Part shown: piece by piece, positions 1 through 64,000 of the stretch | How the letters are laid out: the number at the start of each line of letters is the position of its first letter | Numbering within the stretch: the first letter of the stretch is position 1 | Source of the DNA: Octopus vulgaris | Lineage: Eukaryota | Length of the DNA: 64,000 bases | Assembly (NCBI GenBank): GCA_951406725.2 | Contig: OX597827.1 | Coordinates: 25,668,001 to 25,732,000 of the forward strand | Reading direction: 5' to 3' | Made by a program: the position numbers and the translations under genes | The notes under the pieces: generated by a model | Seen by the model: the letters and a program-made list of their open reading frames with translations, nothing else | Told to the model about the DNA's origin: nothing | Database searches by the model: none

Positions 1-525
1 ATATTATATTAAATTAGAGATGAAACCACTATTAGGCAAATCATACAATGAAAACTTAAGCCAATACATAAGATTAATTAATTTATAGTATTTTAAATAT
101 ATATCAAAATTATTAAAAAAAAGATATTGAGTATAACACTACCATCGTTTCATCGCTGTCCAATTCGTAAAAATATAGAGTTTATTATAAGTAAAATTAT
201 TATATTATATATATTATTTATATCTTAAAAATATTGTTTAAATATTTCTGATTATATTTTAGATATTTCAATCACCTGAAGATTGACTGTAACTCGAATT
301 TTTACGAATTGGACAGCCATGAAACGATCGTAGTGTTATACTCAATATCTTTTTTTAATAATTTTGACATATATTTAAAATAATATAAATTAATTAATCT
401 TATGTATTGGCTTAAGTTTTCATTGTATGATTTGCCTAATAGTGGTTTTATCTCTAATTTAATATAATATAATATTTTACTATAAAATTGGATCCCTGTG
501 AGTTTGGATTTATTCCCTAATATTT

Positions 526-530
<5 letters not shown>
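1..530 (+). mobile_element. Foldback Penelope-like/retrozyme-type short element (family F1, copy 1) carrying a hammerhead motif, ending in (TA)n
   Basis: 1-173 is the reverse complement of about 298-470. Hammerhead core at 273-335. Same 3' end (GTTTGGATTTATTCCCTAATATTTTATTA) as the adjacent copy at 569-945. Confidence 0.7.
273..335 (+). ncRNA. Type I hammerhead ribozyme motif
   Basis: CAC-CUGAAGA-(UUGACUGU...ACAGCCAU stem II)-GAAA-CGAUCG-UA|GUG. Stem I is CAC/GUG and stem III is short and palindromic; predicted cleavage after A332. Confidence 0.7.
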
Positions 531-568
<38 letters not shown>

Positions 569-569
<1 letters not shown>

Positions 570-938
570 TATTAAATTAGAGATAAAACCACTATTAGGC
601 AAATCAAACAATGAAAAACATAAGCCAATACATAAAATTAATTAATTTATATTATTTTAAATATATATCAAAATTATTAAAAGTTTAATAAAAGATAATG
701 ATAAAAGATAGTGTTTTACTCATTATCTTTTATTAAACCTTTAATAATTTTGATATATATCTAAAATAATATAAATTAATTAATTTTATGTATTGGCTTA
801 TGTTTTTCATTGTTTGATTTGCCTAATAGTGGTTTTATCTCTAATTTAATATAATATAATATTTTACTATAAAATTGGATTTAATCCTAAATCTGATTTT
901 TCCCTGTAAGTTTGGATTTATTCCCTAATATTTTATTA

Positions 939-945
<7 letters not shown>
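569..945 (+). mobile_element. Foldback element family F1, copy 2
   Basis: About 570-700 is inverted against about 720-850. Homologous to 333-530 and flanked by (TA)n on both sides. Confidence 0.7.
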
Positions 946-991
<46 letters not shown>

Positions 992-1128
992 TTAGTTCGC
1001 TTACAGGAAACGATTATGAGTACCCATATAAAAGCCCAGATGTTATTATGCCGGCTACATCCTAGTGATTTCAAATTACCACAGACAAATTATATGGGAC
1101 AGTACCAAATTGTGCTGATATAACGTAG

Positions 1129-1129
1129 G

Positions 1130-1206
<77 letters not shown>

Positions 1207-1212
1207 ATGATG

Positions 1213-1264
<52 letters not shown>

Positions 1265-1286
1265 GGTGATGATGATGATGATGATG

Positions 1287-1377
<91 letters not shown>

Positions 1378-1390
1378 CAACAACAACAAC
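1129..1390. repeat. (AAT)n/(GAT)n/(AAC)n trinucleotide microsatellite
   Basis: Directly visible; source of the poly-I/L/Y/S ORFs. Confidence 0.97.
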
Positions 1391-1925
1391 TGCCCTGATG
1401 CAGTAGCAGGCAGTGGCTCACATGGCTTCTGATCTTAACTGATTGTAAGTGTTATCATGTACATTGTTTTGTCTTGGTATAAAAGATGGTCTACAGCAAA
1501 AATTCTGCTCAATACCACAGATTTGCTTGTCAGTTGTTTAACCTTAACCAGTTGAACATGTCCCTTAGAGGCTGACGATATGTGCATCTCTGATCACGAG
1601 CAGAAGTAGTGGGGGGAGCATCATAGCCATGTGTTGAAAGGAATTCTCAGAGGTTTAAATAATTCACCTTTGGAAACATGGGTGTCCTTAAACAATCCTT
1701 ATTCAGGTACCTTTTGAGTGGGATGGGTTACTCGACCTGAAGAAAATTCTAACTGGGCCCCACCTGGAAGGTCATGCGCTGTTTATCTTGATATGAGATC
1801 ACAAGATATGGTTGTGATGCATGTGCCCGGTGCACCCTTATCAGACGGGTAGTCATGATTGGTATACTTGGCTTCGTATATTTTACCCCAGTGTCACTTT
1901 GATGGCATGCACTGCTCTCTCACTC
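1391..1925. mobile_element. About 540-bp non-coding interspersed repeat inserted in (AAT)n (family T, copy 1)
   Basis: Near-identical to the reverse complement of 61509-62084 and homologous to 2370-2914; both ends abut trinucleotide repeats. Confidence 0.85.
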
Positions 1926-1976
1926 AATAATAATAATAATAATAATAACAACAATAACAATAATAATAAATAAATA

Positions 1977-2914
1977 CCCTGATACAGTATCAGGCAGTGA
2001 CGCTCAATGATGTGATGCAGTAACAGTCTGTGGCTCTCCATGCCCTGATACAATACCAGGCACTGGCTCTCAATGCCCTGATGCAGTAGCTGGCAGTGGC
2101 GGCTGTCAGTGCCCTGATGCAATACCAGGAAGTGGTGCTCAATGCCTTGATTGAGTAACAGACAGTTCCTCTCAATGCCTTGATGCAGTATCATGCAGTG
2201 GCTCTCACTGCCTTGATCCAATAGAGGCAGTGATTCTCAGTGACCAGATGCAGTACAAGGCAGTGGCTCCCAATGCCCTGATGTAGGACCGAGCAGTACA
2301 TTTCAATGACCTCATGTGGTACGAGGTTAGTGACACTCGATACCCTCATGTAATACCAGGTTGTGGAACTCAATGCCCTCATTCAATAGCAGGCATTGGC
2401 TCTCTTGGCTTCTGATCTTAACGCATTGGACGTGTTATCTTATGTATTGCTGTATCTTGGTACAAAAATGTGTTACCGCAAGTATTCCTTGCTTGACAAT
2501 TATTTGACTTTAAACAGGTGAGCATGACCCTTGGTGGCTGAGGATATGTGAATCTGTGATTACAAGCTGAAGTAATGGGAGTGCATCATAGCCATGTGTT
2601 AAGAGGAATTGTTTGGGGTTTGGATACTTCACATTTAGTAACATGGGTGTTGTTCAACACCCTTAAAAGAGCCTTATTCATGGAACGTTTGAGCAGGATG
2701 GGCTACTCGACCCGAAGAAAATTCTAACTGGGCCTCACCTGCAAGGTCATGCGCTGTTTATCTTGATAATGATATCTCCATGTCACGTATATTTGGTTGT
2801 GATGCACTTGACTGGTATACTCTTTTCAGATGGGTAGTCATGAAGGTTATATTGGGCTTTGTATATCTTAACCCAGTGTCACTTTCATGTCATCCGCTGC
2901 TCTCTCGCTCTCTC
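1977..2914. mobile_element. Family T, copy 2 (more diverged) with terminal 33-bp minisatellite
   Basis: About 13 copies of CCCTGATGCAGTACCAGGCAGTGGCTCTCAATG at 1977-2405, followed by a body homologous to 1391-1925. Confidence 0.85.
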
Positions 2915-3599
2915 AATAATAATGATAATGATGATGATGATGATGATAATCTAAGGACGAAATTTTATAAATATCATAATACATCGTTACGCGCGCTTCC
3001 TCGAATGACATGTTGTTTTATAACTATAATCCGCATCCATAGAATGATTCCAATATAATTTGTAATATCCATGAATTTGGCAAGTCGTTAATCTTGTGTT
3101 CATTTCATCAGGCAATACACTATTATAGTTGGAAGTAACGTATGTTTAAGCGAAGGATGTTTATCAATTTTCCCCAATCTAAAGGTTCATTGAGCTATGT
3201 GGGCGGTCCTGTTTGTATTTGGACTAACCGCGTGTTAGTCCAAATAGTGACAATAAGAGGATGGAGATGGAAATGGTGTGATTGTAGAGAGTGTCTAGTT
3301 TGGGTAGGTGTCCTGTGTTATTAAGGAATAGGGATAATAGGGGAGAAAGAGGGGTGTATTGTAAGGCTTTTTATGTATGTACACCTTGGGATGTGGAACG
3401 CAGGTCACTGGTATGACTGTAAGCACAGCAGGCGTTCCTTTAATGAATTCAGATGTTGCAGTGCAAGGGAGCAAGTTTTGTTTTCACTTGCAGTTACACA
3501 CACACGCACACAGAAGTATATATATATATATATATACATATGTGTGTGTATTTGTGTGTGTATGTGTGTGTGACTGTGTGTTTGTGTGTGTGTGCATGT

Positions 3600-3800
3600 G
3601 TGTCTGTCTGTGTTTTTTCCCACTGCTGCTTGATAACCAGTGTCGGTGTGCTTACGTTCCCGTAACATAGCGGTTCAGCAAATGAAACCGATAGGATACG
3701 TTCTAGGCTTAAAAAAATAGATTCGTTCGACTTAAAATTCTTCAAGAGGTGCCCCAGCTTGGCTGCAGTCTAAAGACTGAAACAAATAAAAGCTAAAGAT
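3600..3800 (+). mobile_element. 3' part of tRNA/CORE-type SINE (family B)
   Basis: GCTTGATAACCAGTGTCGGTGTG...GTGCCCCAGCTTGGCTGCAGTCTAAAGACTGAAACAAATAAAAG matches the tail of the full copies at 42988 and 61017. Confidence 0.7.
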
Positions 3801-4134
3801 AAATGAGACGCAAAAATGGGCAAACGCTTCTACAGCAAACACACGGTTTGAACCATGATGGTCACTCCGCACTCTCCCACCAACACATAGAGTAAAAAGA
3901 ACGATAAGGCATTAGCTACAACGAAGGCACCATTACTGTCTGCCTATCTTCACTAGCGAATATGTATCGCAACAACAAATGTAGGATGTTTTTCCGAACA
4001 TGGATATTGTTGTCGTTCGCGTATAACTCTTGTATTTATTAAATATTTCTACTATTAAGCTGATTCTGTCCGGCAGGGGTTGGTGGTGAAGCCTGCTGTG
4101 CTTTTCACCACAACTTTCTCTCACTCTTTCTTCT

Positions 4135-4450
4135 TGTTACTGTTGTACCTGTATTTCAAAGGCCAGCCTTATCACACTCTGCGTCACGCCGAAACTCCTC
4201 GAGAACTACGTTGAGAGTACACGTGACTGTGGAGTGCTCAGCCACTTGCACGTTAATAAATGTGCTGCGAAGACACTGGTGCCAAGCTATATCGGCCTTT
4301 GCCTTTCCCTTGGGTAACATCGGTGGTGTGGAGAGGGAAAGCTGGTATGCATGGGCGACTTCTGGTCTTCATATAAACAACCTTGCCCAGACTTGTGCCT
4401 CGGATGGTAACTTTCTAGGTCCAATCCTATGGTCATTCATGCCCAAAGTG
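4135..4450 (+). mobile_element. SINE-like fragment (family C)
   Basis: GTTGTACCTGTATTTCAAAGGCCAGCCTT...GTGGAGTGCTCAGCCACTTGCACGTTAAT is homologous in reverse to 58830-58955. Confidence 0.6.
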
Positions 4451-4487
4451 GTGTCACACACATCAGCAAACGAACTGTACACAGTAG

Positions 4488-4525
<38 letters not shown>

Positions 4526-4526
4526 G

Positions 4527-4562
<36 letters not shown>

Positions 4563-4566
4563 TGTG

Positions 4567-4644
<78 letters not shown>

Positions 4645-4654
4645 TATACATGTA

Positions 4655-4800
4655 TTGTGAGAATTTACAAAAAAAAAACAAAACAAAATACGAAGACGGG
4701 TGTGTATACAACAAACAGATGTATTAGTTTAACGCTCGGAAAATGAGAAAGTCTTTTACGTTTCGAGCCTACGCTCTTCTACAGAAAGGAACACAGAAAT
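4655..4800 (-). mobile_element. Short (TA)n-abutting element with variant hammerhead motif (family F2)
   Basis: Minus strand reads CTTT-CTGTAGA-A-GAGC-GTAG-GCTC-GAAA-CG-TA|AAAG. Homologous copies at 40341-40472 and 58311-58403. Confidence 0.6.
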
Positions 4801-6811
4801 AAACAGGGAGAGAAAATAGAAAAGGCTTGGTGGCTAGCGATCTATCATGGTGAATACCGGACAGAGGGGTCACACAGGAGAGCTAGGAAAAAGGGGAGAT
4901 AATAAAGTAGTGGTGATCCCAAAACGATGATGCACGTGCTTGTGTATGTGAGAGCCTGTATGTGCTGCCGTATATAGACAGATAGATAGATACATTAATA
5001 TATATCGTCAATAATTCATATATCCGGAACAGAAGCACACTCAACATGTTTATTTTGTTGTGACAGTTGAATCCGAAAGCCTAGAATATTCTATGACATA
5101 TTCATGATGCAATAATTAATAGAAAACTTCTAATGAATTATATGATAGGTTTTAATTATAAAAAGATTTTTGAAGAGAGTTTTTTTTTTCGCTGTAAATA
5201 ACACATTAGTCTTTAACCACTGATATGTTGTTTACTTTCGAAAATATTTAATTTGATTTTTAAACTAAATTCTCCCCGAATTAACTCTTATGTTGGTTGT
5301 TGGTTTCCACCATGCAATTACTTTGTAATAAAATTTATCGAGATTAAAACGCAGTAATTTCTCTTCACAAACATAAAACCTGATTACTTTATTTTCAAAA
5401 GAAAATCAATCTAGTTTTAAAACAACATCGGTAAAAAGTAACATATATTCTTAAAGCAAGTTTTCTGTTTCTCTTCTTATATTTCATAGTAACGCTTATT
5501 ACAGTGTTTTATTTTCAATCACACGTATATATTAATTTAATGACTTCAAAAATACTACTTTTTTTGGAAACAAAATTTTGAATCAAAAGTCAAAGTTTTT
5601 ATCGCTCTCTGTAGGAATATTGAATAATATCTTAGATATATATTCTTTTTATTTAGGAATACACTAAAATAAATTGAATTAAGTTAAGCATTTTTACATT
5701 AGTCATAAAAATCAGCTTCAATTTTATATAAACTAGGTTCAAATTACCAGAAATAGTATGAAAGATAAAAGATCTTTGTGTAGCATAATCAGACGTTTGC
5801 GTTTCCACTCACATGCTCATTAGCTTCTGTGTCTAGTGCTCTTGTTTCCCATTGACCAATATTTTGTGAATGGAATTTCGTTGATAGACACTCTGTGAAA
5901 CCCATTGCATAAAAAAGTGGAACAATGGCAGGACCGTATGTTAATAAATGTAGCCAGAAAATGAAAAGAGAACTTAGATCACTTGAAAAAATTTAAACTT
6001 GAAAATTTAACTTCAACTATCATAAATATAACAATTTCCAGTTGACCAATATATATGTTTCCGAAATTATCAATAAGTATTCAGTTTATCAATAAATATT
6101 ATTGGTTTTGCAATAACTTGTAAAACACAGTAGAAACATCCTATTTCCCATAAACGTAATTATTTGCCTGAAAAAATATTTGAGAATTAGAAGATAACTG
6201 GATGCACCAGAGCAGAATTTAATTAGAGGTGTCGATTATAGAGCCATATCTGAAAACAAACATATGTGAAAGCCAGACACAAGCATTTATCAGCAATTTT
6301 TCGAGTAAACAATAGAATCCAATTTCGTTTATATATTACAGTTGGAATCGATCGGAGTAGGAGAATATTGTGTAATGTGTCCTGTCTTTTTAACTTGTAG
6401 GTTGTAATTTAATTAGAAAAATATTCTATTCTTCTTCATAGCAGAGGTGTTCTCGTTGGCTTAAATATTTTATTCGTGTTTATGTTCGTATAACATATAA
6501 GGTGGTGCGGGGAGAGTTGCGATGGTTTGTCATAAAAACTAATTTCACTCAAAACCGTAATTTGTCAAAGAATGACAATTCAACTTTTATCATTCTTTGT
6601 TTGATAATATCGAAAAGACGACGCCATAATGTGAGATATTCCTTATCAGCACCGATGGTATTAGAAAATAAAAAGAGATTTTTTGTGTGCTAGACTCAAT
6701 GTCAGATAAGTTTACAATTTTTTAACACGTTATTAGAAAACATCGGAAATATCAAATATTTAACAGCTAAAACAACCCCATACAGATTTACAAAGTAAGT
6801 CCTAACATTAA

Positions 6812-7213
6812 TATTCTTTTCTACTCTGGGCACAAGGCCCGAAATTTTGGGGGAGGGGGTCCAGTCGATTAAATAAATCCCAGTACACAACTGGTACATA
6901 ATTTATCGACCCGCAAAAAATGAAAGACAAAGTCGACCTCGGCGGAATTTGAACTTAGAACGTAAAGATAGACGAAATATCCATTTCTTTACTACCCACA
7001 AGTGGCTAAACACAGAGAGGACAAACAAGGACAGACAAACGGATTAAGTCTATTATATCGACCCCAGTGCGTAACTGGTACTTAATTTATCGACCCCTAA
7101 AGGATGAAAGGCAAAGTCAACCACGGCGAAATTTGAATTCAGAACGTAACGGCAGACGAAATACCGCTAAACATTTCGCCCGGCGTGCTAACCTTTTTGC
7201 CGGCTTGCCACCT
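6812..7213 (-). mobile_element. tRNA-derived SINE family A (dimeric copy)
   Basis: Minus strand has an A-box-like GGCAAAAAGGTTAGCACG, a B-box-like GAATTCAAATTTC and the conserved GACTTTGCCTTTCATCCTTTAGGGGTCGATAAATTAAGTACCAG domain, which occurs twice. Confidence 0.85.
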
Positions 7214-7418
7214 TCCTAACATCAATATGACAAGGATAATTATTTTAATTAATCAAGGCTAAACTCGCTTCAAAGAAGGGAGGTAAGTATGATGAATATC
7301 GCTTATCAAACATCTGGCTCAAACTAAAGTAAGACTGCAAAGAATAATAAAAGTTGACCTTTAAATTATACCTGTTGTTAATTGTCTGGGATTTTGGTGT
7401 TAAAACTTATATCAAAGA

Positions 7419-7489
<71 letters not shown>

Positions 7490-8742
7490 GTAATAATAAT
7501 GAGCAACAAAAGAATGAAACCTCGATATTGCATATGAGCACGTGGGTATGTAGACGTTATGAACGCAGGAGGTTTATGTCTATGTATTCTGAGAATATGG
7601 TTGCGTGTATTTTTTTATCTCTTTTCTTTTTCCTTTTTCGATCTATTAGAGTAACTTCCCTTTAATTCAATGGTTTTACATGGCGTCTGTTCCCATTAAT
7701 ATCCGACGAGAATGTATCGTAGCTCTTCCCTCCGACATTCGAAACTCCGTGTACTATAATGACCATCCTTCTACCGTTTGTTTTAAATTATAACATATAT
7801 ATATATATATATTTCTTTTTGTATTTTGTGGTAATAATAAAACATAATTAACCAATTGCTAACGAAGCACTGAAACAACGAAAAGGGAGTAAACTTTTGC
7901 AATGTGTTAGGTAAAACAGCTGAAATTACCACGTGATCAGCCAATCAGTTTAAACAGCCAACCAATTAATGAAATATCTCACAATGCAAATGACATTGGC
8001 AATAATCAGCCGAAGTGTCAATTAACAAACATACTTGCATTTAACGGATACTTCTGTAAATGTTTAAATATCAGAGCTGGTCAGCTTCCGTACACACTCA
8101 CACACGACATACTCAACTATATTGACCAATCATAAAAGATGTCTAAATAACCGGATATATTGCGTAATATTTAGAGCTGAAATCCTAGATGTTTACCACC
8201 CAAAATAAACACATTAACCTGTAAATTCATATTAGATTATGTCGAGGTAAGTACTTGATTCGATATTATTTAATCGATTCGAAATATCCGGTTTTCGAAG
8301 ACACACACGAAGATACAGAATGCCTATATATAAATAGACCCATAGATACCTAATGACTAAGACATGTAATTAGACTGCGGCCATGCTGAGGCTCCGCCTA
8401 GATGGTAATAGTCTATGCTCACGCTGAAAAGATGTTAAGTTTACTCTTAAACTCCCTTAGGGTAGAGAAGGATTATTTCGAAGCATTATTATGCATGTCT
8501 GCTTGTCACTGATGCGGGTTTTTCTTTTCGTTAAAATTTAGGTGTGCGCAATAGTACACATAAGTGCGTGATATTTTATAAAAAAATATGCAGGATGAAT
8601 TTAGCTTAAATAAACAATGCTCTCTACAATTTATATTCAGAACTCAACTACTTCTTCGTTGACAACTTTAACAGAAATATATACATACGTGTGTGTGTGT
8701 TTGTATGTGTGTGTGTTTGTGCGTGTGTGTATACACACATAG

Positions 8743-9335
8743 AGGGGAAACGATATCGGTGTAAACCTAATAAGAGGTTTAAATGATGGCATAAGGGCTA
8801 GCATGAAGTCACTTAGAATGGATCCAGAGGACATAGAGACCCTTACTTCGGATCGAGCTGGATGGCAAAAATGTGTGGAGTGGAGTGAAAGCGTTTGAAG
8901 ATGCCAGGATAACACATGCAAGACTCAAGAGAGATTTAAAGAAAAACGTTTCGATCGAGAAGGTGAATCACCATGACCTTTTTTTGTGCATAGTTTGTGA
9001 CAGGCCACTCCTTACTTTTGCTAGGCTCAAATCTCATTTGCAGACCCATGGAAAACGATTTTCCACCAGCTATTCTGCCTATATGTCTGTGCGCATATTT
9101 CAATACCGTGTGTTCCATATGGTCTGCAAATCTAACGGAGGCCTCAAAACATATTTTAACATCCACAAAGATCAGAGCTTAATTTCAGCTCTTGGTGGTC
9201 CAAATCGGACATGCTAAATATATGGCTGTCTTTTCAATACATTGTCTGGTTTAAAAATCCATAACAGACGCCATGATGAATCTAAGATGTGGGTACAAGA
9301 GGTGGTCAGACTCTCCATAAGGAATAGACAGCCAG
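8743..9335 (+). pseudogene. 3' end of RTE-like LINE ORF with C-terminal C2H2 zinc fingers
   Basis: Frameshifted translation GKRYRCKPNKRF..DGIRASMK..SDRAGW..WSGVKAFEDARI..CIVCDRPLLTFARLKSHLQTH resembles RTE-clade ORF ends; paralog at 54115-54510. Confidence 0.75.
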
Positions 9336-9460
9336 CGTTCCGTATAACAAAACGGTATTTTTTCTGCTTTTGATGAGATTCTGTTTATTTATGCAGTTAA
9401 TAAATATACTCATTAATTGGTTTATCTCCATATTCCTATTTTTTCTTATATATATATATA

Positions 9461-9776
9461 TTAATAGGGAATTGAAGAAATGGAGTTGAACGAAGATTGA
9501 ACAGAAATCCTTTTATTGCATTCTACACGTGTTTCGAAAGCCACACGTAGAAACACGTGTAGAATGCAATAAAAGGATTTCTGTTCAATCTTCGTTCAAC
9601 TCCATTTCTTCAATTCACTAATAATATTAAAATTCAATTATCCGCACCAACGCACGGTTGCAACACCATATGGTTGTACCTCCAACCGTGCTTTCTTCTG
9701 GTGTGATTTTTGCTACCAAGGTATCGGTTAAACTTTTGATTAATCTGCAACAGGATTACTCATCTTTCTATTTCAC

Positions 9777-9780
<4 letters not shown>
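9461..9780 (+). mobile_element. Foldback element between (TA)n tracts (family F3)
   Basis: Perfect 67-bp inverted repeat 9469-9535/9550-9616 whose inner end is GAAA-CACGTG-TA, the 3' half of a hammerhead. Confidence 0.7.
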
Positions 9781-9851
<71 letters not shown>

Positions 9852-10434
9852 TTTATATATGTGTGTAAGCACACAATCACACATACACACATATGTTTAC
9901 AATTTAATGTACAAGACTAAAGGCTTCGGATTTTTATACACAAAGAAAATACCTTGAATCTGTATCCATCGCAAACAATACTTTTCCACATTCCGTTGTT
10001 TTTTTTCCATCAACTTTTTTTCATATCTCAAAAACATTTACTACTAACACTCACACATACTGACGTCTCTTATATATGTGATTATGTATCTGTGTATAGG
10101 TGCGTCCCTATGCGGGTTTATAGATACTGGAACGTAAATACTCACTGCCGCCTTTTTGTACCAAAATCGCTGTGTTGGGACAATATTCACAGTAGCTGTC
10201 TCAACTAAATCAATAATTTTGGTATTGATTTCTAATAGAGGCACACGGAAAGACATTACGCGTAATGTCAATTGTACTGATTCATTTAATTAATTGATGT
10301 CTATTTTAAAAATATATTCTCTAATCTCAAGAAGGCAAATAAACGCGGACAGTCGTGGCAGGATTTGAACTCAGAACCTAGATAACCGCGCTTAAATACC
10401 AAATCCACTTAGTCATCTATGGTTTCCTACTGTT

Positions 10435-10765
10435 ATTTCTACTCTAGGCACAAGGCCTGCAACATTTTGGTGGAAGGTGGGCTAGTCGATTACATCGACC
10501 CCAGTGCGTAACTGGTACTTATTCAATCGACCCCGAAAGATGAAAGGCAAAGTCGACCTCGGTGGAAGTTGAACTCAGAACGCAACGTCAGACGAAATAG
10601 ATTTCCTAATTCTTATTGCTTTATTGCCCACAGGGGGTTAAACATAGAGGGGACAAACAAGGACAGACAAAGAGATTAAGTCGATTACATCGACCACAGT
10701 ACGTAACTGGTACTTATTCAGTAGCCCCCGAAAGGATTAAAGGCAAAGTCGACCTCGGCGAACTC
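10435..10765 (-). mobile_element. SINE family A (dimeric, 5'-truncated)
   Basis: Same sequence blocks as 6812-7213. Confidence 0.85.
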
Positions 10766-11614
10766 AAAACGCAAAGACGTACAAAATATGATTTCCTAAT
10801 ATTACAAAAAAGGAAAGCCTGATTTAATGAAAGAACTTCTCTCATAAATATCAACAGCAGCAGCTCAAGACTGCCGTTATGTATGTAGCGAAGGACTCGC
10901 GTGAATATACTCACGTAGTAGATGCCCTTTTATGACATAAAGCAGTCGGAATGGTTAGAATGTCACAGCGCTCATGTCAGAACGAAATGAATTTCAGCAA
11001 ATATTTACCAATTACGTATTCGCTTGAAAGATGACGAAAATGTATTACTAAATAAATATTAAATCCATTACGAAAGATTTTCCTGATTATGATTGATGTT
11101 AACTTTCTTCTACGTTTCTACTTGGCCACACGTTCCTCGGCTTATTTCAGTGTCTTATTTAACAGTCAGTAAAGGTTAGTAAATGAAGCGTTTCTCACAA
11201 CGAAACGGGAAACCAGTGGAAGAATACAAATGAGAAGAAAAACAGATTAACAGACAGGAAGCTGTTGCTTCAATATCTCAAAGTAATAATAATTATGAAA
11301 AGTGGTGGACATCTCTTTCTCCCTTTCACCCTTTCCCTCTTTTCCTTATCTCTTCCTTTCCCCTTCTTTCTTTCTTTTTGCCTTCTGCTTCACTCATACA
11401 TACAAGGGGATCAAAATATGACCGACTTCCTTTCATCATTTTCATATATCGAAGTTGATCGATTATCATTATTATTGAATAGTCCTGCAGCTTCCCTGAT
11501 CGTTTATAGATTTGAGGAAATGTTTTCAAGAGACAGTCGTACTTTCTAGACGCACGCTCCACCTTAAACCTAGAAAACGGTTGACGCAAATATGCGATAA
11601 ACACATTTTCTTGC

Positions 11615-13260
11615 CTACCCGCGGTTAATGTAAATATACGATGTACGGCTGCCCTACATCTATCGCGGACTTTTTATCGGCTGACATATGTTTAAGTTCG
11701 CTATCGTGTACTTTATCTCTTGAGGTGCGCGCGCTCGCCGTCCCGTGCATTATCTTAGCTATTTAAGGTTACGTTCAAGTCATGAGACTAGCAGTAGACC
11801 AATGACATGCGGACACTTTACATGCATATGCATTGGTACAGGAGGTATAAAACTAACGGTCTCCAGCGTAAAGGCATCATAATTCAAAATGTCTTCAAAT
11901 CAATTATAACAAGTTCTGCGTTCGCACGTCGGTCCTCCATCAGCGAATTTACGCTCGTCATCGCGCCCGACAACACCTGCGGCAACCAACTCGTCGTCGC
12001 GTCAAACGTCGGCACGACCGACTCCTACGTCAACTCGCTCAACGCCAACTCGTTCGTCGTCGCGTCAAACATCCGCTCGACCGACACCTACACGTGAAAC
12101 TGAGCCGCGGCCTTGTACTTCCAGTGTCGCTGCAGCTGCTGCGGAGGCCGGTGATACTCCTTCAGCAAATTTGCGGTCGCGTCCGAGGACATGAGCTGCT
12201 TCGCGCCCGACCACACCTATATCCTCAGCTCGATCGTCAGCTGCTGCTGCTGAATCGAGAGGTAATGCTGATTCAGGCTCAGGCTTTTCTCGTGATTTTG
12301 ACTCATCTTATGGTGATTCTGGCTCTTAGCTTTTGCTGAACTCTGATTCGGATGTCTCTGATCCGGGTTCTTTGCAATTGCTGCGAAACAACAGAAGGGC
12401 AAGTATCGATGGTCCTGGCCAACAGAATGTGGTGTGGCGGAGAATAGACAATTTTCCGCGACGATATGGATTCTCAGACAACTCCGTTTAAAAGCGAACC
12501 GGAACAATCACAGATCGCCCTTGGAAATATTCCACGTGTTTCTCACGGAGGAAATTTTCGAGTATATGGCAGACGAAACAAACCACTACGCTGCTACTCA
12601 TCCTCAACGTGAATCTCAGCATAGCACCGACTGGTTTCCGACGACAGGCAATGAAATCAAAGTGTTTCTTGCGCTGCTTATTCTCATGGTCATCGTAAGA
12701 AAACCCACCCTAGATTCGTATTGGAATAGGAACCCTCAAACAGCGACACCATTTTCACCGACACTATGCCGCGCGATCGGACTTTCGCGCTACTGAAAAA
12801 CCTACACTTCAACTCGGGCGTCAACACCGATGACAGGCTGCATAAACGTCGGCCAATTGTTGACGCAGTCGTGGACAATTTCAAAACTGTTTATATACCT
12901 ACGCAAGATATTTCCACAGATGAAAGTCTCTGGAAATTCAAGGGGCGGTTGCGATTCAGATAGTACAACCCTACAAAACGTGCGCGCTTTGGAGTGAAAG
13001 TATATAAAGTTTATCAGTCATCCGGTGTCGCAGGTGGCTATACCTGGAAATGTAAAATATATACTGGCGAGGACAGGGTTGTGGACGTTCTAAGCATTAA
13101 CTAATGTCATCATGTCATTGAATGACGAACCGTTAGACAAAGGGTATAACATTTATATGGGTAACTGGTTTTCCAGTCCCGACTTGTTTCAGCAGCTGCA
13201 GGCCAGGAGATATGCTATTTCTAGCATATCAAGCATGCAAACGAGGAGGCTCCTTCAACG
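11615..13260 (+). pseudogene. Decayed piggyBac (PGBD4-like) transposase
   Basis: SPLEIFHVFLTEEIFEYMADETNHYA, WFPTTGNEIKVFLALLILM, MPRDR, ISTDESLWKFKGRLRFR*YNPTKRARFGVKVYK and KGYNIYMGNWFSSPDLF are piggyBac motifs. Stops and frameshifts present, 3' part missing, left boundary approximate. Confidence 0.9.
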
Positions 13261-14624
13261 GATCATTTTCTCGTTGTTTGAATGAACCTATATAGGAACT
13301 ATCTTGGTCGCAGCTCATTGGTTGGTGAACACACCCGGTTGATTTGTCCACGGAGTTGCTGGTTCGGCTACGTCTTCGTATTTAATCAGAGTTTAAGTTC
13401 AAAGCCCCAACGTCTTCTTTTGAGTCCAGATCGATACAACGAAAAGTAATCATATGTTGAGGCTGATACATTCAAATATATCAGACTGTAAAATGTGTAA
13501 TAATAAATCAATTAATAGAATTACCTCAAATAAAGAACATTTATAGCTTCATACAATTTTAGAAAGAAAACTCGTGATTGTTACTGATAAGGTTTCAATT
13601 AATCAGATTGCTTTTGGTGGAATACTCAACCAACCGAGTCACTAAATTGTAGGTGTTTTCTTTTTCTTTCAAAAGCTCTTCATGGTTTCTTAACGGGTGT
13701 GTTTCTACCAAAGCTAACGCGTAAATAACTTGTTGCCATTGATTCTATACGAACTAATGAAAGTGCAGTTTAACACCGAACATTATTATAGTCATTTGGT
13801 CAGTGCAACAGTGTCTAACGTTGTTACCGATGAAGAATAGGTTTGGCAGAAGTAAGATACATGCTTATTCGGGCACTGAGCGCGTGATGGTATATCTTGT
13901 CATTTCAAATGTAATATCCACATCATTAAGAAGGGAAAAAGGGATGGAGTAAATGTGTGTTTTCTTTCTAAATAATTTCTTTTCCCCCGAAAGCAAGGTA
14001 ATCTACACAGAATAAACTAGCTTTGTAGAAATAAAAACATAAAACATTTTCTTCTCAATCAGATTAGCCGAAAGGTATGTATACATCGAGATGGATTTTC
14101 TTTGATCTTCAATAAGGATAGGTAGTTGCATGCATACATACGGCTTGGTATTAACACACAAGTTACTCAGAAAGATAGATGACTATAATAGTTTTATCGA
14201 TCTCACGGTAATTAATAGCAGATAGTGCGAGGCTGATCGAATGCTTTATCAATTCATTCACTAGGGTTGCAGTGTGTGCACAAAAGTATCGATTGAAATT
14301 CATATAAAAATTGCACGCGTACGCAAACCTTAAGCACGTACATACAAATACACATCCACAGAATACATAATCATGCACAAACATATGCATAAATTCACAG
14401 GCACGTGTGCGGGTGCACACGTGTATTTATATGCAAGAGTTGGAAAGATTAAGGGAGGGAAGGAGGGAGAGAGAAGGATAGAGAGGCATGTTTAGCATAT
14501 TTTACAGCACACACTTTTGACACGCGTTTGCTGAAAATACACGTGAGCATAGAAATGCACACCGTATATACATATGTTTGTGCGTGGGTTATGGTTGTAT
14601 GTATGTATATATTAATAAAATAAT

Positions 14625-14835
14625 AAATGCGCCCTTTTAAAGCCTAGTCAGGTTCATGGGCCCGGTTTCCCGGTTTCTATGACGTATGTGTTCTCCAACA
14701 GGAAGGGATGCCAGTCCATCGCAGTGTTACTCATTTTTGCCAGCTGAGTGGACCGGAGCAACGTGAAATGAAGTGTTTTGGTCAAGAACACAACGCAACG
14801 GTCCAGGAATCGAAACCACAATCTTACGATCATGA
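14625..14835 (-). mobile_element. tRNA-derived SINE with V-domain-like core
   Basis: Minus strand has B box GGTTTCGATTCC followed by CTGCGATGGACTGGCATCCC, which resembles the V-SINE domain. Confidence 0.6.
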
Positions 14836-16218
14836 TGTTGACACTAAATATAAATTACTTCCCATTCTTGAGCAGCCAGTATACAATTGTCCATGCGATA
14901 AGCAGTGCTCTACCAAGGGAAGACTAGTCACAGAGAGGGTTTGACCCTGAGATTTGTTAATAGACATGGCAAAGCTGACACGAAGGAGGAATTGCAGTCT
15001 TCTGAACGTAAATGGGATTTCTGCTCCTGATGGAGTAAGAGGAATTCTTGGAATGAAGACGTCATCATTTTTTCCACATCCTGAAAGAATGATAACCTCT
15101 ATAACCTTTGACATCGTTTTCTTTATCAGCAGTTGTGTCCCATTGCAAAGTCTTGATAGCTCCATATTGCGGAGTAGCATTACAGGAGTTCCAACTTTAA
15201 GTGCTAATGTGTGGGGCCGAAGTCCAGGAGGCTTCAATAAATTGAGAAATTCATGATAGTTCGCCACTTCATTTTTATCAGGATAGAGCAGTTGAGCTTG
15301 CCGCTTAGTCTTTAGCCAGGTTGTCTCTGTATTTGAGCTATAGAGTGACAGGATCACACAGTTCGCATGTCTGTAGTAATACTGCAAATAGTGCCCTGAG
15401 ACTTGTAGGCGAATCTGAAAAAGCAGCCTCTCCCAAAGTTGCATCTCATTGTGCACCATTTTCTAACAGGCCTTGTCGATAGCAGGCTTCTGGTATGTTG
15501 TGCAGACATGTCCATGAACGGTTTTAAGGGCCTGGAAACACGTTGGCCTTCTGACCTCATGCAGTAGTAGACGGAGATAGAAGCACTCTTGTTGAGTGGG
15601 ATGCACTGAGTATACTTGCCCAAGACAAGTGTCAAACCTAATTCCAGGGTACCCATGAATATTTTGATCGGCTTTCCTTGGGGCCTATTTTGTTCCATTC
15701 CGAGTGTAGTACGATGGAATCTGTGGATACAGGAAGGTTTCAGCGAATTAATCAACTCGATAAAGCATTAGCATCGGTGAAGTACACCCTTTGATCGTTT
15801 TCCAGGCGCACTGCAAGCTGTTGAATAGCGGGGTGTCGTTGGTGAAGTGGAAAGCCAAAGATGCGCCAGAAAGCCTCGTTGCTATTTATGTACCGTCCTA
15901 CCTGATAGTGCATCACTTCATCCTGGCAGTATTCTTGTTGAAGTCCAAAAATTGCAGCGTCAGAACCATTGTTCACATAATTACAAACGTACTTTATGGA
16001 CTTAACGGAGTTGTAAAACTCAACGTTGATGTGGGCATGGAAAGTCTTTGACAAGATTGGGCAGTAGGGAACAATCCGTCTATTATCAACCTCGTACTGT
16101 CCGATAGTTGCTGTGAAACTGCCGTCTTCTGGTTTTCTCCGTATGTATGATGGATACCCATCAGCATCTGTCTGATTGTCTTGTAGGAACCTCCTTGGAA
16201 ACCTTTTCGAACATACAC
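14836..16218 (-). pseudogene. Helitron Rep/PIF1-helicase remnant with internal deletion
   Basis: DGYPSYIRRKPEDG, VDNRRIVPYCPILSKTFHAHINVE..SVKSIKY, EAFWRIFGFPLH and FYLRLLL (Rep region) are joined to LKVGTPVMLLRN, LCNGT, IPRIPL, FAMSINKSQGQTL and SHGQLY (PIF1 C-terminus); helicase motifs I-IV are absent. Confidence 0.93.
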
Positions 16219-17430
16219 AGAGTAGAGCAGATCAGAGAGCAGAGAGAGCAGAGCAGAGCACAAAGCAGAGCACAGAGCAGAGCAGAGGGAAGAGCAGAGC
16301 AGACAGCAGAGCAAACCAGAGCACAGAGCAGAGCAAAGGGCAGTGCAGAGCAGGGTACAGAGCAGAGCAGGGTACAGAGCAGAGCATAAAACAGAGCAAA
16401 GGGCCGAGTAGAGAGGAGAGCAGAGCAGAGCAGAGAGGAGAGCAGAGCAGAGCACAGAGAAGAGCAAAAACAGAGCAAAGCAGCGATCAGAGAGGAGAGC
16501 ATAGAGAGGAGAGAAGAGCAGAGAAGAGCACATAGCAGAGAAGAGAGCAGAGCAGAGAAGAGAGCTGAGCAGAGCACAGAACAGAGAGCAGAGCAGAGAG
16601 CAGAGCAGAACATGGAGCAGAACATAGGGCAGGGAAGAGAGCATTGCACAAGCAGAGAGCAGAACACAGAGCAGAGAAGAGAGCAGAGCAGAGCACAGAG
16701 CAGAGCAGAGCACAGACCAGAGTACAGAGCAGAGCACGGTGCCGAGCATAAGCAGAGTACAGAGCACAGAGAAGAGAAGAGAAGAGAGCAGAGCAGAGAG
16801 CAGAGAGGAGAGCAGGGCAGAACCCAGAGCAGAGCAAGGCACGGGCAGAGCACGGCGCAAAGCACAGACCAGAGCAGAGAACAGAGCAGGGCAGAGAGCA
16901 GAGCAGAGAACAGAGCAGAGTGCAGGGCAGGGCAGAGCGCACAGCAGAGCAAAGCACAGAGGAGAGAACATACCAGATCTCAGAGCGCACAACAGAGAAG
17001 AGCAGAGTGCAGCGCAGAGTAGAGAGAAGAGCACAGATTAGAGCAGCAGAACACAGAGCAGAACAGAGCACAGAGCAGCGCAGAGGGAAGAGCATAGCAC
17101 AGAGTGGAGCGCAGAGCAGATCACAGAGAAAAACAGAGCATAGAGCGGAGAATAGAGCAGAGCAGGGAGCAGAGCAGAAAGCAGAGAGCAGAGAGCAGAG
17201 AACTGACCAGAGAGCAGAGCAGAGCACAGGGAAGAGCAGAGCGCAGAGCAGGGTAGAGTATAGGGCTGAGGACAGAGCAGAGCAGAGAGCAGAGCAGAGA
17301 GCAGAGCAGAGCAGAGCAGAGCAGAGCATAGAGCAGAGAGAAGAGCAGAAAGTAGAGCAGAGCATAGAGCAGAGCACAGACCAGAGTACAGAGCTGAGCG
17401 CAGTGCAGAGCAGAACAGATTAGAACAGAG
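16219..17430. repeat. Degenerate (GAGCA)n pentanucleotide satellite, about 1.2 kb
   Basis: Directly visible; near absence of T on the + strand explains the stacked long ORFs. Confidence 0.95.
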
Positions 17431-17606
17431 GACATCACATTGCATCGTATCGCATCTCACCGCTTCGCTTGTCTTTACTTCATTTCACTTGACTTTCAAA
17501 TCGGAAGGTTGCAGTCACGGCAATGACGATCCTATCCACTCTCTTAGATCTTTGGTTCATTTTCAAGTTTTTGGTTCATTCATCTCGATGTACTTCCCCT
17601 CGTGGG

Positions 17607-18230
<624 letters not shown>

Positions 18231-18381
18231 ACATATCTACCTTAAGCGCTCACACACGGACATATATATTGACTGATTGATGGATACATACATACATACA
18301 TTATTGCCGTGTATTTTAGATTCTACATATATTCCCTGAATATTTTATCAAAAGAATCGCAACGTTTATTATTCTTTTATT

Positions 18382-18787
18382 CTTTTACTTGTTTCAGTCA
18401 TTTTACTGCGACTATGCTGGAGCACCACCTTTAGTCAAACAACTTGTTCGTAGGATTTATTCTTTGTAAGCCTAGTACTTATTCTATCGCTCTCTTTCCC
18501 CGAACCGCTAAGTTACGCGGACGTAAACACATCAGTGTCTGTTGTCAAACGATGGTGGGGTACGAACACAGACACACGAACATATACACACACTCACATA
18601 CGCACGCACACACACACATACATATATAAATACAACGGCCTTCTTTCAGTTTCCATCCACTCATAAGGCTTTGGTCGGCCAGAGGGTATATTAGAAGGCA
18701 CTTGCACAACGTGCCAAGCAGTGGGACTGAACCCAGAACCATGTGGTTGGTAAGCAAGTTAATTAATACACAGCCACTTTTGCGCCT
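18382..18787 (-). mobile_element. tRNA/CORE-type SINE family B
   Basis: A box TGGCTGTGT, B box GGTTCAGTCCC and CORE-like GGCACGTTGTGCAAGTG; homologous to 42988-43378. Confidence 0.85.
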
Positions 18788-19127
18788 ATTGTGAAATATT
18801 TTTACAATTTTCTTTCCGTATCATATTTGACGATAATCAGTCAATAACAGGATTTATCTGATAATACTATTGAATCTTTGGTACACGGTTAATTATTCAG
18901 TCTTCGTTTCGTATATAATTACGCTACATCAAGAGATCAGAGTAAATTGAGATAGCGTTCATAATTTTCTCACTTGCATTTATCCTCAAGTAACCCGCTG
19001 CAATAGCTATTATTTCCCACCTACTGATTACTGGGGGGGGGGGCATATATTTGTGAAGGATGTGCAAGAAATACATAAGACGAAACGACTTACCTCCTTC
19101 CCTACAACTGGCAGCCTTATGCCAAAA

Positions 19128-19518
19128 CTAGCAGTATCACCCGGCTTTGCTCGGGTTTGTTTTGACCCTTTAGAATTGGAATTTTTGAAAAGTAAAAATT
19201 TTGCATTATGTAGCTTGTTATTCACTTTAAGTGAACATTTTTCTGGTTGAAGTACACCACAAAATGGCGACACAGCAGTCATAAAATCGTAAAAAAATTA
19301 GGGATTTTCATAGAAAAAAAGCACCTTTTTGATGTAAATAATTTTTGGTGTTAAAATGGTCCGATTTTAATTTTTTTTTCTATGGAAGTAAGAGCAAGCC
19401 TTCTATCATACTCTCAATTTTGGTCAACTTGCACCGCACGGTCTCGGAGGAGATGGTGTTAGTTGAAGGCAACAAAACCTGCCATACACAAACAACTTCA
19501 GCTTTATATATAGAGAGA
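19128..19518 (-). mobile_element. Non-autonomous Helitron
   Basis: Minus strand starts TCTCTATATATAAAGC and ends in a CCCGAGCAAAGCCGGG hairpin followed by TGATACTG-CTAG|T, i.e. canonical 5'-TC and hairpin-CTAG-3' termini. Confidence 0.8.
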
Positions 19519-19534
19519 AATTTGTAACCATTAG

Positions 19535-19690
19535 ACGTCGAGCTGGCAAAATCGTTTGCGCTTAGGAAAAAATAATTAGCAGTAGGTCTTCCGGAATTTT
19601 ACGTTCTGCGTTCAAATTCCACCGAAGTCGACCTCACCTTCCATCCTTTCGGTGTCGATAACATCAATACCAGTTAAGTACTGGTACTGA
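19535..19690 (+). mobile_element. SINE family A, diverged
   Basis: CGAGCTGGCAAAATCGTT...GTTCAAATTCC...CCATCCTTTCGGTGTCGATAA. Confidence 0.75.
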
Positions 19691-20310
19691 TTTTATTGAC
19701 TAAGAACTCTCCTAAAACTATTATTAATATTTTTGTTCTTGTTACTACGATTCCCATCACGCAAAACATCCAGAGTTATACAACAGAAACTATATAAGAA
19801 AGAATTTCTGTTAATGAAGCGTTTCCTCTTTGAAGAATATTTCGGCAACACAACATTAACATCAGAGAATATAAAATATAATTCCAACACGAGTTGTTTT
19901 TGCCAAATAAAATTCCAACATTTAAAGATTAACATTAAAATAGACGCAATTGTTCTTATTTTGTATTCTTCAAATCGATATATATATATATATGTATATG
20001 CGTGTGCGTGTGTGTGTGTGTGTATGGGTTGCATCCAGTTTAATGCAAAAATTATACTTATATAAAACATAATCAATTTTCAATAATTCTAATTCATCTC
20101 GTGATCAGTTCCTATGTGTGTGTGTGTGTGTCTGTGAGTGAGTGCATGTTCATAAATAATACATACAAAGATATATATATTTGAATACGTCAACATACAT
20201 ACACCCATATATACATACATACATACATACGTACAAACATATATACATACATATATATATAATATATATATATATATATAATATGATATAATATAATATA
20301 ATATAATATA

Positions 20311-20354
<44 letters not shown>

Positions 20355-20373
20355 CTCTCTCTCTGTGTATCTG

Positions 20374-20409
<36 letters not shown>

Positions 20410-20410
20410 G

Positions 20411-20446
<36 letters not shown>

Positions 20447-20968
20447 CATATCTATAACATTTTCATCTTTGAAAAAATTTCTAAATTTCTTCGTAATCAT
20501 AGAAAACAGCTGGAGCATTTAGCATAAATCTTATTTTAAACTTTCCGAACAGAACCTGCTCTTATATCAACGCATGCTAACCTATGCCAATTTCAATGTC
20601 ATCTCGTTCTTTGTTTTAATTCTCTCTTTCAACCTAAAAAAACAACACATTTGCACTATATCAAACAATTCCAATTCTCACAGCTTTTATATCCTTATTA
20701 TTTACGACTTCTCTTTTCCCCATACGCCATCATTTCCTATCCCCATCGTTATTTATCCTCCTCTAATGTTTCCAGCGTTTCTTAGGATTTTTCGGAATTT
20801 TACTTTGCCTTTTTCAAAATATTTTCTCCGTTCATATGATATCTTATTTACGAACCGTTTCTCTCTGCAAATTATTTTTAAATACATGCGTATATGCAAA
20901 TGCATATTCATATATGTATATGCATATACACGTGTATACAAGCACATACACACACACATCCGTGTGTT

Positions 20969-21007
<39 letters not shown>

Positions 21008-21083
21008 TGATGTTTTTAATATGTATAAATATGTAGTATATAAATATGTAATATATAGTTCTTGTTACTATGATTCCCATTAC

Positions 21084-21148
<65 letters not shown>

Positions 21149-21182
21149 TTGTATATATATACGTATATATATACGTATATAT

Positions 21183-21230
<48 letters not shown>

Positions 21231-21664
21231 GTATGTATATATACATATAGGTAGATAGATAGATATGTATACATACATATATGTATATATATGTTATTTA
21301 TAAGCATCTAAATGGTAGAGCTGTTAGCGATCCAATGCAATGCCATTTGTAATATATAATCTACACACGTACACATAGCTAGCTTTTATATAAACGTATG
21401 CATATATAGATCGCTTTTCTGAATCAGCCTCCCTAACTGTCGTTGAGCGAAAGTGAAGGAACCGATGCAGGATCGCTCAATTTGGTAGATATAACAGCAA
21501 TGCTTCCTTCTTAAATCAGACCAATATGCATTGAAAGAAGGAATGCACATCAATGTTGATGACAATGAAGAAATCCTAGGTGGGATGTCACGACTGGAAT
21601 ATAGATATTGAGTCTTATCATCGACAATGGACGAAATTTTATTTGAGTATATGAGTATATCACC

Positions 21665-21875
21665 ACAGGGTGGCAGAGTCGGTACCACGCCGTACCAAAC
21701 ACTTGGCGGCATTTGTTCCAGCTCTTTACATTCTGTGTTCAAATACCGGCGTGATCGACTCTGCCTTTCAGACATCGACCTCGATAAATTAAAGTAGCGT
21801 TCAAGTACAGGGTTCGATGAAACTGATTAACATCCTTCTCTCAAAATATCCGGTCTTGTGCCAAAATTTGCAACC
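21665..21875 (+). mobile_element. SINE family A, highly diverged
   Basis: TGGCAGAGTCGGTACCACGCCG...GTTCAAATACC...CGACTCTGCCTTTCA...GTCTTGTGCC. Confidence 0.6.
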
Positions 21876-22101
21876 GTTAAGAGATCAAAATTCTTTATAG
21901 ATTCCAATTATAAATCTATTGGGTTTTTAACAAATTAGCAAGGTGGTTTTCTTTTTTAATTGTTTGGTTCAAATGAACACTGAACTTACTTGTCTGGAGA
22001 TGGCATGAAAAAATATTTCTTAAAATTGGATGTTGTGTTAAAACACACCGTACTGCGTTATGTACACTATAGAACCTCTTTATTCTTTCTTTAATATCCC
22101 A

Positions 22102-22420
22102 TGTTTCAGCCCCGAGGCTGTGGCCATGCTGTGGCCATGCTGGGGCACCGCCACTGCAATCGCCTTTTAATTGGACACTTCTATGTGATCCTGCTCTCGT
22201 TTGAGTTCCCTACCTTGATATTGGTTCATCTGGGATCTTGGATAGCAAGAAGTGAAGTTGTTTCTTGAAAACGTCTACACCCACACCATGGAGATCCCTG
22301 AGATGTTTTGGCGAGGAGTTAAATAGCAGTTGGCCATCGAATCCCAAGCTATTGCAGTACATCGTCCTCACCTTAGATGAGACAGCTGGAACTTTTGAAA
22401 CAGTGCAGTGACGTCCAATG
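22102..22420 (-). pseudogene. 3' end of CR1/L2-like LINE (ORF2 C-terminus plus tail)
   Basis: GRHC...NSLGFDGQLLFNSSPKHLRDLHGVGVDVFKKQLHFLLSKIPDEP resembles CR1/L2-group ORF2 ends; tail is shared with SINE family B. Confidence 0.7.
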
Positions 22421-23411
22421 ACTTCCTTATACAATTGTGGTGCATGAATGCTTTCGCTTCTGGAACTACAAAATCACGCGATTTCGGTTTTTTCTTGGCC
22501 TTGTCAATTAAAGACTCCCGAAGCTAGAGATATAAGTGATTTCTTTGCTAGCGATATACATAGAATTTCAGGGCCTAATCAGTCACTGGTTTTGCTAATA
22601 ACCAGTAGGTTTACTAAAAAAAATCTGTAGCGATGAGAACTTCTCTCACGATTAATAACGCAGTATTTTGTGTTCTAATATAACATCCACTTTTAAGTGT
22701 GGATAAATATTACGTTTTGGATTAACACCGCTTCTGTCGTTATTAGTTATTCTTATGAATTGTTTCATTCGTTTTGTTTTCTCAACTGTCTCCAGTATTT
22801 ACTGGTTCTTCATTCCAAAAACTATTGGACATTTCAATAGTGGCTCACCACCCAATGCTAAGTATCTCGATTGTCAATCTAATTTCGTTAAAAGTTTCAA
22901 TACTAAGTTGTTTTTCTGTTAATCAGTTGGAAACTATGAATGTTTAAACTTAAGTACCATTGTGTACTATTAAACCAAATGAAATTTATTGAATAAAATG
23001 AAATATAATTTTTGTTTTCAATTTTAATTAATTAATTTATTTATTATAAACTCTGTTCTCATTAAGGAACAATTGTTAAGAATCCATATAATTGCACTAA
23101 TTCGGAAGTCGTTACCTAATTATTATACCAAATGTAACTTCTTAAATATTTTCATGCACAATACAATTGCTGCAGTATCTGACTATCGTTTGAATGAATA
23201 CAATGGTATGTTGCTACTAAAAGTGGCAAATAAAGACCTACAACGCACAGCCTGGTGATTAGTAAGTGTTCGTTGAGAAATTAATGATAAAGAAGATATA
23301 AAATATTGGAAAGTTTCATTCGATTCTTCATAATTAATATTTTGATTAAATGTTTTAATAACCATGTAGAATAAACAGGAAAATATGTTTGGCGAGACTA
23401 GATCTGCGCGT

Positions 23412-23412
<1 letters not shown>

Positions 23413-23499
<87 letters not shown>

Positions 23500-23760
23500 A
23501 CACTCACACAGCCACACAGACACACATTCACACACACACTTACACACACATTTACACACACACAAACACACACATACACATACACGCTCACACAGACACT
23601 CATTCACACACACTTATACACACATACACACGTTCACATACACACACACATACATACACACACACTCACACAGGCACACATTCACACATACTTACACACA
23701 CACAAACTCACACACACTCACACAGACACGCTTTCACACACGCACACACATACATACATA
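23413..23760. repeat. (CA)n microsatellite, degenerate distally
   Basis: Directly visible. Confidence 0.95.
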
Positions 23761-24945
23761 TGCTTTGCGTTTGTGAGTGTGCGTGAGTATGTGTGTGTTC
23801 GTAGATGCGTGAAGTTAGAATGCAAGAATGAGAGGAAAAGAGGACAAGCGAAGTACAGAAGTGACTGCAAATGTCATTCTTATATGCTAAAGAATTATGG
23901 AATATGTACATGAGACGTTAGTTCCACGTACAAACGATATGTATTTATTTAATAGAAATTGAAAATAATGGATGGGTTTGGTTCAATGAATGGTGAGCTT
24001 TAAAAGAGAGAAAACAATTGGTAACGGCAATGTTTATGATGTTGGCATTGTATTGGATCCTTTGTTATTTGATCACCAGAATATAATCTTTGACCTCAAC
24101 ATCCTCCATTTAACAAGATCATCTCACTAGCAGTAAGTTCCGTATTCAGAGGCGAGTGGGTGTTGCATTTACATACATAATACGTTTAAACACATTGTTT
24201 TCCATGTCTAACTATGTTTATTTTTCGCCTCCATAGAGTATAACAATACAAACAATGATTTCAAATTAACTTTCTAAACAAGAATCTGTGCAGCAAGTGT
24301 TGGGGTGTAAATTTCCAAAAGAAAATAATCGATACCCATAACAAGAACGCATGAAATCGAACTCTCTCTCTCTCAGTGAAAAGCATTCCAACGATTTTGG
24401 TTGTGTTTGGGCCCACGGCCAACAAACACAAATCTCTCTCTAAATAATCGTTCATTAAATTCTTTCAATATGTAAATAAATATAAACAGTAGGATACACT
24501 TTCGATCTGTTTTTCAAATCTAATTCTAATGAAGAAACAATTAAATTTTCTAATGGATATTTTTTTGGCGTTTTTTTTCTTTTGGTGGTGTTGAGAATAT
24601 CTCATTATGTTTGTGATTGAAAGTATTATTTCAATTATGTTTTGATTTTAATATATTGTGAACCAAAGCATTGATGTTGTATTCTCTATCAATTATGATT
24701 GGTGCCAGATAACAGGTTTGTGGACCTGTGGAATGGAATTGTTAATAGAATCATGTTACTACTATTGTCTCAATATCACTTTATAATAGAACTATTGTTC
24801 AAAAACTGATTTAGCTATTGTTTCCTCACATATACAATGTCTTCTGTATAAATTCACATTTATGACATATGTAATCATTATCGATGTTACCCATACAATA
24901 TGGAATATAATGGGAAGACAATCTATTTGGGGAGAACTTTAGGAG

Positions 24946-24987
<42 letters not shown>

Positions 24988-25569
24988 GCTATGTACGTAT
25001 GAATGCGTGAATGACTGTATATATGTATGTATGCATTGGAATGTGCGTTCGTTTTAGAAACAATAAAACATATTTCTCATAAATCATTTTATTGTCCCTC
25101 AAAAGTTACGGAATTTCTCATACTGATCACAGTAAACATCGGTACTAGTTCTCTATAAGCCTAGATATCACATGATCCCATGGATTATTTTATATCCTGC
25201 TGTATGTGACTTTTGGAATTACGTACACTCCAAGCCGAAGATTTTTAATCTTTCTGATATTTGAGAACATATACAGTATTTTTCTGAATTTGAAGTGTAT
25301 AAAGTCAGCATGCGATTAAAAGAATGCCCTCGGTTTCAAGTTTTATATAAAATATTTGCGTCTGTTTTGGTAGCAGAGCAGAGCAGAGTGGTTAGTGGAT
25401 ATTATCGACCCGAGGACTAGATTAGCACTCTATGCTAAATGGAGGAAAGGCAAAGCGACCACGATGCTTTTTGGTAGATGGAAACTAAAAGCCAATCTTA
25501 TGTATATATATGTTAAAATATATGTGCGTCTGTGTGTGTGCATATCTTTGTGTCTGTCTTTGCTCTATA

Positions 25570-25803
25570 CCTATTTCTTTATTACCCACAAGGGGCTAAA
25601 CATAGAGGGGACAAACAAGGACAGACATAGGTATTAAGTCGATTACATCGACCCCAGTGCGTAAGTGGTACTTAATTTATTGACCCCGAAAGGATGAGAG
25701 GCAAAGTCGACCTCGGCGGAATTTGAACTCGGAACGTAGCGACAGGCGAAATACCGATAAGCATTTCGCCCAGCGTGCTAACGTTTCTACCAGCTCGCCG
25801 CCT
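25570..25803 (-). mobile_element. SINE family A, full monomer inserted into a family B remnant
   Basis: Near-consensus copy. Flank CTTTGCTCTATACC at about 25558-25572 recurs at about 25807-25820, resembling a target-site duplication. Confidence 0.88.
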
Positions 25804-26124
25804 TTTCTTTGCTCTATACCATTGCTCTATACCATTGCTTGATAACCGGTATTGGTGTCTTTATGCTCCAGTAACTTAGAGGTTCTGTATTAGATAGGGA
25901 GTAAGTCAATTACATCGATCTTAGTACTAGTACTTGACGTACAGAATTATGCGGCGTGGCCTTGCCGAAATCCGCGCGAGATTTGTCAACAGATGTCCAA
26001 CATAGCTTTACAACTTGACTGAGCACAAAACGAGCTCATCTATGTATCTGTTTGTGCGTGTTTTTGTTAATGCATGTGTTTATATGTATGTATATGTATG
26101 TGTATCTATGCATGCTTGTTTGTA

Positions 26125-27118
26125 GAGTCAAATACTTTCGTAATGCAGCGTCTTAGAATGCTGGATCGACGTTCCGGTTAGACAGTTTGATGTCCGGTTC
26201 GTTCCAGATCTTCAAATGGAAAGGAAGTGGGACAAAATGGAAGAGCAGTTTGACCCGTCACAAGCTGAAATCGGCCAAAAGGAAGCACTTCTTCAATGGT
26301 TTGGGCTGAGTGGTGAATGGTTATTTGGCCATCAATATTTAACGCCTCAGCTTCATACTTTATGCACGCACCTCGAACCAGTTTATCTGGCGGCACTTCT
26401 GTGCTTCTATAGTTTTCTCCAAATGGCAATTCTTCAAAAAGCGATGGCAAGGCTAGAAGTTTAGAAAGTCATCCATAGTCCACGAAGAGAAAATTCTCCT
26501 GGATAGACTCGTCAGTTAAATGATGTCGACGCATAAAGCTTACTGGAGAATGTCGTCGTTCTTACCGTCACTCAACCACAACTTCTAACGCGGAAATTCC
26601 ATCGATCACATTTTCTTATCAGAAAACGCTGTAAATGCCAGACAACATTCCAAATGCCAGACGCCTAATTTTTATAATTCATTCAGAACGAACAGCATTC
26701 TTGTCACTGAGAAGCAAACCGCATTTACTCAATATCCAAGGATGTTTGTCGCATCTTCAAGGCATCCGACAAGAACGACATGGCATGATTACTGTTTAAA
26801 AGGAGTTGGCAATGGATCATATCTGTATCGTCCACTAAGAGATGGGTTCAGATGCTCCAGTCTGACCAGTGAAAACCGAGGTAAAATATGACAGTAAGGC
26901 GTTAAATATCGGTGGCAGTATAACCATTCACCACCTCAGCCCAACCTTTCAAGGGGAGCTTCCTTTTGGCCGATTTTAGAGTGTGACTGGTCAACCTGCT
27001 CTTCATTTTGTCCCACTTCCTTTGCATTTGAAGATCTGGAACAAACCGGACATCAAACTGGCTAACCGGAACGTCGATCCAGCATTCCAAGACGCTGCAA
27101 TACGAAAGTATTTGACTC
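26125..27118. mobile_element. About 1-kb non-autonomous DNA transposon with about 225-bp terminal inverted repeats
   Basis: GAGTCAAATACTTTCGTA...AATATTTAACGCCT (26125-26347) is inverted against 26897-27118; TA on both flanks; superfamily unassigned. Confidence 0.85.
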
Positions 27119-27610
27119 TACATACATGCATGCATACATACACACACACATATACATACATATAAACACATACACTCACAAACACTCGCACAAACAGACA
27201 CATATAAGAACGAAAGTTTCAATGGCCTTGCAAGATATTTACCGTTCAATATGTCATTAATAAAGTAGCAGTTACATGAATTTCCACAAGTCCATTTAGA
27301 GGTTCTATGTATGATCCAACATTTATTTCTATCGTCTTTCATCTAATAATACAACATTCGGACAAAATGAGTGAGCAATAAGAATGATGAATATTTTATT
27401 ATTTTTTAGTGAAAATATATTAGTGTGGACGATCGGATCTGCAGTAATATTTCGGCTTTAATTGATAACGCCCCAGGTAAAGTTGATCAAAATAACACCG
27501 TCCTTCAAGAAAATTCGGCAGTAACCAAATATATAAAAACAGCAAAGAATCACTGATGAAGCTGTTACAACATTGGTTCTCTAAATTGTCAGGTATATAA
27601 GTCTCTTAAA

Positions 27611-27845
27611 TGGCGCGAGCTGGCAGAATCGTTAGCACGCCGGGCGAAATACTTAGCGGTATTTCGTCTGTCTTTACGTTCTCAATTCACATTCTGCCGA
27701 GGTCGACGTTGCCTTTCATCCTTTCGGAGTCGATTAAATAAGTACCAGCTTCGCAGTAGAGTCGATTTAATCGACTTAATCCCCTTGTCTGTCCTTGTTT
27801 GTCCTCTCTGTGTTTAACCCCCTGTGGGCAACAAAAAAACAGAAA
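27611..27845 (+). mobile_element. SINE family A monomer
   Basis: GGCGCGAGCTGGCAGAATCGTTAGCACGCCGGGCGAAAT... Confidence 0.88.
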
Positions 27846-27905
27846 TATATATATCTCTTATACAGGTATTCATTACGCTCATTTACATAAATTATCATGT
27901 AACTA

Positions 27906-28959
27906 TTAGGTTGTTACACATGAAATATCGTATTTAAAAGGTAACAATAAAATGTTTCAGGTGTGTTAGAGAACTGATTTATTTAAGCAAATTATGACCC
28001 ATGTTCATTTATGATGTTTACCCAACGTTTCTCCGTGCCATATATTCCATCTTTAAAACAAAATCATCTTTTCTTGTGATAAAATGTCCGAATGCTTCAA
28101 TTATGTTTTATTGCTTATGAAAAGCTCAAAGTGCTTAAATAAGTGATGATCAGTAGGTGAGATATCAAGGGAATAGGGAGAATGTTCCAAAATCTCATAA
28201 TTCAGGCTTTGTAACTTGTGGATTGTAGCTTGAGGAGTGTGAGGACGTCCATTGTCGTGGAGTAAAATTGGCCCATCTCTGTTCACTAGTCTGGCTTGCT
28301 TCTGTTTCAAATTTCCATGCATACAATCAATTTCCTGGTAATGTTACCGTTTTTCCTTGTTGCAAAAATGAATAATGAATAACACACTTCGCAGACCACC
28401 ATACAGAGAACACTAACTTTCTAGGGTGCAATGGCAGATTTAGGTAGTGTTTAGGTGACTCTCCTGCATCTAATCACTATCCTGTTCTCATGCTGGTGTC
28501 AAAGATTATCCATTTCTCATCACAAGTAATGATTTGATGCAAAAAATGTTTTTCCAGTCGAGAAAGCAATAAGGAGCACACTTCGAAGCGTCTGTTTTTT
28601 TGAATCTCGTTCAGTTGATGTGGATAGAACCTATCCGTTTTCTCGAATGTTCCAATTTTTACAGGTGCCCAGAAACAGAGTCCTGATGAAAGTTTTCGAA
28701 CCTTTGTTCTCGGATTTTGTTCAACCAAAGCATTTAATCCATCATGCCGAGTAAGTGATTTGGGCCTACTCCTTGGTTTATTTTCAAGGCTATCATCTCC
28801 TGAACAAGATCTTTGGAACCATCTCTGAACAGTTCTGATGTCAACAAAACCATTACCAAAGGCCCGCCCGACATTCCGTAGCGCTTCTCTGGCAGAGTGA
28901 CTCACTCTGTATTCATACGAGAAAATCATTCAACATAATTTGGTTGTTATCACTTTCAT
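27906..28959 (-). pseudogene. Decayed mariner (DD34D) transposase
   Basis: RTVQRWFQR..GDDSLENKPRSRP, FLHQIITCDEKWI, ILLHDNGRPH and HSPYSLDISPTDHHLF; 3' TIR TA|TTAGGTTGTTAC at 27904. Confidence 0.92.
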
Positions 28960-29464
28960 AAAGTCTGTGGGTATGAATTTTGTAGACCAATATTATAGGG
29001 AAAGAAAATGAGTCAAGATTAAATGCAAGGCATACATAATTGAGTTTTTAAATCACTGAAATAACAAGTAATATATACACCTCAGTTCATAGCTTAGAGA
29101 ATATGACAGAGGATATTGTACATTTCACACGGCTCTTCTCATTTGAATTTTTTTATATATAAAAACATGTATATAAGCCGTAACAAATTGTTGGCTGTTT
29201 TGGTTTTCTAATGTTATTTTATATATTATATTATTCATATTATATTATGTTATATTATAATATAGATAAATTATTGGATTGTCAATTGTATATCTCTAAT
29301 TTATTGTTTGTAATTTGCATTACACCCATATTTATGTGGTATTTAACTGATGTTCCAGTGAATTGGATGTTTTACGCAGCACTTTGAAGGATTTCCTTTC
29401 CTTAGTTTCTTACTTTATACACAGACGCACACACACTCACACACACACACATACACAAATACAC

Positions 29465-29513
<49 letters not shown>

Positions 29514-29680
29514 CATACATACATACATACATACATACATACATACATACATACATACATACATACATACATACATACATACATACATACCTGCTGACGA
29601 GAGAGCTGATTTTGTTCTTCGAAATTCTGATGGTGAAAATGATGTATATTTTAACATGTTAGTGCAAAAATCAATCATTG

Positions 29681-29719
<39 letters not shown>

Positions 29720-29767
29720 CTTCACATATATGTATATATACATACATACATATATATATAAAAAAAT

Positions 29768-29800
<33 letters not shown>

Positions 29801-29927
29801 ATGTATGTGGCGGGCGTCATTTGAAGGCTAAAAAAATTGTGAAGCTCATTGTGACCAGCGACGATGTGTAGCAACATCTGATAGCCTGGTCGGTTGCGGT
29901 GATCATCACGGTAATATATGTATATAG

Positions 29928-30007
<80 letters not shown>

Positions 30008-31116
30008 ATATGTATATATGGGGAGAGAGATGTATTGACAATGCGCTCCAGTGTGTTTGATCTCTACTGTTTTATTGTATAAATATGTATGATTGCTTTC
30101 ATATTAGTCCAAAAGTCAACTGTTTCATATTAATACTAGGCACTGTACACATCTCGCCGCCCCACTGTTTTCTTTACAAAAATAATCATATTTACACCTC
30201 GATATTAACTTACACAATTCCGTCCATGTTAAATTACTAAAAGTTCTAAGAGAATCGAAGTAAAAACACGACATGTTGGTGGTTCATATTACACGTATGT
30301 GATAAAGATGAATATGTAAATAATTATAAATGCAGCCTTTTCAATCGTAGTGTAACTAATAAGAAACCGAAATGTTCAAAACGGAGTCGGAACAATGATT
30401 TCTGTCAGAGAGCACCTAAAAATCATGCCAACGTTGTCGACAATTGCATGCTAGCAGATTTCCTTTCAGATATTGACAAGAACCAAGGACAATTTTGGCA
30501 GCATGTAGAAACTTGGTATTTTGCCAAGGCGAACTCAAAATCCAATGTATTGAAGGCTTTGGAATATTTCCAGGAATTCACTGTCAGCGGTTATTAGTTA
30601 CGTCAGGAAAGATTACCGTAAAACGAAATATTTATCATCAAAAGATCGCAAAAGGTGGTTATTTCTAAAATACAGAACCAAGTAGTAACGTGGCAACTGA
30701 CGGATATTCATAGAAACATACATAATACACATTACAAAACAATCTTTTGGCTACCGACTTGAATAACTGAGACGCAATTTTAAATAAAGGGCAGGAAGCG
30801 TCTTTGATAAGAGACATTTGATGATATCAGATGTGGGAGAGGGGGATTCTACAATATGTTAGATTGTGAAAATAGGGTTCCATTCAAATATTTCCCTAAA
30901 AATAACTTAACTATTCCTTCGACACTACAATTCATCATTTGACATCTCAATTGTGTCTCTTTGGATTTCTTTTTGTTTTTCTATTTCTTTCTGTATTGTT
31001 TCTTCGATTATCCATACAAAAATATATACAGAAATGCATATACATATACGCATTTCTGTATACATATATATATATATATATATACATACATACATAAATA
31101 TATACATATATATATG

Positions 31117-31150
<34 letters not shown>

Positions 31151-31161
31151 CATACATACAT

Positions 31162-31221
<60 letters not shown>

Positions 31222-31426
31222 ACATATATATAGTCAAGACTATAGAAAAGGTTGCAAGACGCAACGAAAATTTTAGGAAAATAAAAATAAGAAATAAGTG
31301 GAAATTTTATCGGTGAGTGTGTTAAATTATAAGACACTAAAAGAAAATGACTCTTCCCAGACACAACAGAATATGCTTCAACACAAGAACTTATATAAAG
31401 AATCTTGCAAACCAAATCCAAAAACG

Positions 31427-31522
<96 letters not shown>

Positions 31523-32680
31523 ACAAGGGGTGTCTGAAAAGTCTTGAGCCTCGAAAAAGCAACACATCGTACATCTTCAAGGCCCCAAAATTTCCATACA
31601 CCTCTCGTATATGTAGATATAGTTGTCCTCGTATGTAGAGTTTGACGTACAACTGCTATCAGCGACTTTAAATCTCCACGAAGATTATCAACATCCTGTC
31701 CACTCCCAGCTAAATGGCGTACTAAATGGGTACTATTGTGCTGTCTAGCAGCATTACTAGTTTTAATATGCATAGCAGATGTAAGAGAAGTTAAAATAAA
31801 TGTAAAATGCATTTTGTAGCATTTTTACCCTATATACGTTTTTTCATTGTGTTTATTTGCATCCTCTGCAGTAGATATTTCAAGTGCAGCTGGATGAAGG
31901 AACACAATAATTCATTGAGGACACACTGCATTGCATTCTGCTACCCTGCGAAAAACACGTGATCTGTGTAACCTAATGAAATAAAGCGTTCGCCTGATGA
32001 AATACTGTGGGTCGGAACCCAGTTGCATTTGAACAACAGCGGCTCATTACACAGCAGAACTCTTGGTCTTCCACCGTTTCTTCATTCGGTATTCTGAGCC
32101 TGAACGAATCGGGGTTTTATTAGAAGCCTACGAAATATTAAATCCTGAAATGAAAATATACATAACTCCTAGATGTGTTCAGTGCCTTTGTCTTTCGTTT
32201 GTCCGCACACACATACGCGCGCGCACCAACACACATTTACATATCAGAACACACTTCAAATGCGTACATATTTAGAGTTAACAAGAATCGATATTAAATG
32301 AATGTTAATATTTGGTAAGGGTTTTCTATTTAGCCTCCATTATATTTAGAATGACATCTAAGAAATTGGCTGTGACTAGACGAGAGCTAATTATTTTCTG
32401 GCCGACATAGTCAAAAGTGTTTAATTTCATAGGCAAAATATAATCCCTTCAATGGAACGTGACGCATTATCATTGAAGTGACTTGTGTTGTGGGCTGCTT
32501 CTAACATGTTTAACATCAAAAGACACTCGCCCAGGCAGCCAGGTCCACGAAGAATCCCTTTCAATCAAAAGCGACATAGGGCTTTTCTTTCCATCTTAAC
32601 ATCAAATTACTCTATTTTTACCGCCATTATAGAACCTAATTGTTTAATAATTTTACAGAATGAGCTTTCTGTAAAGACGT

Positions 32681-32738
32681 TATGTGCCACATCTATGTGC
32701 CACATCTATGTGCCACATCTATGTGCCACATCTATGTG
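32681..32738. repeat. 13-bp tandem repeat (TATGTGCCACATC) x about 4.5
   Basis: Directly visible, perfect copies. Confidence 0.9.
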
Positions 32739-33338
32739 TCCCTGGTGGACCTTCCATCTTCTGTTTGGCTCTCCTCTGCCAGATGGTGGAACATAGCGCT
32801 CTTCTTCAATTTTAGGGATTTCAATAGACTTTTTATTCGGGCCACTGTAAATTTTTGCATAATCAGTTACTTTATCAAGTCACAATTGTTGAACATAATT
32901 AGCCGGAGACTGTTTTCTAAGATATGTTCTCATAAAAACTCAGCCTGCTTGCTCAGATCGTGTATAACTAAGACACTTTCTTGTTTTTGAATATGGAGGG
33001 CAGTCAGACCGAAGTGCTTTTCCCGAAGATTGATGGATGGATGTGTTTCGGAGTAGTTATTTCCTCTGCAGCACACAACACTTGTAAAAGAGGCTCTACG
33101 AAGTGATAGCAAAAACCCAAGTCTCTTATTAAATCCCAGTCTAAGTACTGTCACTCGATGCTCAGATCAGCGGCCTGGCCGAATTGAAATACGGATTAGA
33201 AGCGCTTCTCATCTTTATCTTATTCGAATTGTGTTTGTATGTATGTCTCTACAGCAAGAATGTTTCTCCATGACAAAATACGCCGATTGAATTCGAATGT
33301 TTCAAGCGTATTTGAAGGGGTAACAATTTTATTATATA

Positions 33339-33552
33339 CAGTGTGGCCCAAAATTAGGTTTACAGTTATCCTGTAGGCACATTAAATTTCTTTTCAAACA
33401 TTTTATTACATTTCAATTTCTATCTTACAGCTAATTAAACTAGCACAGAATAATGGTTTCATATTGTTTTTTACAATTAAGATATAAACTGTTAATATAT
33501 GAATGCGAAAGAGATAGTTGAATAACTGTAAACCTACTTTTGGGTCATCCTT
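33339..33552. mobile_element. Tc1/mariner-type MITE
   Basis: About 31-bp imperfect TIRs CAGTGTGGCCCAAAATTAGGTTTACAGTTAT / ATAACTGTAAACCTACTTTTGGGTCATCCTT with TA on both sides. Confidence 0.8.
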
Positions 33553-34116
33553 TATATATGTATGTATATGCATGTGTGAGTGTTTGTTATAAGCCAGAAC
33601 AGGTTCAGCTACTTAACAGGAGAATTGCATACGATATTAATATATTACACCATCTTTTCATTCAATGGTTAGAGTTCCGCGTCTCACGTAATTGCTTCAT
33701 GATGCATCAGGTTACGCATTTTCATTATTTCAATGAGAAGAATAAATACGATCAAATCGTAAATATAATAATAAGGTAAAGTATTTTACAAATTTTCCGT
33801 TTCATTTGTCGTTTTCCAGTTTTGAATATACGTCGGAAATATCGGGAGAATAAATATTTATTGTTAACTTTCACACACACATATATATATATATATACAC
33901 GCACATATACACGTACACATACACACACACATATATATATACACACACAAACATACGTATCAATCTGCTCGGTATACATGCATAAAAGGTGATTGTATAT
34001 GTAAACATACACGCAACATATACATGCACATATATATATATATATATTCGAAGGTATATGCAAGTACACACGAATAAACATCTATCTATCTATCTGTCTA
34101 TCTATCTATCTATAAA

Positions 34117-34233
<117 letters not shown>

Positions 34234-35162
34234 ACCTACCTACCTAACAACCTACCTACCTACCTACCTACCTACCTATCTATCTATCTATCTATCTATC
34301 GACTATCTATCTATCTATCTATCTATATGTATATATATGTATACATACACATTATACGTACACAAAAATTGCATATGCTCACACACACATACACGTGTAT
34401 ATGGAGATATCTATATGCAATTTTATACTTACACACACATACACACACATCGGAATGTGTGTGTGTGTGAGTGTGTGTGTGTATATGTGTGTGTGGATGT
34501 GTGAGTATGTGTGCGTTAAATCCTAAGTTTCTTTCAGTCGTCACACACCATACAAGCCTACTTACACTTGCTTAAGTCCTCATCCGCTCATATACGAATA
34601 TATGTATCTTTAAAATTATATTTTAACAGCTGAACTGAACTGCGATATATATGATTAATATTAGCAGGGCGTTGAACCAAATCCCCTGCGCTAAAAATCG
34701 GAGAAACCTAATTTAAAATTACTATTCGGAATAGTAGATCTGTTGGCAGATTTCGATGTGAGATAATAAGGAAACTAAAGGAAGAAATAAAAAGTAATAA
34801 ATACAGTGTAAGGAACCAGAAGACAGGGAACAATGGCATATTCTCGAAAGATGTGTAATTAATAATTCACCTGGGTTAATTGTAATACGAGCAACGTATA
34901 ATTAAGTAGGATGTGGTTGAGAATTTCCAGTGAGAGGTAAAAGATAGCATATTATGTTTTTGCCGAAGTTAGGTATAAATTTCATGATGCTACATACATA
35001 ATGATTGCTTACCGAAATCTATATAATTGTATTATACTTCTGTGTGTATGTGTGTGTGTTTCGTGTGTTTGTGAGTGTGTGTGTATCTGCGTGTGTGTAT
35101 GTGTGTGCACTTATACATGCTTACAGCACATTGACACAGACACAGATGTACACGTGTATCAG

Positions 35163-35206
<44 letters not shown>

Positions 35207-35299
35207 CACATATATATATATATATACATACACACATATATATATATACACGTATATATATATATACACACATGCCTACATATCTAGAAATTTATATAC

Positions 35300-35383
<84 letters not shown>

Positions 35384-36328
35384 ATACACATATATATATA
35401 TATACATATACACACATATATGTACACACACACGTATATATATAAATATGTATACACATACACACACGCACACATATATATACACATATATATATATATG
35501 AATATGTATCTATATCTCTTCTACTTGTTTTTCTTCTACCTTTCGTTCTCCCCCTCCTTTTTCTCTCTCTCTCTCTCTTCCCCCTCTTTCTCTCTCTATC
35601 TCTGTGTGTGTGTGCGTGTGTGTGTGTAATAATTCTGTCTATCTATTTAGATGGGAAAATGGTAAGGAAGAATTAGGAAAAGGCGTTGCATGATCGTCGG
35701 AGCCATTCCACCAACCTACTCATAGCTTCATATTATTCCGATGCCATTTCGTTTGTTTTCTTGTGCTACAGCACAACATCCTCTCACACACAGTCACAGA
35801 AACATGCATAAACGATAACTCCATACGCGCGCACGTATGTACATATAATACTTATCTAAGTTATGTATAATATCTATGAACTTAACATGTAGCCGAGAAA
35901 ATTTTCTTTGCTATGGTTGTCCACGAAGCCACGTCAACTAGTAAGTTATGAATGAAAGGAATTCAGAAAATGCAGCATGCGCTTGGTTCCCTGTGGCGAT
36001 CATTTCATAGGTAGCAATATATAGATGGTATTCGGGAATATTGTCAATGAGCAGATAACTTCTTTTCGGTTATTGATTTAGTCGTTTTTAAATATTGTTT
36101 ACTGTGTGTGCATATTAGGGAGACTTAAATGAAGGAAACTTTCAGAAAGAAACTGCCATTTATTTGATTATTCAAAAGCATAAACTTAAATCTACTGTCG
36201 TCCAATACAGTAGATTTTTTTTTTAATTATTTTTTTTTTGGCATTCATTTTCCGTTTGTATTTTTCTCCTTGAATATCATGTCTGTCAAACTCGTTCATT
36301 TTCTCTCACACCACTATGTTACTTTCAA

Positions 36329-36404
<76 letters not shown>

Positions 36405-37113
36405 GTATGTATGTATGTATGTATGTATGTATCTATCTGTCTGTCTGTCTGTCTGTCTGTCTTCTCTGTCTCTCTATCTACCAATCTATCTGACTATGTA
36501 TATATGTATGTATGTATGTATGTATGCATGCATGTATGTATGTATGTATGTATGTATGTATGTATCTATCTATCTATCTATCAATATATCTATTTATCTA
36601 TCTGACTGTCTATCACTCTCTCTGTTCACATATATTTATGTATGTAGATAGATAAACAGACAGATATACACTCATATACATACATGTGTGTGTGTGTGGA
36701 AATAGATATCAATTGTAATTTATTATCTAACTACCTATCTCATTATACATATATATGATTTTGTGTAGCTATTCATTTTTACGAAGAAAACTCGTGGTGT
36801 TTTGGCTATATATTCATATACGACGTACAAGAATTAAACAAAAACTAGAAGTGGAAGAGAAACAAAGCCTATCTAAGTGTGTGTATGTATGATTGTGTGT
36901 GTGTGTTTGTGTATGTGTGTGTGTGTGTGTGGAAAATATTCAATAATACGATTACAATTAATTGCTAATTACGGACAGTCTCTTTTACAGTCGGTCATGT
37001 TCCCTCCTCCATCTATCTAAATAATTAAAACACTAGTTTTTTCACCATCTGCTTCATTTTATCTTCCTAAATCTCACCTTCTTCATCTGTCTGTCTGTAC
37101 GTGTGATGTCGGT

Positions 37114-37203
<90 letters not shown>

Positions 37204-37333
37204 CTCTATCTCTCTATCTCTCTATCTGTCTGTCTGTCTGTCTATATATTTATTCGATTTTCCGTCTGCCTATCTTTTTACCTTACGATCTATATATACA
37301 TGTCTCTCTCTTTCACTCTCTCTCTTTTTGCAT

Positions 37334-37413
<80 letters not shown>

Positions 37414-37456
37414 ATGTATGTATGTATACATATATATATATGTATGTATGTATATA

Positions 37457-37491
<35 letters not shown>

Positions 37492-38046
37492 ACATACATA
37501 CATACGTACATACATATATATATGTGTGTAAATATATATATATACACATATATATATATATATGTGTGTGTGTGTATGTATGTATGTATATGTGTGAGTG
37601 TCTGTGCATGTGCATATATGTGCGTATACGTGTATGTGTTTACCAACCGCTTTGGAAAACTGTGCGAAAATATCCAGACAGCCACACTATTACCGATTTC
37701 TTAATGCATTCATATTTCATTATCTAATTTTAATATAAGCAATGTGACAGCTTCAACCAAAAGTTCCGAAATATATTTGTTATTAGATAACACTCACAAA
37801 AACACACGTTCGCGCACACATAGATATATCTATTTTTCCATGTGGAGGCCAATATATAACACTTTCGTTATCCAATTTAATTATAGTTACATGATGTTTT
37901 ACGTTTTCTTTTTTGTTTATTAATTCGAGTTATATTTCAGTAAAGTGGGAATATTTTGCGCTTTACATTCTGTACTACAAAGCTTTATCTATGTATATTT
38001 ATGTAATTGGTGTATTTGAGTTATTTCCCTTAGCTGTCGTAACACA

Positions 38047-38077
<31 letters not shown>

Positions 38078-38459
38078 GTGTTATATAAGAGCAAAATCAA
38101 AACATTGAAACATTTCAAACCAATATTTTTTCTAAAGGCTAAGCATAACCTACCTTCACTATAGATTATATCCATAATACACATAAAATTATAGATTATC
38201 TCCATAATACACATAAAATTTCATATTTTAACGATAAATTAAACAAGTCCTTTTCAACAAAAGTTTCTACAAAATTTTCTAAAATGAATGCACACATCTA
38301 CAAACACACGCATATATATATGAAAGGAGGATAGAGGAACAACCTGGCTCAAATTATTTTTTGCACCTATTTATATTAACTCTTTTCTATCATATATTCA
38401 TCAATCAAAAATGATTCATAAAATGCTAACGCTTGAGACCGAATGGAAGAAATGTTTAT

Positions 38460-38751
38460 AAAACAAATCGCTCCTAAATGTCACCTCCCTAAACACCTAA
38501 GATGAACTGAAGGCAAGTGTTATGGTAGCATTCACCAACATAAACATGGAGACCGTCAGAAGAGTTGCAGGAGATTCCGAAGTCGTCTGCAGGCCGTGGT
38601 TGGAGCCAATGGCGATTTCATTGAATAAATTTACTCTTTTGTATTACAAGATATTTTAATACAATTTTGGTAAATATATCTATAAAAATGAGTTGTCAGT
38701 GTTGTTTTCCTTCTTATGTAATTTTGGCGACAGTTTATTCAGCGCACTCTG
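38460..38751 (+). mobile_element. 3' end of Tc1-like (maT/DD37D-like) element
   Basis: DELKASVMVAFTNINMETVR..RRFRSRLQAVVGANGDFIE* followed by a TIR-like ...CAGCGCACTCTG|TA. Confidence 0.7.
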
Positions 38752-38759
38752 TATATACA

Positions 38760-39250
38760 CAGGTTGTCCCAAAAGTCACTAACAATTAACTGTTTTTCAT
38801 AGCTTCCTTAACTTTAGAAATAAATGCATGAAATTGTGTTACAATATTAAGGACATAATGGAAATTAGGATGTACAAGTCAACGTTTGCAACACCACTAC
38901 ACCACATATCAAAAATGACGTCGCGAAAATAGCAGCTATTTCCCGGCCTCGCACGCCCCTGCTCTTTCCAAAACTTCCACCATAACACCCCCAAGAGTTT
39001 CAGACCCCACTCTTCTGATTTCTCTATTGATGTTCTCCGTCAGTTGCACCAGAGTCTCTAGATTGCTGACGTAAACCCTCTATTTCCACTATCACCACAA
39101 GAAAAAATCCGGGCTAGTCAAGTCTGGGGAACATAAAGGCCAGTTGACATTGCCGTAACGGGAGATTATTCTTTCCCCAAAGCACTGCCGTAACAACTGC
39201 ATTGTTTCTCTTGCGGTATGAGCAGTTCCGCCCAGCCCTTGCTGGAACTA
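38760..39250 (-). pseudogene. 3' half of DD41D (rosa-type) Tc1/mariner transposon
   Basis: FQQ.GGTAHTARETMQLLRQCFGERIISRYGNVNWPLCSPDLTSPDFFLW gives 41-residue spacing; TIR CAGGTTGTCCCAAAAGTCACT at 38760. Confidence 0.8.
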
Positions 39251-39629
39251 TGTATGAGGTCTACTGTGAATGGCATTCACGTTCCACAAACTTGACTAGC
39301 CCCGACTTTTTCTTGTGGGGATACCTGACAGAGAGGGTTTACGCCAACAAACCGGAGACCCTGGTGCAACTGGTCTCATCCAAGAATGGAATCAATCTAC
39401 AAACATGATCCTGGACCACGACCTCCCAGAAACAGCTGTTTCACTTGTGATACTTTGCTTCAACCCCTTTAATTCTTGATATAATTTCTATTCTGTATAA
39501 GTCGGACCTTTTTGTATGTAAGAATATATACATTTTTTGTATTTCGTGTATTTATTACAATTTATATATTGACCTGTCTAACTCGCTTATCCTAACATTT
39601 ATTTTTCTACTCGCTCAAGTTTAAACCTC

Positions 39630-40165
39630 TTGAAACACTATTAACTGTATTCTATACGGATAATATATGATTCTCATCAGAACCCACAATATGGTAGAAG
39701 CCATAACCACTCATAATAAAAAGGAATGCTGATGGAATGTCCCACTGAAGACCTCAATAAAATGTAATCTTAACAGACCTGATAAAATGATTTGAGATAT
39801 AGAAGAGAAGCTGTGCACAGTTGTGGAAATTAGTTGCCCAGCGGATGTTAGCATAAAGCTGAAGATGAGTGAAAATGAGAACACCTATGCTGACCTATTG
39901 AGACATTTGCAGTTACTCTATCCAAAGTACATGTTGAGGTTTATATATGTAATTATTGGGGCCCTGGGATATGTAATAATGGGATATGTAACACTGCCTA
40001 AATACCAATCTTGAGAAAATAGGCTTCTCAAAACCAGAAAGAAGAAAGCTAATTCGAAGACTACAGATCCAATCGATCCCTGGAACTGTAAAATTCTATA
40101 AAACTTTCGAGAAGTTAATCATTTAAAACATATGAGCATGTCTAGATACGCAACTATATGCATGA
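39630..40165 (+). pseudogene. 3' end of R4/Dong-like non-LTR retrotransposon (restriction-like endonuclease domain)
   Basis: WNVPLKTSIKCNLNRPDKMI*DIEEKLCTVVEISCPAD...ENTYADL...VIIGALG matches the RPD-x-E/CP..K-Y..GALG pattern of REL endonucleases. Confidence 0.8.
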
Positions 40166-40207
40166 GAATACATACATACTACATACATACATACATACAT
40201 ACATACA

Positions 40208-40239
<32 letters not shown>

Positions 40240-40340
40240 AAAATACCCTTTTGTTGATGTTAAACTTCCAACGAAGGACCCTTGGGTCTATGTTATAAAT
40301 AGGTTCTTTCTCTATTGGCAAGAAATCTTGAAAATAAACG

Positions 40341-40468
40341 TTGTCTCTTTCTGTAGAAGAGCGTAGGCTCGAGACGTAAAATACTTTTTCTAATCCTGAG
40401 CGCTATACTAATACATCTGTTTGTTTTGTACACCACCTGTCTTCGTCTTTTGTTTTTTCGTAAACTCT

Positions 40469-40472
<4 letters not shown>
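40341..40472 (+). mobile_element. Family F2 copy (variant hammerhead, ends at (TA)n)
   Basis: CTTTCTGTAGAAGAGCGTAGGCTCGAGACGTAAAA...; homologous to 4655-4800 on the minus strand. Confidence 0.65.
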
Positions 40473-40504
<32 letters not shown>

Positions 40505-40507
<3 letters not shown>

Positions 40508-40991
40508 ACAATAGCCTCATTAAGGGATAAAAAAATATGCAGTGAATTACTGGTTTGTTACCTATTATTTTTTGTGAATAGTAGTATTACTAGAATAATA
40601 GGTTTAACTATAAATCTTGGTTTATAAATATTCAAATTAAGATTTTAAAAATGGAGATGTAGCATTAATATATTTTATAAACTGCGACAATTCAACATGT
40701 TCTCTTACAGCTGTTTCGATTTTGCCAAAATATTTAAATTCGAGTAATTACAACATTTTTTATTGGGCAAAATCTCGTCAGAGTAGTAGAAAAAACATAC
40801 CGTTATTTTTAGATGTTATTCTTCGAAAGCAGACAAAAGACAGTTGAGTCTGTTTTTTGCCGAATAGAAATATTTCAATTACTGAAATTTAATTGTTTGG
40901 GCACAATCAAAACAGCTGTTAAAGACGATACTGAATTTTTGCAGTAAATAAATTATATTAATGCTACATCTTCAATTTTCTGAGTGTTAAT

Positions 40992-40993
<2 letters not shown>
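40505..40993. mobile_element. Foldback element between (TA)n tracts with canonical hammerhead (family F4)
   Basis: Diverged inverted arms at about 40653-40750 and 40870-40972; HHR on the minus strand at 40702-40786. Confidence 0.7.
40702..40786 (-). ncRNA. Type I hammerhead ribozyme motif (intact core)
   Basis: CU-CUGACGA-GAUUUUGCC..GGCAAAAUC-GAAA-CAGCUG-UA|AG: all core nucleotides present, perfect 9-bp stem II, palindromic stem III, weak stem I. Confidence 0.8.
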
Positions 40994-41056
<63 letters not shown>

Positions 41057-41529
41057 CCAGGTGCAAGCACATAAATTTGAAATAAGGTGGAAAAATAGTA
41101 CTCGGATACCGGAGGTAGAGTAAAAAGCTTTACGTCACGCATCTTCTTCCAAGTAAGTTTTATTTACCAATTCTCATGCGCACTCTATATGATCTTCTTA
41201 TTCTTTCCTTTTTCTCTCTTTCTCTCCATGTTCTTTTGCCTCCTCTTCTCTCACTGTTCTATCCTATTACTCTGTCATTCTCTCTCCTCACTCATCCTCT
41301 CTTGGTCATGTGATTCCCACGTGACCATCGGCCATCTTTCTTTCTTTTCGTAACTTTTGTTTCTTTCTTTCTCTCCGTTGTTCCTGGAACAAGGAAAATG
41401 TATTTTTGTCTGTCTCCTTCCAAGCTTGATTTACCCGTTTACCACCACAACCTCGTTTAGGCTTGACAACCTTCCTGTTTGTTTTCACTGTCCTGTTTGT
41501 GCTACCAATATTGATCCTCCGCAAAATCC

Positions 41530-41780
41530 CAAATTTTATTTGATTTACTTTGCGGAAGCAACTGTTTTATCGAAAGCGTATATTGTTGTTAAATGCTCGA
41601 TATACGAGAGTAGAAAACAGCCAACAATTGATGAAGGGTCGTTCTTTATGTTGTTTGTCTTGTTTTGCATTTGTGCCTTGTCTTGTTTTGCATTCGTTGT
41701 TCGAAAAAAGTTCATATTCCTTGTACTCGTGCTCCGTATTTTTTTGTTGTACACGTTTCATGTCGTGAGGTGCCCACATA
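41530..41780 (+). mobile_element. (TA)n-abutting repeat family F5 with degenerate hammerhead-like motif
   Basis: Homologous to 44225-44455 on the minus strand; CTGTTTT...AAAACAG closes a GAAGA/GCTC-GAAA motif. Confidence 0.55.
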
Positions 41781-41805
41781 TGTATATATATATATATATA
41801 TATAC

Positions 41806-42696
41806 ATTCAAAAATGAGGGTGAAAAATTAGATATTAATTTAATAATACCATTGGTTTAACACCAAGCGACCTAGCACATAACAAACCAGGGAGACGATA
41901 CATATTTATCCGTAAATATATAAGAGAGTTAACGTTAAATAGGTCAACTCTAGTGTTAGAAATAGCTCCGTATTCTGGTATAGCCACCGACGTTACCTCC
42001 TCATAAAAATAGCACTACCCTTTATATTGATAAAGAAACAATTGTACAACATTAATCTATTTTTTAGTTGTATTTCAATTTCCTTACGTTGACGGTAGTG
42101 CTATTTCTATGAGGAGGTAACGTCGGCGGCTATACCAGAATACGGAGCTATTTCTAGCACTACAGTTGACCTATTTAACGTTAACTCTCTTATATATTTA
42201 CGGATAAATGTGTATCGTCTCCCTGGTTTGTTATGTGCTAGGTCGCTTGGTGTTAAACCAATGGTATTATTAAATTAATATCTAATTTTTCCCCCTCATT
42301 TTTGAATTTATGAAATTGATACGCTGCAGTAAATATTACATGCGGTATCCGCTTCCACTAAGTCTTAGCATATGCTTTTGGCGGGGAACTTGTAACTACA
42401 ACCCTGAATACAATCGATTAGACCGCATGGGTAATTGTCGCCTGTGTAGGTCTGATAAATTGTATCAATGACAAATGTTGCTGATGATTTATAGATATAT
42501 GTGTGAGTATAATTTGCATATTATATTGATAAAGAAACAATTGTACAACAATAATCTATTTTTTAGTTGTATTTCAATTTCCTTACGTTGAGGGTAGTGC
42601 TATTTCTATGAGGAGGTAACGTCGGCGGCTATACCAGAATACGGAGCTATTTCTAGCACTAGAGTTGACCTATTTAACGTTAACTCTCTTATATAT
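41806..42696 (+). mobile_element. Inverted plus partial tandem element (family F6) with Penelope pLTR-like architecture
   Basis: 41806-42019 is inverted against 42094-42307; direct repeat 42022-42196/42521-42696 (499-bp period); TA tracts at both ends. Confidence 0.75.
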
Positions 42697-42987
42697 ATAC
42701 GTATAGATGTAAGCATGTACATATACGTAAGTATGTATGTAAATATATATATAGAGAGAGAGAGTGAGAGAGAGAGAAGGAGAGAGAGAGAGAGAGTGCA
42801 TGTATGTGCGTGTGTGTGTGTGTGTGTGTATGTCTGAAGTGGTATATAGATACTGCATATTGAGAAAAGAAGAGGTCGCCAGAATTTAGAAAAAAATGTT
42901 TTTATTTAGTCATTATTAGCGTTTTTGTTCGTTTTTCGAACTTATCAAATAAAATTCTTTTGTGAATGTACGAATAGGTTATTTACT

Positions 42988-43173
42988 TTACTTTACTTGT
43001 TTCAGTCATTTGACTGCGGCCATGCTGGAGCACCGCCTTTAGTCGAGCAAATCGACCCCGGGACTTATTCTTTGTAAGCCCAGTACTTTTTGCCGAACCG
43101 CTAAGTGACGGGGACGTAAACACACCAGCATCGGTTGTCAAGCAATGCTAGGGGGACAAACACAGACACACAA

Positions 43174-43206
<33 letters not shown>

Positions 43207-43378
43207 CATACATACAACAGGCTTCTTTCAGTTTCCGTCTACCAAATCTACTCACAAGGCATTGGTCGGCCTGAGGCTATAGTAGAAGACATTTGCCCAA
43301 GATGACACGCAGTGGGACTGAACCCGGAACCATGTAGTTCATAAGCAAGCTACTTACCACACAGCCACTCCTGCGCCT
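42988..43378 (-). mobile_element. tRNA/CORE-type SINE family B
   Basis: AGGCGCAGGAGTGGCTGTGTGGTAAG (A box), GGGTTCAGTCCC (B box), CORE-like GTCATCTTGGGCAAATGTC. Confidence 0.88.
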
Positions 43379-43726
43379 ATTTATATATAATTTTTTTGGT
43401 TTTGTTTACAAGAGGAGAACATTGTTTCGTTTTCTTGCTCTTTGAGAAGGGGTTCCATGACAATGGTGATAGATAGACAAGTAGGTAGATAGATAGATAG
43501 ATTGATACATAAATAGACAGATAGATAGGTAGAAAGAGGTGGGAGAGACCAACCCTTCAATTTTGACTTCCATTCATTTATTTATTTAGTCATTTACCAA
43601 TCTATTAAAATGGGTTCAAGGATGGTGACCTCTCCTAGGATGGGGTGCGGTCATCACTAAGAACACTTTTATTTAGGTGCCAGAGGGAAGGTAAAAGGTT
43701 CTATGAAAATATATCTATATCTATCA

Positions 43727-43760
<34 letters not shown>

Positions 43761-43761
43761 A

Positions 43762-43877
<116 letters not shown>

Positions 43878-44109
43878 GGTGCATATATTTATGTCTACAC
43901 TGTAATTACGATATTTTGCATTGAAAATTAAAGTCAGGTTCATTATAATTTCATATTTTTGCATGAAAAAACATTAATACAATATTTACAAATTAGAAAA
44001 ATAAAACCCAATGTTATAGAGATGAGCAACAATGCTTAAAATTTCGAACCAGAAACAAAAGCAATAGTGTAATTTTCTTTTCTTAAGGTGCCTTACACAC
44101 ACGCACACG

Positions 44110-44195
<86 letters not shown>

Positions 44196-44224
44196 TGCTT
44201 ACATATATGTATAGACATATGCAT

Positions 44225-44455
44225 ATATGGATACAAGACCTCATAAAACTTAAACAACATGAAATACGAAAAACATGGAATATGAACATTTTTGGAAAAC
44301 AAGACAAGTTTTTGGAAACAAATGGAAAACAAGACAAGTAACATAAAGAACGACCTTTCATCATTTGTCGGCTGTTTTATCTACTCCATATTTCGAGCAA
44401 TTACGACAACTTGTGTCTTCGGAAAAACAGTTGCTCCCGCATCGAAAAACTAAAT
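44225..44455 (-). mobile_element. Family F5 copy between (TA)n tracts
   Basis: Minus strand reads CTGTTTTT-CCGAAGA-...GCTC-GAAA-TATGGAG-TA..AAAACAG. Confidence 0.55.
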
Positions 44456-44463
44456 TATATATA

Positions 44464-44499
<36 letters not shown>

Positions 44500-47400
44500 T
44501 GTGCATGGGGATACAAGAAAATATGCTTCAGCACACGAGCTCACATAATGAATCCTGCAAACCAAATCCAAAACCGAAGTATATATATATATATATATAT
44601 ACACCCTCACCCACCCACATACACGCATGCACACACACACGCACATACACACACATGCATGTAAAATGTGTACATGGATAGTTTAGACAGGTAAAACAAC
44701 CTGTTTTGTCTCACGCATTCAGAAATAGAGTAAACGATTGAATGTCCCTCCGTTCGAAAATATGCAACCAGCAACGCTAAGAGTCGGCGATTGTAATACG
44801 AAATTCAAAATCTAAATTCAATATCGTTAATGAAATGTTTAATCGTCGGTTTCTAAACTGATCCTTAAAATATATTCGGAAAGGCTAAATATCTTAAATA
44901 TCTCTAAATTTCAACATGTCAACTGTCGAAACTGAGAGTCAATTGGTTCATGTGTTGCTCTTCATGCCGCACTCTAACGATTTGAAGAGAAATGGCGTCT
45001 CGAAAGCACCGCGGTAAAATGTGATATTGCTCTCCTTGGAATGACTATATCGAGCATATATTTCTGCAAAAGACACCGGAATATAATTATTCTGTTAATT
45101 CCATATTATCGGGAGAGTTTTCTTTTTTTATGTTTAGTTGCAGATTAGATCAACGATCAAATACATTCCAGTTGCAACCGAACTTTTAGATAACGATATG
45201 AAGAACTGCATTGTACAATGTATAACTTTTCTTTACTGATGGGTGTAGAGTGTGATTTGAGGGAGATGTTGACTACTGTTTCTTGCACATTGAGCAACTG
45301 TGTAAATACGCCATATTGCTGCTGATGGCATTATGTTATCGCGAAGAAACTTTCAACAGAAAATTTGAAAAAAGTATAACAAATAAATTATGAAGGCATA
45401 AATTGAAATTTAATTATAAATCCTATGTGATAACATCTATGTATTGCGATGTGGAAATGTGTTGAAGATGTCTTGGAGGAATAGATGTTTCTATATCAAT
45501 GGAAGAGAAACTTTAGAAAAAAGTGACAAGTGACAAGTCTTGATTTAAAGATATATCTTTAATATGATTTTCGTTTTTATTTCATTTAGACAATTAGACA
45601 TTTAGCTTTTCGAACATACGCGCATTAAACGCGATGTTGGGACCACATTTGCGTCTATTTTGCTGTATTCGTTACAGTTGCCGTGAATGTTCTCAATATA
45701 TTATTACATTAAAGATAGGACGTAAGAGATAATATTAGAGATAATACAGCAACATTCGAGTAAAAATTTTACCATAATTTAGAAGTCGTTTTCGGAAATT
45801 CCGTTGATTTTTACACCAGCATTTCTTAATCCCAGAAATCAGTACCAGTGATACATTTTGACACAGAAGTTCTTTGGACAAAGACTGAGTATAAAATATA
45901 ATCAGTATTGTTTCATGGATGAGAATATTAAAATAGTAATTATTAAATATTACTAATGTCATTTCCAATACCAATGATAGGTATTATTAACAATTATCTT
46001 AATTGCTGTTCTTGTTGTTTAGTCCAAACCTACTACGTTATCGCCTATATTTTCAAATATAGGTAATCCAGTTTGCTCTCTGCAGCTTGTAACTCTGAGG
46101 GGGCTCATCAGTTACTTTGAACGATCATGAAGATACTCACGCACTCCTTTGTCTAAGAATTACAATCTCCAATCACGCCAATATTTCACAAGATTTAGAA
46201 AGCTTTTTTTTGTCTGAGGGGATCATAGTGTTGGAAGATTTTGGTTAGTCCTCTGCTTTGATGTTATTCCACCAGTTTCAAAGGCTCTATAAAAGTAGTC
46301 ATGGACGCTGCTCTTCCCCTTTGGCTAAAAGCTAAAGAAAAATAGCTTTGATATGGTAGAAAAAAACTTGAAATCTCAAGAAATTGTTTTATAATAACTG
46401 TACTCTAGCACTATATGTATATATGTAGCAGTAGACATTAACAGGAGAAACACATAAACACATTCAAATATAGAGTATTGGATTATATATTGATAATTGA
46501 ATAAAATAGAAAGAAAAGTCATGTCTGATAGCAAAAGCTGTTAAGTAAAATGCTCGCGAGACTCAGTTAAAATGACAAAGTGTTATATGCCTGTAAATTC
46601 GTATAATTCAAGAAAACGTAATGTGAAGCAAGATGGAGCAAAACATTATAAACTGAATAGAAAGATGTTGATGCTTGGGACATTTATATGAAAACGAGGA
46701 ACTGGGCACATTTGAAACAAGTAGATCATGAAGTTGCATGAATCAATGAGTGTAGACAGTAAATTGATAGAAATCTAAAGAGGATTGACACTAGTTGACT
46801 ATGACTATATGATCAACTCTGTCCAGAGACATGAACTTTAGTCTGACAGTTTTTATTCAATTAGCGTAATATTCTGCAATTTGAAATGACACAAAAATAA
46901 CTCAGAATGGTTTCCATTAGCAAAAGCCAAAAATCAATGTTTATTTCACCATTCGAAATTCAATTAACAATAGAATAACTAATAGATTTCTTTCTATAGA
47001 GAAGAGAGCATCCGACTGAGTGTATGTGATTGACCCAATCAAAATTACAAGTAGCAAATCTACTTGCTTCGTTCTGATCAATAACTTGTGGATATTTGAT
47101 ACGTCCCACTGTAAGAAAGCTAGGAAATATGAGAAAGACTTATAACATTTATTCAGCCTACGCAAATCACAGAATATAAATTCCCAATGTTCCTGCGGTC
47201 TGCCATGGTGTCTATATAGCCTCATTTGTTAGAATTACTGTCAAGTTTCTTCAATATAACATTATATCAGCAACGTGTTAGAAAAGGAATAACACAGTCT
47301 CCGCATTCGTGTAAATTCGTATCGCCGTTTGTTGCTCTTTTTCTCGAATTCCTATTTTGCTTTCACTATTTCGAAATCTGGTTAAACGAAATAAGAGAAT

Positions 47401-47539
47401 TTAATGCACAGAGAACGTATTTTCAAACATAACTTCCAAATTTAATATTAACTTATCAAAATCTGAGTAAACAAAATATCAGTTGTGTGTCACAAATGAG
47501 AATATGAAAAAAAAGAAATAATTTCTTATCATTATTTTC

Positions 47540-48915
47540 AGGTGGTGAGAGCCGACAGAAACGTTAGCATGCCGGGCGAAATACTCAGCAGTATTTCGTC
47601 TGCGCTACGTTCTGAGTTCAAATTCCGCCGAGGTCCACTTTGCCTTTCATCCTTTCGGGGTCGATTAAATAAGTACCAGTTACACACTGGGGTCGATATA
47701 ATCGACTTAATCAGTTTGTCTGTCCTTGTTTGTTCTCTCTTTGTTTAGCCCCTTGTGGGTAGTAAAGAAATAGGTATTTCGTCCGTCTTTACATTCTGAT
47801 TTCAAATTCCGCCGAGGTCAACTTTGCCTTTCATCCTTTTGGGGTCGATTAGCGCCGATATAATCTACTTAATCCCCTCCCCAAAAACTGCCCTTGTGAG
47901 AAAAAATTTTAAATTAATATTTTCAGCTTCATTACCAAAAATGGAAATTAAACAACTAAAGTATTTATTTCAAATTTTGGAACACAAGGCCAATAATTTC
48001 GGGGCTGGGGGAGGAAAATGGGCGTTTACATCGCTCTCATTGCTCGACTGGTACTTATTTTATCAACTCCGAAAGAACGAAAGGCAGAGCTGACCTCGTT
48101 AGAATTTGAACTCAGAACGTCAAGGCGTACGAAATGCAACTAAACGGTTTGCCCAGCGCGGTTACGATCCTGCCTGCTTGCCACCTTAAAGCGTGTTAAT
48201 GTTATAAGATCTATATTAAGGCGGCGAACTTAAAAGAATAATAATATCAGTTCCAAATGTTGGTACAGAGTACATGTCCATCACTGTCATGGGGATGGAT
48301 CAAGTTGAATACATTGCCCCCAGTACTCAACTGGTATTTATTATATCGAACTCGAAATGTTGACAGGTAAATTCCACTTCGGTAGCATTTAAACTCAAAA
48401 AGCAAAGGGGCAGAAGAAATGACTCTTAGCATTTTTCTTGGTCTGCTAACGATTCTGCCAGTTTGCCGTCTTTAAGAGCATTAATATTATCAAAACAAGA
48501 AGGCGGCGAGTTGGCTGAAACGTCCGCACGCCAGGCGAAATGCTTAGCAGTAGTTCGTCTGTCCTTATGTTTTGAGTTCAAATTCCGCCGAGATCGACTT
48601 TGCCTTTCACCCTTTCGGGGTCGATAATTTAAGTACCATTTGCGTACTGGGGTTGATCTAATCGACTGGCTCCCTCCCCAAAATTTCGGGCCTTGTGCCT
48701 AGAGTAGAAAAATATATTAAAGCGGTGAGATGGCAGAACCTTTAGCACGCCGAGAAAAATGCTTAGCGCTATTCTTTCGGCATTTTACAATCTGAGTTCA
48801 AATTCCACTGAGGTCGAGTTTGCTTCAATCCTCTCGGAATCGATAAAATAAGTAGTAGTTGTGTACTCGGCTACCCCCTTTCCCGAACATGCTGGCCTTG
48901 TGCCGAGATTTGAAA
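47540..48915. mobile_element. Cluster of five SINE family A copies in mixed orientation
   Basis: Plus copies at 47540-47900, 48502-48712 and 48720-48915; minus copies at about 47975-48190 and 48250-48470. Confidence 0.85.
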
Positions 48916-49014
48916 TCATTATTATCAGAGTTATCTCTTGCTAATTCCCGACTTATGCTCGCTGCAAACGATAATCCAAATTATAATAAGCAATTTCTAT
49001 GCGAAAGGAATTGG

Positions 49015-49860
49015 AAACTGTAGTGAAAAAGTGGCTCAAAGAACAGTCAACAGAATTTTACGGGGCAGAGATACATGCTCTAATTCGAAGCTGGTACATT
49101 GCTATTGAGAGAAACGGTGACTATGTTGAGGAGTGGGGATGTGATCCACAGGGGACCAGCTACATTTTGATGTATGATACATGTTCCTGTGTTGGTGATT
49201 ATACCTGTCCTAAACAAAATGGCATTACTTTTTAACTCACCCTCGTATATGTGTGTTGTGGAAGGATCCTGATCACCCCCACGTGACCAAAAGGGGACTA
49301 ACGTATTTCAGTAAGATAAAGAACTAGTAGCTGACAGCAGTACAGTTGCAATCCTTGATTGTTCGTATTGGATAACTGTGTTAATTTAATATCATATCTA
49401 CGTTTGGCGTAGTACAGAGTATGTTCTGTGTGAACATTAATTCTGCGAAGGGTTATTCTAGATAACCATATCCAAATATTTATTTGGTTAATACAACTCT
49501 ACACCCTTGTGCACACCCCAACGTCGTCATAACATTATTGGCGACAAGATATTCAAGCCCCCGAAGACCTCCGTTTGTCTACTTTTGGTCACGTGGGGGT
49601 GATCAGGATCCTTCCACAACACACATATACATGGGTGAGTCAAAAAGTAATGTCATTTTGTTTAGGACAGGTGTAATTACCAACACAGGAACATGTATCA
49701 TACATCAAAATGAAGTTGGTCCCCTGTGGATCACATCCCTACTTCTCAACATAGTCACTGTTTCTCTCAATAGCAATGTTCCACCTTCGAATGAGAGCAT
49801 GTATCCCCGTCCCCTAAAATTCTGTTGACTGTTCTTTGAGCCACTGCTTCACTACAGTTT
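49015..49860. mobile_element. Foldback made of two inward-facing mariner 3' ends around a 384-bp core
   Basis: VVKKWLKEQSTEFYGAEIHALIRSWYIAIERNGDYVEE (mariner C-terminus) plus TIR ...TTTTTAACTCACCCTCG|TA; 49015-49293 is inverted against 49582-49860. Confidence 0.85.
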
Positions 49861-52800
49861 TCACTTTTCTCCCATGTATATAGAATTCGGAATGCATCGA
49901 TTCCACTAGCTGATATATTTCCCATCTATCACAGGAGGATAAAATGAAACATTTCTCCTGCCAAGGTTTGAAATCAGAAGTCAGAGACATGCAGCTAAAT
50001 GCTGCAAGGCATTTTGTCAATAACACAAAAGCGAACAAACAATATGGCAAAAACAGAAAACCAGTAAAAAGACTTGTAAAGCAAACGACACTAAGACTAG
50101 CTACTTCAATAATGCTGTCTAACATCACAAGCGGCTTTAATAATAACAATTAAATAAGCAAGGCTGTTGTAAACGTTAAGGCTTCCGATACCAGATATTC
50201 TCATGCAATATCCTCTTTCGGCTTTTACGCCTGAGAAATCTTTTAAAAAACATCATGAAATATATTTACACATCACAGCTGAAATTTAATACGTATTTTC
50301 ATCTTATGATTGTTTTGTGGTTGAAAGTAAACATTTTTTGCGATTCCATCAGTGAAGTAAAGTAATTTTGAACTCAATAACAAGCAAAGTAAATACTCTA
50401 AGAAATATGATACAACGACAACCAGGTTTTTCATAATTGTTGTATATGATATTCAATTATCTCCGAAATAAAGTAACAGGCGAAATTATTCGTTGACTCG
50501 CTATGGCAGATGAAACAGAACTATTTTGCACGTACCGAATTCCTTAAGTAGACAGAAATCGGAATAAAATTATTAAGAATGGTTTTAATAAACGTACGAC
50601 GAATGTAGTGTACGTGCCAAATCCTAAGCCTCAATCTTTAATGAATAACGCTATAAGAACAAACACGAACAATATTGAAAGTTCTATATTCTAATTACGC
50701 CATATATAATTTATAAAGAATAGTAAATGCTGGTTGAAAGTGTTTCCACATTAGTTTACAGATTATAATTATTTTTGTATATTTGTATTTGTATCTTTTA
50801 AATATTTATTCGCAATATGTTGTTTTTTTTATTGTTATATTGAATAACAATAGAACAAGCTGAACTCATTATTTGCCAACTTGAGGTGTAAATATATTTT
50901 ACTGAATCAGATAATAAAGTCTTTTGTGAAGCTGGATTATATGGCTTCGCTTTTTCGAAGAGATTCCTTCATTAGCATCATTACAGACACACTAAATATG
51001 GCCCTTAAGAACTACTTCCGCCTAAATATAAAAAGAAACATGTGATTCTATAGGAACTACACATAAATTACATAACACGTGTATATGTCTGAAAATACAT
51101 ATGCTTCCCATCCAATTACTGTTCTACGTCAGTTTATTGTCCTTTCAAAGTACGTTCGGTATTGATACACAAGGAAAATACTGTTGGACAAATAAACCAA
51201 ATACTATCTATCTTCTTTTGTTTGTTGTTTGAAAACATAGAAACCCAATCACCAAACACACACACACACACACACACACGAACGATTCTTATTATTTACA
51301 TAGAAACTGTCGTATTTTTCGACATGCGTTGCTGTCCCTTTTTAGGAATTATACAAAGTCAATGTAATTGGTGTAAAAGTTACAGTGATGTAGGAATTGA
51401 CTGTCCAGTAATATAATATATACCATCAATGTGCTGTTCATTTTCGTTTTTGACTGCTATATGTTGTGTTTCCGTGAATTTTAGCTTGGTGTTATGAACG
51501 CTGTATGAAATGCATTGTGCTTGTCAAATGCACACAAACTAGAGAAAAAAATGAAAGCAATTTAAAAAGTCTTCTTAATACCACAAACAATACGCTATAC
51601 GACCATAATCTAACAGAAATAATACTCTCTATATAGAAATACGCAGAAGAAAAGATCTGATCAATCAGAGATCAGTATATTCTAAACCCATGATAATGTT
51701 GATGTTTAATGAGATATAGGTATTTTATTTCAGCCAAATAGAGGTCAACTTCACGACTCCAACTGTTATATTGGCCATAACAGTAAAAATGTCTTTAGCT
51801 TGTTTAACTTGCACTTACAGTAAAGTGCGATTCTTACATAGCACTACTTAACACTTGAAAGCAGCTAGGTAGGAAACCATTATTTGACAACGCATCTATA
51901 CTCTGCACATCTATACACTGCAGTCCAATGCTAAATTAAAAACGATGTTCGTAAATACAGCCAGGGCGTAGATCTGATTCATATTTTTATTGAAATAGTT
52001 TAGGAGATGGACAGTGACTTATCTAGGCCGATAGATGCATTACAAATATATCATAACATTTGAGACCTGCATCTATCTTGCACTGTGTGTTTTCTGATAA
52101 ATGCATTCACCTATTTAAGGGCACCAGGGATCCGTCGTTTACAAAACCCAAAGCCACTACCTGAGTATTTTAATGCGGCTCACCATCAACCAGATTCATT
52201 TTCTGCTACATTGTTGAGACCTAACCCGCTGGACTTTCTATGCTATGAGAAGATTCTGGGCAAAGCTGACATTAAAGCTTAGCGTTAAGATAATTTCATC
52301 TTACATACGCTGTTTTCCCTTTTGTTAACCACGATGGACCTCATGAGAACTAACTTACATTTTGGCAAGTTCACGATAAAAAAATACCTTTAAGAATTAT
52401 GATCTTCTTCAGTTTCACTCCATCCTATAAACAAACTCAAATTCAATATTAAACAACATCCTCCACAATATATTCCACTCTAGTCTATGTTTATCGCATT
52501 AAATTATTCTAATCTATACACGAAGCTGAAAATCTCTATGGGCACCGTTTTCTCTTTTAAATTTTAAGAGTATGAGCGGAAAAGCTACAATTGATAGCAT
52601 GGCTGGTAAAACAAATTCAGTTCATTTATTAAATAAGAAATCAAAACTAAGTTGACAATAAATCAATGAGCATTGTTTTCAGTGATTACTTCGTTAAGAT
52701 TTCGTAAGCTGTCGGAGATCGTGTGGAAACAGTAGCGATTCATTAGAAGAGAAAGCAGATGTGTCCCTTGACTATTGCGATAATAGATTATGAATTGCGC

Positions 52801-53044
52801 TGCGATATATCAGCGTCGGTTGGATGGTAATAAGGGAATTTATCGGAGATATTCTACACAGAATTCATCCTTCGGATATTCCCTTTTATAGAAGTAAAAT
52901 GGAGTGAGATTTAATTAACGGAAGATTTGATCAAGAGACAAAAGGGAAATAATGAACTTAATTAGTGGAGTTTATAATTTCTGTATGTTTGTTAATGAGG
53001 GAAAATTGGTTTTGATATTGATTCTGTGTGTGTGAGTGTGTATG

Positions 53045-53084
<40 letters not shown>

Positions 53085-53419
53085 AGAGAGTGCGCGCGCG
53101 TAAATATGCGTATACATGGGTAATCAGTGAGGAGATAAAGAGTCCCGGTTAGAGAAAAAGAATGATTTGACGGAATAACAGACAAGATATTACGATTAAA
53201 TGTATTATAGAGATCCATAAATGTACATTTTTACATTAAACTCTCTCGTAAAGAGTCTACGATGTCGGATATTGCTAAAGTGCACAAATGCTTTCAATAG
53301 AAGATAGTCAACATATACGTATTGTTTAAACGCCAGAAGCTATGTATTTTCGCCCGAAAGAGTTCCTTTAAACGCTTAGCGTGTTAAAAATACAATATAC
53401 TTCAGAGTATAAAATTGCC

Positions 53420-53530
53420 GCAGAATTAATTACGAGAGAAACCGATGCATGTTTCATTGTGGTTGCGGGTTATCAATGCTCTTGTAATTATTTCTGAGGC
53501 GATTTTATATCGCCTAAGTGTCCGACGAAC
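53420..53530. repeat. Short dispersed hairpin-forming repeat, second copy at 58602-58721
   Basis: Shared CAGAATTAATTACGAGAG...CTCTTGTAATTATTTCTG AGGCGATTTTATATCGCCT AAGTGTCCGACGAAC. Confidence 0.7.
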
Positions 53531-54074
53531 GGGAACGTGAGTAACAGTTTCTGTGATGTATTTGCAGCTTTATTAATAGAACATATTGCGCTACTTCCGG
53601 TATTCGAGTACTATTTTTCCCACGTTGTTTCAAATGTGTGTGCTTACTCTGGTGTATATATATTGGGGACGTGCCGTCTGGGTAGGCAAAGTAGGCTGTG
53701 CCTACCCTCAATGAAATAGATCGATAGCAACATTTTCTTTTTACGGCAAAATATGCACCTAATTCAATAAAATTATGAAGGTTAGTCTGATTGCTATGCA
53801 TAAAATGCCAAATATTTAGGCTTTTTTTTATTAGGTAGGCATAATTCGCCCCTGATTTTCAATCTCAGTATTAAAACTACGCATAGGACTGCTGCAGTAT
53901 ACATGCTGCGTACATTCATACAACAACGTTTCCTTTACGTGCTATAATGGCAGAAGTAAATCTGTGTTTTGCTTATATTTTCCTTTGATTTACTACATAA
54001 ACGCCACCAACCGCCTACCCCGTATAATTACGGCACGTGCAAGATATATATATATATATAAGACTATATATATA

Positions 54075-54113
<39 letters not shown>

Positions 54114-54114
54114 A

Positions 54115-54512
54115 AAACTCAAAAGAGATCTAAGGAAGAATGTAACGATCCAGAAGGTGAATGACAATGACCTTTTTGTGTTCACAGTCTGTGGCAGGCC
54201 ATGCCTGTCTTTGGCTGGCCTCAAATCTCATCGAACCTCCACCAACTATTCTGACTATATGTCTGTGCACACCTTTGAAGGCAGTGTAGGCCAGAAGGTT
54301 TGCAACACCAAGGGAAGCCTTAAAAAACATGTTAAGATCCACAAAGGGCAGAACTTATTTGCAGGTATCGGTGGTTCAAATCAAAGGTGCAATCTATGTG
54401 GGTATCTTTTCAGAACATTGTCTGCTTTAAAAAGTCACATCACATGCCATGATGGTGCTAAGGTGTAGATACAGGAGGTGGTCAAACTCTGTATAAGGAG
54501 TAGACAACCACT
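54115..54512 (+). pseudogene. 3' end of RTE-like LINE with C2H2 fingers, second copy
   Basis: [60 protein letters not shown], then a short UTR and TA/TACA tail. Confidence 0.8.
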
Positions 54513-54524
54513 ATATATACATAC

Positions 54525-54597
<73 letters not shown>

Positions 54598-55101
54598 CAT
54601 ATATATATAAATATATACATATATACATACAAATATCTATGTGTGTGTGTGTAATTGTGTCTGTGTTGACCCTCACCACCACTTGACAACCAGTGTTGAT
54701 TCATTCACCTAAAATTTCTTCAAGGTGGTGCTCCAGTGTGGCCCCAGTCTAATGACTGAAACAAGTAGCAGATAAAAGATGATACCACATACTTAACGTG
54801 GTGTGTTGTTAAAACGCCAGAAGCTACGGTTGTTCGTCCTGGAAAAATCCATTTAATGAAGTTTAGTGCTAAACTCACAATATATTTCAAAGTACAAGCC
54901 TACGTTTTTAATTGATTCCTGTGTATTTAAAGGCTCACTGTCGTTAAATTCAGCCAAAATAGATATCAGAAACATTCTACTACCTCTTGGTAGATATCTA
55001 CACACACGCATATACATTCTTACATGTATCCCTCTCTCTATATATACATATATCTATGTATCTATCTGTCTACGTATGTATGTATGCATGTATGTATCTA
55101 A

Positions 55102-55170
<69 letters not shown>

Positions 55171-55203
55171 AATATATTGATAGATAGATAGATAGATAGA
55201 TAG

Positions 55204-56460
55204 ATAATGCGGTGGTTTTATACGTCTTTTATTATTAAAATCAAGATGAACAATGTTCTTTTTCAATCTAAAATATTCTCACCGTTTTCTGCAAGGCTCT
55301 TCCATCTATCTAGTAGATTTACAAGGCCCCTCTTCCAAAATGCACTTGTCCATGGTGAAAAATATTCCTCCAGTACTGTTCATATGAAATCAATTCATAT
55401 TTTTTCTGTCCAAATGATATTGAAGACTGCGGAACAAACGATAATCAGACGAGGACAATATTCGACGTATATGGTAGGTGGGGCATCATTTCCCATTCAA
55501 ACTTCTCCAACGTTTGGAATGTCACCTCGCTGTATGTGGCCGAGCGTTATCCTGATAGAACACCTTTCGTCTTGAAACCAGATAGCGTCGTTTTTCTTTT
55601 AGTACCGACTTAAGCCGCTCAAGCTGCTCGCAGTAGATCTCCTTTGTTATCGTTTGGTTTGGGTTTAAAAGTTCAAAGTAGACTAAACCTTTCATATCCC
55701 ACCAAACAGATAATAGCACCTTACGTGAAGACTTATTTAGCCTGGGGTACTGGTGTTTCTCCTTTCTCTTCCCACTGTCTTTGGCGCTTCACATTTTTAT
55801 AGAGAACTCATTTCTCGTCACCAGTCACTATTCGGTCCAGAAAAGTTCATTCCTGAGACGTGAAAGCAAAGACGAGCACACATTTACTCTCTGCGCACGA
55901 TTAGACTCCTGAAGTATGTGAGGAACCCATTGACCCAATTTGCTGACTTTTCTGATGACACGCAAGTGTCAATGAATGGTTTAATGACCATATCCAAGCT
56001 TCTCGTCTAGTTGCTCAACAGTTATAATGAGATTTTGCTCCACCAGGGTTTTCAGGACGTCCTCGTGGAGCTCTACAGATTTTCCTGGACAAGGCTTGTC
56101 TTCTAGGCTATAGTTTCCGGCTCGGAATACTTGGAACCACCATTGACACTGGCTTGCGCTTAATGACCGATCCCCATATACTGCATTAAAATTCTTCGCA
56201 CCATCCATTGCGTTGTTGCTTTCATTGAACTCATAAAGCAAAATATGCCGAATATGCTCCTTTGTCACTTCCATTGTAGCTTTGAAAAAATAACTGTTAA
56301 AATCGAACTGCACTCTTTCAAACTTGCACTAAGACTAAAGACAAGGTAAAATTACTACCTGCTTTTATAGCAAATTGATGCAGGTAGTTTATCCCATCCT
56401 CACCCTCCGACTTTTAGTTCATGCAATTGAAAAACACGCATTATTTATAGGATGACCTAT
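55204..56460 (-). pseudogene. Near full-length decayed mariner
   Basis: MEVTKEHIRHILLYEF..QWWFQVFRAGNYSLEDKP, DRIVTGDEK, LLSVWWDMKGLVYFELL and QDNARPHTA. TIR remnants CGCATTATTTATAGGATGACCTA (56438-56459) and ATAATGCG (55204). Confidence 0.93.
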
Positions 56461-56472
56461 TCTATCTATCTT

Positions 56473-56553
<81 letters not shown>

Positions 56554-57034
56554 ATCTATATATATATATATATGCTTATCTGCTTATAAGTGTATATATG
56601 TATACGTATGTGTGTATGTGTATATCAATCTTAGTAATCTAGTCAGACCTCTTTTCCTCATCTTATATTTTGTTTGACAGTATCAGGAGGAGCAATTGTG
56701 AATATATGTATATGTGTACATGTGTGCGTATATATATACCGAGAACTCGGCACAGAACTCGCCGCTTCGTGCCTCGTCGATAACACACGGACACACACAC
56801 TCGTGGTCTTCGTCGTACTCAGACTTAATCCCCGGCAATAAACCGGCTGCACTCGCGCTCGTGCTCGTGCCCGATACCGAGAACTCGCCAAATTCACTCG
56901 CCGCTTCGTGCCTCGTCGATAACACACGGACACACACACTCGTGGTCTTCGTCGTACTCAGACGTCGTATACTACTCAGACTTACTCCCCGTCATAACAC
57001 CGGCGGCCGCACTCGTGCTCGATATCGAGAACTG

Positions 57035-57200
57035 CAAGCCCGTTCCCTTGGCTCTGCTTTCGCTAGACAGTAGATAGGGACAGTGGGAATCTCCTCGTCC
57101 TTGATCCGTTCAATAGAGCCAACGTTACTCCCGCCGTTTACCCGCGCTATCTTTGGAATTTGTTCACTTTGACATTCGGGGCACTGGGCAGAAATCGCAC
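57035..57200 (-). pseudogene. 28S (LSU) rRNA fragment, domain IV/V region, with internal deletion
   Basis: Minus strand GATTTCTGCCCAGTGCCCCGAATGTCAAAGTGAA..GCGCGGGTAAACGGCGGGAGTAAC..//..GAGATTCCCACTGTCCCTATCTACTGTCTAGCGAAA..AGCCAAGGGAACGGGCTTG matches the conserved eukaryotic LSU sequence. Confidence 0.92.
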
Positions 57201-57253
57201 TTACTCCTCGGCGTCGCATAACTTAGCGCACTCGTGCTCGATACCGAGAACTT

Positions 57254-57355
57254 CAAGCCCGTACCCTTGGCTCTGCTTTCGCTAGACAGCAGATAGGGAC
57301 AGTGGGAATCTCGCTGATCCGTTCATGCGGCGCTTCACCAATTAGACGACGATGC
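57254..57355 (-). pseudogene. Second 28S rRNA fragment
   Basis: Minus strand GCATCGTCGTCTAATTGGTGAAGCGCCGCATGAACGGATCAGCGAGATTCCCACTGTCCCTATC..GGGCTTG versus canonical GCCTCGTCATCTAATTAGTGACGCGCATGAATGGATTAACGAGATTCCC. Confidence 0.92.
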
Positions 57356-58310
57356 CGAGAACTCGCCGCTTCGACAACACACGGACACACACACTCGTGG
57401 TGTTCGTCGATAACGTCGCATACTAGTCAGCCTTTCTCCGCGCCATAAGACCGGGGCTCGCGCTCGATGCCGACGAGCGAGAACTCGTCGGCGGTATAAG
57501 ATTTTTCGTTCTTTTCGACTGCCACACCATAAACCAGCGACCCTGTGTACGCGCGCAGTAAGTAGGAGTGTTTCTTCCACTTATATACGTGTGGGAGAGG
57601 GGGTAGAAAGACAGAGGTTGTCTAAAGCGTGTGTGTATGAGCATTAAATATACATGGCATTGTATGTTTGTTTTCGATGGGGAGTGTCGATGGTCATCAG
57701 GCTTGTGGAGTTACAAAGCCCTACTGGGGCTAAACAAGATGTGATTAGGAAAGGGTGTGGTAGTGTAAGGTGTGCAAAAGGAAAGTGGTTCTCGTTAAAG
57801 GTGTGAAATCACATGGGAAGTGGAGAGTATTGTCAGGGATAAAATAGATTGGGACCTATAAAAAGTGGAGGAGAATATCAAAAAAAGAAGAAAAAATACG
57901 TAAATGAGTAGATGAGGATATGTAAATGAATATTTGAAACAGTGAATGCATCAGCACTTAAAGACGGTGATAATTATTGTTATAATTACAAACATCGTCT
58001 TGGTCGTCGTCATCGTCCTCAGCACTATCAGCATCATCATCAATATCATCATCAGCAGCAGCAGCAGCAGAAGTAGTAGCAACAGTAGCAGGAGCAGCAG
58101 AAGCAGCAACTTCCGGTGGGAAAATATTGAACCTTCATATTGAGAGTAAATTAATTGATAGAAAGTAAAAGGCTTAAAATATGAAGACTTTTAATTCTGA
58201 GTACGACTGATTTGAATATTTAGTGTGGCACGATAAACTAGCGTTGAATATTGAACGCTAAATTCCATAAGACTTTTTTTTCTTTTTTCTATCTCTGTTT
58301 ATTTTCTCTT

Positions 58311-58403
58311 ATTCCTCTCTGTGGAAGAGCGTAGGCTTGAAACATAAAATACTTTCTCACTTTCCCGAGCGTCAAACTAATACGCCTACTTGTTGTTCAT
58401 ACA
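58311..58403 (+). mobile_element. Family F2 copy (diverged)
   Basis: CTCTGTGGAAGAGCGTAGGCTTGAAACATAAAATACTTTCTCA. Confidence 0.6.
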
Positions 58404-58436
58404 CATACATACATACATATATATATAATATTCTGG

Positions 58437-58477
<41 letters not shown>

Positions 58478-58769
58478 ACCAGAATAATATAGCATAAAAT
58501 AAATTTCGATGCCGCTTCCTGTTCTATGAAAGCTTAAGTGGAAAGGATGAGGAGAAATTTAGTAAGAGTCAGTCTGTCTGTTTGTGTGCCTGTTTGTTGC
58601 TGCAGAAATAATTACGAGAGAAATAGATGCATTTTTCACTGTTGTTGCGGCTTATCAGTGCATCTGTTGCTCTCGTAATTATTTCTCAGTCGATTTTATA
58701 TCGCCTAAGTGTCCGACGAACTGTCTGTATGTATGAAGATAGATACATAGATATTTAGACAAGCTGGTT

Positions 58770-59045
58770 CTCCGTCGTTTACGAGGACGAGAGTTCCATT
58801 TGCTCCGACCGACAAAACAGCCGGCTAGTCAAATTAACCTGCAGGTGGTTGAGCACTCCACCGACATGCGAACCCTTAGCGTAGTTTTCAGGATGATGCA
58901 GCATCACACAGAGTCTGTGACAAGGTTGGCCCCTTTGTAATTACAGGTACAACTAATTTTTTCCAGGTGAATGAACTGGTGCAGCATAAAATAAAGTGTC
59001 TCGCTCAAGAATACAACCCAGTTTTGGGAATGGAACTCGCGGCAT
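58770..59045 (-). mobile_element. tRNA-derived SINE family C, diverged
   Basis: Minus-strand B-box-like GAGTTCCATTCC; body homologous to 4135-4260. Confidence 0.6.
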
Positions 59046-59114
59046 TACTTACGACCGACAGAAAAAAAACAACAACAAAAAAACGAACCCCTAAGTCACC
59101 TGCTTCCTTGTGTC

Positions 59115-59505
59115 TGTGGAGGTAAGGAGATTAATTTCTAGCTAGATGCTTTCGGGTTCAGTTCCGTATTGTGGCACTTTGGGCAAGTGTCGTGGAATAC
59201 AGGCTTGGTTCGATCAAAGCATTCTGCCGGGATTGGCTTGATGGAAACTAAAACAAGCCCGTCGTATCTGTATGTATCTCTATGTATCTATGTATGCGTG
59301 AGTGTGTTTGTGTCTATGTTTGTCCCCCACCACATAATGACAGCCGGTGTAGGTGTGTTTATATCTCTTTAACTTTCCGGTTTGGCAAAAATGACTGATA
59401 GAATACGCGCACGGCTTTAAAAAAAGGTACTGGGGACGATTCCTGCGACTAAATGTGGTGTCCCAGCATGGCTGCAATTTTAAAGACCGAAAGAAATAAA
59501 AGATA
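59115..59505 (+). mobile_element. SINE family B, diverged
   Basis: GGGTTCAGTTCC..GTGGCACTTTGGGCAAGTGTC..CCAGCATGGCTGCA..GACCGAAA. Confidence 0.75.
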
Positions 59506-59510
59506 AAGGG

Positions 59511-59548
<38 letters not shown>

Positions 59549-59581
59549 AGGAAGAGAGAGTGTGAGAGAGGAGAGAGAGAC

Positions 59582-59694
59582 TGATAGATAAATAGATAGA
59601 TAAATAAATAGATGGATAGATTGATAGATTGATAGATAGATAGGTAGATAGATGGATTGATAGATACATAGATAGTTAGATAGATAAATAGATG

Positions 59695-59755
<61 letters not shown>

Positions 59756-59789
59756 CAGATTGATAGATAGATAAATGGATAGATAGATG

Positions 59790-59871
<82 letters not shown>

Positions 59872-59872
59872 G
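59582..59872. repeat. (GATA)n microsatellite
   Basis: Directly visible. Confidence 0.95.
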
Positions 59873-60534
59873 CTACTTAGATGGATAGTGTAAATTTAGA
59901 GTGAATACTTGATAAGTGTAAACACCTGTATATGCCAGCTAATGGCAGAGGTGAGAGAATATATCAAATATAAATAGAAAATATGTTGTGTTTTTTAATT
60001 TATACTTAGATGGATAGATAGACAAATTTAGAGTAGGAAGATCTAGATCAGGACTATTATAATTTAGTCGACCAGACTTGAAGAGGAAGATTATATAGAA
60101 TCAACAGATGGTTAGACAGAATATTACGTAAACTGTAAACTATACTGAAGAAAGGGGATAGGTTTATTTAAGCATGAAAGACAGTATGAGGTTGTATATA
60201 AGGCAGCTCTAATTTTTCAGAAATAGAGGGATTCGAATAAAATATTGCTTCGTCTCATTACAGTAAGATATTCATATTCTACGTCTATTAAATATTGAAC
60301 AATGATGTTTAATTTCTTACGGTTCAGTTGATCAATATTGCAATAATTAATTAGATTCTGCCTGTTTTTATGTGTTTGAGTTTTAATTAATGTTCGATGT
60401 AGTTATGTGTTATAGTGATACAGACTTTTCCCTCGGAGTTGCATTCGTCTCTGCAAGATGAAGAATAAGTAAATATTAAAAGGTTAAGTAAACGACTTGA
60501 TAGTTAGTGTTACTATGATGTCAAATACTAAATA

Positions 60535-60985
60535 CGGCGAGCCAGACGAAATTCCAAGGAGCATTTCATCCGTATTTACTTTCTAGGTTTACATTCTGTC
60601 GAGATCGATTTTGCCTTTCGTAGTCGAGAAAATAAGTGCCAGTTGAGCATGGGGATCGATATAACCGACTCACCCCTTTCCCTCGGAATTGTTGACCTTG
60701 TGATAAGATTTGAGACGAATATCTTAACCACGACAACTTCCTAGTTCATGTTACTCACATGTCAATTACTAAAAACAGTTAGCCGGCAGAAACGTTAGCA
60801 CGCCGGACGAAATGCTTAGCGGTATTTCGCCCGTCGCTACGTTCTGAGTTCAAATTTTGCCGAGATCAATTGTCTTTCCTCCTCTCGGGGTCGATAAATT
60901 AAGTACCAGTGAAACATTGGGGTCGATGTAATCGACTAGTCCCCCTTCCCCAAGAATTTCAAACCTTGTGTCAATAGTAGAAAGG
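60535..60985 (+). mobile_element. Two SINE family A copies (about 60535-60715 and 60780-60985)
   Basis: Family A head and central domain present in both. Confidence 0.8.
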
Positions 60986-61016
60986 ATTATTATTATTATT
61001 ATTATTACTCTTTACG

Positions 61017-61419
61017 CTTTTACTTGTTTCAGTCATTTGACTGCGGCCATGCTGGAGCACCGCCTTTAATCGAGCAACTCGACCCCGGGACTTATTCTTT
61101 TGTAAGCCCAGTACTTATTCTATCGGTCTGTTTTGCCGAACCGCTAAGTGACGGGGACGTAAACACACCAGCATCGGTTGTCAAGCAATGCTAGGGGGAC
61201 AAACACAGACACACAAACACACACACACATACATATATATATATACACATATATACGACAGGCTTCTTTCAGTTTCCGTCTACCAAATCCACTCACAAGG
61301 CATTGGTCGGCCCGAGGCTATAGCAGAAGACACTTGCCCAAGATGCCACGCAGTGGGACTGAACCCGGAACCATGTGGTTGGTCAGCAAGCTACTTACCA
61401 CACAGCCACTCCTGCGCCT
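61017..61419 (-). mobile_element. SINE family B, near-consensus
   Basis: Near-identical to 42988-43378. Confidence 0.9.
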
Positions 61420-61420
61420 A

Positions 61421-61508
<88 letters not shown>

Positions 61509-62084
61509 GAGTGAGAGAGCAGTTCATGCCATCAAAGTGACACTGGGGTAAAATATACGAAGCCCAATATACCCATCATGACTACCTGTCTGATAAGGGT
61601 ACACCAGGCACATGCATTACAACCATATGTGCACGACATGGTGATCTCATATCAAGATAAATAGCACATGACCTTGCAGGTGGGGCCCAGTTAGAATTTT
61701 CTTCTGGTCAAGTAACCCATCCCGCTCAAAAGGTCCCAGAATAAGAGTTGTTTAAGGATGTTGAAAGAACCACCCATGTTTCCAGAGGTGAACTATTCAA
61801 ACCCCAAAGAATCCCTCTCAACACATGGCTATGATGCTCCCCCACTACTTCTGCTCGTGATCAGAGATGCACATATCGTCAGCCACTAAGGGACGTGCTC
61901 AACTGGTTAAGGTCAAACAACTGACAAGCAAATCTGTGGTATTGAGCAGAATATTTGCTGTAGCCCATCTTTTATACCAAGACAAAACAATGTACATGAT
62001 AACACTTCCAATCAGTTAAGATCAGAAGCCATGAGAGCCACTGCCTGGTACTGCATCAGGGCACTTGGTACTGCATCAGGGCAC
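61509..62084. mobile_element. Family T, copy 3 (opposite orientation) within (ATT)n
   Basis: Reverse complement of 1391-1925; terminal motif TGGTACTGCATCAGGGCA is duplicated. Confidence 0.88.
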
Positions 62085-62109
62085 TTTATTATTATTATTA
62101 TTATTTATG

Positions 62110-62820
<711 letters not shown>

Positions 62821-63052
62821 AAAGCATTATTACTATTTTGATGAAAACTTACTACTTATTTTGCAGAATACGATGGAAAGTATTAGTTGTCCACAGCCAG
62901 TAGACTAAGGTGACCCTTGTTTACTGGTTATGTTTAAAGAATCCTGTGGAGAACTCTTGCAGTTCCAGGCAATAATGATTTTTGGAGGTGTTCTAGCTTT
63001 ACATTTGTACTCGTCCTTTTGAGCCAGGCTGGTTGCTGAGTGCTCATACTTC

Positions 63053-63053
63053 C

Positions 63054-63117
<64 letters not shown>

Positions 63118-63133
63118 TAATAACAATAATAAT

Positions 63134-63185
<52 letters not shown>

Positions 63186-63192
63186 TAATAAC

Positions 63193-63253
<61 letters not shown>

Positions 63254-63286
63254 GTAATAATAACAATGATAATAATAATAATAATA

Positions 63287-63336
<50 letters not shown>

Positions 63337-63383
63337 GATAATAATAATAATAGTAATAACAATAATTACTATTATTATTATTA

Positions 63384-63454
<71 letters not shown>

Positions 63455-63456
63455 AT
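63053..63456. repeat. (AAT)n directly followed by (ATT)n
   Basis: Directly visible; strand switch near 63365. Confidence 0.95.
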
Positions 63457-63460
63457 AAAA

Positions 63461-63880
63461 AGGCAGTGAGCTGGCAGAATCGTTAACAGGCCGAACAAAA
63501 TGCTTAGCTGCATTTCGTCCGTTTTCACGTCCTGAGATCAGGACATGAAGGTCCACTTTGCCTTTAATCCTATCGGGGTCGACGAAATATGTAGCGTTGG
63601 GGGTCGATCATTCCACCGCAATATCAGGCGTCGTAACTATGATAGAAACATGACAATTGGAGGACTGACAGAATTGTTAGTGTCAGGTGAGTGGGGTTGA
63701 CTACTACTTGCAATATTTGTTCCGGCTCGTTACCATTCGATTCCAAATCCCGCCGTGGCCAACATCGCCTTCCAACCTTTATCGTGGTCGTTAAAATAAA
63801 GTACGAATCAAGTACCGTAGCCGATGGTATTGACTCAGTCCTCCCCCTAAAACTGCTAACTTTGTCCCTACATTAGAAAT
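63461..63880 (+). mobile_element. Two diverged SINE family A copies
   Basis: GGCAGTGAGCTGGCAGAATCGTTAAC.. and GACTGACAGAATTGTTAGTG.. Confidence 0.65.
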
Positions 63881-64000
63881 GATTATTATCTGAAAAACTT
63901 TTACTGATGTCATGAATAAAACAAAAATCGAATATTAATCTCTGAACGCCATTATCAAGTGTAACTATGATGGTGTAAGTCCTAATTTGCAAACGTGTTG

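What the first reader, a model, noticed from the sequence alone, without database searches (positions are those of the whole stretch)
273..945. Second foldback copy begins exactly at the predicted ribozyme cleavage site of the first
Copy 1 reads GAAACGATCGTA|GTGTTATACTCAATATC with cleavage predicted after A332. In copy 2 the sense arm starts at ...AAAGATA|GTGTTTTACTCATTATC (G711), and upstream homology stops within the TA. This is the expected footprint if a self-cleaved RNA was reverse transcribed to its 5' end and then folded back or template-switched. It rests on a single junction.
Basis: partly seen in the sequence, partly recalled or inferred. Interest (0 to 1): 0.72.

Follow-up and report, generated by a model that had tools for sequence, protein, structure and literature searches.

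The report
Penelope copies end behind ribozyme cut
The two mirror-image repeats are separate insertions of an abundant Penelope-type jumping gene, and across the genome its copies break off about eight times more often in the 30 bases just after the predicted cut site of its small self-cutting RNA motif, which likely means that self-cut RNA is one of the templates the element copies.

Summary
Partly confirmed. A minimal type I hammerhead motif lies at 273-335, with a predicted cut at A332|G333. Copy 2's sense arm starts at 709-711. The TA there is ambiguous and a 9-nt re-copy precedes it, so this single junction proves nothing. Copies 1 and 2 are independent insertions, from two subfamilies, of a Penelope-like element (PLE) that resembles the Hydra clade (5338 exact 26-mer hits).

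The proposed test gives a zone, not a spike. In 58 unbiased arms, 24 end at -2..+30 of the cut (2.0 %/nt, against 0.2 downstream and 0.3 upstream), and the excess survives composition matching. Genome-wide bins give 3 and 8 ends upstream, 44 at -2..+1, then 154 and 252. Only +1 shows joins without microhomology. Spliced copies form a second ~30-nt zone at the inferred transcription start.

A sister family shows a weaker zone (0.7 vs 0.2 %/nt) and only a twofold step. Self-cut RNA as one template is likely (0.57); stalling on uncut RNA remains open. Strict snap-back is not supported. Earlier scan notes saw similar stops on other DNA.

The parts
1..182 (-). Copy 1, antisense (short) arm, element positions -42 to about +144; begins a few bases before the window, next to (TA)n
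   Evidence: (L001)
175..262 (+). Copy 1, 3' end of the retained ~0.9-kb spliceosomal intron (branch-point-like TTCTGAT 246-252, AG 261-262); sense arm starts at -158 and overlaps the antisense arm by 8 nt
   Evidence: spliced genomic copies join exon 1 to base 263
273..335 (+). Minimal type I hammerhead motif; predicted cut A332|G333; palindromic helix III ACGATCGT (324-331), predicted to work as a dimer
   Evidence: no Rfam hit; cleavage not tested
333..528 (+). Copy 1, sense arm downstream of the cut, including the ~70-nt one-sided tail; ends at (TA)n
529..562 (.). (TA)n microsatellite between the two insertions (target)
558..701 (-). Copy 2, antisense (short) arm, +144 to +10, subfamily 2
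702..710 (.). 9-nt re-copy of 689-697 at the head-to-head junction; its last two bases (TA) also match element -2/-1
711..945 (+). Copy 2, sense arm from +1 (or -2/-1) through the tail, followed by (TA)n 944-991
   Evidence: L149 is this junction

Best explanation
The two foldbacks are independent insertions of the terminal repeat of a Penelope-like retrotransposon, and the pile-up of copy ends just behind the predicted hammerhead cut likely records that self-cleaved RNA is one of the templates that the element's enzyme copies. Shown by sequence: the element (RT plus GIY-YIG-type ORF, exon 1, intron, hammerhead, two fixed 3' ends at about +144 and +213-220, (TA)n targets) and two ~30-nt zones of 5' ends, one starting in exon 1 and one starting at the predicted cut. 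Inferred: the protein nicks both strands of a (TA)n tract and starts cDNA at the two internal sites, as shown in vitro for PAc. Each cDNA runs to the 5' end of its RNA, either the start of an uncut transcript or the ribozyme-made end at +1. The cDNA end then loses 0-30 nt while finding microhomology with the target or with the other cDNA, which gives solo arms or head-to-head foldbacks. Copy 2 would come from cut RNA; copy 1 comes from uncut, unspliced RNA.
For: (1) Unbiased arms: +31..+95, 8 ends, 0.22 %/nt; -2..+30, 24 ends, 1.97 %/nt; -3..-70, 5 ends, 0.31 %/nt (58 of 101 arms had coordinates). Solo arms alone give 2/15/4 ends (p 4e-7). (2) Genome-wide bins, subfamily 2: -11..-7: 3; -6..-3: 8; -2..+1: 44; +2..+9: 154; +10..+17: 252. 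(3) Composition-matched rates stay about tenfold apart: AT>=0.8 gives 2.11 vs 0.22 %/nt, U>=0.6 gives 2.71 vs 0.14. The 81%-AT intron gives 0.12 %/nt and the AT-rich loop II 0.34. (4) Tail arms (9 of 23) and short arms (15 of 35) end in the same zone, so the effect is one of position, not distance from the start. (5) At +1, (TA)n flanks join in either phase (8:7, or 8:6 without a duplicate). At +9 and +17 they join only in the microhomology phase (21:0 in 60 loci; p 0.002). (6) Positive control: 18 of 75 arms end within -76..-107, the exon-1 start of spliced copies. (7) The sister family has the same two zones, 19 of 92 arms at -2..+30 (4.3-fold, p 4e-4). It includes one foldback with both arms ending at +1 and one copy joined at +1 to an A20 tract. 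(8) The ribozyme keeps its core, triplet and a palindromic helix III across both families (CGATCG vs CAATTG/CGATTG).
Against: There is no dominant spike at +1 (44 of 787 arms), and ends are densest at +7..+17. The sister family's step is weak: 13 ends over 3 nt vs 10 over 5 nt upstream (p 0.05). Its ends avoid the GC-rich +1..+7 (1 of 92 arms) and gather at a U7 run. Mixed foldbacks exist, with one arm at +9..+62 and the other upstream of the ribozyme (4 of 27 sister-family pairs; L079 and L112/L266 in family 1). The motif is poor by canonical standards: no G10.1-C11.1 pair, and an A-G mismatch at stem I pair 3 in 41 of 113 family-1 copies. The variant that by eye travels with that mismatch is as common among +1 ends (27 of 44) as among all arms (about 58 of the 100 listed; eye counts). 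For PAc, catalytic mutants did not change insertion in vitro and no RNA reads began at the cut (PMC11167929). Earlier scan notes on other genomes place ends at the ribozyme's front edge instead (untested).
Confidence: 0.57

Rival explanations
1. The RNA is not cut. Reverse transcriptase coming from the 3' side stalls or falls off at the foot of the folded ribozyme (or its dimer helix III at -9..-2, or a bound protein), and trimming spreads the ends over 30 nt.
For: It predicts the same upstream edge. The family-1 helix III self-duplex is stronger (-10.0 kcal/mol) than the sister family's (-5.8/-6.4), in line with the stronger zone. Mixed foldback pairs need no cut RNA. PAc inserts from unprocessed RNA in vitro.
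Against: The sister family has better stems I and II yet fewer ends. Ends inside the ribozyme's own hairpins are at background (0.30 %/nt). Microhomology-free joins peak at +1, the scissile bond, after stem I has been read.
Confidence: 0.25
2. No special RNA end exists. The U-rich, AT-rich stretch after +3 gives weak RNA:DNA hybrids and easy microhomology with (TA)n, the GC-rich ribozyme gives neither, and palindrome-centre deletions add to the bias.
For: Within the zone, ends favour U-rich and AT-rich positions. About half of the 100 listed ends at +2..+9 use the TA at +7/+8 (eye count). The sister family's ends skip GTGGCGG.
Against: Equally U-rich or AT-rich positions outside the zone have 10-20-fold lower rates. 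Solo arms without a palindrome show the zone. Joins at +1 ignore TA phase.
Confidence: 0.1
3. A second transcription start at or near -1/+1 makes a shorter RNA, so the zone marks a promoter rather than a cut.
For: The zone has the same ~30-nt width as the exon-1 zone. Earlier notes explain similar clusters in other PLEs by starts (untested).
Against: The edge coincides with the conserved scissile bond in two families whose flanking sequences differ. No promoter evidence was obtained.
Confidence: 0.08

Closest known systems
Hydra-clade C-terminal EN+ Penelope-like elements (Craig et al. 2021, PMC8557442; section 11, passages and supplement hits seen), including Hydra-1_Obim
   Same: DKT motif, CxCX5C linker, CxxC and CxH motifs in the endonuclease, hammerhead in the terminal repeat, (TA)n targets, inverted 5'-truncated copy and one-sided tail.
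   Different: By eye a different family from Hydra-1_Obim (other protein and ribozyme sequence). KWK in place of RWK, Asn-rich ORF inserts, unit about 5-6 kb, tail about 70 nt, and a 0.9-1.8-kb intron just before the ribozyme with both spliced and unspliced copies inserted.
Poseidon from Anolis carolinensis, PAc (Frangieh et al. 2024, PMC11167929; parts 1-2 of 4 read)
   Same: Two internal reverse-transcription starts that define the tail, nicking and extension of both strands in AT-rich DNA, and a hammerhead in the pLTR.
   Different: For PAc, cleavage was dispensable in vitro and no RNA reads began at the cut. Here genomic copies pile up behind the predicted cut.
[quoted passage not shown]
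   Same: Short helix I, long helix II, small palindromic helix III predicted to act as a dimer; a self-processing role was proposed; D. virilis has an intron ending next to helix I.
   Different: No G10.1-C11.1 pair here. In the parts read, that paper gives no map of 5' truncations and says in vivo evidence is absent.
R2 non-LTR retrotransposon with HDV-like ribozyme (Eickbush et al. 2013, PMC3774820; abstract and part 1 of 2 of the Discussion read)
   Same: A ribozyme cut sets the RNA 5' end, and junctions are variable through microhomology and untemplated bases. This is what the element works like under my best reading.
   Different: Different ribozyme class and retroelement class. In R2 the cut frees the whole element from an rRNA co-transcript. 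Here only part of the copies end behind the cut, and they are short terminal-repeat stubs.

Membership tests
EN+ Penelope-like element | Single ORF with RT and C-terminal GIY-YIG endonuclease, linked to this repeat | tested here: met
   ORFs of 612 and 745 aa directly upstream of exon 1-intron-hammerhead in L328 and L327, with YRDD and VVY..IYIG read by eye; intact 838-aa sister ORF, 79% identical. Pfam and PDB give no hit.
EN+ Penelope-like element | pLTRs in partial tandem, adjacent inverted 5'-truncated copy, one-sided tail | tested here: met
   L189, L328, L350; two 3' ends, 147 short and 115 tail arms among 262
Hydra clade | DKG modified to DKT | tested here: met
   SDKTRN in L327 and L347
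Hydra clade | CxCX5C linker; CCHH replaced by CxxC and CxH | tested here: met
   CTCRDKTKC, CYLC and CRH/CKH read by eye
Hydra clade | N-terminal RWK motif | tested here: inconclusive
   RIKWKA, a conservative R to K change
Hydra clade | Insertion into (TA)n and presence of a hammerhead | tested here: met
Hydra clade | Placement in the clade on an RT phylogeny | not tested
   No reference PLE proteins were available as session sequences; motif comparison with the paper's alignment by eye only
Minimal type I hammerhead | CUGANGA and GAAA cores, NUH triplet, palindromic helix III | tested here: met
   113 family-1 and 92 sister-family motifs retrieved with a pattern that requires the cores; helix III pairs kept in 108-111 of 113 and 91 of 92
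Minimal type I hammerhead | Helices I and II paired | tested here: inconclusive
   Sister family: 4-bp stem I, 5-bp stem II. Family 1: stem I pair 3 kept in 70 of 113, pair 4 in 3 of 113; stem II has an A-C mismatch. The monomer hammerhead fold is not the predicted minimum-energy structure.
Minimal type I hammerhead | G10.1-C11.1 closing pair | tested here: not met
   U-U or A-U in family 1, U-A or A-U in the sister family
Minimal type I hammerhead | Self-cleavage activity | not testable with these tools
   Only assembled contigs of guessed RNA runs were available
Non-LTR retrozyme (non-autonomous tandem hammerhead repeat) | Protein-free tandem units, each with a hammerhead | tested here: not met
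   The repeat is the end piece of a protein-coding element and occurs as solo arms or head-to-head pairs

The most novel reading that the evidence does not exclude
The genome holds a population-scale fossil record that a PLE hammerhead cuts in vivo during retrotransposition. Close to half of this family's insertions were copied from ribozyme-cut RNA, so the ribozyme acts as a switch that turns the element's RNA into short, promoter-less templates, and its dimer strength tunes how many copies are born dead.
Probability: 0.3. Interest if true: 0.72.

Novelty: new member of a known kind. Interest (0 to 1): 0.52.

Why it matters
What hammerheads do in Penelope-like elements is stated as unclear (PMC8557442), and the one in vitro system found cleavage dispensable (PMC11167929). 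A family with thousands of copies, in which the RNA start and the predicted cut each leave a measurable zone of 5' ends, gives a genomic readout of cleavage and a specific RNA end to look for. My seven paper searches listed no paper whose title or abstract start points to a map of PLE truncation points against the cut site, and none of the passages read gave one. The 2005-2006 and 2017 Arkhipova papers were not seen. The element type, the ribozyme and the foldback shape are all known.

Tried and rejected
Rfam: no family. Pfam and PDB sequence searches did not recognise the ORF or three of its homologs. A homolog search with the endonuclease part alone found nothing; the longer ORF found 41 mostly unnamed proteins. 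RNA evidence: no holder on record as RNA, contigs only. Laying four of them on the sister family's repeat gave no information on RNA ends, so this counts neither way.

Rejected readings: copy 2 as a product of copy 1 (different subfamily variants); strict snap-back of one cDNA (arm asymmetry runs both ways); a fixed processivity limit (tail and short arms end at the same place); a Neptune-type linker, my first guess from memory (the Hydra motifs fit better); a retrozyme.

One search was swamped by TA repeats and redone. Two rows of the alignment were cut at wrong coordinates, so pair counts come. The Fisher values printed double-count pairs, so the permutation value is used.

Full report
NUMBERING. 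+1 is G333, the first base after the predicted cut; -1 is A332. 'Family 1' is the window's family and 'family 2' a sister family. An 'arm' is one copy of the terminal repeat in either orientation.

THE OBSERVATION. The window starts with two head-to-head inverted repeats flanked by (TA)n. Copy 1 carries a minimal type I hammerhead at 273-335: CAC, CTGAAGA, stem II, GAAA, the palindromic CGATCG, the triplet GTA and GTG. Rfam has no match. In copy 2 the antisense arm ends at +10 (base 701), nine bases re-copy 689-697, and the sense arm starts at G711. The TA at 709-710 fits both sides, so the end is -2, -1 or +1. The arms of copy 1 share private variants and the arms of copy 2 share others, so these are two independent insertions from two subfamilies. 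Copy 1's sense arm starts at -158 and its antisense arm at -42, so it read through the ribozyme.

WHAT THE ELEMENT IS. A 26-mer at about +100 has 5338 exact matches in the 2.8-Gb genome. Long copies (L189, L327, L328, L330) show an RT plus GIY-YIG-type ORF, a 3' UTR, a short exon ending at AA|GTATGT, a ~0.9-kb intron ending TTCTGAT..TTTTAG, and then the ribozyme. Many short copies join that exon directly to base 263, so spliced sense RNA is a template (sequence shown; splicing inferred from the GT-AG ends). All arms have one of two 3' ends, about +144 or +213-220, at (TA)n (147 and 115 of 262 arms). No tree was built, and Pfam and PDB do not recognise the protein. Family 2 has intact 838-aa ORFs, 79% identical, its own exon and 1.0-1.9-kb intron, and 3091 matches of a 25-mer. 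The host is likely an octopus (inference from a homolog name and notes).

THE RIBOZYME. Among 113 family-1 and 92 family-2 motifs in fetched loci, found with a pattern that requires the cores, helix III stays paired and palindromic: CGATCG in family 1, CAATTG or CGATTG in family 2. Family 2 has a 4-bp stem I and a 5-bp stem II. Family 1 is weaker: stem I pair 3 is A-G in 41 of 113, and neither family has G10.1-C11.1. The self-duplex of helix III is predicted at -10.0 kcal/mol in family 1 and about -6 in family 2. Cervera and de la Pena (PMC4209133, parts 1-2 read) describe such motifs as dimer-acting, with low activity in vitro.

THE TEST, UNBIASED SAMPLE. I fetched the loci of the first 100 listed matches of the 26-mer on C1, which gave 101 distinct arms. 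Of these, 58 could be given coordinates; 43 were set aside as long AT-expansion variants or too short to assign. Ends: 8 at +31..+95 (0.22 %/nt), 24 at -2..+30 (1.97 %/nt, 95% interval 1.26-2.93), 5 at -3..-70 (0.31 %/nt), 15 in the exon-1 zone and 6 further up in unspliced copies. The ratio to both flanks is 7.8 (p 1.5e-9); solo arms alone give 15 against 6 (p 4e-7). If some of the seven shortest unassigned arms belong here, the downstream rate would rise near +85..+95, but not the rate beside the zone. Matching on composition leaves the contrast: 2.11 vs 0.22 %/nt at AT>=0.8 and 2.71 vs 0.14 at U>=0.6. A second sample, 75 of the 76 C1 arms with +1..+27 intact, gives 5 ends at -2..+1, 13 at -3..-70 (0.30 %/nt), 18 at -76..-107 in exon 1, and 0.12 %/nt along the 81%-AT intron.

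THE TEST, WHOLE GENOME. Patterns that demand intact sequence downstream and mismatches upstream counted subfamily-2 ends in bins: -11..-7: 3; -6..-3: 8; -2..+1: 44; +2..+9: 154; +10..+17: 252; 787 arms have +1..+27 intact. Anchors and filters differ between bins, and some hits are small internal indels (1 of 44, at least 1 of 8, roughly 7-10 of each 100 listed downstream, by eye), so the ratios are approximate. The picture is a step of five- to tenfold at the cut and a zone behind it, not a spike. At +1, (TA)n flanks join in both phases (8:7; 8:6 after dropping a duplicated locus). At +9 and +17 they join only in the phase that gives microhomology (14:0 and 7:0 in the first 30 loci of each; p 0.002). 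Fifteen of 37 joins at +1 outside TG repeats have no matching base upstream, more than the 18% expected if ends were spread over three positions (p 0.001). That expectation rests on my assumed flank composition. This is the mark expected of a physical template end.

THE SISTER FAMILY. In 92 arms (the first 91 listed matches plus arms in the same loci), 1 ends at +31..+45, 18 at +8..+30, 1 at -2..+7, 6 at -3..-43, 36 at -44..-75 (the exon-1 zone and its edge) and the rest far upstream. The zone is 0.73 vs 0.07 and 0.21 %/nt (4.3-fold, p 4e-4). The step at the cut is weak. The bin -2..+1 holds 15 hits, 13 after removing deletions. The bin -7..-3 holds 11, 10 after removing one. The bin +2..+7 holds 34, about 19 after removing indels, by eye. 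Ends avoid the GC-rich first seven bases, so composition decides where within the zone a join forms. One foldback has both arms ending at +1 (L393) and one copy is joined at +1 to an A20 tract that follows another copy (L397); these are single cases.

HOW THE FOLDBACKS FORM. Snap-back of one cDNA predicts that the tail arm always reaches further 5'. It does so in 6 of 8 and 10 of 18 pairs; the short arm does in 2 and 6. The two arms of a pair tend to be of one kind: in family 2, 5 of 27 pairs have both ends behind the cut, against 1.8 expected (p 0.003), though 4 pairs are mixed. Central deletion in palindromes could also cause this concordance. The fit is to two cDNAs, primed on opposite strands from the two internal starts and joined head to head. 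This rests on the in vitro behaviour of PAc (PMC11167929) and is inferred here.

READING. Two ~30-nt zones of ends, one at the inferred transcription start and one from the predicted cut, are most simply two RNA 5' ends plus trimming at joining, as described for R2 (PMC3774820). I put this at 0.57. Stalling at the fold on uncut RNA predicts nearly the same map (0.25). It gains from mixed pairs, from the poor family-1 stem I that does not seem to lower truncation, and from PAc, where cleavage was dispensable. Composition alone (0.10) and a second start site (0.08) remain. No RNA-level evidence could be had.

LITERATURE AND EARLIER NOTES. Seen: PMC11167929 and PMC4209133 (parts 1-2 of 4 each; supplements not seen, and Fig. 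S2 of the first bears on RNA ends), PMC8557442 (passages, section 11, supplement hits), PMC3774820 (abstract, half of the Discussion), PMC3846280, PMC6431247 and PMC13282606 (passages), bioRxiv 10.64898/2026.07.22.740005 (part 1 of 5). Earlier unreviewed notes of this scan report copies stopping at the predicted cut in another family of this genome and in a shark PLE, and at the ribozyme's front edge in several other genomes. I did not test those.

VERDICT. A new member of a known kind of element. The single junction is ambiguous, but it sits at the edge of a real, quantified pattern that makes an open question testable. Interest 0.52.

Noticed in passing
L002, L189, L330 (exon 1/intron) and spliced copies such as L253, L104; family 2 L347-L357 and L374, L429, L436: Both spliced and unspliced RNAs are retrotransposed in large numbers. 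Spliced copies all stop in exon 1, which marks the likely transcription start. Family 2 uses two 5' splice sites 4 nt apart.
   Followed up: partly
L053, L062, L064, L116, L328 (about +45 to +60 of the repeat): Older subfamilies carry a long AT-rich expansion behind the ribozyme, and some have a loop II extended by 24 nt; their 5' ends were not mapped.
   Followed up: no
L327:3393-5627, L328, L347: The ORF has long Asn-rich inserts between RT and endonuclease, as reported for Adineta Penelope elements (PMC3846280, passages).
   Followed up: no
L397 (G000:C8:73218259): Tandem junction: a ribozyme-bearing copy ending at about +41, an A20 tract, then a copy starting exactly at +1. It may be a template jump from a cut 5' end onto a polyadenylated RNA.
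   Followed up: no
window 1391-2932 and 61465-62063: Another repeat family: two diverged ~560-bp copies separated by thirteen 33-bp units, flanked by (AAT)n, with an 80-90% identical copy on the minus strand near 62 kb.
   Followed up: no
window 16218-17430: 1.2-kb purine-rich CAGAG/AGAGCAG satellite with strong strand skew.
   Followed up: no
L329:3-1388: A 462-aa open frame without introns that looks by eye like a membrane transporter of the major facilitator type, next to a PLE copy; possibly a retrocopy.
   Followed up: no
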